Below the pieces are notes generated by a model. That model searched no databases, had not been told where the DNA came from, and saw only the letters and a program-made list of their open reading frames with translations. 64,000 bases of DNA, taken from the NCBI GenBank assembly GCA_964057225.1, contig OZ059896.1, positions 16,802,001 to 16,866,000 of the forward strand, given 5' to 3'. Below are positions 1 to 64,000 of this stretch, piece by piece; position 1 is the first letter of the stretch; every line of letters starts with the position of its first letter. The translations under genes were made by a program, and so were the position numbers. Origin of the DNA: Auanema rhodensis. Its lineage: Eukaryota > Animalia > Nematoda.

Positions 1-828
1 GGTAAACTATTAAATCGTATTGCAACATCGCATAAACTTAACAACTTGTTTAGACCTAAGCTGCATGTAAAGCTTTGCAAACCAAGTGGCATAGCATGTT
101 CGTTGTTGATCAATGGCATGCTTGTACTGTATTGGATCGCGAGTGTATATCTTACAATGGGCCCTCATCCAGATGCATTCGTAGAAGCCGAGTCTTTAGC
201 TTTATCACTTCTGAAGCATTCTATTCAAAATGAATATTATTTAACCCTTTCTCTTGTGGTAATTAAAACTTTATGCATATTATTAACTATATAACTAATA
301 TAATTAGGTTTTAAAAGGTGATATATTCAAGATTGCTTTATTTTCTGTATGCTTCATAATTTTTGGAATAGTGACATTTGTAATGTTTGCTTCTACGATA
401 GCAATTATGCGTACAATTACACAAAGTGCTCACTCATCAACCAAAATAGCTCATTGGAAAATATTAAAGTTACTTTTAATTCAGGTAATATCATTAACTG
501 TTACTAAATATATAATTTATTTGTATTTCAGGCTACATTACCAGTTATATTTCTATTCTCTCCGAATATAATAGTTGTTGTATGTATTATATTAAAAATT
601 AATATAAGTGTCTGGGTAGCAGTGGGTATAGTCCTTTTTCTCAGTTTATTTTCCATTTTTAATCCATTTGTTGTTTTAATATTTGTAAAAGAATACCGAA
701 AATATGGGAAAAATATGATTTTGGTTATATTCCGTAAGAAATCATATAGAGAAGCATTTTTAAATAATAGTCGAGTATCTGCTATTCATTCAACTATTAA
801 TTCTATACCTCCTGTAAGTAAATTGTAG
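1..828 (+). CDS. 3' part of a nematode serpentine 7TM chemoreceptor (Str/Srj/Srd-type); 5' end lies outside the window
   Basis: Exons about ..258, 309-484 and 532-828 joined by short GT..AG introns give hydrophobic helices and TM6/TM7 motifs (..LLLIQ|ATLPVIFLFSP.., ..IFNPFVVLIFVKEYRK..); stop TAG at 826-828. Confidence 0.75.
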
Positions 829-1251
829 AATATTTTCATTAAAGTAATATAGTAGCGAATTATTAAATTTTAAATAAAAATTTTATTTAATTATAATACA
901 AAACAGTCATAGAACATATCAGATGATCATCAGCCCGAACTGCTATACTCAGAGTCTCATACCATAGCGTTAAGCAATTACTTATAACATATAATATACA
1001 TAACGTTTTATTTTTCAATATAATTTATATTTTGATACAATAGTATCTACTGTAAACATTACTTCAAAATGTTTGAATTTAACAATATAAGTTAAGAAAT
1101 ACTAAAAAAAGTCTTTTAGACTATAGCAAATGAAAAACAAGTAATGAGACATAATGTGAATTAAATAATTGAATTTTTGTCTTATTTCTTCATATAAATC
1201 GTATGATTACCAAATATAGCTACAGATCATATAAAGAGAGAGAGAAAGTGT

Positions 1252-4200
1252 TTAATTAGCTCGGCATGTACCATTAACAGCTATTTGGCCAGATGGGCAT
1301 GATCGGGCTAAAATATTAATGAAATCAAAAATAGTTTTATAATATATTGTTTATTATTATTTTTTATAAATAATAATAGTTAAGATTGTATTAAAATAGA
1401 TGTTTAATAAGAAAAATAGAGCTTACCACACATAGATTCAGAATTTCCATCTACTTCTTTATATACCCGAACCATATATGAAGGGCATTGAACTAAAAAA
1501 TAGAATAAAAACAATAAATTAATGTTAACTATGAGCTGAACATACTTTCATGAGCGTTTTCACTATTGCCATCAGCTGGATATTGAATTGCTTCAACTGA
1601 GCAACATTGATACAGCTTTAAATATATAATTTATAATACGCATATCTCATTTGTTATACAAAACATACCTTGTTACTTTTATGTTGTAAGCATAAATAAC
1701 CACTGGGACATCCTTTTGTTGTTGGTTCACAAAGAACAGGCTCTTGTGTATTAGGATATAAGAGAGCAGAACCACGAGGACAACCGGCTCCTAGAACATG
1801 ATCATTATACAACGAAGAATTGAAATTAAATGTCTTAGGGCAATAAGCACAGTTAGAAGTTCAGACAAGTTGATCATAATTACCTGTCTGATGGAATCCA
1901 GCCCCCTTCTTCGAATATTTTCTAGTACAGCAGTAATATTCCTTCAATACTTCAGAAAGTTTGCATTGATATCCGTAGGGACATGATCCAGTTGAGCATG
2001 TTTTAGCTTTACCGTTCAGAAGATAAGGTGTCATTCCAATCGGACAATGAGAACCTGTGATAACGTATAGTTTACATAAATTAAAATTCTCCAAACAAAT
2101 ATACTGACCAGTTTTTGAGATTCCTTTAACCTTTGGTCTTTCTTTCTTAGATTCAGTCTTTTCTTTTCCACAGCATACACTCTTATTAATCTGAGACAAA
2201 ATTCAAATAATCCGAATAGTTCAAGTTCAAGGTATATACCTTCTCAACGACTTCACATGAATATGAAGCTGGGCAATCATCCGATTTTTTACAAAATTTC
2301 ACCCTATTTTTCTCCATAAACGGCCTCTTCTTTGGATCAGAGCAAACCTCTGAGATATTTTCAATGCTAATCTCTTCTTCTTTTTCTGAAATTATAATGT
2401 TTGTCATGATATTCCTAACTTTAATTAATTTTCTTAATCTCTCTTCTATTAATATATTTTGAATTTTACCTTTTGGTTCTCCTTTAACACATTTATTTCC
2501 TTCGATACGCTCTTCTTTAGTACAATCACAACGTCCAGCTATGCAACGTGAGTTGGAGACACACTTAAAATTAAAAGTTAAACCACCAGAATGAAAATAT
2601 CATAATACCTGTAGAGAGCTCTTACATGACTGTCCAATATCAACACGATCAACACATTGCCCGTTTAAGCGAATCTAGAATTATATCAGATGGTTAGAAC
2701 ACATATGCATTAGTAAATATCATTACCTGGCTATCTGAACATTCTTTCTGTGTACAGATGTTATTGATAATTGTCATTTCTGGTGCACACCTGAAACATA
2801 TCGATTAAGATAAAGTAAACATTAAAATTAAAAAAACATCTATACGCTATCAGATAACTTACGTGCAAGTTTTATCTATACAGCTACTGTTACCGCCACA
2901 CTCTTCACTACGATGACAAGCTCCACCAGGCTTAACACGTACAATGCATTCCCCATTGATGAGTTCTTCATTTTCAGCACATTCTGAAACATTCATAGTT
3001 CGATGAATTAAAAAAATAAAATAAATAAATATATATAGTATAACGCAATTTCAAAAAATAACACATGTTGTCAATCAGTTCACACTAATGATAACAATAT
3101 GCTTACCATTATCTATCTTACTGCAACAGATATTTTTGCTATCGTACAAGCTGCTCTTAACACATTCATAGCCCTCAGCACACATATCAGGGCCCGGAAT
3201 GCATTCCTGGGCATTTCCATCAACGGCTATGTAGGCTGCACGTCCAGCTGGACATCCGGCACTTTGACCACAGCATTGGAATTGATTTTTACGCGAAGAG
3301 AACTGACAGAAGAAACCGATTGGACACTTTTTACTCTGAAACCTCAAGTATGAACCTAGTTTTTATGATTGGACGTACCTCTCCAGCAGTGCAAACTCTA
3401 GGTTTGCCTGAACGTTTATCCATAGAAGCGAACTGCCTGGATGGGCATCCGTCATCTGTAATTTTGAGTAAAGATTATGATGATATGGAAATAGAAATTA
3501 AACCTATATGAGTAGGCTTAATCTGGCGAATTGGTCTTGTACCGCAACATTGATATTTCTGATTCTTCAAAGACCATTGACAAGTATAATCGGTAGGACA
3601 TTGGCCGTCTGAAAAATTTCAATAATGTGTGTTAGTCAGTTTCAATGTTTACCATCGACATTAAATGGATCACATCCTTTAACAGTTCCTTCACTGATAT
3701 ATGCATATTGTGATGGTGGACACCCATCTAAATTGGATAATCATTCAATAATTCTATCAAAGTAATATGGTTACCGTTTACACCTTCCTTCTCCTGTCCG
3801 GAACAACAGTAGAAAATATTTCCTTGAGGCTGTTGCTGGCAGGTGAAACCCTAAAAGGAACAAACACATTAAGACTGTACTTTGATTAATATTTATATAT
3901 AATTATATGATTAATATTTATATATAATTACATGAGTATACCTGTGGACAGAAGGCAAAGCCTTCAGCACTACACGTTGTTGGCATCTGCGTTTTCTCAT
4001 CCAAATGGAATTGAGCTGATCCCGGACAAATAGCTGAAACCAAATCACATTAATTGCTGTCATGTCCCTAATGTCCTTACGATTTGTATTACAACAATAT
4101 CCTTGGAATGCATTGGGAACGTCTGATAAACATGCATATCCAGGTGGACAGGTATTGATAGTTGCCGAAATGTGACACTGAGATGGTAGTAATGTTGTTG

Positions 4201-7200
4201 GGAAACGGAACAAAGCTCTTCCAGCTGGACAGTAAGCTGAAGTTGGAAGATAAAAATGAAATAGTTACACTGATTACAATCAAATTACCTCCTTTAACAT
4301 TTCCACAGCAATAGTATTTATGATTATTCTGAGAAAAACGACACAAATATCCGGAGGGGCATTTACCATCAGCAGCCATAGCACACTGTCGAGGAGTATT
4401 ATTGCGTGGATCCATAAACGCTTTTTCTCCAGCAGGACAAACACCTAAAAAAATCGGGAAATAGTTAACAGATATACAAAGAATGATAAATATTTAATAC
4501 AGCTATCTGCATATACATACCCATGCTATCAGAGCCACAGCATACATGCTCTTGTGTTAGCGCATTCAGAGTACACGCATAGTTAGCTGGGCAATTGTTT
4601 TGGAGAGCTGTATTGCATAAGAATGGTTTATTGGAATTCGGATCCTGAAATAAATGTTTAAATATATGGTTAAGTTGGATTCTCTAGCCTTATATACGCT
4701 ATCTCCAGCAGAGCATCCAGCTGACATACAGAAATCTTCACATTCAAGTTTAGTGCCAAATGAATTTAGTGAGGTATCGCAACCATTCGATGTATATGAT
4801 GAACAGGATTGTAAGGCCATATTGAAGTAAAATCTGAAATGAAACGATAGTTATGTTGATAGCCCATACTTAGATTTCGTCTCCATACAAAAGCACAACT
4901 GCTGTTTAGCAAACGTAGCTCAGATAATTATTTGAACATAGTTAAACCATTCTGTTTCCCTACTAAATTCGATAATTTTCCAAATGCTAACAAGTTTCGA
5001 AAAATCATATTTTTTAATGTACATTTCATAGGTGGCACACAAAACTTTCTATTAAAGTTTCAATTTTAACGTTTCTTGTTTGTTTTCTAGTTTCTTAACA
5101 TGTGTCAAAGATCAACCTTTCTTACGGATTTTTTGTTATTAAAAAAAAAATCGCATGTGCGATTCATCAAAAAGAGCTCAGATAATATAATTTCAACATA
5201 TTTAGCGGTTTCGGGAGAGCGTTCTGCTTTTTCGTTCATTTGCCAAATCTGCCATGTTTTTAGAAGATCATATCTTATAGTGCAACGTACTTCTTATCCG
5301 TGTTGAACACAATTTTCTAAAAAAATTTTCACTTTTAACGTTTCTTGTCGTTTTCTAGTTTCTTGAAACGTGTTACAGATTGACACTTCATACTAAGTTG
5401 TTGTTATTAAAAAAAATCGCATGTGCGATTCATCAAAAAGAGCTCAGATAATATAATTTCAACATATTTAGCGGTTTCGGGAGTGCGTTCTGCTTTTTCG
5501 TTCATTTGCCAAATCTGCCATGTTTTTAGAAGATCATATCTTATAGTGCAACGTACTTCTTATCCGTGTTGAACACAATTTTCTAAAAAAATTTTCACTT
5601 TTAACGTTTCTTGTTGTTTTCTAGTTTCTTGAAACGTGTTACAGATTGACACTTCATACTAAGTTGTTGTTATTAAAAAAAATCGCATGTGCGATTCATC
5701 AAAAAGAGCTCAGATAATATAATTTCAACATATTTCGACGTTTCAGGGCACCTAGATGCTTCGTTCATTTGCCAAATCTGCCACGTTTTTAGAAGAGGAT
5801 ATCTTATAGTGCAACGTACTTCTTATCCGTGTTGAACACAACTTTCTCTTAAAGTTTCAATTTTAACGTTTCTTGTTGTTTTCTAGTTTCTTGACAGGTG
5901 TCAAAGAAAAACTTCTCTTTTGGAGTTTTCGTTATTAAAAAAATCGCAAGAGCGATTTGTCAAAAAGAGCTCAGATAATATAATTTCAACATAATTAAGC
6001 CTTTCAGAAGCCGTGGTTTTAGAACACATCGTTCATTTGCCAAAAACGTGAAGTTTTTGGAAGATGATATCTTATAGAGCAACGTACTTCTTATCCGTGT
6101 TGAACATAATCGCTAAAAACAGTGCAAAACGCAAACTATTTGAAATACACATCTCTCCCTACTTTAAGATATATAATCCAACGATACAAATGCACAAAAC
6201 TGCCTTTAATAAAATGAAAATTTTTCCAGAAAGATTACTTTATAAAATATAATCAAACAGTAAATTCAAAAAAATGGGCTCAGATATTATACACGTTCTC
6301 CTTCACATTCATTCAGAGGGGTAAACGGCGAGTTAATGTTTTCAATCATCATTTGCCGACATCGTTAAGGTCTTCAATCTTCAACACCCTTGTTATCGCC
6401 GTATCTCTTATGCGTGCTGCTAAAAACGTACAAACAACTATGTGTACAAATTTAATTCACGGTCATTGTAACGTTGTTAATTCAATAATCATGATAGGTC
6501 AAAACTTATCAATTGCTGCTTCAAATGCTTCATGAGGATAACATTTGATTCATCTCAACATAAAAGAATTGAAAAACCAAGTATGAGTCATTAATTAATT
6601 GCTATATTCTTAAGCTGGCTCAGAAACTATACACGTTCTCCTTCAGATTCATTCAGAGGGGTAAACGGCGAGTTAATGTTTTCAATCATCATTTGCCAAA
6701 AGAAAGATAATGTGAAAGACTCAATACAGTAAAACTAGCCGTACATAATATAGGTTTGTATGTGTTCTGAATAAATTTTTTTGACAGAGCAGAAAATTTA
6801 ACATTGTTGACAACATCTTCCAACAAAAGGATATAAAAATTGACATCAGGTAATAGACACGTTCTCTTTCACATTATTCAGATGGGTAAACGGCGAGTTA
6901 ATGTTTTGAATCATCACTTGACAAGTCGTACTTTTAATTTGTCATATATATACACTGATATATAGTTGCATCGTATATTTTTTGAGTGGTATAAATAGGA
7001 ATAAACTAAGAAACGAAACTAACCGTGTTTGCCCACTTCCTGAGCTACACTTAGGAAGCATACCCATCTGTGGTGGTTTCGAACAAATAGAAACCTTTGT
7101 TGGACAACATCTTCTCTGGGTAATACCATTAGCTTCAACTATACTACATTCATAGCCATGAGGACATGGTTCTGTATTTGAACATGTACGAATCTTTGAG

Positions 7201-10200
7201 TTCATGCGAAGTGGAGAACCACCATTTGGACAAACTATAATAAGAATTCAAAAAAAATATTGTTATAGAATACAAATTGCATACCGGCAATTTCACAGTA
7301 GCTTTGACATTTTTCAGCAGATGGGAAATTATTCGAATTTCCATCACATCCAAGGAAAAGGAAAGATTGACATTCCTATATATGATATAGTATAACTTAT
7401 GAATTCAATTTGAGAAATGAAAACCTTCAACTGATTGTTATAATAATATCGATAAGAGCTTCCAGACCCACATGCAATACCCTTATTCAGTTGCAAAGAG
7501 CATGTATAAGCTTGAACAATAAACAGAATAAGTTTCCAAAATTTTAAACATTTATATTACCTTTACTTGGACAACAGCCATGTACTAATCCATCGAAATG
7601 GCATTCATAGTTAGCTGGACATCCATTTCCAGTCAAACTTTCTCCACATTGCATGTACTTTCCCGAGAAATCAACGTAAGCTTTTCCTTGTAAACATTTG
7701 GGCTCAGCTTAGAATTGAAGAAATATAAATAGAAAAAAATGAAATTTGTTACCATTAATGTTTTTACAGAAGCTTTGGCATTCGTTCAATGTATTAAAAC
7801 GATTGTTATTTCCTTGACATCCAGTGTATTGAAAAGCTTCGCATTGTCTGCTTTCAGCATTGTACCAAAATTGACGAACCGATTGTTTACAATCACCAAC
7901 TCTCATAGGTTCGGTACACAACGTTTCTTAAATTCATCAATGTTTAGAAAATCAAAGTAAAGTTCAACATCAACCAGTATTGTGAGAAAACACCAAAAAT
8001 GAGAAACATGTCTTCACGTGGTTTACGTGGTTCACGTGATAATTATTAATGTTCATATTTTGACTCACAAGTACTAGCGACATGAAAATGCATACAATTT
8101 AGTTTGTGAACTTATAATCTATTTTTATTCTTTATAATTGAAAAATCTTACGAGCTGAAGGGCAGCAAACACCATGTTCTGTGGCACATGTGTGCGTTGA
8201 TGGACAATCCACATCACGGTGACATCTCTGAGGAGATCCATTTCCATTTGTTAATGGGTTACCATGAGCACATTGCACTAAATTTGAATTTATATTAATC
8301 AATATTCTTAGATATTTGAAATATTACAGCGAGCACAGAAAATTTGGCAATCAGCTTGATTATTGAAATTATTGAAATTTCCGAGGAAACCATTATAAGT
8401 GAAAGGATGGCATTGACCATCGGCGGGGTTATAATAATATCTAAGATAAGTACGATAAGATATTTTCAAAAATATTCTTCTACCTTGTACTTATTCCCAT
8501 AGCAAAGTTGGCTTCTTCTCCTGTTAGTTGATCAAATCGAACACCAGCATCATAAATTGTTCCTCGTCTCGAATCTTTAATACGACCCCCAGCATCAGAA
8601 CAAATATGCTCTGAAAAAAATATCGTATTGAATCATTTTCTGAAGATCTTACTTCTGGATGGACAGCAGAAACTTTGACTGGCAACTTCCATACAGTTGT
8701 ATGGTTCTGGGCAAGGATTTGATGATGTGCAGCCCATGTGAGGACCCTGTCCAACATCTTGCTTGGCAGGAAGATATGCTGGATTACCACGAGGGCAGGC
8801 TGTAGTGTTTGAGTGAGTGTACTATATTTGATTTTAAAACTTACTATCCTTACAGAAACTTTCACAATGGTCTAAGGTTTCAAAATTGTTTGGTGATACT
8901 TCAGAACTACTAGGATCAAAAAGAAACTGTTGACAAGATCCCATAACGTTGTTGAACCACCAACGTGGAACTGAGCCAAGAGCATCCGATTCACCTTTCT
9001 TTGGCTGCATGCATGTGAATGCTAAATCATAGTGATTAGAAAGGTAATTTTAGAAAAATGTTATTTTACCTCTATTCATACAACATACTCCGACTGGATG
9101 GTTCTTTCCTTTGATACCTTGCTCTTTCCAAAATTTAGTATTGTCAATACAATCATATAGATCCGAAACATCAACTGGGGAGGAATCGCCATTCTATTAA
9201 AGAAATTAACAATAACAATTTTTTTAGTTTTGTTTATACCGATCCCTGAGTGGCACATTTGTATTCATGAGCATCATTCAGAAGAGCTTCAGAATTGTGG
9301 GGACCGCTTGAGCTATGTGGATTACACGGAGCAATGCTTACAGAAGTTTTTCCTAGACATATTTCCAATATCATATCAGTATTATTTATGCTTTCCCTAT
9401 AACTAACCGGCTACAGCAGGCAGAACTACAAGAGCAGCAGGTGAATCTGGTGGAGGAAGAGATGGTAGAGGACAGGCTGGCTCATTGGGAGTGGACCAAA
9501 CACACACAGTTCCATCCCTGAAAAGCAATATAATTTTTTGAATTACAAAGAGAAACGTTGTTTTACTTAGTTTTTACGGCAATCATATCATCATTTGGGC
9601 ACATGCACTGGCCACTTTTACAAAAAGCATCTGGCCATACTGAAGAGCATTGAACGTCATAGAAGCATCCAGACTCAGATGGAGAAATTTCTAGAATAAG
9701 AAAATTCAAATAGTTGGAAAACCCCCTATTCATATATTCAATTTACTCACTCTCATAACAGTAAGCATCGACAGCTATATAGGTAGACAGACAACGACAT
9801 TGACCAATAGCGCAGTACATTCCACCCAGACAGTCCGTATTGAAAGAACAAACATCTCCGACTCGACCAGAACCTAAAGAACGGGTAAAAGATCAAATAA
9901 ATAGTACACAAATTTCTATTGGTTGACGAAAAACAATAAGAAGTCCGAAATACTCATCATGAATTTCAAGTTTTAGTTTCAATTCATAATATAAATTCGC
10001 ATGAATGTAAAGACGAGAAGACTGTAAAGTTGTTTCGTAAAGTTTAAAGTTCAAATAACAAACCTGATGTTCCCTGAGCATGGAACAATAGGCGTGCTGG
10101 ATCTACACATTCAAGTGATGAAGAACTGAAGTGTAAAGTTCCATTTTCAGAACACTGCTGATTTACCCATTTTTTGTCCACACATTCCAAATAAGAAGCA

Positions 10201-10489
10201 GATTCAACAGATATTTTTCTGGGAAAATTAGTTTGGGTTAATAATGAAAATCCAATAGATTGAATAACTTACTTTGTTCTAGGATTACAGAAAAAAAAAG
10301 GTTGTCTCCCTTCATCGGAACAAGATTGGGCTAAACTATGCTTGATAGTACAGCTGTCACATAAGTCATCAACTTGGCAAGTTGATTTCTGGGGTGAAGC
10401 TATTAAATAAAAGTTAATACATATAGTTTAACAGTAAAAATACCAGTAGCTATTGCTAAGAATCCCAGGCCAAAAAGGATTAACCTCAT
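1252..10489 (-). CDS. Large secreted cysteine-rich protein: signal peptide, chitin-binding-like N-terminus, EB modules, five Kunitz/BPTI domains and many Lustrin-type Cys repeats (C. elegans ZC84.1/K10D3.4-type architecture)
   Basis: ATG at 10489 gives [15 protein letters not shown] (signal peptide). Kunitz signatures include [51 protein letters not shown] (7750-7920). CPxGYxC..CC repeats fill 1.9-4.7 kb. Last exon ..[16 protein letters not shown] has its stop at 1252-1254. Many short introns plus one 2.19-kb intron (4834-7023) that splits the fifth Kunitz domain. Confidence 0.9.
4916..4982 (-). pseudogene. Degenerate fifth C/D-like cassette
   Basis: Minus strand GGAAAATTATCGA ATTTAGTAGGGAAA CAGA ATGGTTTAACT ATGTTCA AATAATTAT CTGAGCT: D box intact, C/C'/D' boxes and upstream element decayed, no immediate T-run. 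Confidence 0.45.
5174..5244 (-). ncRNA. Orphan box C/D-like RNA cassette A
   Basis: Minus strand: GGCAA ATGAACGA (C-like) AAAAGCAGAACGCTCTC CCGA (D') AACCGCTAAAT ATGTTGA (C') AATTATATTAT CTGA (D) GCTC, then TTTTT. Confidence 0.6.
5274..5302 (-). promoter_or_regulatory. Putative PSE-like upstream element (CACGGATAAGAAGTACG) plus TATAAG, repeated for each cassette
   Basis: The element starts exactly 58 nt upstream of cassettes A-D (5302, 5568, 5831, 6099), with TATAAG at about -35..-30. A related element CACGCATAAGAGATACG sits at -59 of the U87-like gene (6400-6416). Confidence 0.55.
5440..5510 (-). ncRNA. Orphan box C/D-like RNA cassette B
   Basis: Same scaffold as A; guide AAAAGCAGAACGCACTC differs from A by one substitution. 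Confidence 0.6.
5706..5773 (-). ncRNA. Orphan box C/D-like RNA cassette C
   Basis: Same scaffold; guide AGCATCTAGGTGCC followed by a canonical D' CTGA; T5 terminator. Confidence 0.62.
5967..6041 (-). ncRNA. Orphan box C/D-like RNA cassette D
   Basis: Same scaffold; guide TGTGTTCTAAAACCACGGCTT followed by a canonical D' CTGA; T5 terminator. Confidence 0.62.
6277..6357 (-). ncRNA. Box C/D snoRNA, U87/SNORD87-like, copy 1 (guide for 2'-O-methylation of the last G of GGG in 28S GGGUAAACGGCG)
   Basis: Minus strand GGCAA ATGATGA (C) ..ACTCGCCGTTTACCCCT CTGA (D') ..AATGTGA (C'-like) ..CTGA (D) GCC, with GGC/GCC terminal stem and a T7 run downstream. CGCCGTTTACCC is the 12-nt reverse complement of the conserved LSU sequence GGGUAAACGGCG. 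Confidence 0.88.
6617..6697 (-). ncRNA. Box C/D snoRNA, U87/SNORD87-like, copy 2
   Basis: Near-identical to copy 1: ATGATGA, same guide and D' CTGA, D CTGA, TGGC/GCCA terminal stem. Confidence 0.88.
6841..6920 (-). ncRNA. Box C/D snoRNA, U87/SNORD87-like, copy 3 (more diverged)
   Basis: GTGATGA ..ACTCGCCGTTTACCCAT CTGA ..CTGA followed by TGTCAATTTTT. Boxes and guide are conserved while flanks diverge. Confidence 0.82.
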
Positions 10490-13400
10490 TGATGCGCCTT
10501 CTATACTATATATTATATGGAACTTAAAAAATTATAAAACAATTTTTGTATGAATATGTAGAACTAGAAACAGACAGAAGCTGAAAAAAAGTAAAAATTA
10601 GATAAAGGTTGAGGAGCAATATAGTAGCTACATAAGGGGAAAGAAAAGAATAAGCAATGATATGAGATGCGAATTTGATAATGGATGAACTGAGAAAGCC
10701 TCAAGCAGTCTCATCACACTTCTCCTCCCCTTTTCATCTCACCATAGTCATCTCTCCTGCTCCGCCTCTTCCCTGTTTGAAGTTGGAGTGATAAGATGAT
10801 CGAAGGAGTGAAAAGTTTGAAGAAGATGATGACCACAAATGAAGATTTCAATTGAAATCGAACGTATTTCCGAAATGAAGTGAAATTTCAAGATGAAATT
10901 GAACGGAGACTCTACGTCAGGTCAGAAGCGGATAGCACAAACGATACTTTGGATGACCACTCGAAAACAGTTACGATAGAGCAGCGTGATCAAAAGCTAT
11001 CAAATGACACTTAAAGAAGTGAATTACGTCTGTGAAGAAGATATTATCACGCTTGCAAAATAGTTTTTCGAAATCTCAAACTTGAATTTTTTTTTTTTGA
11101 TTTGTCAATAGGGATAGTAGTATTAGTCTGACTTTTTTATTAATTGAGCTGAAAATTCAAAATCTGTTTCCTGATATTATGATGAAGCAATGTATCTGAA
11201 AATGTAAATGTGCAGTTGTTCGAAAAAGAAAGTAAAAACGTTTAATTTAAACTTTTATTAAAGAATTTGAAAAAAAAATAATTTATTAAATATAAAAACT
11301 TTTATTCATTTTTAAGAGTATTCGAAACAGAAGAGAGAAAAAAAGAAGGAAAATAGCACGAAATTGAGCAGACGATTTGGACATACTCATAACTTTATTG
11401 ACATAGAAAACATAGTGTTGAGACGAAAAAAGTAAATTTTTAACCATTTTGAGACTTAGGATGATGCGTATAACGGATAACCACTCGACATTTTCAGCTT
11501 CATATGAGGTTCTCTTTCAATCTCCGTAGAGTTTACATGGTATTGACACAAAGCATGCACTGTGAATTAAGGTTGAAGACTATAGATAATTGTGAAAGCG
11601 TGATGAATGAGGATAAACAAAGAAATTGAAACATGAGCAGTTTCATACAGAAACATAGCACAACAATTCCTTGGATAATACAAACATCTAAATAATAAAA
11701 GAAGAAAAGCTTAGTATTGGACATACTAGAAAGGATCTGTATCCTTTCATGTAAAGAGAGTTTTAAAAGATTCAAAAAGCTCGAAATATATTTACAAGAT
11801 TCAGAATTAGATGATGAAGCATGCAAGACACAATATGTATAATGTATCTTGATCTTAACTATACATACATGTTTGTACAATTATAAATAAAAATATCTTT
11901 CATGTTGAAATGTAATTCACAGTGAGCTAAAATCTTATCGTGACTGTTACTGTGTTCAAAACAGCAACCGTGGATGGGACAATGCTCTGGGAGCGCACTA
12001 ACTACAGACATGTTCTCTTCAACCCTACTTCCGTTCGTAAAATTGAAGGTCAAGCAAAACAACATGAGTCAGCTCTCTCTATTTCTTTTACTATTATTCC
12101 GAAAAAGTGCTTGCATTCATACTTCTTCTCTCATCATGTTCAATATATTTTCTCTTTAGTGGTCATTTACACAGCAAAATCCAAAAATTCAAAGTGCGAT
12201 TGAGCGTGCAAGTTAGGCGGTTAAGTATTTAGTTTGAGCAATAACGGATAACGCAACACGATGCGCCAGAAGAAGAAGAACATGAAGAGGCCAGGTTGAA
12301 GAAGGCGAGGTGAGACTGTATATAAACAGCAAACATATATCATGCACAGGCATGCTTTTCGTATTATCCAATATCAAACATCACATCATACCAAATAATC
12401 GTGAACATCGACTAAAGCCGGACACTTGTTAACTTGAAGATGACAGTTAATGCTGAGAAGATGATGATAAAGACTGCTAATACGGAAATTCATACACAAA
12501 TACATGAATACGTATAACTTGCCGAATATTCTCAATACAGTAATCAATTTTTGAACAAATGTATAAAAATACTCAATAATAGATGTTGAAAGAATTACAG
12601 TACAATGACCAATACGCAGTTGAGTTGTATTTTAAAAAAAATTTAAAATACACAAAAAGAAGAAAAAAATTAATAATAATCATAATTGTATCACTGTTAA
12701 TCTTTTAAATTTTCTACATATATAAATAATTTATTAGACAAATATTAATCCAACAACACCTTTGTCTATAGATTGATATGTTCTGGTCACTCATGTAATA
12801 CTAATAAGCATAGTCTTATCAGTATTTTTAAAGAGTTTCATTTTATTTGGCTAAGCGCTGTAAAGCGGTTGATTTCATAAATTAATTTAAAAAACTATTA
12901 TTTCATCTTTGAATACGTTATGAATATGAATATATACATCTATAGTATTCCCTGTTTTCTTCAAAAACACCCTTCTGTCTGATATATTTCTTACAATTTA
13001 TATTTTTCTTTCTTATTTCTTTTAAAAACTGATAGAAATATATTTATTAGGTATAGCCCCTCGGACATTGTTCAAACGTCTTCGAGTAGTATGTGAACAA
13101 CAAATTTGTTTTCTGTTTTCAATTCGTTTCTAGCTCATCTGAGCTCATGATCGTTTGCCGATAGTTCATGACTGATACTGATCTTTGTTTCTCAGACATG
13201 AAGAATATTTCACAAATAATTGGCAAATATGAGCTTATTGCAACCGAGTTTTCTCATAGACTTAATGTTTCCATTTATGTCGTTTGTCATGAATTTCAAA
13301 GCTACACGGGTATCAATCAGATTGATTTGAGCCAATTAGTTACTGTTGATAGGCACTAGTGCAAGATTTGAGCCTTAAAATAGAATAGTGATTGCCTATT

Positions 13401-13753
13401 ATTTGGAACTCCTCTTTAAGCCGTATTCCCCCCAATATATTGCTCTAATGAGAGCTATTTTACTATTTATAAATAGCATAAATCATCCTATAGCTATATA
13501 AAACGATTTTTAAAATTCTTTGCACATTACTCGGCAAAACTCTGGCGCTACTGGTAGTAGCCTTGAGCCGAGCATGTTCTTTTCTCCTTCTCCTATTCAG
13601 AACAATTAGATATCCTTTCCATTATCAATATCAACCCTTCATCAGTACCACAGTCATTATTACTTTTTTCTATTCCCTTCTATAACCAGTATCATCTAGT
13701 GTTCTATTTCGTTTCTATAAATATATGTTTTTGTCTTTAAAAATGCAAGAAAA

Positions 13754-13791
<38 letters not shown>

Positions 13792-15137
13792 TATAATATC
13801 TATCAGGTATACAAAAAGATTATTATACTATATATAATAATAATAATTATTATTATTATAAATCATCATATTTCTATTAATATAATTTATTATAAAACAT
13901 ATAGTATATATGTTTAGTATAAACTATTAACTAAAAAACTCAAAAGATCTGTTACAATTTAATACAAACATCATGTATAGTTTAATATAATTATATTTCT
14001 TTAATATATAATACATGTTATTTATAGCTTGTCTATACTATTTATATTCTATATGCTTTTTACTATTGCTTCATCACAAAATATTAATTGATGAAAATGA
14101 CAAAGAGAGTTGAAACGTACAAGAGTGAAAGGTAATTGAAGAGAGAAACATATTTTAAAGTTGTTTAAATCATTTCAACATACTTATACTATAAGTTTTT
14201 TTTTATTTAAATATAGTAATGAATACTAAAACAATGACTACTACACTAACTTTTCTCTTACCGTCTCTCGTACAGGTTTCAGATGAATCACGTTGTTCTC
14301 TTTCACTAGCATCGTTTGTCTCTTCTGCAATATGTATACCATAGCTTACACATACATACACACACCCTTTCTCATCAGCCATATAAATTAACTTATTAAT
14401 ACGGGCAAGCTATCATTATTTATAATTTCGTCTGTTAAGTTACTTTTTCTCATTTTTTTTACCATCTCACTTCAACAAATAAATCTTTCTTCTCTTCAAA
14501 TGTGTGGGCTCAACACTTGTTACTGCGTACTTTTTGTTATCTGAATTAACCATGAATGCTTTCTATTTTTTTTTTTGAAAATATGATTTCATGTTCTTTT
14601 CTATAAAACTCAAAAAATCCTCTCATTCGGCCAATACTGTGTTCAAGCTATTCGATAATCTAATTAATACTTTATCCTAGTCAATATAATGGTCTAAGAT
14701 ATAGATTCCAGCATATGTATATAGAATATAAATTATATATAGATATGTATATGCTCATTCGTTCTAATCATTACTGAATGACCTAACAAGAACAAAAAAC
14801 TTGTTTTTTTTTCAGCTTAATTATTTATAGCTTCAACATCTATTTGTTTGATTTCTTGGACAAACTTATGTATTACTTCATGCATCTCTAGTCAGTGGTC
14901 ATTGTATCCCAATAATGACGTACTAAGATAAGAAGATCATTACAAGATGATGAACGAACATTATCAATAACCGCAGTCATCGTTTGCAAAAAATTTTTCT
15001 CGAAGACTTTGTGATCTCTATCTTACTTGAAATAGAAAAATGATTCAAAGAGACAATACTTTCATACCAATCTAATGTTTACCGTTTATTCATATCTTTC
15101 TCCCTCTTTCTTTCTTTTTCTCTTTTCATGAGATACA

Positions 15138-15162
15138 TGATGATGATGATGATGATGATGAT
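15138..15162. repeat. (ATG)n trinucleotide microsatellite
   Basis: About eight consecutive ATG/GAT units. Confidence 0.85.
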
Positions 15163-16856
15163 GGGTGTTATTGAAGTAAATAGACAAAAAAAACCTTTCT
15201 TCACCTACTCCACTCTATCTATCCTACCTTTTTATCTGAGAAAGAAAAGAACAATTTATTTTTTTTAATATTTGCTCTCTAATAACATCCGGTAATCAAT
15301 TTGAAAAAAAAAACATTTTTTTAGTGTTCAGCCAAGATCTCTCATCTTACTTATTCACAGTTATTTCCCTAACATTACAGTAAGTTAGTCTCAAAATTCG
15401 TTATTGGAATTTAAGAAAGGACATTAGTTCGCTCAGTAACATCTTATAGAAACTTAATACATTTGGAAGTAAAACAGTAATTTGTGTAATTTAGAAATCC
15501 GTCAAACACCGACTGTTATAGTTGTTGTATATATTGTTGCAAAAATTTATTTTTATTTTAAAAACAAATTCAAGTTGAGAAGGATTACCTACAAAAACTT
15601 AACTATATAAAAATATCTTTTCACAAGAAACTTATGAGAAAACATTAATTTTTGAACTTATAACAATATCAAAGAGTATTTTCGGAAGGTTGTCATCAAC
15701 ATAAGCGCCTAACCTATTGAGACGATAATACGAACTTATGCGTCATGGCGTCACTGAAACATCACCGGAAATTGAAAACAAACAAAAAAGCCTTATTAAT
15801 TAGTACGAACGTTAAATAAAAGATAGAGAGAGAAAAAGAGAATGAAAGTTAATGATTATATGATATAATATATTTATTATCCTATAGTCTTTAAGATCCG
15901 TATTTGTTATTGCCCTTAACTATAATTCGTTCAATCTTCAACGTATAAAAAGAAGATCGGTTTTGTCAGATCTGGAAGATAACTAGTTGTCAGATTTATA
16001 GTTGAATAAGCAGTTATAGAAAATAAATGCTCCTATCTTTCTACATCCCTCTTCCCACTCCTCTCTTTCTCTCTCTTCTTAATATCTTAGATTTTATTCT
16101 TCATACAGAACAGACTAACAGTGCTGGACTTTTTAATTTTTATTATCTTAAAATTCTTTTCAACATAGTATTTCACATCGTAATCTCCTGTAATCACGTT
16201 TTGTTTTCCATCATTTTCTTCTTATTCTTCATGTTAAATTCATATGCCTTCTTCTTTATCTTTTTCAACTTTCTGGTCCATATTCACATATTTCAACCGA
16301 GTACTTATAAAAGAACTATTCGTGATCTGTTCATGAACAGCGTTGAACATTCCGAATTTGGCAAAGATCCAATTCTTTATGCTGGACAGAAAATGTGATC
16401 CATTTTTCATGAAATAGTGATATCATACAAATCACTGTTTTCTTTAAATATTGTGGTCTCTCTTAGTTCCTTCGGAATAACGCCGATTTGATTGCCAAAC
16501 ATCACCTGTTATCCCCCACTGTCTATTCGTTTACGATGCCTTCTGTATTTTCTACCCCTATGTACTAGCTCCACCTACCTTGACGTAATAAGACTTCGGT
16601 TCATTTGTTCTCAAATCGTTCTTAAGAAGCAAAAACTTCACCATATCATCTATTGTCAGTTCAACTAACGTTGTTAGATGTTTGTCAGAATTCTATTATC
16701 TTGATTTTTTTTGTCGCGTTTTTCAACTATTTGTTATAACTAATTATGTATACTTTTAGTCAACGTATTTAGCAATACCTAAAGGAATTCAAACACGCAT
16801 ATTCTTAATCACTTCATTCTCTTGTTGAAACTTTATCATCAAAATAGTCACTGACA

Positions 16857-19545
16857 ATGTTAGAAGTCTTTACTCACGGATTCACTTTTCTCAATGTTTT
16901 ATCCACAATAGCCTTTTTCACTACCGTAGGATTATTTTTCTGTGGAATGTAAGTTTCTGTTTCTGCAAAGTCAATATAAAAAAAAATTCTCTTTCCGTAC
17001 AAACAACAGCTTATTACAGACCTATTTGTCGTCAAATTTGGAAGCGCAAAGATACAGATGAAATTTCTGGAGCACCATTTCTTATGGGAATATTGGGGTA
17101 AGTAATAAAACATGTTTACAATAGAAAATTAAAGCTAATTTATGTTATAAATATATATATATATATATATATATAATTTTAGTGGATGTTGTTGGATGAC
17201 ATATGGTTATCTTAAAAATGATAATACAGTACTTGTAGTAACAGGATGTCAAGTAGTACTCTATTCCACATACACATTGTTTTATTGGTTTATGACAAAG
17301 AAGAAGGTGAATAATATAAAATTATAATATATAAATATATAGGTTTCTTAGAAAAAAATTTAGTTGTAGTTGAAAGTCATATGTCTTTCATATATCATAT
17401 GTATACGAGAAAATGACATGAAAGGTTAAATGTACTTGAGTTGCAGCTTTGGATCACTATCAAGATTCTAGCTGTTGTTTCCATGTGTACTGGTCTCATG
17501 GCTTCTGTTCATTTTTTCGGAATGAAGGTGCTTATCATATTAAGACAGAAATAGTGCAAACCCAAATGAATTTAAGGTTTTTCATCCACTAGGAATCATT
17601 TGCATGACATTGAACACTGCCGATTTTGCTGCCCCTCTTGGAGGACTGGTGAGTAAAAACATGAAAATGAAGACACATGTTAAGATATATTCTTTAAAAA
17701 AATGTATAATTTGCTTCAATGAAAATATCAAACTTTTGTGAATTCTCTAACTCCTCTGAAATAAAAATATTACAGCGAACAGTAATTCGTCGTGGAGCTA
17801 CATCAACACTCCCACTTCCATTATGCATTGCCAATTTCTTCGTTTCCACTGAATGGTTCCTCTATGGTCTTCTCAAGCGAGATTTCTATCTTATTGTAAT
17901 AATTGTGTCTGAGTACAATATTTTATCAGTTATATTTCAGACACCAAATGGAATCGGCTCAATGCTTGCCTTCTTACAGTTACTTCTCTTCCTCGTTCTT
18001 CCACGAAAGCCAGGACAGCTCTCACCTATAATCAGAATTTACCGTAAAGTGAGATGCCAAGAAAAGCTGGATGAAATTGAAGATCCAACTGAAGGTAAAT
18101 ACAGTAGTGAAAACATATCATGACGGGCTAGAAGGGATTGTTTGTCAATATATTCACAGCATTCAGTTTTTTTATAACTGGTTTTCGATTCATTTTCCTG
18201 CGTCTGCCTTTTGTTTTCGCCATGAAATTGAAAACTGATATGGTTCATAGGAAAATCAGAAACCACTATAACGCTGAAGTTTTTGAACTTGATAAGAGAA
18301 CGATAGACAAATGTGTTGACCATTGTGGAAGACCCTCTTTCTACCCTATCCCTTCGCGCTTTCCCACGTGAACACATAGTGTACCCCAAAATGTTCACGT
18401 GAAAGTATCTTCATTTTGTTCGCTAAGTTGTGAGCGGTTGCATTCTAACAGAAAACTCACCGTATTTTTTCTATTTTAAGTTTCGAAACATTTAAAGCAA
18501 CTTAAAATGATAGGGATTACTCAGCAATAATAATGAGCAGATTCGTAAAGATAGATGGACATTTCATTTATTAATTAGTAATAACTAGAAAATTAAATTT
18601 AATATTTACGAGCAAGAAATAAGATTAAAAGTTCATTACAACTTGTAAAGTTCATTTACACTAAGATGTAGAGTAAACTCCATTTTATTATTATTTAATT
18701 TCAGAAATCGTTCCTGAGCTTGGACCTGATGACGACAAAAAGCCATGCAGAGCTAAGAGATGGTCTAAGAAAGTCATGACAAATGTATCAACTGTGGCTG
18801 AAGAGATAGAGCATGTCATTCACATGGTTGGACACGACCAGTTAGTTTCTTTTATTATTTTCATAAATAAGACACATTGCACACCCACATATCATCTATA
18901 TAATATTTTAACGTATCGATGTAAGTAAAATACATCCAAATATCAACACATCCAAAACAAAAAGTAAAAAGAGAGAGCAGGTTCAAATTGTTTATTTCTC
19001 ACAACACATGAAATGTTTCATTTATATTATTATTATTTTATTATCGTTTTCTATGCCTCATTCAAACTCGATTTCTCTCTTTTTCTCTTTTTCTCTCTTT
19101 ATCTCCCTCTTACTACTGCTCTCTCACTTACTTCCGAAAGCCAGGAAAAATAAACAAGATGACTATCATTGATGTTAACAGGGAACTAAGAATAACAAAT
19201 AAAATACCATTCACTGTGGTCTATTAAAAATCAAATACTTGATATCTACAAATAATCTTTGAGATATTTTTTTATCTTATTCATGAAATATGTTATAGAT
19301 TTGGTTATACGCACAAGATTAGTAATGAATATGATACTGCCTCGGAAAAGACGATGGACACATTAGATGCTGCTGAAGATAAGGAGAAACCAAACATTTT
19401 GGAAACAGCATTCCGTCCAGAAATTACTGAATTGAATCCCGATAGCTTACGACGATTAGGTTACTCCTTAAGAGTTACTGAACAACAGAAGGCTAAACTC
19501 AAGAGAATAGCCAGCTCACCTGATCTTTCTGCGCCAAGTGTATAA
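16857..19545 (+). CDS. swt-3: SWEET/MtN3 sugar transporter, swt-3 ortholog
   Basis: Spliced: MLEVFTHGFTFLNVLSTIAFFTTVGLFFCG..ICRQIWKRKDTDEISGAPFLMG..FAAPLGGL RTVIRRGATSTLPLPLCIANFFVSTEWFLYGLLKRDFYLI TPNGIGSMLAFLQLLLF..; long C-tail ending RIASSPDLSAPSV*, matching my recollection of C. elegans SWT-3. Confidence 0.92.
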
Positions 19546-20157
19546 TACTATTTTGTCCAGAAATTAAGTGAAAAGACATGCGGTATATGGATTACCGAAA
19601 TTAATGGAATTTGGAATTCCCCCTCCCCCCACCTGATGCTTTAAATACTCCAGCCATTTTCTTCTCATTCGTGTTGTTCTTGTATTTGTCTTAATTATAA
19701 TTTTTTGTTTTCATATTCCAAATATGTATTCAATGTCATCTTGTTTTGTTCGCAAGATGGACTCATGATCAAGTTGATCAGCTTTAGTTGACATGTCTCA
19801 AATTTTGAGTTCAAATTTAAGTTCAATATTTGGAATTGAATACACAGTGGAAAGTTTCTTTTTACAATAAAATGTTGCTGGAAATAAACTGAAAGCTTTC
19901 ATTATTCTCTTTGCTTAATTGAAACTTAAACGATAGGATTTATAATTCATGAAGTCAAAATTAATTTTTGATTTAATACATTGGATATATTTGTCAGTTA
20001 TGACTATCTGAATTTCGATAACTCGCCATTGTACGAATACGAACATTTTAAAAAATTTATTAAATTAAAAAATGGAAAAATTCTAATACTGTTGTTTTAT
20101 CACAAACCTATCACATTACGGAAACAACGCAGAAAAATATTAATATTAAAAATTGAA

Positions 20158-22096
20158 TTATGCCAGATAAGCGTTGCTTGTTACTCGCCCTCCTTTTCCG
20201 GTCCAGTTTGTGTGCACCTTCAAATAATAAAAGTAATATAAGGATTCTATATTAAAATTATGATACCCATTTTCCAGGAGAGGAAAGAAGCTCATAAGTA
20301 TGGGCTCCGAAATAATCACGCTGAGCTTGAAGCAGATTAGCTGGTAAAACCTAAAATAGTTAATTATTGCGGAAATTACGAAAAAAACGAACTTTGTTTC
20401 TGTATCCATCATAGAAACTCAAAGCAGAAGTGAAAGTAGGCACTGGGATTCCCATTACGATAGCCTTAGAAGCTACATTTCTCCAGGCAGTCTGCGCATT
20501 TGTGATAGCGTTTACGAAGAAATCGTCCAAAAGAAGATTGCTGAGTGCTGGGTTTTTAACAAAGGCAGCCTTGATATCTCCGAGGAATCTGGAACACCAA
20601 TAGTTTTGATAAAAATAGAAAAAAATACCGGGATCGGATAATACATCCACCCTTCCACATAAGAGCAATAGCTCCAAAGTTGAGCTTCCAATTGAAGTGC
20701 TTGCTGGCTTCAGCCAAGAGCATAAATCCTTGTGCGTAACTTACAATCTTAGAAGCATACAAAGCCTGAAAATGATAAATTAGTCAACAACAAACATTAG
20801 CAAACACATACTTGGCGGATATCGTTAATGAAGGAAGATTTGTCTCCTATGATTTCAGCGAAATTCGCACTTGGACCGGGTAGAATTTGGGAAGCAGCAC
20901 TGCGTTCTTCCTTGATAGCGGAAAGACAACGAGCAAATACAGCTTCGGCTTTAATTAAAAGTCAAAATAAACAACTTTCTAAATAAATGCTCACCGATAA
21001 GAGTTACTGGAATACCGTACTCCAAAGCGGCGAAAGATGTCCACTTTCCAGTTCCCTTTTGACCAGCAGCATCACGGATTTTTGGAAGGAGTGCTTGTCC
21101 ATCCTCATCTTTGTATTTAAGAATATTGGCCGTAATTTCAACAAGGAAGGAGTCTAATTCACCCTTGTTCCATTCAGTGAAAATCTATTAAAGAAAACTA
21201 ATAATGTTTCTCGAATTATTAATTAACCTCAGCCATATCATCATGAGACAGTTTCAAACCTTCAAGCATGAGATGATAAGCTTCAGCAATCAATTGCATA
21301 TCTCCATATTCAATTCCGTTATGAACCATCTTAACGAAATGACCCGAACCAGCTTCACCAACCTATTATAACAAGCATTATAATCTTTAATATAGCATTC
21401 CATACCCAATCACAGCATGGTTGGCCATCAGCAACAGCGGCGATTGATTGGAAGATATCCTTAAGATGAGGCCAAGCTTCCGGATTTCCTCCAGGCATTA
21501 AAGAAGGGCCGTACCGAGCTCCTGGAAGAAGAAGTAAAGCATGTTAAAATAGAGAAAACACCTACCTTCTTCTCCTCCTGAAACTCCACAACCAACAAAG
21601 AGAATCCCCTTAGCAGCCAATTCCTCAGTTCTTCTCTAAAAAAAACATAATTTATACGATTTTTCCAAACGCATACATTGGTGTCCGTGTATTCAGAGTT
21701 ACCACCGTCAATGACAATATCTCCTGGTTCTAAGAAGGGAACAACAGAGTTGATCATAGCATCAACAGCTGAGCCGGCTTTAACAAGCATCATAACACGT
21801 CTTGGTCTCTTCAATTTTCTACAATTTGACTTTTAAACTTAGAATCAATTGAAAAAGAACTACCTGCACATCTCTTCGATAGAATGAGCTCCAATGATCT
21901 TGGTTCCCTTAGCTTCATTGGCCAAAAAGTCGTCAACTTTGGAAACAGTACGATTGAAAGCACATACCTAAAATTCAAATCTTATAACAAACTAAAGTAT
22001 TACTCCACAAACGGTAAAGCCGTGATCATCCATGTTCAAAATCAAATTTTGGCCCATGACGGCGAGTCCAATAACTGCAATGTCAGCTTCAGCCAT
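20158..22096 (-). CDS. PGD: 6-phosphogluconate dehydrogenase, decarboxylating (C. elegans T25B9.9 ortholog)
   Basis: [22 protein letters not shown].., [86 protein letters not shown]; about 11 short introns. Confidence 0.97.
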
Positions 22097-24160
22097 ATTT
22101 ACGATCTCCTAAAATCATTTTTAGTGAAAACTTATTGGCAAAGCAAAAAAGAACACATCACAAATAATCACGACAAACAATGCAAAGGCGTTCGAGATAA
22201 CAGTTATGTCAACGTTGCCAACTTCAAGAGAAACATAAGCTGACTAAAAATTTAATTTTCTTATTGCGTACAAAACACGGAAACTATTTTTAAAACGTCT
22301 TTGAATTCAATCTTTAACTAAAAGACGCAGTTTCTTGATTAAGAATTCTAATGGTCGTTCTGCCAAGGTGTGGCGTTCAGAACTTCCCAAAATTATTTCG
22401 TATTTTATTTATTCGCAAAAATTCCTAAGTTAATTTTATTTTATCTACACAAATAATCGCACCTATCAAAATTTTTTGGTTACAAGAAAGCTAGCCAGTC
22501 ATTGAATGAAAAAAGTCCATACCTTCAAATAACAAACTATGTAATAACCGAAGGTGAAAGATTTTCAAAAATTATTTCACGGCTGCTACAACAATAGAAC
22601 ACTTACTTTGTAACGTGGATACATTTACAGAAAACAAAATGTTAAAATCATGCACTAACATATGTTTTTGCAAAGTTCCCTAGTTAATGTGCTAATTTGA
22701 AGTTAACTTGATGTAATTAGAATAGAAGTTGTTATTAAGTGAACCACAATAAGGAAAGAAAATTCGTGAACATTAAAGAAAAATAAAATAAATTATGAAG
22801 CGAGCGGGTGAGAGGAAAGCAAAATGATTATGGATCATTGAAAAACTGAAGCCACAAATAGGAGGGACAAAAAGGTTTCTTCGTTGCCTTTCTAATCACA
22901 CCACATATCTGCTGTTCGGTCATGGACTCTCCTGAGCGCGGCCAGGGTCTTTTCTGAGCGGCCATGGTCTTGGTAAAGCGGAGGCGTCTTATCTATGAAC
23001 AATCTACTCCTACGATTTTACAGAAAATTGCAAAATCAGAGTAAGCAGTCTAAATACACAGTAAACATGTTTTATGGCTAATGGCAAATCAGCAAAATCA
23101 ACAGAGGACAATTGTAAACCTTCTTAATGAAGTTAACATTTAAAAAATGTTCAATTATGAGATATGATGACAATTTCTTAATCAATATTCGTAGAATCAA
23201 AGTTAGTCGCAACTGAAGATAACTAGCAATGTTGTAAAATAAGCAGCTTTCACAAACATTAGTATGATCAAATTTCAGCTAAACAATTAAAAAAGTGCGC
23301 GGTTTCTAAAAATATGAACAAGCTTTAACATATAATTTTATATAACTATGCAACTGCCAATCCAATCAATGTAAAAGACAGTAGCAGTTATGAAAACAAC
23401 AAACTAATAACATTATTGGATAACAATCCCTGTGAATTGAAAAATCATAAAAGAAAAACCAGTTCTGAAGAAGTTAAAAACCAAAAAAAGATGTCTACAA
23501 TATGCAGACTTTGCTACGTCGCATTACCCATAGCTGATAATGCTAGTGACTTTTGCAGGAAAGGATTGGTCAGGACCTTGTCTTGATAAAAGATGGAGAA
23601 AGATACATTGCTAAATGGATGATAGAAATTTTTTTCCACAAACTCACAGAATCTGGCAAAGTAAAACGAATAAGAAAAGTCGGTTTTCTATTAAAAACAA
23701 AAAATAACGAGAGTGAAAACAAAAAATAGTGAAAAGTAGCAATAGAATATGGTGACCATGGTGATACAGATCAGAAGTCAGTTTTCATTGTTGACGTTTC
23801 GCACGTCGTTCCGTTCATTTCAACCGCAATTTAGCAGAGCGAGCGGTTGCATTCATCAGACAGATATACGTTCAGCGTATTATCATCGGTAGCTTTGACT
23901 GTATCGGCGGCCTTATGATGGGATCTAAACAAATATCGTCAATTTCCTTGTTTAGATTATAATCTGTCTGGGAAGAAGATGTGTTAAGTATGATAAAAGA
24001 AAAATTGTTCATTGTATGATCAATAGCAAGCAATAAAAGTAAAATTTATAACCTATTTTAGAAACTACATAATATGACACATTCGTTTGATCACTTCTTA
24101 ATATAAATATATTTTAAAGTCAATAAAACATTTCCGAAATAATAAAACCAAAAAAACAAA

Positions 24161-26698
24161 TCATGGCGAATTTTCCGTTACATTTTCAAAAGAAGTATGT
24201 GAACTATTTTTCGTACTTTCCGAGGTTAATTCTTCTGCAATAGCTTCAGAAATACATAATGAAAGTGGTGTTTGCATTAGAACTGTACACGAATCTAACA
24301 TTGGTAGAACCGTGTCTGTTTTTATTTTTTCTGAATTGTTGCTTTCTGCCGCTATTGAACGTTCAGGAACTGAATATTGTTTGGCCACTGTTTCGTCTAC
24401 CAATTCAACTTTGGGAGGTTTCGCAAAAAAATTTTCAAATAGTTTAACACTATCATCATGTTCTCTTAGTTTTGGTGGAGTATCGTTTGATTCAACCGAT
24501 GAGAAAGTGCGAGTTTTCTTTCCAGATGCTTTCGATGCTACGTCAGATGCATGACGAGTTATTCTATTCTTTTCACTCCTGAATTGATACATTTTCATAG
24601 AAAAAAAAAATTTCAACCTTCTCGCTGCTATGATATCTCCTCCCCCAAAAGCTCCAAGGGTTGGTGCACGTGCTTGTCTTTGAGTTGGACTTTTAGGTTC
24701 TTCGCTAAGTCGCTTTTTCTTATGGAATATATGAGGAATCTGAAATAATACGAAACTGTCTAATCTTACACGACATATTCCTCACGACTGTTTTCTTTGG
24801 CTTGTGTTTAAAGAGCATATCTAGTGGAGCAAACATAGCTTTCATAGGCTTAGATAAGTTGCTTTCATCCTCAACGTGTGGAAATGAACACACAAGAAGT
24901 TGCAATGATGGGCCTAAGTCCTAAATGCATATACACATAGTTAATAGTTATAACTATTATAATACTTGAAATACATAATATCCTGTACCATGATGCTGTT
25001 GCCTATGTATTTTTTCCAAACTGTCTTCAATCCAATTGACACTTTTGAAAAAGGCATCATACAGTTGAGCATAAATACTTGTATTTACGACACTAACAAG
25101 TGCTAAACCAAAGAGAAACACACATGCTAATACAGGTGAATACTTCAAGTAAGTTCATCAGAAACTGATAGGAAAACTGAAGTGAAACCTGGATATTGTA
25201 CGGCATTACATCACCGAGACCAATAGTTGTTAAGCTAATAAATGTGAAATAGAAAGCGTCCCAAGCTCCAATTCCTGATAAATGAAAAGTTTATGAGATT
25301 ATTACTGTTTTTTTATACCAGGCAGCTGTCCTTCATCATGATCAAATAAGTGTACAAAAAATGTAGTTAAAAACAGATAAACTCCGACTAATGGTACAGC
25401 TAACCAGATAGGCAAAAACAATGCTTCTTTTTCTTCGCTGCTCAGTTCTGGTTTTTCTTGGAAATGTCTATGAATGTTTTCATGCGTTTACTAGTAAAAG
25501 AAGAAGTTTCTTACCGTATTTTACACAAACAAAACACATATGCTTGCGTTAGAATCTTTTGAAACCAATCTCCAAGATCACCTAGAACTACGAGCATTAA
25601 AGGAAGCCCAATGGCGGCATAGATGATTGTTACGATGCGTCCAGCATGAGTGTCACACGCCAAAGTCCCTAAAGTTCAGGAATCGAGAAATCAAAATAAA
25701 AATTTTTAGTACCGTATCCGATAGTTGAAAATAAAGTTATACTGTAAAACGCTGAACTTGAGAAGGACCAAGTTCTTCGCATGTCAATATTTTCAGCTTT
25801 ATGCCAAGTGCTTCCATGAAATTTTCCTTCGGCTTGCAAAAGACTTCTGTAGTATATCTAAAAATATAAATATACTGATAACAATTTTTCTTAATCCATT
25901 TTTAGAATTTTCGTGCAGTACCTTAAATAATTTTGAAAGAGCTGCATCTCTCTGTGTGCCATTAAGAGACATAGTTAGGTTGATGGCTTTCTGTACATCT
26001 TCGTCCGTAATGCTATTCATTAGGTTTATTGTAGTTTCTAACTCCTGCAATCAGAGATTGAAATTTTCACCTAAGAGAGATAACGGCTACAAGCCATTAA
26101 ACATAATGTATTTTTCTAAAAATATATTCAATCTACTGTATAGATAACTGTAAGAACACTTACTCTGATTTCATTCGGTTGTTCAATAGCTAAAAATATT
26201 GAAGCTCCAAGTATAACATATAAGAAAAGCATAGTTACTAACATCAAATGTCGAATACCGAATTTGTGATGGTAATATGCAATCCAGGAAAACCACTGAG
26301 TAATGCCTCAAAAATTATGAATAAATCTTTATTGCGATTAATCAAGATGTCTTACGTTCACGACGAATTTGCTTTCTTCTATTTTCATATTTAACTTTAT
26401 CCAGTTCAAAATGAAAACTAAATGGATTAATATTAGACAAGCCATCCTGTCTACGATCAATTTTCAAAACAATACAATTATTTCTTTCCTAAAAATCAAG
26501 ATATATCGTATATGAAAAAGCTTCACTCATCAAACCTTGACGTGATTCTCAACAATGCGTCTCCTAAGTTGGAGTTCATTCTCAAGAGCTAAAACAGGAA
26601 GGCATCAAAAATGTGAATGATATAAAAGGGATAAACACTTGATGGTTAGGTAAGAGGTTTAGTGAAGAAAGCAAAGATGAAAACAAACCTTCCTCCAT
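24161..26698 (-). CDS. TWK-family two-pore-domain potassium channel (proximal-terminal-exon isoform; alternative last exons extend to 22892)
   Basis: ATG at 26698 (MEE|ALENEL..). M1 ..LFLYVILGASIFLAIE.., P1 ..FYSITLFSTIGYG.., P2 ..FYFTFISLTTIGLGDV.., M4 ..CVFLFGLALVSVVN.. Confidence 0.9.
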
Positions 26699-27049
26699 GA
26701 AAAATGACTAAGAATAATTACTATGCTTCTATCTGGGTACGAATTCATTTTTAGTTATCTTAGCTATAATCCTTAAAATGACATTTTGTAAAGATAATAA
26801 ATATAGTGCTAAAATCATTCATAAAAGGCGGCGGCATTTCACAACCAAAGCCATAAATTCTGATTTCCATTTAGTTTGTACTCGGAACGAACCCAGAATA
26901 AGAAAAAAAACGTCATTAAATGTAAAACCGTTTATAATCTAATTTCATTTGAATAACAAAGTAAATAATTTAAATAATATTTTTAAAAATTATCTCCGTC
27001 AATAAACCGTAAGTTCTAAAACAATACACTCCTATATATAAAAATTCAT

Positions 27050-28182
27050 TTATTTTGTCTTCTTCTTCATCTTTTGTGGGGCTTTGTAGAGCAAGTTCTT
27101 ATGAACTTCAGCTCCTAAGAACCATCCAAGTACAGGGCACACCTAGATTTTTATTTAGAATTATTAGACTCTGATGATCCCGCTTACCCAATACACAGCG
27201 ATGAATGTACTCTGATCCAAACCATGACATCCGAAAAGTCGAGATGATGCAATTACAGGATTGAGACCAGGCACACCAATGAAAACAATTGCTGAAAATA
27301 CAGAATTCAACATAAAGCACGGAAGTTATTATTACCGGTAATGATAGCGGAGGCTATAAGTGCAGGAACACCGATTGGCTTCAAGTTTTGAGGAATTTGT
27401 GGGGCAATAATACGAATAAGAGCACATCCAATTATTTCGAAGGCAATTACCATTGGGAAATCAACCTGTAATGAGTTTTTTAAAATTGGACATTTAGAAA
27501 ATTTTTGGTACCTTGTATTGTAAACTACAGCTTGAAATGCTATCAAATGCAGCACTATGAACCTGAACATATCCAGAAGAGTAATACCACAGAGAAATGG
27601 CTAGACGAGCAGCACAAATAGCACCAAGTGCTTGAGCTGACAGCAATATAGCAAGTCGTTTAAATCTGAAAAAAATAACACATAAAAGAAAGAAATAGAT
27701 TATTTCTCACCCAATAACCTTATTGAAAGCCATTTCAAGTGGTGCAAGTGGAGACACAGAAGCACCACGATTCACTTTACCAAAACAGAACAAAACCATA
27801 GTGATTGTGGCAAATACTGGAGAAAGTCCATAGATTTGCCCGATTATTCCTAAATATTTAAAAGTTTTTCAATCAAAACACAATAAATAAAACATATAAT
27901 GAAGTCTATTGAATCTATAAATTGAGATAAACTTACCATTTTCATATACACAAGTACAAGCTTGCATAGTACCAATAAACTCGAGAAGGAAGACTTGCCA
28001 TGAACTGTTTGTCTTGAAATACTTATCAACAACCTTAAAAACGAAAAGAAAATAGGAAGTGAATATAAATATTGCTAAAATAAACTTACCTTTCTCGCAA
28101 TTTCAGCTAAAATGAAAACAAGTGCATAATAGGAAAGTGCGCAAATGGCAGGAACCCAAAATTCAAGGTCCGAATAGGCCAT
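27050..28182 (-). CDS. aqp-10: Unorthodox (super)aquaporin, aqp-10/aqp-11-like
   Basis: Spliced: MAYSDLEFWVPAICALSYYALVFILAEIARK..EFIGTMQACTCVYENG..GVPGLNPVIASSRLFGC..VYWVCPVLGWFLGA..KMKKKTK*; has the NPx-x8-C superaquaporin signature. TTCCAG trans-splice-like acceptor 5 nt before ATG. Assignment to aqp-10 rather than aqp-11 is tentative. Confidence 0.85.
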
Positions 28183-30117
28183 AATAGCTGGAAAGAATTA
28201 TTTTAAAACATCTTTTGTAGATACAATATGTTTTAGTTAAGTAAAAGAACTGAATTAGAACATGAGCGTGGTCAAGGCAAGTCATTGAACACGCGTCAAA
28301 ACTGAAATTGCTTAACTATTGTAATGTGGATCTCAATTGTAATAAACAAGTTTTAAAAAAATATATATAAAACATATTGAGAGATTACTTACATAATAAT
28401 TATTAAAAATTGAGGCTAACGAAATTAGATATAAACTAATATTTAGAAGATACTGCTTTTATGCCGAAATTAACAATTTTCCGCACACTATGAAACGTGT
28501 CCTTATTAATTTGATAAGAATCTGAAACAATCTATAGGCTATTCGTAATAACTCAATTTATCAGAGAGGAAAGATTACTAATTAGCTGTGAGATTCATAG
28601 AAATATAGGAAATAGTTCACGAAGGTAAGAAACCAGGGTCAGCATTGACAATATTTAATCGATAATCTCTTACGAACTCTAGATGTGAATGACATTGACC
28701 GTCTCATCAAGTCTATATTTCTTTAGTTTTTTCTCTTAACATCTCTAGAAGCGTATTATACACTTCGTTGATCGCAGCAACAGAAGCACAACAATATTAA
28801 TAACTTCAAGATATTTGTTCTTTCGCCCATAAATAATACATCACTACTTGATGTACTATCGCAATGAGCAACATATTTTTTAGCTGTATAAGATGAAAAT
28901 TTCCCTCATATCATATCATTATCATATCTTTCCGATATGACATTTCCCTTTACCTGTTGTCTAAAACGTAAAGATTAATTTATATTTTGTTCCATACACA
29001 TTGCTCTAGTATTCCAAATCACATATTTTGTCCTACATTTCCATTAGTTATTTTGTGTGTAGCATTTTCAGTCACACGTAAAACACAGTATAAACATAAA
29101 ATTTGAAAAAGGAAATATTTTATTCATCATTCCGAATTACAATATCAAAACATCAAACGATAATCAATCTTGTTTCCGAAAAATGACAAAACACATATTG
29201 TACATATTTAAATATAATATTGGGGGAAATATAATTTACAAAATATGATCAAAATTCGGAAAATCGAGCGAATCACAAAATAATTATTTTTAAAATTATC
29301 ATTTACATAAATGAATACATATTTTCAGCTAATTAATTTATAAGAAATTTATATTATCTGTGAAATATAACAAATTGGTAATAATTACTGCTCAACGAGC
29401 TTGTTAAAAAAATATATCTGTAGCAATGACATAGATTATAGGCACAGAAAATTGAAAAACAAGAATGCCGTGTATTTTTCTATGATACTTGTGGTCAATG
29501 CTGTTGAAAACTGGAGATTCAAAGAAAAAAATTCTATCGTAGCGAAAAAAAAAAGATTTTAATTTATAATCTTTGGTTCACATACATATATTAATAGAAG
29601 ACAGCAACACACTTGTGTATGAGAGTAAGTTTTCACTTGGCAATATGGGCTGAGGAGGGCGAGAGGATTATGGATTAAAGAGCTGTCGACGAGGTTGTCG
29701 CCGTCGTCGTGGTGAAAGGCAGCTGTGGTTCAAAAAACGCAAAAAGCTCATGAGCGTTGAAAGAATTAAATATATGAAAAATACTTTATTAAACCATCTA
29801 TATATCTAAGGAAGATGACCAATGGCATAAGATGAACGACTTAATGCTATTCTTTGACCATCTGTTCTTACATCACAACAAACTAGCTAGTAATTTGAAA
29901 ATGAAAATGTTGAACTATATCGCAAGCACTGAAAAAGCATTTAGATTGAATATAACGTTAATAGAGAAGACAGGTGTAAGCCAGATGACCTCGTCAGGTC
30001 ACCCTTTACCTTTATTGGATCACCGTACTTAAGAGATACATACGGCTACACAACTAAAAGGCTAGGTCGTCTTTGCATAGATAACCCTATCTAGACTAGG
30101 AGGGCAGTGACTTAACG

Positions 30118-30127
30118 TATATAAAAG
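30118..30127 (+). promoter_or_regulatory. Candidate TATA box upstream of the MYST gene
   Basis: TATATAAAAG about 30 nt before a CA-rich initiator-like stretch and about 360 nt before the ATG at 30486. Confidence 0.4.
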
Positions 30128-30485
30128 TACTACTCACACATACAACAGCACTTTCAACAACTACTCTCGATCTCTCTCTCTTTTTCTCTTTCTCTCTTCT
30201 TTCTGCTCCATCTCTCTTGCGCGGTAGTGCCTCAATGAAACCAAGAGCACAGTGAAACAGGCAAATGAAAAGAAGGACGACAGAGTGAGAGAGAGGGCCT
30301 ACCAACAGCAGACCTCATTTGGTCTATAGAGCCTTGGTCGGTTATTGGCCAGGGACCAATACACACGCACAGCCAGTCACCCTTCTGGCCTAGGTCCAAC
30401 CCCTCTTCTAGGCGCTGTGTGCTGGTCAGCTGCCCCCCCCCCTTCACCATCATAGACCCTCCACACTACTGCAGTCAGGCACGCT

Positions 30486-32899
30486 ATGCGACGCCGCCCG
30501 CGCATCAAGCAACGTAAAAAATCAGAAGAAAATCACAGTTTAAGTTACTTTGAGGTGAGAACTAATTATTTTATTATAATCAGCATATTCTGTTTGTTAT
30601 AGGAGCAATTACAAACTGCTTTATGTGATATTAGTGTGGAAGACGAAGTCACAAAGAGCCAGGGCTTTCTGTCATCTGACGCTGTTGCTGTATATAAAGA
30701 AGCAAGAGAAAAACTCCAGGTAACTTAAGCTTTTTGACTTAGTATTGTTATATGACTACTTATTTTATAGAAAAATGTAAAATGTTCCACAACGGGCCAA
30801 ATCAATTGGGTTGTTTTAGGACAGAAATATAGGGTTCAGGCGCTTTATCGGTTTGTTTATTGATTTTCATATGAGCAGCGTGGAACCACATCTTTATTCA
30901 GAAGTTTTTACCCTCTTCAAATAGCTCTATTAGAAGAAATTCATATATGTGATGGATGTTTTCAATATTTTATGTCGAGTTCCAGTTGTGAACGTCATAT
31001 GGTATGTTAAAGATTATTCTCTGCAATATCGCTGTTGGTCATCTAGTAACGTTCCCATACGAACGTTCGCCCTTTGTTCTGCTTCCTTTTGTCCAATTTA
31101 TTTTGAAATTGCTCATTATTTTGCATTTAGGCACGATGTTCTTTACGTTTTAAGCCTCCTGGTACGGAAGTTTATTATGATCGTTGTAATAATGTGAAGG
31201 TCTTCGAGGTTCGTGGTAGTCACGCTAAGGTTAGTATGCTATCGATCGATATCCTAATGAGTCCTTGTCTTATTTACTACAGGAATATTGCTGTAACTTA
31301 TCTTTGATGACTGTGGTATGGATCCGCGATAAGGTTGTATGTTTTGATGTTGAGGAATTTGTGTATTATGTTTTAACACGCGATGTTGAAGGAGTTTGTG
31401 AAGTTTTAGGCTATTTTTCAAAGGTAAATAATTAAATTATATTAGAGTTTTGCTAATTTTGGAAGTAATCCTATATTATATAACTATACGAATAGTTAGA
31501 GATATTCGAATTTCTTCTAATTATATCTATCTTCTTTAATATTTCATTGATATCTGTTTTGTTTTAGTTTCGTAAGTCTCGTGAAGAGAATTTATCCTGT
31601 TTTTGTGTATTTCCTTGTTTTCAACGAATGGGTCTAGGTCGATTTCTGATTGATTTTAGTATGTTTATTTGCTTTTGAAATCTTAAATTAGAGTCTTTTT
31701 TTCAATTACAGGTTATCTCTTAACTAGAATGATGAGAAGGACAGGTGGACCAGAAAAACCGCTCTCACCTCTAGGTCGTATGGCTTACAAAGCTTATTGG
31801 TTTGAAACAATAACTGTTGTAGCATACGCATGTCTCAAAGACGGAAAAATTTTAACTCCATATGGTAATTTTAGTTTTTTTTTGTATTATAAACATTCTA
31901 TCGCTTATAGATGTTGCAAAAGATACGGGAATCAGTGTACAAGATGTTGTGGATACATTACAAGATGTATTTTTGTATGATCATAATCCTATGTGAGTTT
32001 TCCATTTATTCATACTTCCAATATTCTTTATCTTTTGTTTTCTATTATTATTGACATCATTTTTCTATCTTTTTTTGTCTTGAATAATCTTAATTATATG
32101 ATTAGAAACATGATAGCATTTTGTTCGACTAGAACATTTTGATTAGCATGAAGCCTTTATTGTAGTTTAAATATCAATTGAAATTACAAGAAACTTTTTC
32201 CTAATTTTATCTATTTCTCTTTCTCTCTCTCTTTTGAAAAATTCTAAACTTTTATCCTGTCAAGGCAGGCGTAGTCATAATCCATATGACGAAGAAAGAT
32301 TAAAATCAACACAAATAGCTTATTTCACTTAAAAGAATTCAAGATATGTCGGTAATTCTGTATTCCTATATACATATATGTATGTAGAATATACATATGA
32401 AAAACCAAATATAAAACCTTATACCAAATTTTCAAATTTAAACCTATTTATGTTGGTGTCTTTGTCTCTTATCTCTCATTTATACAGCTCTTACAATATT
32501 TACTGTAAAGAGCTGTGAGAATAAGTTGTATAAAAAAGGAGAAATAATGAAAATTAATTTAAACTGCCAAATATCATAGAAACACAATTACTATTAATCA
32601 TCTGTTTCAGCTCAAATACCGCCTTGTGCCACGTATTTGATGGTAAAGAACTTGCGCGAACGGCGGCATCCATCACTCATTCCAGAAAATATTTTCGAGC
32701 CGAAGAACGATTCTTAAAAGGAGAATTCAAGGTGAGATCAAAGTTTTCTTGGATCAAAAATTGAATTTTAGAAAAAGGATAGGCAAAAAATGCTTCTTAA
32801 TACAATATTTTATACTTATATACATAGTGTTAAAATATTATATAATAATATATGAATATAATAATTTATTTTTAGTCTCGTCTTCTGTCATCATTTTAA
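30486..32899 (+). CDS. Divergent MYST-family (MOZ/SAS) histone acetyltransferase, catalytic domain only
   Basis: Eleven spliced exons give C2HC finger ICDGCFQYF..CERHM ARC..PPGTEVY, VFEVRG, LGYFSK, NLSC, acetyl-CoA motif FQRMGLGRFLIDFSY, GGPEKPLSPLGRMAYKAYW, and TGISVQDVVDTL; stop TAA at 32897-32899. Confidence 0.88.
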
Positions 32900-35800
32900 A
32901 ATGCGTAAACTGTGGTTGCGAATCTTGTCGTTGATGTTGTCATCTCATAATATATTTATTACGAAGTTTTTATTCAGAATGTACTATTTAAAGTAACCCA
33001 CTTGTTTTATTTTTCCCAAAATATATTATTTTAAACTCCTTCTCTTCGCTCCTCCTCTCTCGTTCTCTCTCTCTTTGTTTCCCTCTTTCCGGATATCTCC
33101 GGATTCCCACCTTCCAAAAATGTGATCATGTACATTTCTCCATTCTTTTCCAATATTCTCATTTGCTGTGTATATTTATTTCATATCAGATTGTGAACCT
33201 CGAAAAACGTCTATGAGACGGAATAATAATAATAATAATTAATGTTATAATAATATATTACAACTACTAATTGATTGCTCAACTTATAATTAAGCTATGG
33301 GTAATGTAAAAAAAACTTTAAAAAAAACTGGAAAGAAGAAAAATAAATTTTTTTTCAAATCTGGATGCATTTGTAAATGTTTTCGAATTAGTATTCATCA
33401 GCATGGCGGAACTGGATAATCTTTCTTCAAAGCTGTTTAAAACGCTGAAATATATGGAAGACGAGAAGATAATATTAAGTTCATTCAATGTTACTAGACT
33501 TGGCTAGGCTTGATCTATATTTAGATTATTTGAGATAAACCTAATATATGAAGCAAAATTAAATTGATATTTTTCTTTTTTTTTCATAATACCCAGTAAA
33601 GCTCCATTTTAAAACGTAAATCACATACTCATTCTCGAGCTTATCAAAGTTACACAATCACATCTTTCACCTACTCATTTTATTTTTTTCCCGTAGAAAC
33701 TTCCAAGCATGCTTTGACATTATTATGAAGCTGCAGAAAATTTATTTTGCATTCATACAATCACTTGGTATTGGCAATTAGGTTCATCTCATAATTTAAC
33801 ACAGATACACAGAAATCTATATATATATATATATATATATATGTACATATATGTATATAAATATAAATATATATATATGCAGCTCAAAACGAAATGATAC
33901 AACAAGTTCTAACAAAAAAAAAGCTGCCATAACCATAACGAAAGCTGTTACCACGCAAAAAAAAAATGAAGTAAAAGCATCAATTACAAGCTGCTTTCTG
34001 TCACAGTTCTTAATTATATCGTATATTTTACGTATATTTGTATTCTTAAAAAAATAAAATTTTTTCTTTCAACTGATATACTAAGTATGATATACATATT
34101 TCAGCATTACATTTTTCTTTGACATTTTGAACATATATGAATATATAGGTACATATGCCTATGTATATATACATAGATTCTGTTTTCCGACATCTCATGT
34201 TAAATGGAAATTGGAAAAAATTATAAATACATTCTTACATGACTGATTGACGGACTGACTGATCGTTTAGCACAAATCTTCTATTCCAGTCTAGTGCATA
34301 TAGTGTGGGGGTATGATCTCTGCTGTTCTTGCTTTTGTCATTTCTATAAACTTTTAGCTTTTTTTGTCAACTGAAAAATCCGTTCAGCTTTTTCTAAGCC
34401 TTTTCTTTTCCAATTACTTTCTAAGTCTAGTTCACATATATATACAGTCAAAGTATAAAATTAGAATTAGGAATAGTTTGCCAAATAGTATAGTTTGAAT
34501 GATCAGTTCCCAAGACAATGTTGATTAAAATTCGTTTCTATATTTCTATATTTTTCTATTGAATGCACTCCATTTTCTTGTATTTTTTTCTTGTCAGAAC
34601 GAACAATCAAACGGCATAACATTGATCACCAGCATTTCTTACCAGTTCAAAAATATTTGAACAATCTTTGAGAAAACTAGGGTTGTAACCAAAATGGAGC
34701 TGCACATATACGGCATTTTTCCATCTTTATATCTACCGTACTACAATTTTTTAAAATAATTATTACATTCATCATATTTAGCATTGAGTATGTTTACTGT
34801 AACCGCTCAACTTTAGCAGATTTTGTCTCTTTTTTTTTGTTGGCTGGAGAGCTTTGATCGAAAAACACCATTTGTTTTGCGAAGCAACAACATTTTTTTG
34901 TAGTTAATATATATTTTCATAATTTTCTTCTCTTTTTTTCAAAGTAACGTTTCATTTTACTAAATCTTAACTGTACCCGTATATCTAAATTATTGTTATG
35001 CTCCAGAGTGAAGAAAAATCCCTCCCACCTTTAGTTAACTCCTCCCCCTTGTCTTTTTGCTTTGCCACTCATTCTTAATGTTACAAGAGCTCATGCCAAC
35101 TATCCGATCTCTTTCTGCTAGATCACAATCCCTGTTCAAGCATCATATAATTTTTTTTCCCTGCGTTCTTCATCTTCTGAGCCATATTATCCCAATCCAA
35201 CTCTTAAACCTCAGATCAATGGCATCAGATAAATTATGAAATATAGTTCAGAATTTCAAACTTCGTATACGTGATAACCGTTGCGATCCAGAAAAAATGA
35301 AGCTTCTTTACAATTTTTCTTTATGCACAATCTCATATTTCCGAATATTTTAGACGACTAATAGATTATGATGGATCAAATGGTTGACATAGTCCAAGAC
35401 ATGATTCGCTTATTTATTCGGAGTAATAAGCTTTAAAAACTTTCTTCTCTAACAATATAGATGCACTTCGACTATATTGCTATACACTTTAGAATGAAAA
35501 ATAACTTTAAAAAGTTCGTCAACCTTTCTACAACTTTATACGCATAAATATCTTCATGCCATAACAATATATATATATATATATATACATATATATGTGA
35601 AGTGCTACGCATTCGTCCATAAAGAAGTAGCAAAAGATGAATCATGCAGTTCTACATAATCAAATTTATTTTCTTTTCTTTTGATTTAACAAAGAAAGTT
35701 TACTTTTGCTAAGTTTATAAGCCATCATAATATGTATATATGTATATGTATACATATTTAAGTAATAATACATTACTAAAATCCATAAAAAGATTGGTTT

Positions 35801-36394
35801 TTGCATTGATCTCACCAACTTTCAGATAACCAATGCAATCATCATTTTTCTATTGATATTAAAAAAATAAATTAAAACCGCCGTTGATCTATCATCATTT
35901 GCCAAAAAGATTTTCTCTTCTTAATATTTTGTTCAAAATTTTTTGATGAAGAAGAAATTACAAGATTTCGGAAGAAAGTCATCCTGATTTAGTGGTTTCG
36001 TTCGTCATAACTTACATCATATCAGATATTTATCGGATCGCCCCCTCGTCCAGACAGAAACGGACGGACGGACTCCTCCCCCCTTCCTCGTTTTGTAGAT
36101 TCTAAATGCCGAAACTCAATTGGGTTCTTGCCTTCTTCCTCTTCTCAGCTGGCGCTCGTTTTTTTTTTGTTTTCAGTATCCATATAGTGTTCCTGGAAAG
36201 TAGAGAAGTAGGTCTATTGTTCTATCAGAATTTGACCCATTCCTCCGGTTCTTGAGAAATCTATATGGGTATTTCGAGTGCAGCTAATTCTAGATAGTGC
36301 TTGACTTTTATTTCACGTCATATCTATATCTGTTCTTATATATTAGTCAGTAATATATTCTAAACAGTTTTTAAGTTCAGGTTCAACTACAACA

Positions 36395-37015
36395 ATGCGC
36401 TTTTTGACTGCTCTACTCGCTCTGTTAGCCACAATCCTTTCTGTGGCAGCATTTCCACAATTGCCTTTTGGCTTGAATGAACGTGGTGGACGCGGCGGTA
36501 TCAATAACCGAGAGTTTCTACGGTAAGCTCACACCTTGCAACTCATCTTCATTCGCGGGGATTTGCGTCAGCTAATTTGTGCATCCATGAAATAGCATAA
36601 ATTTCGTATTTGAATTAATTTTTCATTTCATCTCAATTGAAACATGTTTCCTGTTTTTAAGCCATTTTTCTATCTATGACAAAGCATCGACGAAAAGAAA
36701 AAAAACTGTTAAACATGACCCACGCATCGATCTCACACATTTTTTTTGCTTTGAGAATTCCTTGGATGAATAATTAGATTAACATGTTTCAGCTGAGATT
36801 TTCATAAAAAGATATTTCTGCATATTTAAAATACCATTTTACTAATATATTTCATCCATCTTTGAATTCACTGATCACAGTTGCAGAATTTTTTATATTT
36901 CTCGAAACTTTTGTTTTCTAATTTTAGAAGCTATAACATGCACAATGTGAATACTTTGGCTGCGTTGTCTCGATATGGAGATATGTTCGAGAAGAGATTC
37001 ATAGCTCGAGAATGA
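36395..37015 (+). CDS. Small secreted neuropeptide-like precursor (71 aa, 2 exons: 36395-36522 and 36928-37015)
   Basis: MRFLTALLALLATILSVAAFPQLPFGLNERGGRGGINNREFLR|SYNMHNVNTLAALSRYGDMFEKRFIARE*. Signal peptide, GTAAG donor and TTTTAG acceptor in matching phase, TTCAG trans-splice-like site just upstream, AATAAA near 37219. Confidence 0.75.
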
Positions 37016-40000
37016 TTGGAATTGAACATACAATTCACGTAACCATCACATCCTCAACAGTTTCCAAGAACAAAATACAAATATATTCAGTTTTTTGCAG
37101 TCGGTTTGAGTTTAGTCTGTGTACATCTTGGAATTTTTATTATCATTATGATTATTATTTTTATTATTATTGTATTTCTTTATAAATGTACGAGGAACTG
37201 TGATCAGACAATGCCACCAATAAAGCATTTTGTTGAAAATGTTGAAGTTTGATAGCTTGTATGTATGTGTGTAGATGTGTTTGTTTGTATTTTGCTTGAA
37301 AAAAAAACCATAACAAGACAGTAATCTTCATACGATATCTTCAGAATATTGCTTGAATATTGAAAATATTGAATATTTACCTTCTAATATATACATATGC
37401 ATATGCGTCATTTAGAACTATTATAATAATTAAAGACAAAATACATTGATGACCACATCCCTCCCCCAACTAGATCAACTTCCTGAAGCCATTAATTATT
37501 TAATTGTCAAAAAATATTTCATTAATACGTTGTTTTAAGTTTTATCCGTTCAAAGCGACGATAACAAATTAAATTAACTTTGATAATGTTCCGCTGAAAA
37601 GGCAATTTTTTTGATCCGAATCCTGATAAATTCAAATATTTTGAATAAAAAATATATGATAAGATGATAAGAATATAAAACAAATAGGAAAGTGTATTTA
37701 AGTAGGTTGTTAACAGCCTATCAGGAGTTGGTGGACTGGTGCCTTTCCATTCTCTTATTTTTCTATTAAAAAGTTCAGAGACGATAAAAGAGACATCTCG
37801 TACCATGTGCAGAAAGTATGGCATCAAAGTAGCTGTTGAAAGTAAGAATTATTTATCTTTTTACATGTAAATATATTTTAATTTTAGATACAGAGTTGAA
37901 TAAAATGCCATTTTTATCCAATAGCCCCGATTATTTCAAATACAACACCATGCAACGACCACGAAATCTCTCAAGATGTTGATAATGCGGAGAATGATCA
38001 TTGAAGTTACTCAGGATTTTTTTTCTTCGTGAATATTTCTTTAAATGAATATATTTCAATGAATATCTTGAATAGTTGAGTTATAAAATCTAAAACATGA
38101 TTAGACAGTGAAATATAGAAAAAGGACAAGAGAGCAAAGAACGTTAAAACATTGCATTTTGCAGCTTGGCTTCAAACATAATTTGTTCTGAACAAAAACA
38201 TGCTATAGTGTAGTTTTTTAAATCAAAACTAATGAAAAGCATAATATTAAACATTTTTTGAAGTATTTCCAATATTGGACATTGGTGGTTGTAAAAATAT
38301 TAAAATCAAGTGGACTCGTAACTGTTCAGATTAGTTCGTATGAAAAGTGAAAAAGTGAAATTTTTTTTCGAAACTGATAACAGCAGTTAGCTTTAATATT
38401 AATAATTGATATTTAGAACAGAAATTGGAAGTATTTTTCTTGATTCGAAGATACAAATTTTGAATATTTAATATAGATGTCTTCTTATTTTTTATACAAT
38501 AATCATAAAAATAATTACTTCTTATCCAGAGGTTTTTTTTGTTCGACAAAAATTAAATTGAAGGCGAATCTTGTGACCATTGCCCATATATTATGACTAT
38601 CACATCATATTTTCCTATTAAAATGTATGAAAATGTCAAAAAAACCATTCAATATTTAATTGAAAAAAAAGAAAAGTAATAACACTTAACTTAAAACGTT
38701 TTATGCAAGAAAAATAAGGAAAAAAGAAAAGAATTTCTTTCTGAGGTTTTCGGAAGAACGAAAAACATTCTTAATCCATGATTGCACATTAAAAAGAGTC
38801 TAATCTGAGAAAACACGTTGCCATTTTCCCTTCTTCGTCTCATAACCTCAGGTTTAGTACCTACTACTCATGTACAAAGTTTAGTATTGAATGTTTTATA
38901 GCAAAAAGATTAGTTGTAGTGTCTTCTTTGTTTGTCATTGAAAGCGATATTAGAAAAATTGCTGAAAATTTTGAATATTTCTTATAGACTTTTGAAACAA
39001 TGATTTTTGAACATTATTTCAATTTCTTTCCATTCGTCATAGTAGTACACTAATCCCTGAACACCTCAGTAGCATTTTTCTTTCTCCCTTTCAAGCTATT
39101 ATTTTCCTCGTTTTGCTATTACCATTTTGACTCAAGTGGACTGTGTCTACATTAGCGTTAATTTAATAATTTTTATAAACTGACTTCATTGACTTTTGCC
39201 CTCATTTACTGAAGAAATTAACTTTAATGAGCAAAAAAAATAGATAGCAATTTAGGAAATCATCAGCCGCATGACTTAACGCCTTGAAACTACTTAGCTC
39301 TCATCTCATTTGGTTTCGTTCGTCCTGGTGCTATTACATCTTGAATTTCATAGTCGGTTTCGTTATTTTTTTTTTCGTTTTCAATATCATCGAGGTTATT
39401 TCATATATTCTCTCAACTTATAAAGCAAAAAGCAGAAACAGACGATATGAAGTATTTGATTTAACCTCTTTGAAATCTGACAATGAAGCCTTGTTTCAAT
39501 TTCGAGAACGGGACAGCTAAAAAAGTTTTCAAATTCATCATGCAGTACTAATCTTTGTCTGTCTAGATAATTTGATAGAAACCCTAGTACATGATAGAGA
39601 ACTATCATACTCGAAATAGCATATGAAAAGTTCAAAGCATTATTCCTTTAAATCTTTTCTCGTTAGTTTCTTTACTATATCTGGACTTCTTCATTAACTT
39701 CGTTAATATGCTCAAACGTTATATATATCTTACTAAACTGTACTATTTATATATTAAATTTCTCTTACTCTTCATCAATTATGTCTCTCATCAGAATGAT
39801 TCAAGTAAGTATATTCTTTAGTTACATATAGCTACAAGTACAGCTTGCTTTCAGCAATTGACAAGTTTTTCTTATTTCTTTTCCTTTTTTTACTTGGAAT
39901 ATAAATAATTTCAAATACATAAATACATAATTCTTATAACTTCAAAGAAAATAAAAAATTTTAAAAACTTTATTTAAGTTTTTGATAAACATTAAACTTA

Positions 40001-42250
40001 TATCATTAACTTATTCAATTCATTCGTAAATATTCAAGTTTGTTTCTTTATATATTTATTAAACAATCATTTTCCTTTTTTTCATATAAAGTAGACGTCA
40101 TATATGTTAATTAGTAGATGAGTCTCAATAATATGAGATAATTATAGAATTATTTTGATATTTTACCACCTGAATCTATAAGATCTGATGAGGAGTCTCA
40201 TTATCTTACTCACATTTCAACAAATTTTGTAACTTTTTTTCATCTGCTTTATGCTAAATGTCAGAAAAAAAGAAGAAAATTACCACAAAATAATAAGCAT
40301 AATGAAATATTCTTTTATTTTTATTTATTTTTGCTATTCCTACATTATTAAGTAAATCTTTAAGTATTATATTATAAATTTTAAATAGTTCTAGTTTAGT
40401 CATTAATTCACATAATTTACATATAATGATAGGAGAGAAGAGGAGGAGGGAAGGTGTGTAGTTGACACAAGCTTAGTGTTATTGTTTGTTAACAGAGAGA
40501 AGTTTTGTGAAAAAAAACTGAAAAAGAAACTAATAACCATATAACATTCATCATCAACAACATAATAAGGATGATGAGAGGAAATATATGTATGTATATG
40601 TATATCATCATTACATACTATATAACTTATATATATATATATATATAGTTTTATAGAATTTTATATATTTTTATATAGTTTTTTATAATGTTTTAACATA
40701 TTATCCATACTAGATATGTATATGTGAATATATATTTTATGATTAAAAGCATAGTTTTGACCTTTTCTTTCGATTTCCTTATTAATGCCACTTCGAAAAA
40801 TCTCTGCTACATTTTAATTTCTGATGTAAATCAGTTCAACTCCCATACGTATTCAATTTAGTTTCCATTAGAAGCTTAATCATTTTTTTTCCTGGTAAAG
40901 GTCCTTCTGAATTATTCCGTTCTTGATGTGTTAAGACTGATATGAATACGTATAATAGTATATGTAATATCTATTATTGAGCTATATCGTGTTTCAAGAA
41001 AAACAGTTTAAAAAGATTAAATTAGGTATGGTTGACAGCCGTTTCATCTCACGAATTATGCGATTAATTCGACATTTTGAAAGATATACGGCTTCTTTCA
41101 ATAACTAATTAACTTTGTGTGGTTTATAAATTGCTATTGATATATATTTTCTGAAAATCGTGTTCATAGATATAAATCCGGAGAGGATATGCTGTTCACA
41201 TGCTTGAATCGAAAAAGTTGGATAGTTACAAAATTCTATTTTTTTTTCTTTTTTTTTCATCGTACATGAAAATTCAAATAGTTATTTCAGGCTATTATAT
41301 TCTTTAGATTATTAATTAAATTTCGGTATCAAGTGGCATTGACATTATTGTTCCATTTTGAGCTCATGTTTAGAAGCATATCTGCATCATGAGAATCGAA
41401 GGTTTTTCTCGTTCTACGGGAAAAAAAGGAATAACACTTGTTGCATTGAAAGCAAAAGGCTTGGAAATTAGAGGTACAAGCAATAACGACAAATAGGAAG
41501 TTGAGATAGAAGGAAGAGGGGGAGGGCATATTGAGAGAAAGCTAGGGAAGAGGGTAAAGAGATGGGAAGAGAAAGGGAAACGGAGAACGGGTGGGGGGAG
41601 TTTGGTGAGAATTGAGATGAAGCATTAGTAAAGAGTGTGTGTTTTTGTGCATAGGATGTAGGTGGGTATGTCATTGAGGAGATTCAAGAGAAGATGCCAA
41701 TAGGTCCATCATCAAGACAACAAGCATTTTCTTCTAAATGTTCTTTAAATAAACATCTTTTTTTTGCTGTTCATATGAATGCTGTTCATACATATGTCTA
41801 CCATGCAGTGCTACAACAAAATCATATTTTCTTCTTCACATCACAGGAAAAACTAAATAAGAATTGAAAATATTATTCTGTTCCCTGAACTTTCACATAT
41901 TTCTCATACACGTACATATAAGTTATCAGAAAAAATGTTAAAACTTCAATGAATCTATTAACATTAAGCTGCTTGTAGCCTATTATTTTCTGAATATTAT
42001 CTGTTCGAATTGTTGAAAAGTGTTAAAAATTGTATTTATACTCAACAAATGACTATAAGACTCTTAAAATTCTTAATTCTGTGATCTACGGTAGTAAGAC
42101 GTTTTATATTATGAAAATGATTATCAAAATTATTCATATAATTTTCATTCATGATCGTATTCATGATTCATTTTTTTTATTTTCAACTAATTATTTTGAA
42201 AAACTTACTAATTTATAAAAAGAATAATTAGTTGAAGTCTTTGTTATGTG

Positions 42251-42251
<1 letters not shown>

Positions 42252-42292
<41 letters not shown>
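42252..42292. repeat. (TA)n microsatellite; similar tracts near 13762, 17151, 33818 and 35567
   Basis: Perfect dinucleotide run. Confidence 0.9.
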
Positions 42293-42296
<4 letters not shown>

Positions 42297-44279
42297 CATA
42301 TGTATAAATATAATGCAATGTGTTCAAGTTATTTACATTTTTGAGATTTTCTTTTTTTTTTGGTAAAAAAATCGTCAAATGCTACAAAACTTTTGTCTTC
42401 TTATTTCTGAGACAAATTGAATTAAAAATTCAGAAAAAAAATCAATTTTAACTTTTGTGAGTTGAAATTCACCAGGAAATTTCATAGATATCCCAATGAG
42501 TTGCTGAAATAAATTTGACCGAGAGAGAAAAAAAAAGAAATAAATTCGTAGAACCGAATGGTTTTCAATTTGGTTCGACAACTATTTCTCATAGTCTCAG
42601 TAACCTACTGCATGAGAATTTTGCGCTGTTTCTGGAAATAAATCAAAACCTATTTCTTATATTTAGAATATTTTTTAAACAATCACGAAATATGACTTAT
42701 CTTTCGTTTTGCCAAAAGTTTGGAATCATGTGAACAGAAACGGATTTATGCTGTTCTTTTGAAATAAATTAAGTCTTCTCGAATCCTCGTTCATGAATAG
42801 AATGAGCATTTTCGTAACATTTGTGTTATCAAATCATTTTTAAATAGAACTTTATTTGACGTCAAGAGATTTCAATGAGAGTTGAAGTTAGACACACGAC
42901 GACTAACTATTCTATGATGAAGGTATAACACAGCTTATATAAATGCTCGTTGTTTTTAGGCAATCAGACGTCGCTCAAGCTGCTATTTCATTTATTCATA
43001 TTATATCCATTTACATCTTAATGTATTCTTTTCTTTTTTAACTTACATTCACTATACCTTTCCAAAGTATTTTTAAAGTGTAAGAAGTTGTTTTCTTCTT
43101 TTTTTACTGAATATCCATATGTACATGAATGTATGTACATGCAAAAAGTTGAGAGAAAACGCATTCATCTCTAGATCATAAATGCTATAAATGATTATAC
43201 TACTTTAGAGAGCATAACTTGCCATTTCAGAACTATCTTTTCATGCTTTATAATCTATTTATTAATGTAATCATCATGTTCTTATATAATTATTAAAAAT
43301 CTGCACAATCTTTTCTATCTATTTTCACTTTTCTATTTTGGAAGGAAATATCATATTCTAAAAATGAGCAACAAATGGCGTTTTTTCTATATTTTAAAAC
43401 GAAAATGAAGTATTTTCTACAAAAATACTGTCATCTTGTTTCTTCTCACACTCTAACCATCCATGTCAACATGTTTTTTCTTTGCCATGAACTGTTAACC
43501 TTCTAGTTGCTCCCACAACATTTTCAACGAATTTGTGGCCTGTGTACAGATTGCGAGAAAGCTTTTCTATCTAGGGTATTCAAACATAAATTTAAATTTT
43601 CACTCTTCTTTTCAACATCAAAACTTGTGACATTGAGCTTTTAGCAATTAATATAAAATCATTAGATATAACGAGTAGAACATAATTTTATAGTTAACTC
43701 CGCCTATAGTAAAATGAGTAATTACTTATAAAAGATCCGTTGTTCAAGCTCATCAGGTTCCATTTATTGTCCTATTATTTTATTATATATCTAATATTTA
43801 ATATATTAGATATTATATCATCACTTTCTTTTATTTTAGCTAATTTTTTATGAATTACGAATAATTATGACGTGTTATGGCTAATATGACTCTCAGCAAC
43901 TCGTTTATGCATATAGTTCTTCATTACTTTCAGTTGCTTTGTCCGATTCATCTTTTTTTTGTTCCTGTGTATGTTGTTTGAACTGAGAGCTCATTCTTTG
44001 AATTATCGTTTTCTCCCTCTCTTTCACCCTCGTTTTCACCTTTTTCCCATACCTTTCAGCTTTCTTTTCATGCATTATACATTAAGACAATGAATCTTCT
44101 GTTAATCTCTTATTTGTCATTTATAATTTCACAATTCTACATTAATGTCATCTTGTTCATTTGATTGTATAGTCTTGTTCATCACTATGTATATGAATAT
44201 CTTATAAGTAGCTTCTTGTCGTTCTCATGTATGTTCTATTTTCCAGTTATACTCATATCTTTATATTCTAACTATAGGA

Positions 44280-47200
44280 ATGTCTATAGAAGGGATAGAA
44301 ACATGCAATCCAGCTGAGGTGAGTAGCCATAAGCATTAATGCTTCCACAAGTAATTCTTATTTATGATTGTTGGATTATAACATGCCCCCACATTTTAAC
44401 ACATTTCCGTTAGATTACTGTATGCTTTTTCAGGTCTATGGAGGAGCACATTTGGTATGTGATTACAGCATCTCTTTTCGTATTTCCTTAATCTTCATCA
44501 TAATCATAGACAACACCAAAATATTGTTAAAGCATGCTATTTCTTTCCGATTTTCATATAAATCTTAATATTTTCTTTAAGATAGAACAAATCAATTATT
44601 GAATTCAATAGTTTTTGTTTCCATTCATCAATACTCGGCTATTATGTAATTTGTCTTTCAGCGAAATACCACATGTTCAACATTTACAGTATATGATCAT
44701 TATATCAATAGTTGTGTTCCTGCATCTCTAATACAGTTTGCTGACCAGGTGATAATCAATTTTCAATATTTTATCCATACATATACACATTTATACACAC
44801 TAGTGATTATCTTTTATAACCAGAATTCCAATTGCAAATCTTTTTTTTTTCTTTTCCTTTTTTCTGCCTTAAAAGAATATGGTTCTTGCTCGAATGAAGT
44901 CGCCTAATCTTTTCAGCCACTCCTTCATGATTTAGTAATATTAGTTTGAAAAATGACAAAGAACAATAAGATATCATAAAAGAATTACATCATTTCAAAC
45001 TGACGTTTTGATTTCAACAGGAAAATGAGCCGGCCATGCATGCAATATATGGGTACGTACTTCTTCTTCTATCTCTGATAGTTTTACTTTCCCATGGACT
45101 CGTCATTTATGTACTTAAGGAACAAAAAAATGTAAGTTATTAACCATTGTTAACCATATGCGTAATATAAAATTATAAAAATTAATAATGAAAATGGAAA
45201 GAGAGTTCAAGAGCATATGCATTAATATATATATAAAACAAATATATATATATAAGTACAACATTACATATATTATATTATACTGTTTCTTTAATTTTTA
45301 ATACGGTAACGTAAAATGAATAGTTCAAATATTACATTTAACACACAACCGATTCTGATATTATTCGTAGTTAAAATGAATATACATAGTTCACGTCTAT
45401 TCCACGTCAATTTGCGTTTAATTTTCCCTAAGTTAAAGAAAGATGTATGTATATACTCATATGTACATAAATGAGTATTTTAAATGTTTAAAACAGAAAG
45501 TACATTATAACATCTTTTTTCAGCATCATATCATATAAATTTTAACTTATTTGCACAATAAGATAATTTATTTATGTTACAAAAAATAATCTCTCATAAA
45601 TATTTATGTTACAAAAAATAATCTCTCATAAATATTTCCAAAATATTGTGTATTCTCAAACTTTTTCTCTCATTATAATCATGCAAGGGAAGTCTTAGAG
45701 CATCATATATCGAAAATATCAATTATAATTACATCGACAAAGATTTCAAAGTTCGTGCCAACTGGAATAGTACATGAAAGTACATTATTTCCTACGCAAT
45801 GTATCGAACTTTTTCTTTTTCTTTTTACAAATTACTCAGATATAAAAGAAGAATATAAAATTCTATTTTTAAAGAATACAAGAACTAAATAATAATAAAT
45901 GATATTACAGTTTCTAGGCAATTTGTTCCGATTTAGTTTCTTAATTCCAGAAGCGCGCATCTGTAGAGCCTTTACTGTTTATGGCAATCAGTGCTTTATT
46001 CATGGCTATAGCACCACTTCCTTTTACTATTTATTATTATAATTTGGGACATCTTATGGACTTAAATCAAACGTTGCATTTATGTTACTTACAAAAGTTG
46101 TGTATGGAAACATTTCCTTTTTTCTTTAATACTTTAATTACTTTTTTCACTATGCTGCTAGGCATTCAAAGGTATATTAACATTATTTGAAAAAGTAAGC
46201 AAATCATTTTCTCAGATTCATAGCCATACAATACCCTCTTGACTCATTTCGGTGGTGTGCCCGACGACAAATCAGATTATATTCCAAAATTATTCTGCTT
46301 GCTTCTTCAATAATCACTTTCGTTCACTACATGTTCGATATTCGGGTTATATATCATTTTTGTATAACAGTAAGTTTTTATTTATCTTGTTCTTTCTCAT
46401 CAATCTCTCTATCTTTTGACTGGTTATTTTTCAATTTCATATATTCAAAATAAACATAAAGCATAGCACATTCCTTTTCTTCCTTTTTTCAGAACGGACC
46501 TCACTCATTATGGGTCGCACGTTGTTTTGTAGGATATTCGGATATAACAAGATCTTTGGGAGCCGGTGTATTAGCCACGGTATGATAGTTCTTTGCTACT
46601 TTTTATAATAGATTGCATATTAATTCATTGTAGATGTTCGATATTTTTCGAATTTGTATCACATTAGTTCCCTCAATATTCTTGCTAGTCATCACTTTTT
46701 TACTGATTCGTACAGTTAGGGCAACAGATAAGACATTTGTAGTGTAAGTTTTAAAAAGAAATAATTTAAAATGATAGATAACTTGTAATTTAATTATATT
46801 TCAGTACAAAGACGAATAAAAATATATCAACTATTAATCGTCACAAAAAAATTACAAGTGCTTCACGTAAAACAACTGTAATGCTTACAGTTATTATAGT
46901 TCTATTTCTAGTTGGACGGTAAATTATCTGAAATGATTTAAATGTTTATTTAAATGAAACTTTTACTTATAGGTTACCGTCAACTATTCTGATTCTTGTT
47001 ATGAAAATTGCGGATTTCTTTGATATTCCTGCGTTAGAAATAGTTTATGATGCTTATCTACGGGCTTTCACCAACATAATTATGATGACTGTTCATCCTA
47101 TATCTTTTGCTGTGTATATGCTGATGTCGAGGTATTTAAATGCTCAAAAATCTGTGAAAACAAAACTGTTTTGCAGGCGATTTCGAATATCGTTACGACG

Positions 47201-47768
47201 TAAGCTTGGATGGCGCTTTCTTGCCACAGATGAAGAGTTGCGAGCATTTAACTCTACAAATCGAATACATTCCATTGGAGCTAATATACGATACAAAGAA
47301 AGTACATTTCCTCTTCTTAGCTATCGACTTGGTGAGTGTGCTCCCGTAATTGTTAAAACAGTGGATTTTTTGTAATTTGAGTTTTTTTTTGTTTCATTAA
47401 AATGTTTGGTTTTTTATATTATTGTATGTTGCGTTGATCTCTGTTATGAATCTTTGGTTTTTTATAAGATATCTTTAACCAAGCTCTCTAGGAGTAAGGT
47501 TGTTCGTCTTTTCACAACTGTTTCATGTCTTTGGCTGCATCTAACTGCATTATTTTGAGTTTTGTGTGTGCTTGAATGCGTATAAATTCATGTTCATGTG
47601 ACGTAGTCATTAACTTTAAATTAATTGTGCAACTTATTCTGAATATTCGCAGAATCAGATAACTCATCTTACTTACCTACCATGTGTTCAACCCGACAGG
47701 ATTCGAAAAAAGGTGTAGCTTTTTCACCTGGAATACCCGAAGAAGAAGAAAATCATCAAAAAAATTGA
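44280..47768 (+). CDS. Class A peptide GPCR related to sex-peptide/FMRFamide (sprr/Srw-like) receptors
   Basis: About 12 exons: MSIEGIETCNPAE.., TM1 AIYGYVLLLLSLIVLLSHGLVIYVL, TM2 LLFMAISALFMAIAPLPFTIYYY, TM3 ..FFTMLLGIQRFIAIQYP (DRY-like QRF), TM6 RKTTVMLTVIIVLFLVGRLP, TM7 HPISFAVYMLMSRRFR; stop at 47766-47768. Confidence 0.85.
45569..45632. repeat. Perfect 32-bp tandem duplication in a GPCR intron
   Basis: TATTTATGTTACAAAAAATAATCTCTCATAAA occurs twice in tandem. Confidence 0.85.
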
Positions 47769-49234
47769 CAAGGAAAACATTTTTTCTCTTGATTAAATTA
47801 AATTTGTTATCAAATAATAATAAAATGATGTTTTAATTTGTATTGAAAAGTTACTCATTTCATTTGGGATTTGTTATCGCTGAATACAAGTAAATGATTA
47901 AAATATGATTTTGTTATATTTAATTAATATATTTCAACATCGCTTTAATTATAAACTCTGATAACACAACGATCAATCTGCTAAAATACATCTACTTGTT
48001 TATTTCTATCATTCTTAATTGTGTTTAAGCAAACAACTGCCATGTATACAACCGACTTCCGCGTCATCTTTGTTCGAAATAAAACTTTAAGAGTTTGGTG
48101 AAGAATGAAAATTAACAGAATGTGATAACTTTATGGCAATTTAAATAGATTATGAAATTATTTATATTTATATAGTAAATATGATGAAAATTTCATGTTT
48201 TATTGATATTTTGACATCTTTTTCTGAGAATTATCGCATAGCTTTACTAACTATAGGTCTGTTTATGTTGCCGCTTATTTACCCTATCAGAATAATTTAG
48301 AATTTACATTTAAAAATTTTTAAATATGTACATTTCGTTGACTGTTCCCATAACCCAGTTTGAAATTGAAATCCTCAAAGAGAATCGTCGGCTAAATACA
48401 AACATATGATTATGAATAAAATAATACATGTTTATAACACAATACATAATACAATACACATTTCCATATTTAGTTCTAGCTAATTTTCACAAATTTATAA
48501 AATAAAAGGAAATTTTGCGCACATTGTATACTCAACATACATATTATTGACTTTAGAAATATTTGAAACATTATAATGAAATGTAAATTCAACTATTCGC
48601 AGAATTTGCTCTATATATTCACGGAATAACAAGTAAATTTGGATAATAATCGAACATCATAGGCTTTTCTATTGACTACCGCTTTGGTGGTTCTTTAATG
48701 CTAAGATATATCGATTTTCCGCGCCTGCTGCCATTGCTCTTTGTATTTACCCCTATGGCACGCTTTCTTCATTCGACCTCTTATTTTAATGCAAAAATTA
48801 TTTTATTAAAATATCGGTTATATTTTATACTAGTTTACTTTTTTTTTTCAACTTGTGTGGTCTTCTATTACACTATGTATTTTTTCCCTAGTTTAATGCG
48901 TTAAAAAACACAGCTCACTTCTTATCTTCTTTATTTTTTTCCCCAGGCATTCAACAACCACCCAGCAAGTGGCTCAAAAAAACGTGTACTACTCGTGTTG
49001 CAAAATAAGGTTCTTGAACTTAAGAAAATGATACTATTGAAGTAACAGGTATGTTCACATCCTTTTCAAACGAACGCCTTCGATTTCTTTTACTGAGCAA
49101 CGGTTGCTATCTAAGAATATATTTCACTTTCAAATAGTATATACTACAATTTTTCAGAGTATTAGCCGAAGGCTCTATCTAAGCAATTTTCATTATTTAT
49201 TATATTATAATATTTCTCGAAGAAATACTATATT

Positions 49235-52200
49235 ATGACTGCTCATGATATTCGACCAAAATCAAAAGGAGCTAATCGTCAAGAAACTGTGAGAGTCATT
49301 GTCAGATGTAGACCATTAAGTACGACAGAAATATCGCAAGGTCATCGCAGGTAATAACATTGTCTTTCATGTTTTATTCGATGCTATCGCTTTGTGATTC
49401 ATGCTTGTATAAACAATCTTTGTTTCAGTATTATTAATTTACATCCGGAGCGTGGTTTGATTGAACTCAAAAATCCCTCACAACCTGATGAGCTTAGTAA
49501 AGACTTCACATTTGATGCTATTTATGGCGAAAGGTTGTTCTGCTTTTTATGGAATATATGTTATTTTCTCTTATAGTTCAAAACAGAAAGATTTGTATGA
49601 TGAGACCTTCCGAGATTTAGTAGATTCTGTCTTAAATGGCTTCAATGGGACCATTTTTGCATATGGTCAAACCGGAACTGGCAAAACATATACTATGGAA
49701 GGTATATAGCAAATATTATGATGAGTATGCAAAACATATTTCTAGGAAAAGCTAGTGTTGCTGAGGAACGTGGAGTTATTTATAACTGTTTTGATCATAT
49801 ATTCCAACATATATCACAGTCTAGGAATCAAAAATATCTAGTTCGAGCTAGTTATTTAGAAATTTATCAGGTTCATTTGGATTTTCAAATTAAAGAAGTA
49901 TTATTTTTTTTGTAGGAAGAAATTCGTGATTTGTTAGATAAGGATGGTAAAAAATTAGAGCTGAAAGAACGTCCTGATGTAAGAATATTTCTAAATTGGC
50001 TATTATTCAAACCGCTATTATAGATTGGTGTTTATGTGAAAGACCTTTCTTCATCCGTTACTAAATCCGTAGAAGAGCTTAAGAGTGTTATGCTTGTTGG
50101 TAATGCCAATCGTTCAGTAGGGTGGATACTTTTACTTACAACTCATTCTTTATAAGTGTCTTTCAGTCGAACTAATATGAATGAGCACTCGAGTCGGTCC
50201 CATGCTATATTCATGATCACTATAGAATGTTGCGAGATTGGTATAGACGGAGAAAATCACATAAGGTTTCTATCTGCTGATATTTGTAGATATTTTATTT
50301 TCCGTGTTTCAGAGTCGGAAAGTTAAATTTAGTTGATTTAGCTGGAAGTGAGAGACAAGCTAAAACAGGTGCTTCTGGTGAAAGGTTTAAGGAAGCAACC
50401 AAAATCAATCTATCCCTTTCTGCGTTGGGAAATGTTATATCTTCTCTTGTTGACGGAAAAAGTTCTCATATACCGTATCGTGATAGTAAACTTACTAGAC
50501 TTCTACAAGGTTTCTTTATTTATGGATATTTTACTATAGAATAACTTTAGATTCGTTGGGTGGTAACTCAAAAACTGTTATGGTGGCTTGCATTGGTCCA
50601 GCTTCGTATAATTTCGAAGAGACCTTAGGTTTATCTTTCATTTTCATTTTTTCTAAAAAGAATTCTTTCAGGTACTTTGCGATATGCCAATCGGGCGAAG
50701 AATATCAAGAATAAGCCAAGAATTAATGAAGATCCCAAAGATGCTCTTCTCCGTGAATTCCAAGATGAAATTAACCGACTTCGAGCTATGCTCAGCGCTA
50801 AAAAGGAGAATAAAGGTAAAGAAAAATCAATTATTCCAAATTCATAGAATTTTGTAGGAATGGATGGATCTCGTGGTGAAGAATATTACAAAGAGCAACA
50901 CCGCAATTTGGAAGCAGATAAGCAAAAAATCTTGTCTGACGATTCTATTGTAAAAGAGGTAAATTTTAAAATTATTTTTCTTGTAAATGGTTTAATTTCT
51001 ATTTAAATATTGTTTAAATTATTTCTAACTTTATCGGACATTGGTACATTTAATAACACAGCATTTATGTCATTTTTTTCTAACTTATTTTTTACTGGGA
51101 AATGCTAATAACTGGTTGTTCTGATTGAATTGATGTTAAAACATTTTCCAACGTACTTGTTACAGGAACGCAAGCGAATTTTGGAAGCTCTTGAAAAACG
51201 ATCAAAAGAGCTGGACACAGAAAAGGAATCTCAAGCAAGAATGGCTGAAAAAATCAAAGCTATGGAAAGTAAGCTCCTGGGTGGTACTAATCTTCTAGAT
51301 CACACTCGCGAACAAGAGTCGCAGTTAGAACGGAAAAGAAAAGAGCTTGCGGATCAGAAAGTATTGGAGTTTGTCAAATATTAAGTAGTTTTAATTTTTT
51401 CAGAGAAAAGAACGAGAAATTCTTGAGATATTGGAACAGCAGGATGAAGGTACTGCTGAAATACATCAGACATTTACCAATCTTCAGCAAGAAGTTGACG
51501 CAAAAACGAAAAAGTTAAATAAGTTCAAACTGAAATTGCGGAAAGTTTGTTGATTTATCTTGACATATCGTTAATGTTTCCTTTTTTTCAGTTACGAAAC
51601 GAAATTCATGATACAACTGTTGCTCATTCGCAAGAACGCCAAGAACTTGAGCGTGATGTATCCGAAATCAACAAAGAGCTGAAGTTGAAGTTAGTTAATA
51701 TTTTAATTTTTAATTTTCTGAACCTTGCTGTATTGTTAATATGAAAGTATTCCACTTACCAATTTTCCGTGACTTCCGGCAATTAATTGTTTGGTTTCCA
51801 TTCACATATTGTACGATTTGAATCTATTGTATACAGTTCAGCCTAACCGCCTATTCATTCATTTCCCTTATATCCACTCTTCTTTCGATCTCTTGATGGT
51901 CCGCCTTGCATATCAAGTTACTCTGCATAATGTGCGCATTTTCATGATTGCTTGAGTCCATCCTGCTTCCTCTTCTCCCTCTCTCGTCCATTCTCCTCGT
52001 TCCTTGCATACACTAGTCTCCTCAATCGCAGCAAACAAATATATCCCTTACTACGCATGTCCCCAAGCGTTCATTCGTTTATGCGACAAAATCATAAGTT
52101 TTGCTGCACAACCCTTTCTATCAGTTTTCTACTCATTCTTTCGTTTCTTGTCGCGTTTCGAAAAAGTTTATCTATAATGAATACTCATAGTACACAAAGA

Positions 52201-53692
52201 CTCCTTTCTTCTATTGAATCCTTTTCTATCATTTCTTATCAGATGCAGATCTTAGTATGTGTCATGCCATCATTCTATCACAAACCGCATCTTTGATATA
52301 TCGCATACTGAGTTATATCTGGAGAGTGATCTGTTCAGTTCGTCGTCTTTTTTGTTTTTACTTTATTTGCTGTACTTGTTCTCTTTAATACGATTATTCT
52401 TGTTTTGACTATTGATTTTTGAAAACTTGTGCTCAACATAGTTCAGCGTTTTTGTCCCATTGTGATGCAATTGCCCAGTTCCTTACCCAATTTGCACATT
52501 TTGTGAAAACTCTATTTTCCGTTTTCTTCATTGATTCTCTAACAAGCTGCCACTTTAGGCTTCTGATTGTTGACAATTTTGTTCCAAACGACGTGCGACA
52601 ACGTGTCAAAGAGTTGGCGGTTTGGTCGGAAGAAGACTCCGTTTGGAATTTACCAGGTGCTCGTCCATTGTCTGGTTCTTCTCGCCCATCAACTTCTGAT
52701 GCTAAGGGAAATATTTTAGTAGGTGAGTGAACATATTGATTCTACGATCTGACAAGGTCAACAAAGCTTTATGTTTGTTCCCTGTGATGTAATTTGAAAG
52801 AAGTTATTCTTGTCTTTCATTATATTCTCATCTATCACTAATTTACAAGAGTTGTCGATCAAATGAAACGTTTCTCCGTCAGGGTCAAATCCTGCCTGTC
52901 TTATGAGTATGTTAACGTTTTTATTACAGTGGATGGTCAAGGAGTGTTTACCCGATCAATTGGTACAGATTCTGGGGTAGGAAGTAATACTTCAAGCTCT
53001 TCAGTTTTAAGAGACAATTACTTAGATCGGAGGCCGGTAAGTATTTTATTATATTTCTTAAAACTAACATTCGAATTTGAAGGTATCAATACCTGGTCTC
53101 CGAAGGCCCATGTCTTCATATGAGAGACTAATGGTTGACCAGGCCCGCGAACAAATGTCTGGACAACGTCGTCCTTTCATCAACAGTGAGAGTTGATTTA
53201 TGTTATTTGTGTTCTAATTTACGATTTATAGGTAATTATTCTGTTGAACCCAAAATGAATGAAGATATCATACGTTTCTGTGGTGAAAATGTACTAGTCT
53301 TTTCTACTCTTGAACGATTACACCCAAATGTAGTCGATTTTTCTGAAGACTCATCGCAGGTAAAATGAGATATTAAATTTCTGGGCTTCAATTTCATTTT
53401 AAGACTGTTGGTTCAACATCAACATTGGAGAAAAATGTGGTCATAGATGCTTCAAAAAGCTCCAATAGTCATTTTTCAAGACTTCGCTCGCCATCTATTG
53501 ATTCTAGGTCAGTATATAACTTAATTTGTTTACACCTCTACATCTTTTTGTTTTACATAAACCTCAAGCTGTGCAATATATTTTCATGATTTATTATTAT
53601 TTTTCAGATCTCGCTCAAAAAACGGCGACGCCCGCAACGCGCTTCCCAAAACTCATGTCTCCATGTATCCAAAGGCAAGAGGCCTCGTGTAA
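49235..53692 (+). CDS. klp-11: Kinesin-2 motor subunit KLP-11 (KIF3B-like), canonical isoform
   Basis: [34 protein letters not shown] (P-loop), [41 protein letters not shown], coiled-coil stalk, and the C-terminal YPKARGLV* typical of KIF3B. Confidence 0.95.
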
Positions 53693-53861
53693 AATGTAGC
53701 AATACTTCTTTTTCTGGACCATATTTAATTCATATCCCATTTCCCTTACAATTTAACTCTCAAACAACTCCACCAGTCATTGATCCTGTAGAATCATTTA
53801 GAAAGGCAGTTCAGGTTCCACTTTTATCATCCAACTTAGTTTATATAACTGTTAGTTGCAG

Positions 53862-55246
53862 ATTAAACAATATCCGAAGTTCACTTCCGCATCTTCCTCT
53901 TCCTCAGAGTCGTCTGAAGGTATTTGTGCGGATTACTCAAGCAAGGTATACCTAAATTTCTTCATCATTGCTTATTATCTTCTATTAGGGAGCCCGGTCC
54001 ATGACGTCCTCTCTTATGAACGAAGATTTGTGGATAGACAATCTCACCACACGGTTTGGTCATGTATACAACATGGACCAATCATTCGATTTCAACGTTC
54101 TTAAAACGTTTGTTCATTGTCTTTACGTTGTTATTTTAATATTTGTTTCTTTCAGTAGATCGTCCTCAGTCCCTCGTTCACCATCTATTCACATGGCGAT
54201 GTCATCTATCGAGCGTACTCCTAAGTCAACGAGAATTCCAAGCTTGATGACTCAAAGCTGTTCTGCAGGGTATGACAGTGTTTCTCGGTAGCAAATAAAA
54301 GTTGTATTTCTACAGTGTTCATAATGGTGGTCGACTTCGGAAGGACTTGACTTCTGCCTCTGCTCCTGCATGTGGTTCTACTGAGCAACTCTGCGAATCT
54401 TATGTTAGTGTTGCACGAGAAGCGAAAGTATTGCTTGAACGAAGTCGGAAGCGAACACCATTAAGAAGTCGTGTCTACGATTCAAGGTATTTCACATGTT
54501 GTGATATGACTATCAATCCCTGTTTATCTTGCAGATGCATGATGGATACCCGTCCTAGAACATCTATGTCGTGTTCGATGTTTTCCTTGAGACCAAAAGT
54601 GGAACCTCCCCGACTTCTGGCTCGTCCTCGTTGGAATAGATTCGGGGAAGATTCCGTGGAGAAAACTTCAATGGAATTATCAATGTATCGCAGTCATATG
54701 AATACATCCATGGCTGGTAAGAGTTTTGAGAAGTTTTGCTTTATTTTTCATTTATTTTAGCTTGTCGTTCAACATCTGTGCCAATAGAGAATATTGATAA
54801 AAAAGAATCTGTACGTCTTTTCCGTGTGAGAAACACATACGGTAAGTCTAATTTTGGCAATGCTTATCATGTACCTCTTCAATTTTCAGATGGACTACTC
54901 CCACTAACTATGAAACGGCTTGTTGCTTGGTATCGAATCACCTCTGCCAAATGTAGAAACTGCCGGTGTGAACAACGGTTACATAGATTATCTTGTCATA
55001 GTACTCGCTCCAAAACTAGGTAATTTATATTATTCTATTTATAGAATAGACTATAAAAACTGTTTCAGCAATATTGGTGTATCTAAGAAAGGAGTTGTTT
55101 CTCGTAGTCGATGCATCTGCTCATTAGGTCCTAGTTCTTTCTCTCTTACAAAATCAAACTCTCCTTTGCAATATATTTATGATATTGCTGCTATTTTTGC
55201 TGCAATAGCATTCCTACTGAACTTGATACTCAGTTTCTTTTTCTGA
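53862..55246 (+). CDS. Downstream exon block: probable alternative long C-terminus of KLP-11 (Ser/Arg-rich, ending in a hydrophobic helix), or a separate small gene
   Basis: Seven exons with consistent splice phases. The first acceptor (TTGCAG|53862) is phase 2, matching the klp-11 donor at 53507. Ends ..YIYDIAAIFAAIAFLLNLILSFFF*. Confidence 0.65.
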
Positions 55247-55552
55247 ATTTGAATCCAGAGATATATTTTTAAAACTTTTTGCGTTGTTGCGGGCCTAAAA
55301 CTTTTATTTTATTCATGAATTATCGTATATAGATATTGATATACGGAAGATGTTTTATTTGAATTAGTTGTATAATCTTAGTCATTTTGAGATTCGATTG
55401 TTCATATGAAAATGTTATAATACAATGAAGATCTAAAATGCTACAATATCGATATAATTACATGACATACATTGTGACTATTGTATGGCAATCAATCTTC
55501 ATATCTTTTAAATAACTCGTACACAAAACATTGAACTGAACATAAACGTTAA

Positions 55553-57066
55553 CTAGTTTGCAAACTTTCGTTTGATAGTAAAGCACAAAAATAGACCTGA
55601 GAAGGAGAGAATCATGAAAATACCAGTGACCATGCAGACAATAGGCAAGAAGCGATTATGTGGGCCCACCCAACGCTCTCGAGCTATAATAAAAATCTTT
55701 TTGCCTTTAAAAGATTGTGGATTGTAGTCTAAAAATGAATATTTCAAATATTTAAACATTTTGCAGATTACTATAGTTGATAATCAGAGTATAATTCCCT
55801 TTCTTCAGACCGTTTTGGAAGTAATCTGACTGGAAATTATACTTTTATTTCAGGAAATTAAGCAAACTGAAATAAAAACCTCTCGATCTAAATTGCGAAA
55901 GTGCTTTCGAAAGCTCGGTAAGGCAGCAGGTTTCATCCAAACCATAAGATCTATGTTTTCTAGTCCAATTCCTGCACCTGATGTATCTTCTTCATCATCT
56001 GTTACACCTAGCTCACAGATGGGCTTTTGCCACCACGGAGGTGATGCAGTTCCCTGAAATGTATATGTGCTCTTCGGCATCATATTTAAAACTCACGGCA
56101 AATGCTTCACATAATGTGAATGTTGAATTATGTGGCGGATTTCGGAATTTTTTTTTTTGCTCTTGAGTGGTTAAGATCCCGTTCGCCGTAAACGGTACAC
56201 GAATTATCTCTGTAGTATTATCAGAATCATGAAAATACAGTTTGAATGTGTCTGCAAGAAATAACCATAAGTTCAAGACTTAACACGCCTCTTCCATATG
56301 GCGAATGACCGAACATACCATTAAACATTGAATTAGCTATGAACCCGCAAGGTACAATTGGTAATATATTCGTTCCATTATTAACATAGTCCAATGGATC
56401 GCAATCAGAAGTTTTATTCAGATCACCAATCAGTTGATGATCATTCCGAGATGCCAAATAGAATCGATAATTTTGATAAAAGCGGGTTAGTCCATAGTAA
56501 AACTGGACATCTCCCTTGAATAGAATAGAATAATCAACAAACGTTTCAAAATTACTTCGTAGTCCTGCTCCAATTGAATATTGAATACACAACGGGTCGT
56601 ACCATCCGGATAAGAGAAATTCGAAATCAGGTTTGCTTCGGTTCCATTTTCCGTCACACAGTTTGTATAATCAACAGCTGTTTCCAACGCTGAATAACAG
56701 GTAAGTACAGAGTGAATTAACTTATTAAATTTGGAACGTACATTTTTCAACACCAAGGAATAATCCAACGCCAAGGGCTATAAGACCAATTCCAACAGCA
56801 ACAGCAATTGGGAAGGCCTTTGTAATATTTAGTTGAAATCTTGTCACAGGTATAAACTTTTGTTGTCGCCAGTCAGCATCTAAAAGTATCTTGTTTTCTT
56901 AGTTCATTTTATTCATATATTTAATATAATATCCTTATATTATTTTTTTGGAAGCATGGAAAGTTGAAAAGTTTTGAAAATGAACAAAATTAAAAGTGTG
57001 TATGTTACCTGAGGGTTTGTTAGGTGTATGACGGTTTTTTAAATTAGCGATTGCAAATTCAGACAT
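55553..57066 (-). CDS. CDC50/LEM3 (TMEM30) P4-ATPase flippase beta-subunit
   Basis: MSEFAIANLK..DWRQQK.., TM1, VQFYYGLTRFYQNYRFYLASRNDHQL, PCGFIANSMFNDTF, GLENIDLMVWMKPAALPSFRK, DYNPQSFKGKK, C-terminal TM. Confidence 0.93.
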
Positions 57067-58102
57067 TTATCCTTGCATTTCAGTTTACTTACAATAATTA
57101 TCTGAATATTACTCAATTTTATAAGTGAGTTTAACTTAAATGTTTGAAGTATAACATATTATCATGTTGGAAGATTAGGAAATGAACGAGAGAGAAAGGA
57201 GGGGATGAGTATGCCACAAGAAGTTGTAATGGTTAGACATGCATATATATTCATAGGTATCATAATAGGATTTGTGAGTTATTGTATAAAATGTCATTTT
57301 ACACGACAACTTGAAAAAAACTTTGAAGACTTTGACAGTAGGTGAATGCGAGAAGATATAACATCGATTGTAGAAAACAGAAAGTTTGAATGACTGGCAA
57401 CAGATGACGAAAAGTCAACAAAACGAGTGCATGGAGACGAAAGAATATTTGAACGGCAGAACAAGCATTGGATAAAAACTTAAAAAGATGAGATGCAACT
57501 AATTTACTAGCTATTGGAGAATAATCATCTGTAATAACATCATGAATAATAAGAAAAAGTGAAATGTATAACAACAGTATAAATCGATTTTAGAAACTTT
57601 GTGCTTCTTATCATGTCACTTGAGTATTAGATAAATTTCATTGAACGCACTTGTTTGTTCTCATCACGTATAAGATTCTATTTGTGTTTCTTAGTCATGC
57701 TTCCTGCTATTCAACAGACGTTTACAAAAGCTGTTCATGAGAGAAAAAAGGATGTCGAAAGGAAAAGTTCAAACCGCATTAGGACGAATGTTTACTGAGC
57801 ATTGCTGAACGTTTGCAAAGTTCACATATAACAACAATTTATAAACATCTGTTTGACTTATCATGGTTGAATTTTAAAAAGATCATTAAGTTTAAATACA
57901 ATAATCCACAAATAATTGGTGCCCTAAGCCGCGCTAGTCTGTCGTAGTTTTTCAATTTCATCACTAGATTGCCTGTACAAATTCCAGCTCATCTCACATC
58001 TCGGCAGTAGATTGTCAAAATATTTCGATTGTGAGAAACTTCCTCATCATTCTACGGAAGCTCGTTGTTCAGACAAAAATTTGTATTTATTGGCACTAAG
58101 TA

Positions 58103-59434
58103 ATGCTGCAGACACTCCTCATATTCTCTAACTTAGCTGCGCTTGGTTACTCACAAGGCTATTCTGAGAAAGCTTCCCAGAACGTAATTCAGTTATCTTT
58201 AATTTGAATCATTTCCTCGATTTTTCCTGTAGGGAATGATTATGAGCTTGTGTGGCAGCTCCAATACTCCAGAGCAATGTATTGATACACATTTTCTATA
58301 TAAATATCATTCAAAGTAAATATATAAATATATATGTAAAATTGAAAGCTATTATAGTTAACTGTTGTAGATTCACAGCTGATTGTAGTGATACTATATT
58401 TGATGGACCCTGCTCTGTAACGGTAGCATTAAAACCATTTTTATAGTGTTTTCAGCAAATGTTTGAAAATGAAAAAATATTTAGATTGCAATTGGAGTAA
58501 CTGAAGATGTTATAGCTATTATTTTCAAAGGAAGCTCAAATATCAACACTTTTAAGTCAGTAGTCTCATCGAAGTTAAGTTCAATGGTTTGAAAAAATAA
58601 ATGTAATATCATGTTCAAACCTAATGAAAATGATTAAAGCCAATGGAAAGTTTTGAAACATTTGGTAAAGTTGGTAAAGATTTCAAAACTGCTTTTCAAC
58701 GGTTATGGGATGCTGGATTAGGTGATACAATCATGGAGTTATGGGGAGATTATTGTGAATATAGTATTCTCGTAAGCGAAAATGCATATTTACAACTTAT
58801 AATAGACCTATTCTCATAGATTGTTGGCCATTCGACGGGAGCATGTCTTGGTCAGCTTGTACTACCAATGATAGAGAGTCTTCAGCTATTCCGGAAAGAT
58901 CAACTCATCTATTATGGATATGGAGCACCAAGATGCGGAGATCAGGATTTTGCTTATTCGGTTGATAAAACAAGCGACAATCTCTGGAGAGTCAATTGGA
59001 TTGATGATAATGTAGTTGTAAGTCATTGAGCTTTGATGCTTTTATGCAAGAACTCGCATGCACAATCAGAATATGCCAAGTACAACATGTGGTCGATCAT
59101 CTAAAGCAGTTCAAAACTCAGGAACATCATGCTGGTTCCACTGCTGTGTATAAAATATTACCAAGCATATAGAAATTGACTAATTAATTCATTTTAGAAT
59201 GCTGCTTTGGCGAAAAAAGGATTCTTAGGTATAGGCTTAAGTTTTACCAAATGTACTGTTGGGGAATCAACCTCATGCACAGGAGGTATCATTCATATCT
59301 CTTATTTTAAAGTTATAAACTTCGTTACTTCAGGTTCTAAAACGCCAGCTCATTACACGTACTGGGATACGAAAGAATCTCAGTATGATAACTTGATATG
59401 TTCCTCGAATGCAATCTTCACAGTTAATATGTAA
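58103..59434 (+). CDS. Secreted class 3 lipase
   Basis: Signal peptide MLQTLLIFSNLAALGYSQ; nucleophile elbow IVGHSTGA; YGAPRCGDQDFA; WRVNWIDDNV (catalytic Asp); AHYTYW (catalytic His); stop at 59432-59434. Confidence 0.85.
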
Positions 59435-62400
59435 AATGAACTTGGAAAATAACCATTTAAACTTTGTTCCTAATAAATTATTTTGCTCCTTATGATTTTA
59501 TCGTATTGTTTGTAATAATACTGCTAATATGATAACAACAATTGGCTATCTGCTTATGAAATTTCTAAAAAAACATTGAATTCACCGACTAACCTTCAAA
59601 TATTGCTTCCTGTCTCTGTGTTTAAAAAATAATAGAGCTATAACTGTGAATGTTTTTATTAACAACAGCGTTATCGATTATTTCTGTATTTAATCCAGAG
59701 AATTTTTTCCAATTTTCTACATATCCAGGTAACATACATTAATATTGACGGATTTTCTTATTATCTTCTTATATGTTATTATTAGCTTCCGCAGTGCTTG
59801 AAAGCAGCAAGAGCAGCATTGCTACAGTTGTTTCCGACAACTTCATGACATGTTCAGGGGAAGCATGTGCAATGTGAGTTTGAGGAAGTTCACATGCACA
59901 GAATTCAACTGAACACAAATACATTGTTTCAGAGTGAGAGCCCCAGCTAAACTTGAGCAATTTGATTCAAATTATTCTATGAACGATTTTTTTATTAGCA
60001 ATTGTTATGGCGACCCTGAAAACATATTATCAATATTCGAGAAATATAATTCTAAGGTTGGCAATTCATGACGTATTAAAAATTTTCTAATAATTTTTTT
60101 AAAGAAAAATGACTGCAGATGTGAGTATTCGAATAAGAAAGATCTATTAAATTATTCTCCATTTTTCACCGTGGCTCTTGCAAATATAGTTAATATTCTT
60201 TAAATTATTTTCAACAAAGGTTTTTTTGATTTTCAATGTTTTTCATTATTTATACGCAACAAACAATTTAAGATTTAGTATATATCTATATACATAAGTA
60301 AGAAAAGTAAGTAAGAAATATAAAGATGCTTGACAGTCTGACTTTTGATTATACACTAATATCTCTAATACAGTATCTAAATCTTTTTAAATTATTAAAG
60401 AGAGCGGAATTGAAGTGAACCTGAGGTAGGCGGGAGTACAGATTGAGAAAAATATATAAAAAAACAATTAGATCGTTTATAACAATCAAATATATTATAT
60501 ATCAATGTATTTTCTTCTTCTCTGGTGGTCCATATTCCATAGCTCATATAGTGAAAGAGAGAAAGAGAGAGCGGGAAAGAGGGAGAGGGGAGGGAGAGAT
60601 ATAGAGAGAGAAAGAACGGGTTCGATTGAACGCAATGTCAAACGGACAATATAAAATCACAATCAACAAACGGAATGATAAAAGGAGGATTAGATGTTCC
60701 TTGTGCCTCAACTTCTCCGTATGTTTTCAGTTCGGCTACTTCAGCTCTTAAATTTTCCAATGAACTACTGCATAGGATGAAGTGAGACTAAGTTTTCCCA
60801 CGAGATTATAGTGCTCTTCAAATTTTTTACTTTGAAGAAAAAATAAAATACATATTGGCAAATGGAACGATGATAGAAAATGTGGAGTTCATATAGTTGC
60901 AGCATTTGTCATATCCAGCATTATCTTTTACGAGTATCTTTTCGTGGTTCTATGAATAAACTTTAAGTTGTTTATATTTTGGATTTTCACAGGCTCCACT
61001 TTCAAGAGATCTCTTACTCAAGAGTTTTGAGAATAGTTTCACAGGTTTCAAGATAATTGTCTTTTTTCAATTTTTGCGTTTCAGCTTATTCATAATATAT
61101 CCTGTCAATTTGAGTATTATCTATATGAAATGTTTAATGAATGATAGAATAGTATTAATGGCATGAAAGCAAAGAGAAGAATACATCTTTTCATGAAAAA
61201 TTGAAAGCCCCGATTCATCCTAACTGTTTGCGTGAGCATTAATAGTGCTCCTCCTAATCTTGAACGTCTTCTCTCATGTATAATTTGATATTTTTATTTT
61301 TTTTTAAGGAATAAGACAAAAGGATAAAAGCTTCTGTTCTCTATCTATCTCATATTTTACAAACCCGGATGTGTTTATGTAAATTTGTCATTAAACTTAT
61401 TTTAAAATACAAATAGTACAAGAACACTTACCAATTAATCAACTAGTCATTAACGTTTAGTCATTTGCTATTCATCTGATCTACATACATATGCATGTAG
61501 TGTATCTTATGCCAGTTTCACATTGACACCACTTCCTTCTTCACAACCACCTTTTTTGGTTGATTATATGCACAGTTAGCTTAAGAAAATTAAAAAAAAG
61601 GGCCACCATCAAAGAAAATGATTATATATTATATATTATATTCAATATTCAAGTTAATAAACCCTTTTATATAGCAAGAACTCAAATAAACTAAAACAAA
61701 TGTCTTAATTTTCTGATGCAAAACGTGAAAAAATTGAAAATGGTCGTTTGTATCATCATGAGTGGCTTTCATTACCATCTCATCTTGGTGTTCATTTTCT
61801 TTTCAACTATTTCCTTTTCAAATCCTACTCTTCCTTTTGCTACGCTTTTTTATATTATTATTTAATTATTTATTTGTTTGAAAAATAACAATCATTCGTC
61901 TAAAAATCAAAAAAAAAAAGAAAAAAAGACATCTAAGACATATTGCTTTTGTTGAACTTATACTTTAACTACAAAACCAGAAATATACGCACACTTCCGT
62001 CTCAGTCTTCAGTTTATTTGAGCAGATTTCCTGAAACTGTCTTATTTTTGCAGCTTGCTAGCTTGCTCGGACTTTGTCTGGACTGTCTTCCTTCATTATT
62101 GCTCTCCAAGTCCATGTTTCTGCCTTTACACTATATCTCAATCTAGCTTGCTATCTCCATCTTCCTTTCCAAACATCTTTTCATTTTGATATGATTATTA
62201 TTTTAGTCTACTCTTCATCTATCTACCAATTTGCCTCCTCTTGCTCCACTTCATCATCTAATTCTCTTTAAACATTTCCGTATCCTGCTATTGTTCCTCA
62301 ACGACTGATTAACGTTTTTTTGTTTTATTTTTCGTATTCAATACTTAAATCATATAAATGTAGTCCTGATTCCATATCCGTCACGCCATCTGTATATGTT

Positions 62401-62756
62401 CATCTATACACGTATTCTTGCACACTCAAGGGGATATACCACGAGTATAAATAATCTGATACAGAAAATAGAATCACATCCAAACAATCACATTATCAGA
62501 TGACGTTGTGAGTATGGTAGTAAACTTCTTCACTATTCAGTTTAGGTTCAGAACGCATACAGACGCATTAAGACTCTGTTGATTATGAAGATTTTTGTTG
62601 TTTAGTTATTATTTTTACTTCCAAACTTTTGTTGTTTAATATTTAGATCTTTTATTTTTTTTCTCTCACACACCCGTTTCTCTATATACTTCTTTTTTTC
62701 TATTTCTTTCTCTTGATTTCTTCCTTTTTGACTCTCTTTGATTCTTGTTTTCTTCG

Positions 62757-62760
<4 letters not shown>

Positions 62761-62794
<34 letters not shown>
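62761..62794. repeat. (CT)n microsatellite
   Basis: Perfect CT run; it produces the spurious ERERER/SLSLSL ORFs in the track. Confidence 0.9.
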
Positions 62795-62800
<6 letters not shown>

Positions 62801-63906
62801 TTTATATTTTCATTACTTATTCTTATTATGTTCTCGCGGTCGTTCATATTCACAGATAAATAAGGAAAAGAGATCAGACAAGCTTCATATTTGTAGGACA
62901 ATGATATCCTCTTCTATCATGATTTAATAACCTGATGCTCCGTATAGAGAATCCTATTCAAAACTATTTTATTGTAAAACAGCTCCTTCTAAGTCTGTTC
63001 GTGTGATGTTTACGACAAGATTTCAAAATTCTTGGCTGTCTGAGCAAACTCACTACATTCGATTCTATCCTTAAAACGGCACCTCAGTCACACTACTTCA
63101 ACTTCTTCTACGTCATCGTCTTCAGATGAAGATGTTTCATTATGATATAAATTTCTATAAATTAATTATTGAACTAGCTTTCATTCAAAATTTTTCGCCC
63201 ATAAACTATTCTTCAACACAATACTATTGCCGATATTTTGTCTGCGACACGATATTTGAGATAAAAAATGTGTCAGAAGATTTGATACAAATCACATGTT
63301 CCTGTGAAATTGACCATATATTAACTAATATATGTGTATAATACGCATAGTAATATGCAATAAAATATTTTTCATTTTTGTCTTCTTTTCATGTTGCGAA
63401 TTCTTTCGAATCAAACATCGAACCTAGGCAAAATCCCAATGTAGATCTCTTTTATATAATCTATGTGTCTATAACTAGTATATGTAAATACATATATACA
63501 TATAGTATATGTTGAATATTATTTATAAAAACAATCTATATTATAATCTAAAAAACCAAAAAAAAAAACTAAAAAAAAGTTTCTTTGTTTATAGTTTGTT
63601 TTATCTTTCAATAGTTATAATAGCATTTAAAACAATGACAAATTATCTATGCCTGTATAACCTAATATGTCAACAAACAGCATAAAATTTATTTTTTTTC
63701 AAATTACCCTCAAGACCTTTCACCTATGACAATTGAATTAAACGATTTTGACATTTCAATTATATAGTTTAATACATATAAAATGTAAATTTGTGTTTTC
63801 ATACAACACAAAGTGGTCGTTGTCGTTTTTTCTATTCGATGAGCTTGTACCACAAATATAAAGATCTTTATTTAAGTATAACTAGATGAGATATGTAAGA
63901 GAAAAG

Positions 63907-63951
63907 GAGAGAGAGAGAGAGAGAGAGAGGGAGAGACAGAGAGAGAGAGAG
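63907..63951. repeat. (GA)n-rich microsatellite
   Basis: Interrupted GA run at the window end. Confidence 0.85.
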
Positions 63952-64000
63952 GGATGGAGGGAGGGACAGAAAAAGGTAGTTAGGGTGGGAGGGATTGAGG

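Follow-up and report, generated by a model that had tools for sequence, protein, structure and literature searches.

A nested cluster of box C/D snoRNA genes and derived orphan units with U6-type promoter elements in one intron of Auanema rhodensis

The snoRNA gene clusters of plants, trypanosomatids and Euglena arise by local duplication, which yields new guides on a conserved box scaffold; such clusters are polycistronic, and rRNA is their main target. In mammals, the members of the SNORD115 and SNORD116 arrays are processed from the introns of a non-coding host, with a single snoRNA in each intron, and are present in tens of copies with canonical boxes and largely conserved antisense elements (PMC7038934). 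In Caenorhabditis elegans, PSE/UM1 promoters have been documented at snoRNA loci, as have Pol III small-RNA genes with a PSE, a TATA element and an oligo-T terminator, and the PSE loci of this species are mostly TATA-less Pol II genes (PMC2527325). The combination of a TATA element at the U6 distance with a T5 run has been described there for U6 and the stem-bulge RNAs (UM3), not for C/D snoRNAs (PMC2527325, PMC1474057).

Here, we analyzed a 64,000-nucleotide stretch of the nematode Auanema rhodensis (the window), in which an apparent 266-bp satellite had been interpreted, in a sequence-only reading, as an array of small-RNA genes on the minus strand. The array is real, and its units descend from a true C/D snoRNA gene (alignment A2). 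We favour, with moderate confidence, the explanation that the locus is a nested cluster in which duplicates of an rRNA-guide C/D snoRNA gene gave rise to orphan units with a U6-type promoter, selection holding the promoter and the boxes. The locus represents ordinary snoRNA gene duplication in an uncommon form and not a CRISPR-like system.

Array anatomy and host intron

All eight snoRNA-type copies (S1–S3 and units A–E) are located inside a single intron, which splits a Kunitz domain of an expressed multi-Kunitz/lustrin-cysteine gene; the flanking exons match Pfam Kunitz_BPTI and Lustrin_cystein. In mRNA-type contigs of the same species from three runs, a run type that cannot show small RNAs, the exons are covered, the intron is skipped and the splice is confirmed. 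The features, in window coordinates, are as follows.

4834–7023, minus strand: host intron, GT..AG, 2190 nt; RNA contigs from three runs join 4833 to 7024
6843–6922, minus strand: S1, canonical box C/D snoRNA with a 28S guide, GTGATGA ... CTGA; 87 % identity to S3, RNA body only
6617–6697, minus strand: S2, canonical box C/D snoRNA, ATGATGA ... CTGA; 96 % identity to S3, RNA body only
6277–6357, minus strand: S3, canonical box C/D snoRNA followed by T7; its D' guide pairs over 14 bp with LSU rRNA
6400–6416, minus strand: PSE of S3, CACGCATAAGAGATACG, TATA-less, at -58 from GGCAA as in U2 genes
5845–6112, minus strand: unit D; PSE 6083–6099, TATA 6069–6076, T5 5962–5966, hairpin and T7 5937–5957
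5967–6041, minus strand: RNA body of unit D, 75 nt, guide of 21 nt
5582–5844, minus strand: unit C; PSE 5815–5831, TATA 5801–5808, T5 5701–5705, hairpin and T8 5675–5696
5706–5773, minus strand: RNA body of unit C, 68 nt, guide of 14 nt
5316–5581, minus strand: unit B; PSE 5552–5568, TATA 5538–5545, T5 5435–5439, hairpin and T8 5409–5430
5440–5510, minus strand: RNA body of unit B, 71 nt, guide of 17 nt
5050–5315, minus strand: unit A; PSE 5286–5302, TATA 5272–5279, T5 5169–5173, hairpin and T10 5141–5164
5174–5244, minus strand: RNA body of unit A, 71 nt, guide of 17 nt that is one base off that of B
4905–5049, minus strand: unit E, decayed fifth copy, body 4916–4981; PSE 11/16, without TATA and without a T-run

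Units A–D were called by TRF as one tandem array at 5054–6110 (period 266, 4.0 copies, 87 % matches), and the anatomy proposed earlier was reproduced base for base in four tandem minus-strand units at 5050–6112. Common to A–D are an upstream 17-mer, CACGGATAAGAAGTACG, at -58 to -42 relative to GGCAA, the motif TATAAG, a C/D-like body of 68–75 nt and a T5 run. The 17-mer occurs exactly four times (0.03 expected), and the 26-nt 3' scaffold has exactly four minus-strand occurrences (0 expected). A regular-expression parse of each unit returned the guides letter for letter as previously read, with lengths of 17, 17, 14 and 21 nt in A, B, C and D, together with their D'-like boxes (CCGA, CCGA, CTGA and CTGA) and 5-nt loops (CCGCT, CCGCT, CGTCG and GGCTT); only three of the guides are distinct. 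The 5-nt loop of unit D is the same as the final five nucleotides of its guide, a hint of slippage or local duplication. The span from 4916 that had been assigned to the array does hold the four units; it also takes in the decayed copy E, with a C-box region of ATTATCGA, which had not been described. Whole-genome BLAST of the unit found four copies in the 181-Mb genome, all in this intron, and the unit is therefore not a dispersed repeat; in this one genome, no copy of the unit or of S3 was found outside the host intron.

Parent snoRNAs, boxes and promoter elements

The alignment A2 shows the units to be homologous to S1–S3 across the upstream element, the 5' stem and C box, D', C' and D. Units A–D derive from the S-type canonical C/D snoRNA gene next door. 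The S3 guide pairs with LSU rRNA over 14 bp (GGGTAAACGGCGGG), a length reached by 0–2 of 300 shuffled guides, and this match served as the positive control. The site is a conserved LSU stretch, GGGUAAACGGCGGG, which probably corresponds to the human U87 site; the Rfam SNORD87 model matched neither S2 nor S3, even when E-values of up to 10 were allowed.

The boxes of the units depart from those of the parent in part. As the sequence-only reading had cautioned, the C box departs from the canonical form: units A–D all carry AUGAACGA in place of RUGAUGA, differing from the parental AUGAUGA by one U-to-A change and one inserted C. The two GA dinucleotides remain, which makes it conceivable that a kink-turn could still form, its stem II carrying a one-base bulge. 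The D box CTGA is invariant and is accompanied by a terminal stem, in which the 5' GGC faces GCU after the D box (only 3 bp, one of them G-U; GGC/GCC in the parent). D' is CUGA in units C and D and CCGA in A and B, and the hexamer CYGAAA is preserved within the variable block. C' is UGUUGA, off the consensus UGAUGA, and the parental C' is likewise degenerate. Single-sequence folds of the predicted RNAs gave weak, inconsistent structures (-2 to -13 kcal/mol) with no shared fold beyond the box layout. The comparison with Rfam that had been proposed yielded no meaningful family, either for the whole window at gathering thresholds or for 4500–6800 at E up to 10.

The upstream element of the units is this genome's own snRNA promoter, as judged from its sequence. 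The four units and the tandem U6 genes, which number at least 170, have an identical 12-nt core, ACGGATAAGAAG (12/12), and a TATA-like octamer starts 10 nt past the core in both (TATAAGAT in the units, TATGTAAG in U6). The octamer is invariant across units A–D, and U2 genes and S3 have no TATA at the corresponding place. A T5 run directly follows the 3' stem in 4/4 units, with a second run of T7–T10 about 20 nt on, past a conserved hairpin. T-runs are common in this AT-rich intron. The units thus combine a PSE as in the genome's own U6 genes, a TATA element at a fixed distance and a T-run, as in U6-type Pol III genes. With up to two mismatches, the 17-mer was found genome-wide only in the four units, below the reversed-pattern control; a PSE-plus-TATA pattern, too strict for the units, matched only the U6 array in the genome. 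Since core and TATA spacing are those of U6, each unit would be an autonomous gene and is probably transcribed by Pol III.

It is also possible, if doubtful, that the same genes are transcribed by Pol II, as are U2 and the nematode PSE/UM1 snoRNA loci, with a capped RNA starting at the G of GGCAA and with TATAAG and T5 being incidental in AT-rich DNA. The 17-mer is located at -58 from GGCAA, exactly the U2 distance, as TATA-less relatives of the 17-mer lie at -58 in the U2 genes, and it matches the U2 elements at 13/17 positions; however, it matches the U6 element equally well (13/17), and the number of matches therefore gives Pol II no advantage. The presence of the same element without TATA in S3 and the predominance of TATA-less Pol II genes among C. 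elegans PSE loci (PMC2527325) would fit such transcription. The TATA octamer, invariant in all four units and at the exact U6 distance from the core, argues against it, as do the T5 run that each unit has behind its 3' stem, with a second T-run downstream, and the identity of the 12-nt core to the U6 version.

The unit RNAs lack a counterpart in rRNA or U6 and are in this sense orphans, in agreement with the earlier failure to match the guides to either. With the rDNA located through a conserved LSU probe, guides A–D and the constant D guide were compared with 18S, 5.8S, 28S and U6, and 34–99 % of shuffled guides equalled the best duplexes; the same scan recovered the LSU site of the parent. 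Among 18S, 5.8S, 28S and U6, no guide duplex of the standard kind, with at least 10 nt paired upstream of D or D' and the fifth position paired, stood out from the shuffles. Against ETS/ITS, 5S, U2 and the 64-kb window, the top matches of guides A–E were self-antisense only, in a scan run without a shuffle control. Likewise, a comparison of the guides with genomic DNA, suggested by the sequence-only reading, gave nothing beyond chance on either strand: guide D had 0 matches elsewhere in the 181 Mb at up to three mismatches, and the match counts of guides A/B and C equalled those of the reversed-pattern control.

Rates of change and origin of the units

Differences among the independent pairs A–C, A–D and C–D fall into three classes. 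Promoter and boxes differ at 1–3/94 positions, the flanks at 28/153 to 40/154 (18–26 %), and guide plus loop at 13/22 to 19/28 (about 60–68 %), which bears out the earlier description of a conserved scaffold with variation focused on the loop and on a hypervariable segment 5' of the D'-like box. The contrasts with the flanks give Fisher p = 1e-7 to 5e-5 for promoter and boxes and p = 4e-5 to 1e-4 for guide and loop, values that are optimistic, as the alignment that was tested had also served in part to define the rate classes. Within the conserved class, PSE and TATA differ at 1/40 and the boxes at 0–2/54 positions, next to a 25-nt stretch with eight differences. Unit E provides, in the same array, an example of unconstrained decay.

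Unit B is a recombinant with an A-type promoter and guide (0 promoter differences and one guide difference from A) on a C-type downstream spacer (1/119 different from C), as one unequal crossover predicts; ordinary unequal crossing-over accounts for the spacer mosaic. The A/B pair is thus a recent unequal-crossover duplicate, and the statement that the family was recently amplified holds for this pair only and not for the remaining units.

In the favoured explanation, an rRNA-guide box C/D snoRNA gene carrying an snRNA-type promoter would have been duplicated in tandem, with S1–S3 retaining the 28S guide. A younger lineage comprising D, C and A would have gained a TATA element at the U6-type distance from the PSE and a T5 terminator right after the 3' stem; its C box would have acquired one extra base, and its D-side guide would have become shorter; B would have arisen later from unequal crossing-over between C and A, and E would have decayed. 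A primary transcript of about 77–88 nt, with its 5' end 5–9 nt ahead of GGCAA and its 3' end within the T-run, may be trimmed to a C/D-like RNA of 68–75 nt. Selection would keep the promoter elements and the boxes, and the antisense element 5' of D' would have diverged to saturation. Transcription, polymerase, RNP assembly and function are all inferred here from the DNA; on that footing, the RNAs are most likely of snoRNP type with non-rRNA targets, or have a non-guide role.

A rather unlikely alternative is that the units are dead or dying S-type duplicates, in which a crippled C box prevents snoRNP formation, the guides drift freely and the flanks are conserved through youth or gene conversion. 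Such a fate would be in keeping with the non-canonical C box of all four units and the off-consensus C', with guides that found no target in the scans run, with the adjoining decayed copy E, with the very recent A/B duplicate and the recombination between units, and with the skipping of the intron by mRNA-type contigs, which in any case cannot show small RNAs. However, drift cannot make the guide three to four times more different than non-functional flank, nor can it spare PSE, TATA and boxes beside the 25 nt with eight differences. Furthermore, gene conversion homogenizes continuous tracts and not alternating blocks of 13–40 nt, and the D' hexamer persists inside the variable block.

A stronger version of the favoured explanation, which we regard as improbable, holds that the units are a young lineage-specific, Pol III-transcribed C/D-derived family whose antisense element is under diversifying selection, whose promoter, once TATA-less (Pol II-type), became U6-type, and which has been retargeted from rRNA to cellular or parasitic RNAs. 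Were it true, it would provide a natural case of new guides being born on a fixed snoRNP scaffold, with the ancestor alongside in one intron.

Very little credence can be given to an array of programmable guides that are actively exchanged while the scaffold stays fixed, and that are aimed at mRNA, transposons or DNA. The saturation of the guide block beside an identical scaffold, the varying guide lengths (14, 17 and 21 nt) and the loop of unit D that repeats the end of its guide would suit it. The repeat-spacer logic reminiscent of CRISPR/TIGR arrays, as first proposed, finds no support: each unit is equipped with a promoter and a terminator and, as an independent gene, would share no common precursor; only three distinct guides exist; copies or complements of the guides elsewhere in the genome do not exceed chance; no associated acquisition machinery is evident; and snoRNA families are known to evolve by duplication plus divergence. 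Finally, an ordinary satellite of the intron, or a repeat internal to a transposon, whose snoRNA boxes arose by chance, to which the 266-bp tandem repeat call of TRF might point, is hardly credible and is contradicted by the genome-wide count of four copies, all in this intron, by the homology of the units to canonical snoRNAs whose rRNA match was validated, and by a promoter core identical to that of U6.

Significance and comparison with known systems

Within 2.2 kb, the locus holds an ancestor with a TATA-less snRNA-type promoter and an rRNA guide, four U6-type descendants whose guides are unrelated, and a single decayed copy. Should the units be expressed, they would offer a compact system for studying a change of polymerase class in a small-RNA gene, the turnover of guide specificity and the roles of orphan C/D RNAs in nematodes; if they are silent, the locus simply captures snoRNA genes in the course of arising and dying.

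CRISPR and TIGR arrays are matched only in appearance, by the succession of constant and variable segments. In contrast to those arrays, the units here, with three guides and no donor or target matches, have a eukaryotic snoRNA ancestry and promoter-bearing repeats, and would lack a single precursor. Unlike the clusters of plants, trypanosomatids and Euglena, they are orphan and appear to be monocistronic. Like the mammalian SNORD115 and SNORD116 arrays (PMC7038934), they are tandem C/D snoRNA-type genes in introns with no rRNA target; however, they share one intron, carry a promoter each and have mutually unrelated antisense elements.

The U6 genes of the same genome, with a type-3 Pol III promoter, share with the units the 12-nt core, the 10-nt gap to TATA, the T-run and the tandem order (the U6 units are 226 bp long). 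They differ from the units, which have a C/D-derived product, number four as opposed to at least 170, and carry PSE-core flanks that resemble the U2 version. The nematode PSE/UM1 snoRNA genes, some of which are intronic in C. elegans (PMC2527325, PMC1474057), resemble the present genes in having an snRNA-type proximal element at a fixed upstream distance, independent of the host. S3 fits this type exactly, being TATA-less with its element at -58, whereas the units of the array have, in addition, a TATA element spaced as in U6 and a T5 run directly behind the 3' stem.

Organization of the array within its host intron

A single array was detected at 5054–6110 by Tandem Repeats Finder, with a period of 266, 4.0 copies and 87% matches. 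The unit formula put forward in the sequence-only reading was recovered letter for letter in 4/4 units (A–D) using a regular-expression parse, which gave guides (the variable segment 5' of the D'-like box) of 17, 17, 14 and 21 nt, 5-nt loops (the D'–C' spacer) of CCGCT, CCGCT, CGTCG and GGCTT for A, B, C and D, respectively, and D'-like boxes reading CCGA or CTGA. The 26-nt 3' scaffold, from the C'-like box through GCTC, is present exactly four times on the minus strand (0 expected from shuffles), and the upstream 17-mer, the promoter element (PSE) of the units, has exactly four occurrences. A genome-wide count, which the same reading had proposed, gave four copies in the whole 181-Mb assembly, all in this array, and a dispersed repeat is therefore excluded.

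RNA contigs from three same-species runs, which are mRNA-type assemblies, join 4833 to 7024 (GT..AG, minus strand); the intron therefore spans 4834–7023 (2190 nt). It splits a Kunitz domain, and the exons on either side encode Kunitz and lustrin-cysteine domains. The array, the neighbouring snoRNA copies S1–S3 (S-type) and a decayed fifth copy, unit E, all lie within this single intron in the transcription order S1, S2, S3, D, C, B, A, E.

Features of the intron
6843–6922, minus strand: S1, canonical box C/D snoRNA
6617–6697, minus strand: S2, canonical box C/D snoRNA
6277–6357, minus strand: S3, canonical box C/D snoRNA
5050–6112, minus strand: units D, C, B and A (array)
5141–5164, 5409–5430, 5675–5696 and 5937–5957, minus strand: hairpin and T7–T10, one per unit
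4916–4981, minus strand: body of unit E, decayed fifth copy

No copies of S1–S3 were found elsewhere in the genome, and the S-type copies were not recovered by the Rfam SNORD87 model.

Unit B is identical to A in its promoter and one base away from it in its guide; its downstream spacer shows 1/119 differences from C and 25/122 from A. One unequal crossover, C × A, inside the identical 3' scaffold would yield exactly this arrangement. With B as the crossover product, the locus comprises three distinct genes and one recent duplicate, not an open-ended array; the 'recently amplified' family proposed earlier holds only for the A/B pair.

Descent from box C/D snoRNAs and distribution of the variation

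In alignment A2 the units are homologous to S1–S3 via the upstream element, GGCAAATGA, the D' box, the C'-like box and the stem-flanked D box, which confirms their descent from an S-type snoRNA. Four changes set the array lineage apart from S3: (1) a one-base insertion plus a U-to-A change in the C box, in line with its having been flagged as non-canonical, (2) loss of 9 nt from the D-side guide, of which 11 nt, all A or T, remain, (3) a TATA box and (4) T5 immediately past the stem. The inserted C is also present in unit E, and the insertion is therefore older than the array. In S1 the terminal stem is both longer and different (UUGUCA/UGUCAA) and the C box reads GTGATGA, as expected of an intron-processed copy.

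The RNA bodies of S1–S3, guide included, are 87–96% identical, whereas their flanks are no longer alignable, as expected of a functional rRNA guide. The array units display the opposite pattern: as the sequence-only reading had claimed, their variation is concentrated in the guide and loop.

Differences over aligned columns in the independent pairs A–C, A–D and C–D
PSE + TATA, C-box region, D' hexamer and C'-to-T5 block: 1–3/94
Remaining flank: 28/153 to 40/154 (18–26%)
Guide + 5-nt loop: 13/22 to 19/28 (∼60–68%)

By Fisher's test, with classes partly defined from the same alignment, promoter and boxes differ from the flanks at p = 1e-7 to 5e-5, and guide and loop at p = 4e-5 to 1e-4. Between A and D, 1/40 positions differ in PSE + TATA and 8/25 in the adjoining stretch between TATA and GGCAA, the start of the RNA body. 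Because conserved and diverged blocks alternate so finely, the pattern argues for selection on the boxes and promoter over gene conversion. An expressed, constrained, orphan family of C/D-derived RNAs is the reading that we somewhat favor. That the units are decaying duplicates is rather unlikely given the same alternation. The chief objection to a functioning methylation guide is the non-canonical C box. Full snoRNP assembly requires stem II of the C/D motif. The C-box motif of the units retains both GA dinucleotides, so that a kink-turn containing a bulged C can be envisaged.

In unit D (5967–6041, minus strand) the loop repeats the last five guide nucleotides (GGCTT ... GGCTT), and units A and B show a near-repeat (CGCT ... 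CCGCT). Local duplication or slippage may lie behind the repeat, which might alternatively be a second pairing element.

Targets and sources of the guides

The rDNA was located using an LSU probe, with limits set using Rfam. The probe matched 659 places, most of them in 6567-bp rDNA units on contig C8, in blocks of both orientations; a further set with 8394-bp spacing lies at the start of C8, and a single isolated copy at C4:576402. As a positive control, the S-type D' guide pairs over 14 bp with LSU GGGTAAACGGCGGG, which was equalled by only 0–2/300 shuffled guides. In the same scan, guides A–D and the constant D guide gave nothing above shuffles against 18S, 5.8S, 28S and U6, in line with the sequence-only reading, which had not matched the guides to rRNA or U6. 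Guides A–D and E gave only self-antisense top matches in a scan without shuffle control against rDNA spacers, 5S, U2 and the 64-kb window (both strands). The search of genomic DNA which that reading had suggested was also negative: guide D has no other match genome-wide (both strands, ≤3 mismatches), and counts for A/B and C equal those of the reversed-pattern control. The RNAs are therefore orphans as far as these targets extend, and the variable segments were not copied from elsewhere in the genome. A CRISPR-like mechanism is very improbable, since the variable segments have no source elsewhere in the genome and the locus holds three distinct genes and one recent duplicate. The guide of unit C (5746–5759, minus strand) is a near-palindrome, GCAYCTAGRTGC, self-pairing over 12 positions counting G–U.

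Promoter, terminator and comparison with known genes

At least 170 U6 gene copies are arranged head to tail in tandem 226-bp units (G000:C1:6373656-6376757, onward to ∼C1:6398300, on contig C1 of this assembly), each with a PSE, a TATA-like box and T8. Their upstream region reads ACGGATAAGAAG, 10 nt, then TATGTAAG; all four units have the identical 12-mer ACGGATAAGAAG, 10 nt, then TATAAGAT. The 17-mer starts at −58 from GGCAA, as does a 3-mismatch version upstream of S3, which has no TATA. The organization of the snRNA genes fits a nematode genome. The U2 genes, located in ∼2.46-kb repeats that also include 5S rRNA genes, two or three per repeat (G000:C1:10.96–11.28 Mb), have TATA-less relatives of the 17-mer (13/17 positions matching) starting at −58; a divergent U2 copy on contig C3 has a different PSE version. 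PSE-like 17-mers lie at snRNA distance in S2 (11/17 to that of the array) and S3 (14/17). A 3-mismatch match to the 17-mer of the units at 54810–54826 (minus strand), with neither TATA nor small-RNA features downstream, is probably due to chance.

T5 directly follows the 3' stem in 4/4 units. A conserved 6-bp hairpin and a second T-run of T7–T10 follow in all four, and may act as a backup terminator or belong to a longer precursor. The hairpin lies ∼6 nt past each T5, with an invariant stem (AATCGC/GCGATT) and a 4-nt loop that differs in unit D.

From the shared PSE core, TATA spacing and T5, we infer that each unit is an autonomous U6-type gene, probably transcribed by Pol III. The predicted start relative to GGCAA depends on the position of U6 +1: taking the first base of the Rfam match as +1 places it ∼5 nt upstream, and taking the first G beyond the TATA spacing places it 9 nt upstream. 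A Pol II reading would concern the same genes with the other polymerase, and the readings are not mutually exclusive.

In C. elegans, PSE/UM1 promoters are found at snoRNA loci, and stem-bulge RNA genes have PSE + TATA and are oligo-T-terminated (PMC2527325); the general kind of gene is therefore already known. The variant here is that this U6-type layout, which serves stem-bulge RNAs in C. elegans, precedes a C/D-derived RNA.
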